DNA of 12,453 bases. It comes from an uncultured Gammaproteobacteria bacterium (lineage in GTDB: Bacteria; Patescibacteriota; Patescibacteriia; UBA2591; UBA6264). Made by a program: the position numbers and the translations under genes. This document shows, in pieces, positions 1 through 12,453 of the stretch. The stretch covers positions 1,177 through 13,629 of the forward strand of contig CAZDOL010000004.1 of assembly GCA_964507075.1 (NCBI GenBank), in the 5' to 3' direction. The notes below the pieces were generated by a model that made no database searches, had not been told where the DNA came from, and was given only the letters and a program-made list of their open reading frames with translations. Position 1 is the first letter of the stretch. Every line of letters begins with the position of its first letter.

Positions 1-73
1 CCAAGCCCTTAAAAAGAGCCTTGCGAGGACCAATTTTTCGAGATAAAATTTTTCCCTTTTTTCTGTGTCGCAT
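1..73 (-). CDS. rplQ: 50S ribosomal protein L17, N-terminal fragment (gene runs off the left edge)
   Basis: The reverse-strand ATG at 73..71 translates MRHRKKGKILSRKIGPRKALFKGL..., matching the canonical MRHRK... L17 N-terminus. It starts 8 nt after the rpoA stop, as in the conserved alpha operon. It is truncated, so it is not in the ORF track. Confidence 0.8.
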   Translation of the reverse strand, partial: MRHRKKGKILSRKIGPRKALFKGL

Positions 74-81
74 AGAACAAA

Positions 82-951
82 TTATTTTTTCTTTTTGGTT
101 TTAACTACTTTCTTAACTACTTTCTTAACTACTTTCTTAATAACCTTTTTATTTGCTACTTTTTTAGCAATTTTTTTAGTTGCTTTTTTAACAACCTTTG
201 GTTTGACAGCAACTATTTTCTTTTTTTCTGATGATTTAGAAGAAATAATAACAGCACTTAACTCACTCAAATAAGAAAACTGTTCGTTTAACAATTCCAT
301 AGCCTTTAATCCAGCTTCTAATGGAGAAATGGTCCCGTCTGTTTCAATTCCCAAAATCAACCTATCATAATCAGTGCGGCCTCCTACGCGCACATTCTCA
401 ATGTTAACTGAAACTTGCAAAATAGGTGTAAAAATTGAATCAACAACTATAGTGCCAATATCTAAATTTTCTCTTTCCTTTGCTTCTGAGGGTACCCAGC
501 CATAGCCCTTAGCTACCCAAATTTCCATTTCTAATTTGGCTTTTTTGTCAGTTAAATCAGCAATCAATAAATCAGGATTAATTATCTCTACATCTGCTAA
601 TCTTTCAATGTCAGAAGCATAAACCTTTTTTTCGCCACTAGCTTTTAGGATTAACTTAATAGGATCGTCGTTTTCTGAAAAAATTCTTAATCGCAATAAT
701 TTTAAATTCAAAATAATGCCCAGAACATCTTGATAAATATAAGGAATGGGAGAAAATTCATATTTAACTCCTTTTATCTTAACTGACACTACAGCTGCTC
801 CTCCCAAAGAAGTGAGCAAAACCCTCCGCAATGCATTGCCCCAAGTTATTCCATAACCAGGGTAACAGGGCTCAATAATTACAAAACCTTTGTTTTTGTT
901 TCCTTCGTCTTGTTGAAAATTAATTTCTCGTGGCAAAAAAATATTTTTCAT
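82..951 (-). CDS. rpoA: DNA-directed RNA polymerase alpha subunit (NTD only, plus a Lys-rich tail)
   Basis: This is a 289-aa ORF. Residues 1-231 align to the alpha N-terminal domain (GNALRRVLLTSLGGAAV vs E. coli GNALRRILLSSMPGCAV; RVGGRTDYDRLILGIETDGTISP vs [23 protein letters not shown]). It lies between rpsD and rplQ. The C-terminal 58 aa are Lys/Val-rich and have no helix-hairpin-helix CTD motif. Confidence 0.93.
   Translation of the reverse strand: MKNIFLPREINFQQDEGNKNKGFVIIEPCYPGYGITWGNALRRVLLTSLGGAAVVSVKIKGVKYEFSPIPYIYQDVLGIILNLKLLRLRIFSENDDPIKLILKASGEKKVYASDIERLADVEIINPDLLIADLTDKKAKLEMEIWVAKGYGWVPSEAKERENLDIGTIVVDSIFTPILQVSVNIENVRVGGRTDYDRLILGIETDGTISPLEAGLKAMELLNEQFSYLSELSAVIISSKSSEKKKIVAVKPKVVKKATKKIAKKVANKKVIKKVVKKVVKKVVKTKKKK
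103..138. repeat. Perfect 12-bp tandem repeat x3 (AACTACTTTCTT) inside the rpoA tail-coding region
   Basis: Three identical units occupy 103-114, 115-126 and 127-138, with a degenerate fourth unit after 139. On the minus strand they encode the (KKVV)n part of the RpoA tail. Confidence 0.9.
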
Positions 952-985
952 ATTATTAAATTTATCAAAATCTTTAAATTATATT

Positions 986-1618
986 TTAACGACTATAAAA
1001 TGCTATAATTAATTTGCTGTCAAATGCTTGGGGAAGGTCTTTCTCATTTGGCTCTTGCAAAATTTTAATCTGCAAATTCTTGGAATCAACGTCAAGCCAA
1101 ACTGGCAAGAAATCTTTATCTTTATTTTTGGATAAAGCAAGATTATTTTTAACCATTGATTCAATATTTTTTTTATTTTTGACTTTAATTATATCTCCAA
1201 TTTTTACTCTATAAGAAGGAATATCTAAACGTTTATCGTTTAATAAAACATTTCCGTGACTAATTAATTGACGTGCTGCTCTGCGCGAGCCAGTAAAACC
1301 AGCCTTACAAACCACATTATCAATTCTGGTTTCAAATAATCTTAAAAAGTTTATTTCTGTGTTCCCCTTTTTGTTTTTAGCATTAGTAAAATAATTTTTG
1401 CATTGTTTTTCTGATATGCCATAAAACCTTTTTAAGCGTTGTTTTTCCCGTAACTGCAAACCATATTCTGATAAACGAGAATAACCCTTTGGCCCATTGG
1501 CTCCTGGTGGATATTTTCTTTTATTCAAAGCGCACTTAGAGGTAGCACAACGTTCCCCTTTTAAAAAAAGTTTTTTGCCTTCTCGGCGACACATTTTACA
1601 TCTTGGCATTGATATCAT
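986..1618 (-). CDS. rpsD: 30S ribosomal protein S4
   Basis: The ORF track extends to 1660, but that start overlaps rpsK by 31 nt. The ATG at 1618 gives MISMPRCKMCRREGKKLFLKGERC..., which aligns with the Cys4 zinc-ribbon N-terminus of S4 (Thermus [26 protein letters not shown]). The C-terminus ...LIIAFYSR is typical. The ATG at 1609 is an alternative start. Confidence 0.9.
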   Translation of the reverse strand: MISMPRCKMCRREGKKLFLKGERCATSKCALNKRKYPPGANGPKGYSRLSEYGLQLREKQRLKRFYGISEKQCKNYFTNAKNKKGNTEINFLRLFETRIDNVVCKAGFTGSRRAARQLISHGNVLLNDKRLDIPSYRVKIGDIIKVKNKKNIESMVKNNLALSKNKDKDFLPVWLDVDSKNLQIKILQEPNEKDLPQAFDSKLIIAFYSR

Positions 1619-1629
1619 TTTTTGTATTT

Positions 1630-2016
1630 TTATACTCTTCTTACTCCTCGCGCTCGGCAACCATTATGTGGCAAAGGAGTAATGTCTTTAATTGATAAAA
1701 TATTCAGTCCGTTAGTATATAAGGACCTTACAGCTGATTCGCGGCCCATTCCAACTCCTTTTACAAAAACTTGCACTTCTTTTAGACCATAATCTTTAAC
1801 ACTTTCCACTACTTTTTTGACAATAATACTAGCGGCATAAGGGGTGGCCTTTTTAGCTCCCTTAAAACCAAAACAACCCGCACTAGACCAGGACAAAACA
1901 TTACCCCCTAAATCCGTTAAACTAACGATTGTGTTATTATAGGTGGCTTTAATGTATGCGCGGCCACGAGGCACCTGTTTGATTATTTTTTTCTTACGTT
2001 TTTTAATAACTGCCAT
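1630..2016 (-). CDS. rpsK: 30S ribosomal protein S11
   Basis: The 128-aa ORF contains typical S11 sequence: ...[30 protein letters not shown]...[13 protein letters not shown]...[13 protein letters not shown]. It lies between rpsM and rpsD. Confidence 0.95.
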
Positions 2017-2032
2017 AATATGATTAAATTAT

Positions 2033-2425
2033 TTATGTCTTTTGGGCTGATGGTCGTCTGCCACTGCCAGAAGTTTTTCTTATATTGCCACGAACAGTAC
2101 GACTATTTGTCTTTGTCCTCTGCCCACGAACAGGCAAACGTTTTGTGTGTCTAGTTCCCTTATAACAACCAATGTCTTTTAATCTTTTAATATTTGAAAT
2201 CACATCTCTTCTTAAATCTCCACCAGTTCTGTAATTATCTTCAATAATTTTTTTCAACTTACCCACCTCTTCTGGGTTTAGATTTTCTACTAACTTATTT
2301 TTGTCTATGTTGGCCTTTTCTAAAATCTCAATAGATAAACTGTGACCAATTCCAAAAATATAGGTTAAACCTATCTCAATTCTTTTTTTTGCTGGCAAAT
2401 TAATACCTACTATTCTCGCTATCAT
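2033..2425 (-). CDS. rpsM: 30S ribosomal protein S13
   Basis: The 130-aa ORF reads MIARIVGINLPAKKRIEIGLTYIFGIG...RLKDIGCYKGTRHTKRLPVRGQRTKTNSRT, which is canonical S13. Confidence 0.95.
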   Translation of the reverse strand: MIARIVGINLPAKKRIEIGLTYIFGIGHSLSIEILEKANIDKNKLVENLNPEEVGKLKKIIEDNYRTGGDLRRDVISNIKRLKDIGCYKGTRHTKRLPVRGQRTKTNSRTVRGNIRKTSGSGRRPSAQKT

Positions 2426-2508
2426 AGAAGTTGGTTAATTGGTTAATTAGGTAATTGGTTAATTGGGATTTTAAAATACCTAATCCCCAAGTACCCAAGT
2501 ACCTAAGT
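2426..2508. repeat. Spacer element E1: two blocks of phased 8-nt units filling the rpmJ-rpsM gap
   Basis: The plus strand reads GGTTAATT GGTTAATT AGGTAATT GGTTAATT (2433-2464), then the spacer GGGATTTTAAAATA, then CCTAATCC CCAAGTAC CCAAGTAC CTAAGT (2479-2508). It shares 9-10-mers with the element at 8743-8817. Confidence 0.7.
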
Positions 2509-2622
2509 TTATCCTTGTCTTTGTTTGTGCTTCGGGTTTTTACAAATAACATAAATCCTCTTCCCTCGACGGACTATCTTGCACGAATTACACATTTTTT
2601 TCACTGAAGATCTCACTTTCAT
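2509..2622 (-). CDS. rpmJ: 50S ribosomal protein L36
   Basis: At 37 aa it is too short for the ORF track. The reverse-strand reading frame runs from ATG 2622..2620 to TAA 2511..2509 and gives [37 protein letters not shown], canonical L36. It sits in the conserved infA-rpmJ-rpsM position. Confidence 0.9.
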
Positions 2623-2672
2623 AATAAATTTATATAGGGATACTAAAATATTGAAGAGATAAACTCCGCATT

Positions 2673-2695
2673 AAAAAAATCCTTTAAAAAGGATT
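2673..2695 (-). terminator. Weak intrinsic-terminator-like hairpin after infA
   Basis: The minus-sense sequence AAUCCUU-UUUA-AAGGAUU forms a 7-bp stem with only 2 G-C pairs, followed by a run of six U. It begins 4 nt after the infA stop. It may only attenuate readthrough into rpmJ. Confidence 0.35.
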
Positions 2696-2699
2696 AAAT

Positions 2700-2933
2700 C
2701 TATTTTAAGCGGTAGACTATTCTCCCTTTAGTTAAATCATAAGGACTAATTTCTAATTTTACTCTATCTCCTTGCGAAATCCTAATTCTATACATTCTCA
2801 TCTTTCCAGAAAGATGGGCTAAAATACTTTTCCCATTGTCTAGAGTGACCCTGAAGGTTGTTGATGGTAATAATTCTTCCACCACTCCTTCAGCATTTAA
2901 AAAGTCCTTAGATATTTTTTGTCTGTCAGGCAT
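2700..2933 (-). CDS. infA: Translation initiation factor IF-1
   Basis: The 77-aa ORF reads ...[63 protein letters not shown], the canonical IF-1 S1-like fold sequence. Confidence 0.93.
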
Positions 2934-2959
2934 AAAAAATTGATTTGTAGATATAAATT

Positions 2960-2988
2960 ATTTTACACATCCGTTATATTGTTGTCAA
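2960..2988 (-). promoter_or_regulatory. Candidate sigma-70-type promoter for infA
   Basis: The minus strand reads TTGACA (2988..2983), a 17-nt spacer, then TAAAAT (2965..2960), ending 26 nt upstream of the infA ATG. The -35 hexamer is a perfect consensus match. In AT-rich DNA the -10 match alone is weak evidence. Confidence 0.5.
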
Positions 2989-3123
2989 CCCCCACACTAT
3001 AACAGCAATGCATTTTCAATGCGAATTACTGTATAAAAATTTAATTCCGTTATTTCAAAAAACTATTTTAATTTGAAAAAATTTAAAAATGCAAATAAGC
3101 ATTATTGCTGTTTAGTGTGGGGG
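2989..3123. repeat. 135-bp inverted-repeat element (MITE-like or large stem-loop)
   Basis: The arms CCCCCACACTATAACAGCAATGC (2989-3011) and GCATTATTGCTGTTTAGTGTGGGGG (3099-3123) pair as 11 + 9 + 2 bp with small bulges. They enclose ~87 nt of AT-rich sequence. CAA flanks both ends (2986-2988 and 3124-3126). Confidence 0.7.
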
Positions 3124-3148
3124 CAACCCCTTATTATTAAATAAAAAA

Positions 3149-3820
3149 TTAATTAATGAATATTTTGATTCGAGATGGAAATAAAGGCAAACGTTGCCAA
3201 AACTCAGGCCAATTATTTATTTTGACAGTTTTTATTCCTGCTAATTCTGTTAAAATTCTGTTTGCTTCTGTTAATTTTTGTGAAGTCATAAACTTTTTCA
3301 AAGTTTTTAAATCATAATTCATAACCACTTCCTCTTTCATAGAAACCGACAAAATTGCTCTCCCCTTTTCTAAATCTTTGCTAATGATTTGAATCTCCCA
3401 TTCTAAGGGATGGAACTCTGCTACCTCCTTTATGGGTATAAAACCAGCATTTGGATGTTCTGTTTGGGAAGAATTATCTAAAATATTCTGCACTTTATAT
3501 TCAGCAATTTTTTGCATATCCCTTTTCAGAAAAACAACCATTTTTTTTGCTATATCATCTCTCAGCTCGTCAATTAATATATAATCTGGATCTAATTGTT
3601 CTTCTGAATTGATAGTAATAATTTCAGAAGAAATAATACCTAAGTTGAGTAAGGGCTGTTTGGCTCCTTGACTAAGGTTAATTTCAAAATCTAAAAGCAA
3701 GGGTTCAGAAATAGAGGTTAGTTCTATTTCTGTTCTAGGCAACCAAGCAATAGTAAATAATAAAAGTAAAATCAGCAAGCCGAAAACAAAAAATCTAAAA
3801 GTGGGAAAATTATATATCAT
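3149..3820 (-). CDS. Hypothetical single-pass membrane protein, translationally coupled to murB
   Basis: The 223-aa ORF has an N-terminal hydrophobic helix (FRFFVFGLLILLLLFTIAWL) followed by a soluble domain that I do not recognise. Its start ATG overlaps the murB TGA (ATGA at 3820..3817). Confidence 0.7.
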   Translation of the reverse strand: MIYNFPTFRFFVFGLLILLLLFTIAWLPRTEIELTSISEPLLLDFEINLSQGAKQPLLNLGIISSEIITINSEEQLDPDYILIDELRDDIAKKMVVFLKRDMQKIAEYKVQNILDNSSQTEHPNAGFIPIKEVAEFHPLEWEIQIISKDLEKGRAILSVSMKEEVVMNYDLKTLKKFMTSQKLTEANRILTELAGIKTVKINNWPEFWQRLPLFPSRIKIFIN

Positions 3821-4767
3821 ACCAAATACTCAATTTCTAAAGCTAAATTAATATTAAATTTTTTCTTGACTTGTTCTTGAACAATTTTTATTAGAGATTG
3901 AACATCCTGAGCTTTAGCCTTATTAATGTTAATTATAAAATTAGCATGTTGACTACTAATCTGCGCTCCGCCTATTTTATGACCCCTTAATCCGCATCTA
4001 TCAATCAGCCAACCAGCAGGAATATTCCCTTTTTCAATAAAAACAGGTGGTAACTGATTTAAAAGAGATGAGGGCATATTTTTTTTGATTTCAATGTTCT
4101 TGAAAATGCAACCCGCGGAACAACCCCGCGGAACCCCCTTTTGGCGAATATTTATAATCTCTTTCTGGGTTGATAAAATTTTATTCTGATTTTCTAACCT
4201 CAATTTAAACTCTGCCGAAAGAATAATTATTTTTTTAGAATCAAGATTTTTCAATCTACTGCTACGATAAGCAAACTTAAACCAATCGGCTTCCTTCTTG
4301 CTAATTTGACCATCAGGCATTAACAAAGTAGCACTGACCACAAAATCCCCTATGCTTTTTTTATTTCGAGGCCAGCCAGCATTACCATAGATTGCTCCTC
4401 CTATTGTTCCCGGAATACCAACAAAATATTCCAATCCACTTAATCCTTGTTTAATAGAAAAAGCAATTAATTCACTTAACAATACACCGGCCCCTACCTC
4501 CACTATTCTTGAAACTCCTTGGCTTTTCTTTATTTTAACACCCATAGCCGGAACCTTAATCAAGAGACCATTAAACCCTTGGTCTGATACTAAAATATTA
4601 CTTCCTCCTCCTAAAACGAAATACGGAATGTTCTGTTCTTGGGCCCAACCAACAACCTTCTTGAGCTCTTCTTTGTTTTGAGCTTCAAAAAAATACTTAG
4701 CTTGACCGCCTATTTTAAAAGTAGTCAAAGAATCTATTCTCACATTCTTTTGTATTAACAAATTCAT
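3817..4767 (-). CDS. murB: UDP-N-acetylenolpyruvoylglucosamine reductase
   Basis: The 316-aa ORF has the typical MurB FAD-binding N-terminus (TTFKIGGQAKYFFEA...VLGGGSNILVSDQGFNGLLIK) and C-terminal domain (AGWLIDRCGLRGHKIGGAQISSQHANFIIN). Confidence 0.92.
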   Translation of the reverse strand: MNLLIQKNVRIDSLTTFKIGGQAKYFFEAQNKEELKKVVGWAQEQNIPYFVLGGGSNILVSDQGFNGLLIKVPAMGVKIKKSQGVSRIVEVGAGVLLSELIAFSIKQGLSGLEYFVGIPGTIGGAIYGNAGWPRNKKSIGDFVVSATLLMPDGQISKKEADWFKFAYRSSRLKNLDSKKIIILSAEFKLRLENQNKILSTQKEIINIRQKGVPRGCSAGCIFKNIEIKKNMPSSLLNQLPPVFIEKGNIPAGWLIDRCGLRGHKIGGAQISSQHANFIININKAKAQDVQSLIKIVQEQVKKKFNINLALEIEYLV

Positions 4768-4852
4768 ATAAACTTTATTATTTTTTGTTTTATGCTCTCT
4801 TTGAATTTTAACAAATTTTATCCATAAAAGCCATTGTCGGTTTGATAAAACT

Positions 4853-4880
4853 TTGATACAATATTATTACATTATATATA
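4853..4880 (+). promoter_or_regulatory. Candidate promoter for corA
   Basis: TTGATA (4853-4858) is followed by 16 nt and then TATATA (4875-4880), about 20 nt upstream of the corA ATG. A second TTGATA lies at 4842-4847. The AT-rich context makes chance matches likely. Confidence 0.3.
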
Positions 4881-4899
4881 AAAAATTAACCCCAAACTA

Positions 4900-5829
4900 A
4901 TGGCTAATTTAAATATTCAAGAAATAAAAAGTAAAAATTTAACATGGATAAATGTTTCGGCTTGTGAGCCAAAAGAGATGAAAAAAATTGAACAAAGATT
5001 TAAGCTTCATCCCTTACATATTAATGATTGTCTTTCTCCAGTCCAAAGACCCAAATTAGATATTACTACCAATTATTTATTTATGGTCCTTTTATTTCCT
5101 GTTTATAATCGCCGTACCAGAAAAATCATCTCTTCGGAAATTGACTTTTTTATTAACTCCAACACTTTAATTACTATCCATCGCGGAGAATTAGCCCCTT
5201 TAATAAACTTTTTCAACCTCTGCCAAACCAATCAAGAACAAAAAGAAAAATATTTTATTGGTAGTCCAGCCATTTTAATATATGAACTCTTGAATCGCCT
5301 CTTGTCCTCGTGCAATCCTATTCTAGGCAACATGAACCTCAATATAAACAGTATTGAAGAAAATATTTTTGATGGCTATGAAAAAAGAATGGTTAGAGAA
5401 ATATTAATAGCTAAAACAAATATAGTAAATTTTAGAAGGATCACCCAGAGTCATCGTTTGGTGGTTACTAAATTATTAGAAAAAAGCTCTCTATTCTTTT
5501 CTCCTGGTCAATTAAAAATATATTTTAAGGAAGTTATAGAAACGGCCGAAGATATCTGGCAGAATCTTGAGAACTTGAAACAAACAATTGAGGCTATTGA
5601 GCAAACGAATAATTCTTTAATATCTTTTCAATTAAACGATATTATTAAAATTCTAACCATAATTTCTATTGTCGTTCTCCCAATTAGTTTAATAGGAACC
5701 ATTTTTGGAATGAATCTAAAATTTTTACCTCTCGCAAATCATCCTGTTGGATTTTTTGTATTATTAGGTGCAATGGTATTAATAATTATATTCCTGATTA
5801 GTTATTTTAAGAAAAGAAAATGGTTTTAA
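4900..5829 (+). CDS. corA: CorA-family Mg2+/Co2+ transporter
   Basis: The 309-aa ORF has two C-terminal TM helices flanking the signature GMN motif (LIGTIFGMNLKFLP), and a basic C-terminal end (KKRKWF). Confidence 0.9.
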   Translation: MANLNIQEIKSKNLTWINVSACEPKEMKKIEQRFKLHPLHINDCLSPVQRPKLDITTNYLFMVLLFPVYNRRTRKIISSEIDFFINSNTLITIHRGELAPLINFFNLCQTNQEQKEKYFIGSPAILIYELLNRLLSSCNPILGNMNLNINSIEENIFDGYEKRMVREILIAKTNIVNFRRITQSHRLVVTKLLEKSSLFFSPGQLKIYFKEVIETAEDIWQNLENLKQTIEAIEQTNNSLISFQLNDIIKILTIISIVVLPISLIGTIFGMNLKFLPLANHPVGFFVLLGAMVLIIIFLISYFKKRKWF

Positions 5830-5848
5830 ATATGAAAAATTATCATTT

Positions 5849-7240
5849 ATGCTTAAAATATATAATACTTTAAATAGAAAAAAAGAAAACTTTAAACCTA
5901 TCAGAAAAGGTAAAGTTGGGCTCTATAGTTGTGGCCCAACTGTTTATAACTATGCCCACATTGGTAACTTGCGGGCATATATTTTTGCGGATATCTTAAA
6001 AAGAGTATTAAAATATAATAACTATAGCGTAAAACATGTCATTAATATTACCGACATTGGACATCTCGTTTCTGATGCTGACGAAGGAGAAGACAAAATG
6101 GTCAAAGCCTTAAAGCGCGAGGGAAAAGAGTTAAATAAAAAATCAATGAAAGAAATGGCTAATTTTTACGCCAAATCCTTTTATCAAGACATCAAAGAAT
6201 TAAATATTTTAAAAGCAAACAAATTTCCCAAAGCCACCAAACATATCAAATGCATGGTCAAAATGATCCAACAAATACAAAAAAATGGCTATGCTTATGA
6301 AACATCTGATGCTATTTATTTTAATACTCATAAGCTTCAGAATTATGGATATTTAGCGCGATTAGACACTAAAAAATTTTGTCCCAGAGCAAGAATAAAA
6401 ACAAATCCCGAAAAGAAAAATATTACTGATTTTGCTTTGTGGTTTAAGGCAACAGGAGAAAAGAAAACTCACCTAATGCAATGGAACTCCCCTTGGGGGA
6501 AAGGTTGGCCTGGTTGGCATATTGAATGTTCGGCAATGTCCACGAAACATTTAAAACAACCATTTGATATTCATACCGGGGGAATAGACCATATTCCAGT
6601 TCATCACACCAATGAAATTGCCCAAGCTCAGGCCGCCCAAAACAAGCCCTTGGCTAACTATTGGCTCCATAATGAATTTTTAATTTTGGATAAAGAAAAA
6701 ATGGCCAAAAGCGGTGAAGGTTTTATTACTCTCTCTTCTCTAATTACTAAGGGCTTCAATCCCTTAGCTTATCGCTATCTTTGCTTAAGTGCCCATTACC
6801 GCTCTCCTCTTTCCTTTAGTTGGGAAAACTTAACCGCAGCTCAAAATGCTTTAAATAATCTCAACAATCTTATTTCTCAATACCCTCAACCAAGTAAAAT
6901 AATAGAACCAATAAAAAAAGAATTTCTGACAACTATCAATAATGATTTAGATACTCCTGGCGCCTTGGCTATCCTTTGGGATTTAATTAAGAGTAATCAG
7001 CCAAATAATAAAAAAATGGCCACTCTTTTAGAGTTTGATAAAGTGCTGGGATTAAAATTTAATAAAATAAAAAAAACCTCTCTAAAGATTCCTGACGAAA
7101 TAAAAAAATTATCTAAAAAAAGAGAAGAATTGCGTCAACAAAAAAAATGGTCAGAAGCCGACCAAATACGAGAAGAAATAGAAAAACTTAGTTTTAGTAT
7201 AGAAGACACCCCCAAAGGAACCAAAATCAACAAAATTTAA
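5849..7240 (+). CDS. cysS: Cysteine--tRNA ligase
   Basis: The 463-aa ORF has CGPTVYNYAHIGNLR (the HIGH motif region), the WHIECSAM zinc-site region, and KMAKSGEG (a KMSKS variant). Confidence 0.95.
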   Translation: MLKIYNTLNRKKENFKPIRKGKVGLYSCGPTVYNYAHIGNLRAYIFADILKRVLKYNNYSVKHVINITDIGHLVSDADEGEDKMVKALKREGKELNKKSMKEMANFYAKSFYQDIKELNILKANKFPKATKHIKCMVKMIQQIQKNGYAYETSDAIYFNTHKLQNYGYLARLDTKKFCPRARIKTNPEKKNITDFALWFKATGEKKTHLMQWNSPWGKGWPGWHIECSAMSTKHLKQPFDIHTGGIDHIPVHHTNEIAQAQAAQNKPLANYWLHNEFLILDKEKMAKSGEGFITLSSLITKGFNPLAYRYLCLSAHYRSPLSFSWENLTAAQNALNNLNNLISQYPQPSKIIEPIKKEFLTTINNDLDTPGALAILWDLIKSNQPNNKKMATLLEFDKVLGLKFNKIKKTSLKIPDEIKKLSKKREELRQQKKWSEADQIREEIEKLSFSIEDTPKGTKINKI

Positions 7241-7267
7241 AATTTTATGTAGTTGAATCTTAAATTT

Positions 7268-7957
7268 TTATTTCATAAATTTTTTAACGTTTTTCCAAAT
7301 TTTATCTTCTATTTCTTGAATAGATAAAAGTTCTTCTTTCTCTACGCATTCAATTAGTTTGAATTGTCTGGGAAATAATTTTACCACCTCTAAGAAAGAT
7401 TTCTCTGCCTGCTCTAAGTGTTCGATATCCTGTTCGTGGATGTCTCTTTTTTTACCATGTAAATATTCTCTCTTGCCCTTATTGTCCACTAAATCGTAGG
7501 CAATCTTGGCGGGAACATGTAAAAAAATATTGATATCTGGTCTTGGTAGAGCTAAAATATTATATTCTAAATTATCAACCCATTTAAAAAATTTCTGACG
7601 AGCCAATTTGTTTCTAATCTTCGCGCCCTGATGACCTAAATTAGAAGCTACATATCTATTGGAAATAACTGTCTTGCCCTCTTCTAACCATTTCTTTGTT
7701 TTAGAAGACATGGCAAACCTATCTAAAGCATAAAAAAGAGAAGCCCTATAGGCTCCTACTTCTTTCCAACTGCCATATTTACCACTTAAATATTGCTCAA
7801 TAAAATAAGATGATGGCTTGCCATAACGTGGAAAATCTAAGGTGCGTACTTCAATTTTTTGCTTTCTGAGTTTTTTTAATAATTGCCAAAACTGAGCTGT
7901 TTTTCCAGAACCATCAGTCCCCTCCAGAACAATAAACTTTCCTCTTTTTTTCTTCAT
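7268..7957 (-). CDS. tmk: Thymidylate (dTMP) kinase
   Basis: The 229-aa ORF has the P-loop FIVLEGTDGSGKTAQ and DFPRYG, with the overall layout of the dTMP kinase family. Confidence 0.82.
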   Translation of the reverse strand: MKKKRGKFIVLEGTDGSGKTAQFWQLLKKLRKQKIEVRTLDFPRYGKPSSYFIEQYLSGKYGSWKEVGAYRASLFYALDRFAMSSKTKKWLEEGKTVISNRYVASNLGHQGAKIRNKLARQKFFKWVDNLEYNILALPRPDINIFLHVPAKIAYDLVDNKGKREYLHGKKRDIHEQDIEHLEQAEKSFLEVVKLFPRQFKLIECVEKEELLSIQEIEDKIWKNVKKFMK

Positions 7958-8027
7958 ATGATTATTTATTAAATGATAAATATTAATATGAGATAAATAA
8001 TTTTCAGAAAAGATTCACTGTTGCTGC

Positions 8028-8056
8028 AAAAAACAAACCCGACGGGTTTGTTTTTT
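8028..8056 (-). terminator. Strong intrinsic terminator after rplA (symmetric, potentially bidirectional)
   Basis: AAAAAACAAACCC-GAC-GGGTTTGTTTTTT is a perfect 13-bp palindromic stem with a 3-nt loop and a T6/A6 run on either side. It begins 8 nt after the rplA stop. Confidence 0.8.
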
Positions 8057-8064
8057 AAGATTGA

Positions 8065-8742
8065 TTATAGGGCAATTTTCAAAGCTGGGCCCATAGTAGA
8101 AGATAAAAATACTTTTTTGACAAAAATTCCCTTAACACCAACTGGTTTAAGTTTTTTGATTACATTTAGACATTCATCAATATTAGCCTTGATTTTTTCT
8201 TCATCCCAAGATATTTTAGCTACAGATTGATGAAGATTAGCGCCAGCATCATTTTTAAAAGTAATTTTACCCCCTCGTAATTCTTTAATTATAGCGGGAA
8301 CATCAATGCCAATTGTGCCTGTTTTTGGACTTGGCATTAGACCCTTAGGGCCCAAAATCTTAGCAATTTGAGCTAAATCTGCCATCAAATCAGGATGAGC
8401 AACAACTACATCACAAACGCAATTACCCTCTTCCTTAATTTTTTGAATAAGCTTTTTTCCTCCCACTAAATCAGCTCCTGCTTTTTCTGCTTCTTTTATC
8501 TTGCTTTCTTCCATAAAAGCAATAATTTTCCTTTTTTTCACTACTCCATGAGGTAAACTAATTGCGCCCCTTACTTGTTGTTCTGTTTTGCGAGGATTAA
8601 TTCCTAATTGAATATGTAGCTCTATGGTCTCGTCAAAACTAGAAAAAGTATTTTCTTTGATAATTTTTATAGCTTCTTCCAAAGAATAGCTTTTATTTTT
8701 GTCTATTTTTGATTTTATTTTTTGATATCTTTTACTCCGCAT
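8065..8742 (-). CDS. rplA: 50S ribosomal protein L1
   Basis: The 225-aa ORF reads ...FDETIELHIQLGINPRKTEQQVRGAISLPHG...MADLAQIAKILGPKGLMPSPKTGT..., canonical L1. It lies downstream of rplK. Confidence 0.95.
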   Translation of the reverse strand: MRSKRYQKIKSKIDKNKSYSLEEAIKIIKENTFSSFDETIELHIQLGINPRKTEQQVRGAISLPHGVVKKRKIIAFMEESKIKEAEKAGADLVGGKKLIQKIKEEGNCVCDVVVAHPDLMADLAQIAKILGPKGLMPSPKTGTIGIDVPAIIKELRGGKITFKNDAGANLHQSVAKISWDEEKIKANIDECLNVIKKLKPVGVKGIFVKKVFLSSTMGPALKIAL

Positions 8743-8817
8743 AAACGCTTCGCTTAGTTACTTGGTTAATTAGTTAATTAGGATCCAGATTACCTAAGTA
8801 CCCGATTACCCGATTGC
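8743..8817. repeat. Spacer element E2: second copy of the phased 8-nt-unit element, filling the rplK-rplA gap
   Basis: The plus strand reads GGTTAATT AGTTAATT AGG (8764-8782), then the spacer ATCCAGATT, then ACCTAAGT ACCCGATT ACCCGATT GCC (8792-8818). It shares TTGGTTAATT, GTTAATTAGG and TACCTAAGT with E1. Confidence 0.7.
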
Positions 8818-9243
8818 CTAATCTTCTACCTCTATGCCCATTTGTTGAGCGGTTCCAGATATAATTTTAACTGCTTGGTCTAAATTGTCGGTATTTAAAT
8901 CTGGTATTTTTATTTTAGCAATCTCTTTAATTTTAGATTTAGAAATATTTCCTACTTTTTTCTGTAAAGAATTTCCTGAACCTTTATCAATATTAATCGC
9001 TTTCTTTAAAAGATCAGTGGTTAAAGGAGTTTTGAGAATAAAACTGTAAGTGCGATCTTCATAAACGCTAATTTCAACCGGCAAAATATAACCAACCTGG
9101 TCCTTGCTTTTCTCGTTAAATTGCTGACAAAATTCTGAAATATTAAGACCATGCTGTCCTAATGCTGGGCCCACAGGAGGCGCAGGATTAGCTTGTCCAG
9201 CTTGAATTTGTAATTTAATAATAGATATAATTTTTTTTGCCAT
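8818..9243 (-). CDS. rplK: 50S ribosomal protein L11
   Basis: The 141-aa ORF reads MAKKIISIIKLQIQAGQANPAPPVGPALGQHGLNISEFCQQFN..., canonical L11. Confidence 0.95.
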   Translation of the reverse strand: MAKKIISIIKLQIQAGQANPAPPVGPALGQHGLNISEFCQQFNEKSKDQVGYILPVEISVYEDRTYSFILKTPLTTDLLKKAINIDKGSGNSLQKKVGNISKSKIKEIAKIKIPDLNTDNLDQAVKIISGTAQQMGIEVED

Positions 9244-9416
9244 ACTAAATTTGTCTAAATTTATGAGTTACGAAGTAACGAAAAAAATTTCGTTTCAAAT
9301 TTAAGTACCCTGTTAAATGTCGCCCTGCGACAATTTCGCTTTTAGCGAAATTATTTAACAGGGTAAAGGTTTTCTATCAAAAATTTCTATGTCTACGATT
9401 TAAAATTTTTGAGAAA
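9244..9416 (-). promoter_or_regulatory. Repeated structured leader element, copy 1 (upstream of rplK)
   Basis: By hand alignment, 9247-9365 matches 10162-10280 at 108 of 119 positions. The core 9308-9363 folds as three perfect helices (11, 8 and 5 bp). Further hairpins lie at 9267-9294 and 9378-9411. The element ends 3 nt before the rplK ATG. Confidence 0.6.
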
Positions 9417-9421
9417 GCCCT

Positions 9422-9967
9422 TTACAACTTTTTAATTTGCAAAAAATCAAGTTCAGTGGGCGTTTCCCGACCAAAAACCGAAATTAAAATTTTAACTCTT
9501 CCTCGCGCCTCATCAATAGAGGCAACTTTCCCTTCAAAACCCTTGAAGGGTCCATCAATAACCTTTACTGGCGCGTTAATCTTTATGTCAATTTTATATT
9601 TTGGCTCTTCTACTCCCATTCTCTTTTGAATGGTTTTAATTTCTTTTTCGTCCAAAGGAATGGGTGTTGTTCCAGAACCGATAAAACCAGTAACATTGGG
9701 GGTGTTGCGAACCACATACCAAGAATCATCAGTAACTATCATATCAACAATAACATAACCAGGAAAAATTTTCTCTACAACAATTTTTCGTTTACCGTTT
9801 CTTATTTTTATTCTTTTTTCTATTGGAACCAAAACATTAAAAATTTTATCTGACATTCGCATAGATTCGATTCTTTGACACAAACTATCAGCAACATTTT
9901 CCTCATAACCAGAATAAACGTGAATTGCATACCAACGCCGTCCTTCGTGTTGTATTTGCTTAGGCAT
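9422..9967 (-). CDS. nusG: Transcription termination/antitermination factor NusG
   Basis: The 181-aa ORF has an NGN domain (RWYAIHVYSGYEENV...FPGYVIVDM) and a KOW motif (GPFKGFEGKVASID). It lies between secE and rplK, as in the conserved cluster. Confidence 0.93.
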   Translation of the reverse strand: MPKQIQHEGRRWYAIHVYSGYEENVADSLCQRIESMRMSDKIFNVLVPIEKRIKIRNGKRKIVVEKIFPGYVIVDMIVTDDSWYVVRNTPNVTGFIGSGTTPIPLDEKEIKTIQKRMGVEEPKYKIDIKINAPVKVIDGPFKGFEGKVASIDEARGRVKILISVFGRETPTELDFLQIKKL

Positions 9968-9973
9968 AGAAAA

Positions 9974-10156
9974 TTATATTACTAATTGTAAAACTTTCGT
10001 TAAAATGAAATCAACTATCCCCAAAAAAAGCGCCATACCTAAACTGATTCCCACTACTAAAAAAGTGTGATTAATTGTTTGCTTCTTGGTTGGCCAATTC
10101 ACCTTCTTAAGTTCTATAACAGAATTCCTAAAATAATTAGATATTTTATTTGACAT
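9974..10156 (-). CDS. secE: Preprotein translocase subunit SecE (short, single-TM form)
   Basis: From the ATG at 10156 the product is MSNKISNYFRNSVIELKKVNWPTKKQTINHTFLVVGISLGMALFLGIVDFILTKVLQLVI (60 aa), which has the typical E(L/V)KKV.WP motif plus one TM helix. The ORF-track start at 10213 lies inside the repeated non-coding element, so I reject it. Confidence 0.8.
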   Translation of the reverse strand: MSNKISNYFRNSVIELKKVNWPTKKQTINHTFLVVGISLGMALFLGIVDFILTKVLQLVI

Positions 10157-10333
10157 ATACCAAATTTGTCTAAATTTACGAGTTACGAAGTAACGAAGGA
10201 AATTTCGTTTCAAATTTGAGTACCCTGTTAAATGCTACTCTGTAGCAATTTCGCTTTTAGCGAAATTATTTAACAGGGTAAGGTTTTGTTACTGAAAAAT
10301 CTTCACCCTACGGGTTTGATTTTCTCAGATAAA
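10157..10333 (-). promoter_or_regulatory. Repeated structured leader element, copy 2 (upstream of secE)
   Basis: This is the same element as 9244-9416. The three-helix core is at 10223-10278, with P3 changed by three compensatory pairs. The upstream hairpin is at 10294-10324. The element ends 5 nt before the secE ATG. Confidence 0.6.
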
Positions 10334-10343
10334 ATCCTTATTT

Positions 10344-10365
10344 TTAAAAAGACCCACGAGGCCTT
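10344..10365 (-). terminator. Possible intrinsic terminator after gyrB
   Basis: The minus-sense sequence AAGGCCU-CGU-GGGUCUU forms 7 bp, including two G-U pairs that only work on this strand, followed by UUUAAAAA. It lies about 45 nt after the gyrB stop. The stem is short. Confidence 0.4.
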
Positions 10366-10411
10366 AGTTATAAAATAACACATCCCCTCAATAAATGCAA
10401 TAGTGTGTGGG

Positions 10412-12445
<2,034 letters not shown>

Positions 12446-12453
12446 TTACAATT

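Follow-up and report, generated by a model that had tools for sequence, protein, structure and literature searches.

Structured repeats at the rplK and secE start codons of a Patescibacteria gene cluster are probable ORF-less derivatives of a GIY-YIG nuclease cassette

The stretch of DNA analysed here, hereafter the window, comprises 12,453 nucleotides with a GC content of 33% and derives from a genome of the Patescibacteria type. Its minus strand carries gyrB (12430-10412), secE (10156-9974), nusG (9967-9422), rplK (9243-8818), rplA (8742-8065) and tmk in this order, the first five assigned by Pfam, and further on infA, rpmJ, rpsM, rpsK, rpsD and rpoA. The putative rpmJ gene for ribosomal protein L36 was found by eye as a 37-codon ORF under the cut-off of the ORF list (2508-2621, minus strand). 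No tRNA or tmRNA genes were detected in the window by ARAGORN. An intergenic repeat unrelated to the element described below occurs on the minus strand between the rplK stop codon and the rplA ATG (8743-8817) and again between the rpmJ stop codon and the rpsM ATG (2426-2507), and consists of GGTAAT/TTAACC-type heptamer runs that form an imperfect palindrome.

A preliminary description of this DNA had reported that one non-coding element lies directly upstream of both rplK and secE. Its ungapped alignment of positions 9247-9365 with 10162-10280 was reproduced exactly, with 108 identities in 119 nt, compared with a chance level of 33.4 +/- 5.2 (maximum 54) for random pairs of 119-nt segments of this sequence, whose GC content is 33%. 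The more diverged continuation of about 50 nt that it had noted is also present (29 of the next 51 nt are identical), and a repeat finder pairs 9242-9414 with 10157-10329 (173 nt, 81%). Both copies share the orientation of their downstream gene and the flanking coding sequences are unrelated, in agreement with the earlier proposal of a reused non-coding module rather than a gene duplication. The extent needed revision in part, in that the copies do abut the start codons but the homology is longer than first described, at about 183 nt per copy.

Copy A, before rplK, occupies 9241-9424 of the minus strand as a full-length match of 146 bits to an nhmmer profile of 12 copies, with the nusG stop codon TAA (9424-9422) at one end and the rplK ATG (9243-9241) at the other. 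Copy B, before secE, occupies 10154-10340 of the same strand (137 bits by nhmmer; also delimited by comparison with an allele that lacks the element, at L006) and runs from a TAAGGAT just past the gyrB terminator to the secE ATG (10156-10154). Here and below, L numbers are locus labels, of which L001 is the source contig itself, 100% identical and retrieved, together with several near-identical contigs, by an exact look-up of the NusG protein. A third copy with 88% identity fills the gap between the T2SSE stop codon and the T2SSF ATG (L001:1315-1501), 8 kb outside the window. This amounts to three copies in 20.5 kb of the source contig, and four to five were counted in 9.2 kb of L139, densities that are biased upward because patterns derived from the element itself served to retrieve the majority of loci.

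Each copy is composed of three side-by-side hairpin modules, termed D1, Y and D3, and the RNA folds of the two copies have z scores of -6.0 and -6.8. In copy A, the 5′ hairpin D1 (9365-9421, minus strand) was delimited by its fold and by an alignment of 12 copies (A1), in which the base of the hairpin is conserved (AAAGGGCTTT...AAAACCTTT) and the tip is variable. It is followed on the same strand by the Y core (9307-9364; DNA fold of -22.2 kcal/mol, z = -8.4) and by the 3′ hairpin D3 (9244-9306), defined by its fold, whose basal stem reaches the rplK ATG directly. The corresponding modules of copy B, also on the minus strand, are D1 at 10280-10340 (fold and sequence comparison), the Y core at 10222-10279 (DNA fold of -20.6 kcal/mol, z = -9.35) and D3 at 10157-10221 (fold and alignment A1), which stops 2 nt short of the secE ATG. 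The 3′ end of D3 is conserved as CAAATTTRGT-ATG.

The Y core forms a three-way junction with zero unpaired junction bases, in which two short variable hairpins sit on a 12-bp helix formed by pairing of ACCCTGTTAAAT with ATTTAACAGGGT. The arms of this helix lie at 9364-9353 and 9318-9307 in copy A, enclosing hairpin A (9352-9332) and hairpin B (9331-9319), and at 10279-10268 and 10233-10222 in copy B, enclosing hairpins A (10267-10247) and B (10246-10234), all on the minus strand. Hairpin B reads GTCGC/GCGAC in copy A versus GCTAC/GTAGC in copy B, and therefore differs by three compensated pairs, with the surrounding 45 nt identical.

Compensated pairs of this kind are unusable as proof of RNA function here, because the pairing is strand-symmetric and palindromes can homogenise as DNA. 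Overall, 97% of the pairs are Watson-Crick, and among about 1570 pairs the number of G-U pairs is 49 in the sense and 51 in the antisense orientation. The antisense fold is slightly more stable than the sense fold. Given this symmetry and the stability of the antisense fold, the data provide no evidence for a function of the sense RNA and fit palindromes in DNA.

This bears on the proposal, made in the preliminary description, that a shared module implies co-regulation of secE-nusG and rplK-rplA by one factor, which could be L1 or another ribosomal protein acting on a cis-regulatory RNA leader. The element does resemble leaders such as the L1 site region and the L10 leader in being a structured RNA directly upstream of rplK, and the rplK leader of E. 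coli carries the L1 site, as is textbook knowledge. The sense RNA is strongly structured, as the z scores given above indicate, and the element adjoins both start codons, with the basal stem of D3 pairing the 10 nt upstream of the ATG. However, near-perfect Watson-Crick palindromes without a sense G-U excess and with a slightly more stable antisense fold speak against such a leader, as does the interior of Y, which is flipped relative to its flanks in some copies (L046, L013 and L032) and can be so within a single flank family. A cmscan of the whole window against Rfam at E <= 1 found nothing in either copy (9241-9424 or 10154-10340), in keeping with the earlier remark that it was not recognised as any known leader or riboswitch family. 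The only Rfam match in the window is a weak one to the SpF51 sRNA at 2674-2721 (29.8 bits; gathering score 50), most likely just the terminator hairpin after infA.

The preliminary description had also considered a portable promoter/leader cassette. The portable leader part of this idea comes close to the truth, but no promoter was found. Promoter-like sites number 9, compared with 7.0 +/- 2.4 in shuffled sequence, and none is placed to drive the genes. The window copies contain no sense-strand promoter or terminator, and the terminator-like matches are antisense. A cassette of the promoter/terminator type was rejected for the window copies. The shared TAGACA...TAAAAT match would start transcription inside the gene. 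The motif TATAGT occurs 9 nt after Y in some relatives and is absent from the window copies. The start regions of the window genes are AT-rich and lack Shine-Dalgarno sequences, with or without the element; almost none of the 16 gene starts of the window has such a sequence, and the empty secE allele of L006 has AAGGA.

A test of the regulatory reading comes from two closely related strains, L006 and L009, which encode the identical NusG and whose DNA is 99.1-99.6% identical to the window in gyrB, secE, nusG, rplK and rplA. The element is absent at both sites in both strains. Between nusG and rplK, they carry TGA plus 15 nt, versus TAA plus about 180 nt in the window, and before secE they read AAAAACCAAGGATATATGAGT versus AAAAA[TAAGGAT...TTTGGT]ATATGTCA in the window. 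The comparison of filled with empty sites revealed no target-site duplication and no clean insertion junction, and sequence was replaced instead; at the site of copy A, the 15-nt spacer is replaced and the stop codon changes from TGA to TAA. The second codon of secE (window 10151-10153) is TCA in element-bearing strains and AGT in empty ones, both of which encode Ser although all three of their bases differ. Within DNA that is otherwise 99% identical, this difference suggests replacement of the allele rather than simple insertion, and recombination may have swapped filled for empty alleles or the reverse, instead of a recent insertion having created them.

Intergenic DNA turns over fast in this region, as the rplK-rplA and rplA-tmk spacers likewise differ between the window strain and L006/L009. 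The rplK-rplA spacer of L006 is a different one of 34 nt, and its L11 protein is one residue shorter. The rplA-tmk spacer of the window (7958-8064) comprises a hairpin that resembles a bidirectional terminator (AAACAAACCCGTCGGGTTTGTTT) and, after it, 62 nt of AT-rich DNA, which are absent from L006, where only 10 nt are found.

The presence or absence of the element at fixed intergenic sites is therefore polymorphic between close genomes, and the element is dispensable between near-identical strains. The preliminary description had tied its regulatory reading to conservation at orthologous loci, and it is from these loci of 99%-identical strains that the element is missing. Unlike ribosomal protein leaders, the element is not conserved at its locus within the species, is not restricted to regulated genes, has no Rfam match and shows the symmetry of palindromic DNA. 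The same element also precedes more than 20 unrelated genes, as described below. The empty alleles largely refute the idea of a dedicated leader through which one factor controls both secE-nusG and rplKA, and we consider this explanation very improbable.

A profile built from the 12 copies of alignment A1 recovers 24 non-redundant full-length composite copies from the loci examined, and their placement is strict. All but one (23/24) end exactly at the ATG of a same-strand ORF, and about 18 of the 24 begin no more than one base from the stop codon of a same-strand upstream ORF, with TAA at offset 0 in 15. The ends of the composite are conserved (5′ TAAAGGGCTTTG, also given as TAAAGGGC; 3′ AAATTYGGY-ATG), and homology stops there. 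In one metagenome scan with an arm-plus-D3 pattern, 18 copies were found in 15 loci, and in 16 of these copies the gene start lies 57-69 nt past the Y core, at the 3′ end of D3; the two exceptions are the upstream member of a tandem pair and a copy with an enlarged D3. The more than 20 downstream genes are mutually unrelated and include rpsC, rplX, rpsO, efp, valS, serS, queA, tsaC and T2SSF, as well as holA-like and murJ-like genes and genes for membrane proteins. A generic dispersed repeat with copies in random positions and orientations, the case that the preliminary description had set against regulation, does not describe these data either, in that the copies are numerous but sit in the sense orientation from stop to start codon between co-directional genes. 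One locus (L135:159-539) holds two tandem copies 194 nt apart, in which the duplication takes in the initial 10 nt of the gene downstream, with microhomology (TAAAGA) at either end; this arrangement looks like a slippage duplication.

Strict placement from stop to start codon on the sense strand could reflect function or domestication rather than pure selfishness. One could imagine a cassette of selfish origin that is now kept as intergenic punctuation for a generic effect on operon mRNAs, with RNase III-type processing, protection from exonucleases, or translational coupling through bringing stop and start codons together as candidates. The placement of 23 of the 24 copies, the conserved ends given above and initiation without Shine-Dalgarno sites, by which structure near the ATG could matter, speak for this explanation, as does the nucleotide-level selection on the Y fold of the ORF-bearing form described below. 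However, near-identical strains do without the element, its hairpins have hypervariable tips that are swapped wholesale, and the pairing lacks strand asymmetry. Y cores are also found inside coding genes and between convergent genes. Moreover, the placement could be due to an insertion preference or to survivorship alone, because only insertions that spare both genes persist. We therefore give a present-day punctuation function only a small chance of being the correct explanation.

The Y core has a far wider distribution than the composite. When 185,579 species genomes were scanned for both arms at a spacing of 20-45 nt, at least 120 loci were obtained, and the matches listed include many Patescibacteria classes, Omnitrophota, WOR-3, Desulfobacterota (one on a 4.1-Mb contig), Bacteroidota, Cloacimonadota and others. 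In most loci the interior of Y forms two hairpins of unrelated sequence. Among the copies listed, 70 lie between co-directional genes, 8 between convergent and 7 between divergent genes. No direct repeat was found in the flanks of 127 Y copies, which show an inverted TTY...RAA instead. IMG/VR gave one Y core match, no relative was found in 50,697 GenBank phage records, and PLSDB plasmids gave only one weak match. A viral search with a degenerate C-terminal pattern of the nuclease introduced below gave 11 matches, none of which encodes a GIY-YIG homologue.

Many Y cores occupy the tips of longer family-specific palindromes, or are nested or in tandem. Nesting in, or tandem arrangement with, variant-arm Y cores (CCCCGTTAAAT, CCTCGTTAAAT) was seen at L096:4590-4700, L137:2397-2637, L014:2050-2162 and L035:4967-5067. 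A sister family with arms CCCCGTTAGAT/ATCTAACGGGG occupies the tips of D1 or D3 in L088, L091 and L098, and in L067 it flanks a GIY-YIG gene with 51% identity. Six loci from WOR-3 and Stahlbacteria (L039, L052, L066, L073, L080 and L083) have the same 12-nt arms around an interior of about 40 nt without the two hairpins, and ATCTGCG motifs are common to their flanks; they are possibly a different derivative.

Both window copies are intergenic, and in other genomes the Y core also occurs as an in-frame palindromic repeat of protein-coding genes. Seventeen Y cores lie inside long open frames of real genes, including those for GatA, FtsZ, PGK, KsgA, an IscS-like protein and glycosyltransferases, where they would be translated as (H/N/Y)PVK(S/C)...FNRV. 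The insert in PGK, for example, comprises 29 residues at a place where solved PGKs have 5. The length of Y equals 1 modulo 3 in 16 of the 17 ORF-spanning copies, and the other 110 copies are split 42/35/33 among the three classes; coding copies are thus selected to keep the reading frame, and the inserted unit is, modulo 3, 2 nt longer than Y. The element is no group I intron or ribozyme, for which its size is insufficient; it also lacks an Rfam match, and its coding inserts preserve the frame.

The probable origin of the element is seen in relatives of the window copies. In six loci (L130, L131, L134, L144, L145 and L155), D1, arms and D3 of the window type enclose an ORF that is lacking from the window copies, with the arms 279 nt apart in the first four. 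The product, MFYY.YVL...YAGYT...RLKSYLTG, is a GIY-YIG domain (Pfam PF01541, E = 1e-14), a type of nuclease that does not form a known transposase class. Intermediates of decay were also found, with a pseudogene that has an in-frame stop codon in L138 and remnants of about 120 nt in L132 and L136. Homologues of the protein fall into at least 3496 clusters with lengths of 84-89 aa and 71-91% identity to the query, and the C-terminus RLKSYLTG was present in 15/15 homologue sequences read. The autonomous form of the cassette has about 290 nt and consists of a left arm TTYACCCTGTTAAAT, a short leader, the gene for the 84-89-aa nuclease, which comprises the catalytic domain only, and a right arm ATTTAACAGGGTGA. 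From this C-terminus it follows that the right arm encodes Y-L-T-G and supplies the stop codon. One subfamily has D1 and D3 on either side of the cassette, and the unit then extends from the upstream stop codon to the downstream ATG; other lineages have a minimal cassette without D1 and D3, on the same strand and 0-12 nt from the neighbouring genes. The upstream gene sometimes terminates within the left arm, as in SerS ...HPVK-stop.

Two observations concern the surroundings of the cassette. The D1 tip of copy B, ACCC-GTA-GGGTGAA (window 10297-10307; also in L001, L139 and L141), resembles the outer ends of the Y arm pair, and can be read as its outermost bases together with the stop codon of the nuclease, which gives D1 the look of an older copy that has collapsed. 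In L180 (664-1011) and L182 (345-692), a GIY-YIG cassette lies 5 nt upstream of a gene of the 23S_rRNA_IVP/bAvd family, which is known from rRNA intervening sequences.

The ORF-bearing cassette folds as the same three-way junction. Its stem A is formed by pairing of the leader sequence AATTTTAAATTTTY with the codons for E-N-L-K-L, and its stem B by pairing of AAGATTTGAGG (R-F-E-E) with CCTCAAATCTT (R-L-K-S). In an alignment of 13 distinct ORF-bearing cassettes (A2), 99% of the cells are paired and 7/37 pairs are changed on both sides; none of 500 shuffles was as good, and slid controls gave at most 2 double-changed pairs. The arms covary in L188 and L191, freely so where the coding constraint permits. 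Third codon positions are invariant at 10/16 sites inside the stems versus 1/67 outside (p = 1e-6). In the ORF-bearing form, selection acts on the Y fold at the nucleotide level, and this pairing together with the invariant third positions establishes the three-way junction as a selected feature of the cassette. The nuclease itself is under purifying selection (median dN/dS = 0.10), and dS between variants is near saturation. Each exact variant of the nuclease was found at one locus only when looked up. From the single loci and the saturated dS, the ORF-bearing forms look old and mostly vertically inherited rather than actively jumping.

These findings permit the direction of descent to be weighed. 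The Y palindrome might instead be the primary mobile element, moved by some other enzyme of the host or of an element, and the GIY-YIG gene would then have invaded second, as a homing endonuclease gene directed at the middle of Y. The loci seen contain far more ORF-less than ORF-bearing copies of Y, which also occurs without D1 or D3, inside coding genes and in phyla that showed no copy of the nuclease, and nested and tandem copies exist in L096, L137, L014 and L035. However, this explanation is improbable, as the right arm is made of the C-terminal codons and stop codon of the nuclease in 15/15 homologues read, and stems A and B are built from nuclease coding sequence and covary with it. In addition, the pseudogene and the remnants of about 120 nt link the two forms, and hairpin A has, at its start in ORF-less copies, the AATTT of the cassette leader.

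The codons of the right arm also bear on the suggestion that a recombinase or architectural protein of the host recognises Y as a site in chromosomal DNA, such as a XerD-type half-site. The arm sequence is indeed conserved across phyla, and the inner 8 nt of each arm, TGTTAAAT, appear to match the outer end of the XerD arm of E. coli dif. However, conservation of the arms is explained by the YLTG-stop codons and by pairing, and there are dozens of copies per genome region, some of them inside genes. Since the flank listing revealed no conserved XerC arm or central region beside the arms, a dif/XerD site was rejected, and a recombinase site in general seems extremely improbable. An integron attC site was likewise rejected, since attC has its GTTRRRY and RYYYAAC boxes in the opposite order.

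We conclude that the window copies are probably non-autonomous, ORF-less derivatives of a selfish GIY-YIG cassette lodged at gene junctions of Patescibacteria (CPR) operons. The alignments and predicted folds establish that they are homologous to the ORF-bearing form and share its architecture. With the same D1, arms and D3 and the same Y fold, they can be regarded as skeletons of the cassette from which the ORF has been lost. Dispersal to many loci and presence/absence polymorphism between near-identical strains are directly observed. The complete cassette folds as a three-way junction from the arm helix and two long-range helices within the coding sequence, and the window copies would have lost the two large coding loops, leaving the junction skeleton Y together with D1 and D3. 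On the most economical reading, the copies would be co-transcribed with their operons as dispensable structured spacers.

A Slx1-like nuclease encoded within DNA that can extrude a three-way junction suggests self-recognition of structure followed by break-repair copying. In this putative mechanism of mobility, the Slx1/UPF0213-like nuclease would act on extruded Y or cruciform DNA and start break-repair copying, by which both ORF-bearing and ORF-less forms would spread. Several points need to be set against this. A GIY-YIG domain of 85 aa that lacks any DNA-binding domain does not count among the known transposases, and the single locus per nuclease variant, the saturated dS and the lack of target duplications argue against active transposition today. 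The family as a whole encodes a nuclease of homing type (GIY-YIG), with the two window copies, which have no ORF, as its degenerate members, and dispersal to many unrelated loci argues against single-site cleavage specificity. Predicted transfers of genes from Patescibacteria to other bacteria include GIY-YIG genes (PMC12455944).

In the literature searched, no account was found of the arms, of the Y element or of the cassette, and the known systems that come closest each differ in important respects. Like the seg genes of T-even phages and other I-TevI relatives, the cassette is a small same-strand GIY-YIG ORF wedged between genes that is polymorphic for presence between near-identical genomes and decays to pseudogenes, and the sequence adjacent to the insertion differs between filled and empty alleles. 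However, its protein has only 84-89 aa and consists of the catalytic domain alone, with no DNA-binding domain; inverted repeats of 12-15 bp delimit the cassette, which has a three-way junction fold and abundant ORF-less derivatives at many unrelated loci. As noted, no match was found in the phage records. REP/REPIN sequences with their RAYT genes are likewise dispersed, multi-copy intergenic palindromes related to inverted repeats that flank one nuclease gene, and a hairpin-forming doublet is the replicative unit of REPINs. RAYTs, though, are HUH/Y1 transposases, whereas the cassette ORF encodes a GIY-YIG protein; furthermore, the arm of the cassette overlaps the ORF stop codon, the element fits from stop to start codon in operons, and the core is also found in frame in genes and in several phyla.

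Rickettsia palindromic elements resemble the Y core in being short palindromes that lie in frame in genes as well as between them, with no evident target duplication. They are confined to Rickettsiales and have no associated nuclease gene, whereas the Y core is shorter (45-68 nt), with fixed arms and a three-way junction rather than a simple hairpin. The element also has the small size, inverted repeats (arms of 12-15 bp) and many copies of MITEs and of the Correia elements of Neisseria, which like it are non-autonomous, gene-adjacent and probably co-transcribed, but no DDE transposase or target-site duplication was seen and the parent is a nuclease cassette instead of an insertion sequence. 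The closest solved structures to the nuclease, 1zg2 (E = 5e-5) and 1ywl (E = 1e-4), belong to UPF0213/COG2827 (YhbQ of E. coli, YazA of B. subtilis; Slx1 family), whose members share the size class of a single URI/GIY-YIG domain. The similarity is low, and only the cassette clade has the ...RLKSYLTG tail and the setting of inverted repeats and Y fold. UPF0213-type proteins are not known to belong to mobile cassettes. The nuclease Slx1 is selective for structure (PMC7017083).

It is possible, and we propose it tentatively, that the family represents a new class of mobile element, in which a catalytic-domain-only GIY-YIG protein of about 85 aa, encoded in its own three-way-junction fold, would mobilise itself and ORF-less skeletons, and would have colonised operon junctions, hairpin tips, essential genes in frame and possibly rRNA genes across Patescibacteria and other anaerobic phyla. 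Annotators of CPR operons should not infer regulons from structured spacers that several operons share. The intergenic regions seen here change between 99%-identical strains, and inserts of the HPVKS...FNRV type in CPR proteins are element-derived. The data join three things that have been treated separately, namely the abundant small GIY-YIG ORFs of CPR bacteria, a dispersed palindrome and in-frame insertions of the Rickettsia type. This link offers the small UPF0213/Slx1-like nucleases a candidate substrate in the form of their own Y junction, and may also explain the short ORF-less non-intron insertions and GIY-YIG ORFs that have been reported in CPR rRNA genes (PMC11270868).

Follow-up and report, generated by a model that had tools for sequence, protein, structure and literature searches.

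The window, by which we mean the whole 12,453-nt stretch of DNA analysed here, has a G+C content of 31-35% and carries gyrB, secE, nusG, rplK and rplA on its minus strand, all of them identified by Pfam. Its low G+C, its gene order and the relatives of the element described here suggest that the genome belongs to the Patescibacteria (CPR). The gyrB-secE and nusG-rplK spacers each hold a copy of an element with a T-shaped core of three helices (P1, P2 and P3), which sits inside a longer repeat that we have called the carrier. The features are listed below.

10412-12430, minus strand: gyrB (Pfam)
Start ATG at 10156, minus strand: secE (Pfam)
9422-9967, minus strand: nusG (Pfam)
8818-9243, minus strand: rplK (Pfam)
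8065-8742, minus strand: rplA (Pfam)
10157-10340, minus strand: carrier of the secE copy, from a TAA (10340-10338) to the base before the secE ATG (10156-10154)
10292-10328, minus strand: 5' flank hairpin of the secE copy, H0, CTGAGAAAATC...ACCC-GTA-GGGT...GATTTTTCAG, from the DNA fold
10223-10278, minus strand: T-shaped core of the secE copy, with P1 and P2 the same as in the rplK copy and P3 being GCTAC-AGA-GTAGC
10182-10209, minus strand: two small 3' flank hairpins of the secE copy, found by sequence inspection
9244-9424, minus strand: carrier of the rplK copy, from the nusG stop TAA (9424-9422) to the base before the rplK ATG (9243-9241)
9374-9413, minus strand: degenerate 5' flank hairpin of the rplK copy, H0-like, from the 5' flank alignment
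9308-9363, minus strand: T-shaped core of the rplK copy; its P1 is the putative terminal inverted repeat of a GIY-YIG cassette, and identical arms flank GIY-YIG ORFs
9308-9318 with 9353-9363, minus strand: P1 of the rplK copy, 11 bp
9332-9339 with 9345-9352, minus strand: P2 of the rplK copy, 8 bp (hairpin 9332-9352)
9319-9323 with 9327-9331, minus strand: P3 of the rplK copy, 5 bp (hairpin 9319-9331)
9267-9294, minus strand: two small 3' flank hairpins of the rplK copy, AACGAAA-TTTT-TTTCGTT and GTTAC-TTC-GTAAC

The 56-nt core at 9308-9363 had been described in the initial annotation as three Watson-Crick helices that meet without unpaired junction nucleotides, and we found its coordinates and pairings to be exact in every respect. 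The second core, at 10223-10278, has identical P1 and P2 helices and differs from the first at seven positions within the 13-nt P3; six of these seven differences make up three compensatory double changes, again as described. Outside P3 we counted five differences up to the start codon instead of the four given earlier, which is a detail of where the boundary is drawn. Folded as RNA, the two cores gave minimum free energies of -38.9 and -38.6 kcal/mol, compared with about -18 kcal/mol for dinucleotide shuffles (z = -5.8 and -6.9, respectively), and none of 200 shuffles folded as well. A DNA fold with the full flanks yielded a z-score of -7.6.

That the two sites are copies of one repeat holds, but the repeat unit is neither the 56-nt core nor the 119-nt alignment reported for it. 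The rplK and secE copies align over approximately 175 nt; the unit begins at a stop codon and extends to the following start codon, and the alignment stops exactly where the downstream gene starts. The carrier of the rplK copy aligns with the secE copy, with a third copy upstream of a T2SSF gene, and with a family of carrier flanks found in other MAGs. It consists entirely of hairpins, which fill the spacer between the stop codon and the next ATG. H0 covaries across the carrier family, and the two small 3' flank hairpins are conserved in all three copies, with folding recovering the first of them. The TAA with which the secE carrier begins (10340-10338) lies downstream of a terminator-like hairpin of gyrB.

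The third copy is found a short way beyond the window (L001:1318-1500), where it separates a T2SSE gene from a T2SSF (PilC-type) gene; this brings the number of loci with a carrier in this genome to at least three. Its flanks are around 90-97% identical to those of the secE copy, and in the 3' flank these two copies show two aligned differences plus a 2-nt indel before the start codon. The P2 of the T2SSF copy has been shortened by 1 bp through a compensated deletion, and its P3, AAAATC-GAA-GATTTT, is unrelated to the others. In several genomes carriers likewise have a stop codon at their start (TAAAGGGCTTTGTCTGA...) and an ATG at their end, and among the sequences examined we found no carrier empty of its core. 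We also considered a pair of carrier terminal inverted repeats, TTTGTCTGA/TTAGACAAA, and discarded them as termini: they are present in this genome but are not conserved in the carrier family.

The corresponding sites of a very close relative, strain L006, were available on a contig from a different sample. Its NusG is identical, and gyrB, secE, nusG, rplK, rplA and tmk are 99.1-99.6% identical, and it has no element at either the secE or the rplK site. The L006 spacers measure 82 nt (gyrB-secE) and 16 nt (nusG-rplK). At the secE site, the block without a counterpart in L006 comprises 174 nt (10160-10333). Regarding the nusG-rplK site, comparison of the filled and empty versions indicates that the whole 16-nt spacer is replaced by the element and not interrupted by it. 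Neither a target-site duplication nor a clean insertion junction was visible between filled and empty sites, and the TTYA/TRAA flanks of the core are part of the repeat and not a duplication. The carrier has been recently gained or lost as one block, and the unit that moved in this genome is the ~175-nt carrier and not the arm-bounded core alone.

We scanned one genome per prokaryotic species for the pattern CCCTGTTAAAT-N30-38-ATTTAACAGGG, demanding exact arms, and obtained cores in at least 120 genomic stretches. The apparent invariance of P1 is partly a matter of construction, since the scan accepted exact arms only. Among the matches listed, the majority are MAGs labelled Patescibacteria, belonging to many classes; also among those listed are Omnitrophota (four MAGs) and Desulfobacterales or Deltaproteobacteria (at least seven), together with Cloacimonadota, Bacteroidetes and Gammaproteobacteria, all these being MAG labels of which some may reflect binning errors. 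Several of the core loci have a G+C content of 42-56%, and the A+T-rich arms are therefore not simply a product of local composition. A scan of viral contigs for the core returned no match. A search with the covariance models of Rfam 15 gave no relevant match in the window (E<=1) or in ten related loci, and no tRNA or tmRNA gene was found in the window.

The interior of 106 of the 130 cores is made up of two perfect hairpins that directly abut the junction, most of them with loops of 3 nt. Stem pairs are about 95% Watson-Crick (73 cores located between co-directional genes). When 24 cores without gaps were aligned, changes on both sides were seen at every one of the five P3 pairs and at five of the nine P2 pairs, 94.7% of the cells were paired, and the covariation score was reached by none of 500 shuffles. 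A relaxed search also recovered P1 variants that covary (CCCCGTTAAAT/ATTTAACGGGG and TCCTG.../...CAGGA). These homologues bear out the earlier proposal, made from two copies, that the helices, or at least their dyad symmetry, are kept while the sequence changes: the pairing changes in P2 and P3 are compensatory, and those in P1 variants covary as well.

The family has inverted repeats at its termini, a short non-coding body and many scattered copies, as MITEs do, with arms of 11-15 nt and units of 52-60 nt in 139 cores, a count drawn from loci chosen for containing an exact-arm core. We refer to these ORF-less units as minis. Some minis are nested at the P3 position of other minis (L041, L056, L097 and L016), and L011 carries minis in tandem. 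There are short forms, made of P1, AG and a single hairpin, as well as forms with a long P3, and the relaxed search yielded interiors of 124 and 264 nt. Near-identical copies, flanks included, occur at unrelated loci of one genome. One P3 can be common to many copies, six in MAG CAZDKA01 and four in JAHJSK01. The flank consensus of the minis is symmetric (TTYA|core|TRAA). An apparent inverted pair 5.5 kb apart in L008 turned out to be a perfect fold-back assembly artefact and was set aside.

To relate the cores to their surroundings, we looked at the genes on both sides and at the strand on which each core reads. The gene pairs around the cores are tandem in 74 cases, convergent in 9 and divergent in 15, which is near the general frequencies of intergenic spacers. 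Cores are found in either polarity relative to the genes, with no preferred orientation, and the loops on the gene sense strand are symmetric (18 AAA vs 14 TTT; 14 GAA vs 16 TTC). The picture changes when each core is read in its own polarity: with the AATT-type P2 first, the P3 loop is purine-rich in 55 cases vs 12 (p = 1e-7). The commonest P3 loop is GAA, usually closed by C-G, and C-GAA-G is a very stable GNA mini-hairpin motif of DNA, a motif of DNA and not of RNA stability. Core polarity is unrelated to gene direction, and a strand-specific DNA hairpin therefore fits better than an mRNA signal. P3 can precede or follow P2, and both orders occur among members of a single flank family and even in a single MAG (L010/L061; L025/L112). 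On the sense strand, G-T pairs exceed A-C pairs weakly, by 23 vs 10 in minis and by 20 vs 11 in the arms of the cassettes described below. Regarding the candidate minus-strand promoter that had been placed in a P1 arm, a consensus scan gave no flag, with promoter-like sites at about twice the background; with a sigma-70 promoter in mind, we also noted that the P1 arms point inward on both strands.

The arms of the core are not restricted to minis. At L122:6236-6521 the same arms enclose an 84-aa GIY-YIG ORF (264-nt interior; PF01541, 49.5 bits), whose end, SYLTG-stop, is encoded by the right arm ATTTAACAGGGTAA, and an ordinary mini with exactly matching arms lies 30 nt upstream of this cassette. 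Two homologues elsewhere end in ...RFLSLTG-stop (CTAACGGGATGA) and have an inverted copy, TCCCGTTA..., just upstream of their starts. A metagenome scan with these three proteins returned more than 490 relatives, 80 of which were kept. Taking as leader arm the 0-25 nt before the start codon and as right arm the last codons plus the stop, we detected an inverted repeat between leader and C-terminus (at least 10 matches) in 55 of 77 distinct metagenomic GIY-YIG loci, compared with 3 of 77 shuffled controls. The arms fall into covarying classes: CCCTGTTAAAT/ATTTAACAGGG, CCCCGTTAGAGA/TCTCTAACGGGG, ...GTCAAAT, ...GTGAAAT, CCCTATTAAAT, CCATGTTAAAT and CCCTATGTAAT. Some of these classes alter the C-terminal residues of the protein (LTG to LIG, LTW, FTG or YIG), and since the arms covary in spite of this, the inverted repeat is maintained at a cost to the protein sequence.

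Minis and cassettes resemble each other beyond the arms. The TTYA|core|TRAA flank consensus of the minis is the stop-codon context of the cassettes, and in both the left arm is followed by AATT. Cassettes also have neighbouring minis of other arm classes, whose arms are within 1-2 nt of theirs (L166, L177, L189, L192 and L198). In L157, a full cassette sits inside the same carrier flank family as the copies in the window, with the layout stop, GG-TT-GTC..., a covarying H0, ...AACCAAACCTTAA | arm-ORF-arm | ... rplX ATG. The P2/P3 interior of the minis bears no sequence relation to the ORF of the cassettes. Full cassettes are co-oriented with their neighbours (33 in the +G+ arrangement vs 1 in -G-), and their stop often abuts the next start codon (GGGTAAATG), from which we can conclude that they are transcribed within operons. 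Besides, one group of cassettes appears to interrupt four-helix-bundle (23S rRNA IVP-type) genes at the conserved NIAEG motif, the host genes having been identified by eye from translations of the flanks. The ~26 kb available for this organism contain no GIY-YIG gene and no further copy of the element.

The nuclease is a stand-alone protein of about 85 aa, of the UPF0213/YhbQ type, in a family that includes Slx1. Its ORFs score 49.5-65.5 bits against PF01541 (gathering cut-off, 22.6) and share the invariant GIY-YIG residues Y3, Y5, Y16, G18, R26, H30 and E50. Among solved structures, the UPF0213 proteins 1ZG2 and 1YWL come closest to the nuclease. The Slx1 family, with YhbQ and YazA, comprises structure-selective nucleases (PMC7017083). 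In CPR rRNA genes, GIY-YIG ORFs have been reported only in non-intron insertions (PMC11270868), and GIY-YIG genes are among those donated horizontally by Patescibacteria (PMC12455944).

The core is thus spread in many dispersed copies, differs in presence between close strains, nests within itself, shares covarying termini with the cassettes and co-locates with them. We consider it likely that the core derives from a GIY-YIG cassette bounded by inverted repeats, as a miniature that has no ORF and is not autonomous, and that it is propagated as selfish DNA. P1 would be the terminal inverted repeats, with the consensus TTYA-CCCTGTTAAAT ... ATTTAACAGGG-TRA. A full cassette would have its left arm 0-25 nt upstream of the start codon and a right arm that encodes ...(S)YLTG and the stop; in a mini, two short palindromes, P2 and P3, would serve as stuffers in place of the ORF, so that the arms would fold into a perfect T-shaped hairpin or cruciform. 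The nuclease may act on the arms in trans, its probable substrate being the extruded hairpin or three-way junction, given the structure-selective family to which it belongs, and repair of the break would then copy the element. On this view, the substitutions in P2 and P3 would keep the pairing because the hairpins need to stay palindromic, or because hairpin-templated repair is biased towards that state, and not because of locus-specific recognition. Such a compact and self-contained fold could make the insert tolerable inside operons, with little harm. A broader proposal, which we put forward tentatively as possible but short of probable, is that a hitherto overlooked class of prokaryotic mobile elements has small stand-alone nucleases of the UPF0213/YhbQ/Slx1 type as its engine. 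The cassettes and minis of this class would spread within and between phyla and come to lie in the stop-to-start spacers of operons, in genes of the IVP type and perhaps in those for rRNA, and the nuclease would recognise the three-way junction or cruciform of its own ends.

One could argue that an element with such a strong fold, placed upstream of both rplK and secE, is a regulator. This was the model of the initial annotation, which saw in it a leader for autoregulation or an rRNA mimic, to which L11, L1 or NusG would bind, or else a palindromic operator with copy-specific half-sites; we now hold it to be extremely unlikely. The same element stands upstream of T2SSF and at 120 or more unrelated loci across phyla, it has no Rfam match, and the orthologous sites of the 99%-identical strain lack it. 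The leader is rejected because this near-identical strain dispenses with the element and a pilus gene carries a copy, and the L11/L1 mimic falls on the same observations. As to a specificity hairpin that differs by copy on a scaffold for r-proteins or NusG, P3 is not locus-specific in other genomes, where several copies share one P3, and it is therefore no per-locus address. An operator is likewise unlikely, with P3 hypervariable and P1 alone constant.

A different role in RNA would be one useful to the host: the arm stem in the transcript could insulate the insert, be a processing site of the RNase III type, or join stop and start, and the minis would be kept for this function. The co-orientation of full cassettes, the stop abutting the ATG and a carrier that runs exactly from stop to start codon as a chain of hairpins all speak for it, as does the occurrence of GIY-YIG and IVP ORFs in non-intron insertions of CPR rRNA, where stems cut by RNase III are known (PMC11270868). 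Although the G-T excess over A-C on the sense strand is weak, it is the reason why an RNA role stays the main rival. Minis, however, are found in either polarity and are roughly as frequent in divergent and convergent spacers as the background would predict, their loops are unbiased relative to transcription, the polarity set by the purine-rich P3 loop is independent of gene direction, the preferred triloop is one that stabilises DNA, and the 99%-identical strain manages without the element. Considering all this, we judge a host-useful RNA unlikely. It is still less probable that the minis are immobile remnants, left by in-situ deletion of the ORF between regulatory inverted repeats and with no propagation of their own, even if their arms are identical to those of the cassettes they adjoin and both have AATT after the left arm. 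Random deletions would not give a stereotyped interior of two flush hairpins in 106 of 130 cores, near-identical copies with their flanks at unrelated loci of one genome, minis nested inside minis, and a carrier that is polymorphic as a unit.

If the minis are indeed selfish derivatives of GIY-YIG cassettes, this would account for a conspicuous group of intergenic repeats with secondary structure that occur in the very small genomes of Patescibacteria and might otherwise pass for riboswitches, leaders or terminators. The same reading would also tie these repeats to an abundant ~85-aa GIY-YIG family of unknown function, and suggest a route of mobilisation that needs no classical transposase or intron. 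Should the nuclease prove to be the engine, the large UPF0213 family, whose function is unknown, would gain a role. More generally, perfect compensatory changes between two copies do not suffice to identify a regulatory RNA, since selfish DNA that is palindromic produces such changes too. The arms shared with GIY-YIG genes point to a mobile-element family of which we found no prior description in a literature search on the sequence strings and on GIY-YIG, UPF0213 and MITE themes, a search of incomplete coverage.

The element differs from each of the known systems with which we compared it in at least one defining feature. It resembles MITEs in being small, non-coding, multi-copy and intergenic, in having subfamilies, nesting and a presence that varies between strains, and in terminal inverted repeats identical to those of a coding partner, here the putative partner cassettes, whose arms, judged by sequence, are identical or covarying. 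Unlike that of MITEs, this partner is a minimal GIY-YIG nuclease and not a DDE, HUH or recombinase transposase, and the right repeat is coding sequence in it; moreover, no target-site duplication was seen, and the interior is limited to two flush hairpins. We also compared the element with the freestanding GIY-YIG homing endonuclease genes of the T4 seg type and with intronless homing. As in that case, conserved genes have a GIY-YIG gene inserted between them that runs in their direction, its presence varies among close strains, and a few adjacent bases are replaced, which resembles co-conversion. In contrast, the proteins found here have about 85 aa and no separate DNA-binding domain, and homing alone does not explain the inverted repeats and the ORF-less minis at many loci.

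Regarding form, the inverted terminal repeat of AAV, a parvovirus, is a T-shaped hairpin that exists in flip and flop forms. Both structures follow the order A-B-B'-C-C'-A', with a constant stem and two internal palindromes in either order relative to the flanks, and the likeness is one of form only: the element described here is chromosomal and internal, not a replicative telomere, and has no Rep/HUH protein. Double-hairpin elements are also found in the mitochondria of Allomyces and chytrids, those of Allomyces being associated with the insertion of a mobile GIY-YIG ORF. These and the GC clusters of yeast mitochondria are similarly tiny, mobile and intergenic, with two hairpins. They differ in being organellar and in their sequences, and they are not known to have a conserved closing stem that doubles as the termini of a nuclease gene.

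REP/REPIN-RAYT systems share with our element the dispersed extragenic palindromes in which pairing is kept and which are probably recognised as folded single strands, by a nuclease whose gene is single- or low-copy (PMC3116915). The GTAG/CGTC tag of tagged REPs (PMC3733652) is absent from the consensus here. Besides, the element folds into a T-shape instead of a simple hairpin, its arms are common across phyla and not species-specific, and the associated enzyme is of the GIY-YIG type and not a Y1 HUH transposase. Finally, the insertions in CPR rRNA genes are self-contained and stem-bounded as well, and some encode GIY-YIG or 23S_rRNA_IVP proteins (PMC11270868). The survey of these insertions does not describe inverted repeats or minis (PMC11270868), and the copies in the window sit in mRNA spacers and not in rRNA.

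Several other candidates were tried and rejected. The arms hold GTTAAAT and ATTTAAC, but relative to the loop these stand in the inverse of the order found in integron attC sites (5'-RYYYAAC ... GTTRRRY-3', with extrahelical bases), and the neighbourhood contains no cassette arrays and no integrase. TGTTAAAT matches the arm bound by XerD in the dif site of E. coli; a Xer/dif site, however, has two inverted 11-bp arms around a centre of 6-8 bp, and here the arms are 30-38 bp apart and point outward. We found no match to the flanks that would make P3 a guide. The one paper containing both arm strings is explained by a coincidence of primers, and the IS903-like end GGCTTTGTTGAA, which matches at one end only, was also treated as coincidence.

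Using L006, a strain that is 99.1-99.6% identical in genes and lacks at both the rplK and the secE sites the carrier (the roughly 175-nt all-hairpin block that holds the three-helix core), we compared the intergenic spacers with those of the window. The rplK-rplA spacer measures 81 nt in the window versus 37 nt in L006, with different sequences, the latter strain showing three AATTTCT repeats, and the final L11 codons are also unlike. This spacer (8743-8817) contains a second repeat family, unrelated to the core and also present at 2439-2506, made of short units of the GGTAATYG / TTAACTAA type that form an imperfect palindrome. The rplA-tmk spacer (7958-8064) is likewise replaced with respect to L006. 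Both strains share in it the terminator-like hairpin AAACCCGTCGGGTTTG, beyond which the spacer extends for 73 nt in the window versus 10 nt in L006, and the initial Tmk codons differ. Hence none of the four spacers between gyrB and tmk is the same in the two strains, whose genes are 99% identical. Besides, the rplA-tmk hairpin together with ...GCAGCAACA is similar to the region of H0, the 5' flank hairpin of the carrier.

Regarding secE, gene callers left it uncalled on several element-bearing contigs (L001-L003 and L005, L001 being the longer source contig), but annotated it on L004, L006 and L211. The ORF delimited mechanically (9974-10213) starts at a TTG at 10213, within the element; comparison with L006 puts the start at the ATG at 10156.

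Among the other loci compared, three from the Desulfobacterales MAG CR_Bin_276 (L064, L077 and L078, with a G+C of 49-52%) keep exact P1 arms, the outer arms of the core, around a different 38-nt interior, TTGGCGCAAGCTTCACTTCGTGTCCCGAAGGGAACCCT, which is not divisible into two flush hairpins. We also identified short forms of the element in three further loci:

L026:7333-7367, P1 arms around AG and one 4-bp hairpin
L083:3004-3038, P1 arms around AG and one 4-bp hairpin
L102:~4620-4642, P1 arms around AG and one 4-bp hairpin

In these, the hairpin is TTGC-NNN-GCAA or TCGC-AAA-GCGA, and the AG is conserved and unpaired, at the position where P3, an inner hairpin of the core, would branch.

By translating by eye the flanks of GIY-YIG cassettes (nuclease ORFs of about 85 aa between inverted repeats matching the P1 arms), we recognised host genes for six of them, all in metagenome loci (L128, L132, L134, L143, L144 and L150). 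These cassettes appear to lie within four-helix-bundle genes resembling those of 23S rRNA intervening-sequence proteins, with the host ORF split and an apparent insertion point at the conserved ...NIAEG... motif. Their right flank, TAAAAGGGTTTTG, is similar to the reverse complement of ACAAAACCTTTA in the window carrier.

Elsewhere in the window, a 289-aa ORF on the minus strand (82-951) occupies the rpoA position, between rpsD and rplQ; no Pfam match is recorded for it in the precomputed tables, and its 3' end carries three tandem copies of the 12-nt repeat TTAACTACTTTC (101-148). On the minus strand at 2674-2721, Rfam gives a hit to SpF51, an sRNA of Streptococcus, whose 29.8 bits stay below the gathering score of 50; this stretch resembles a common terminator hairpin located downstream of infA. 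Finally, L008 (JAHJJO010000063.1), a 6,934-nt contig from a public MAG, is a perfect end-to-end inverted duplication (arms 1-3467 and 3468-6934, 100% complementary), which is a fold-back assembly artefact.
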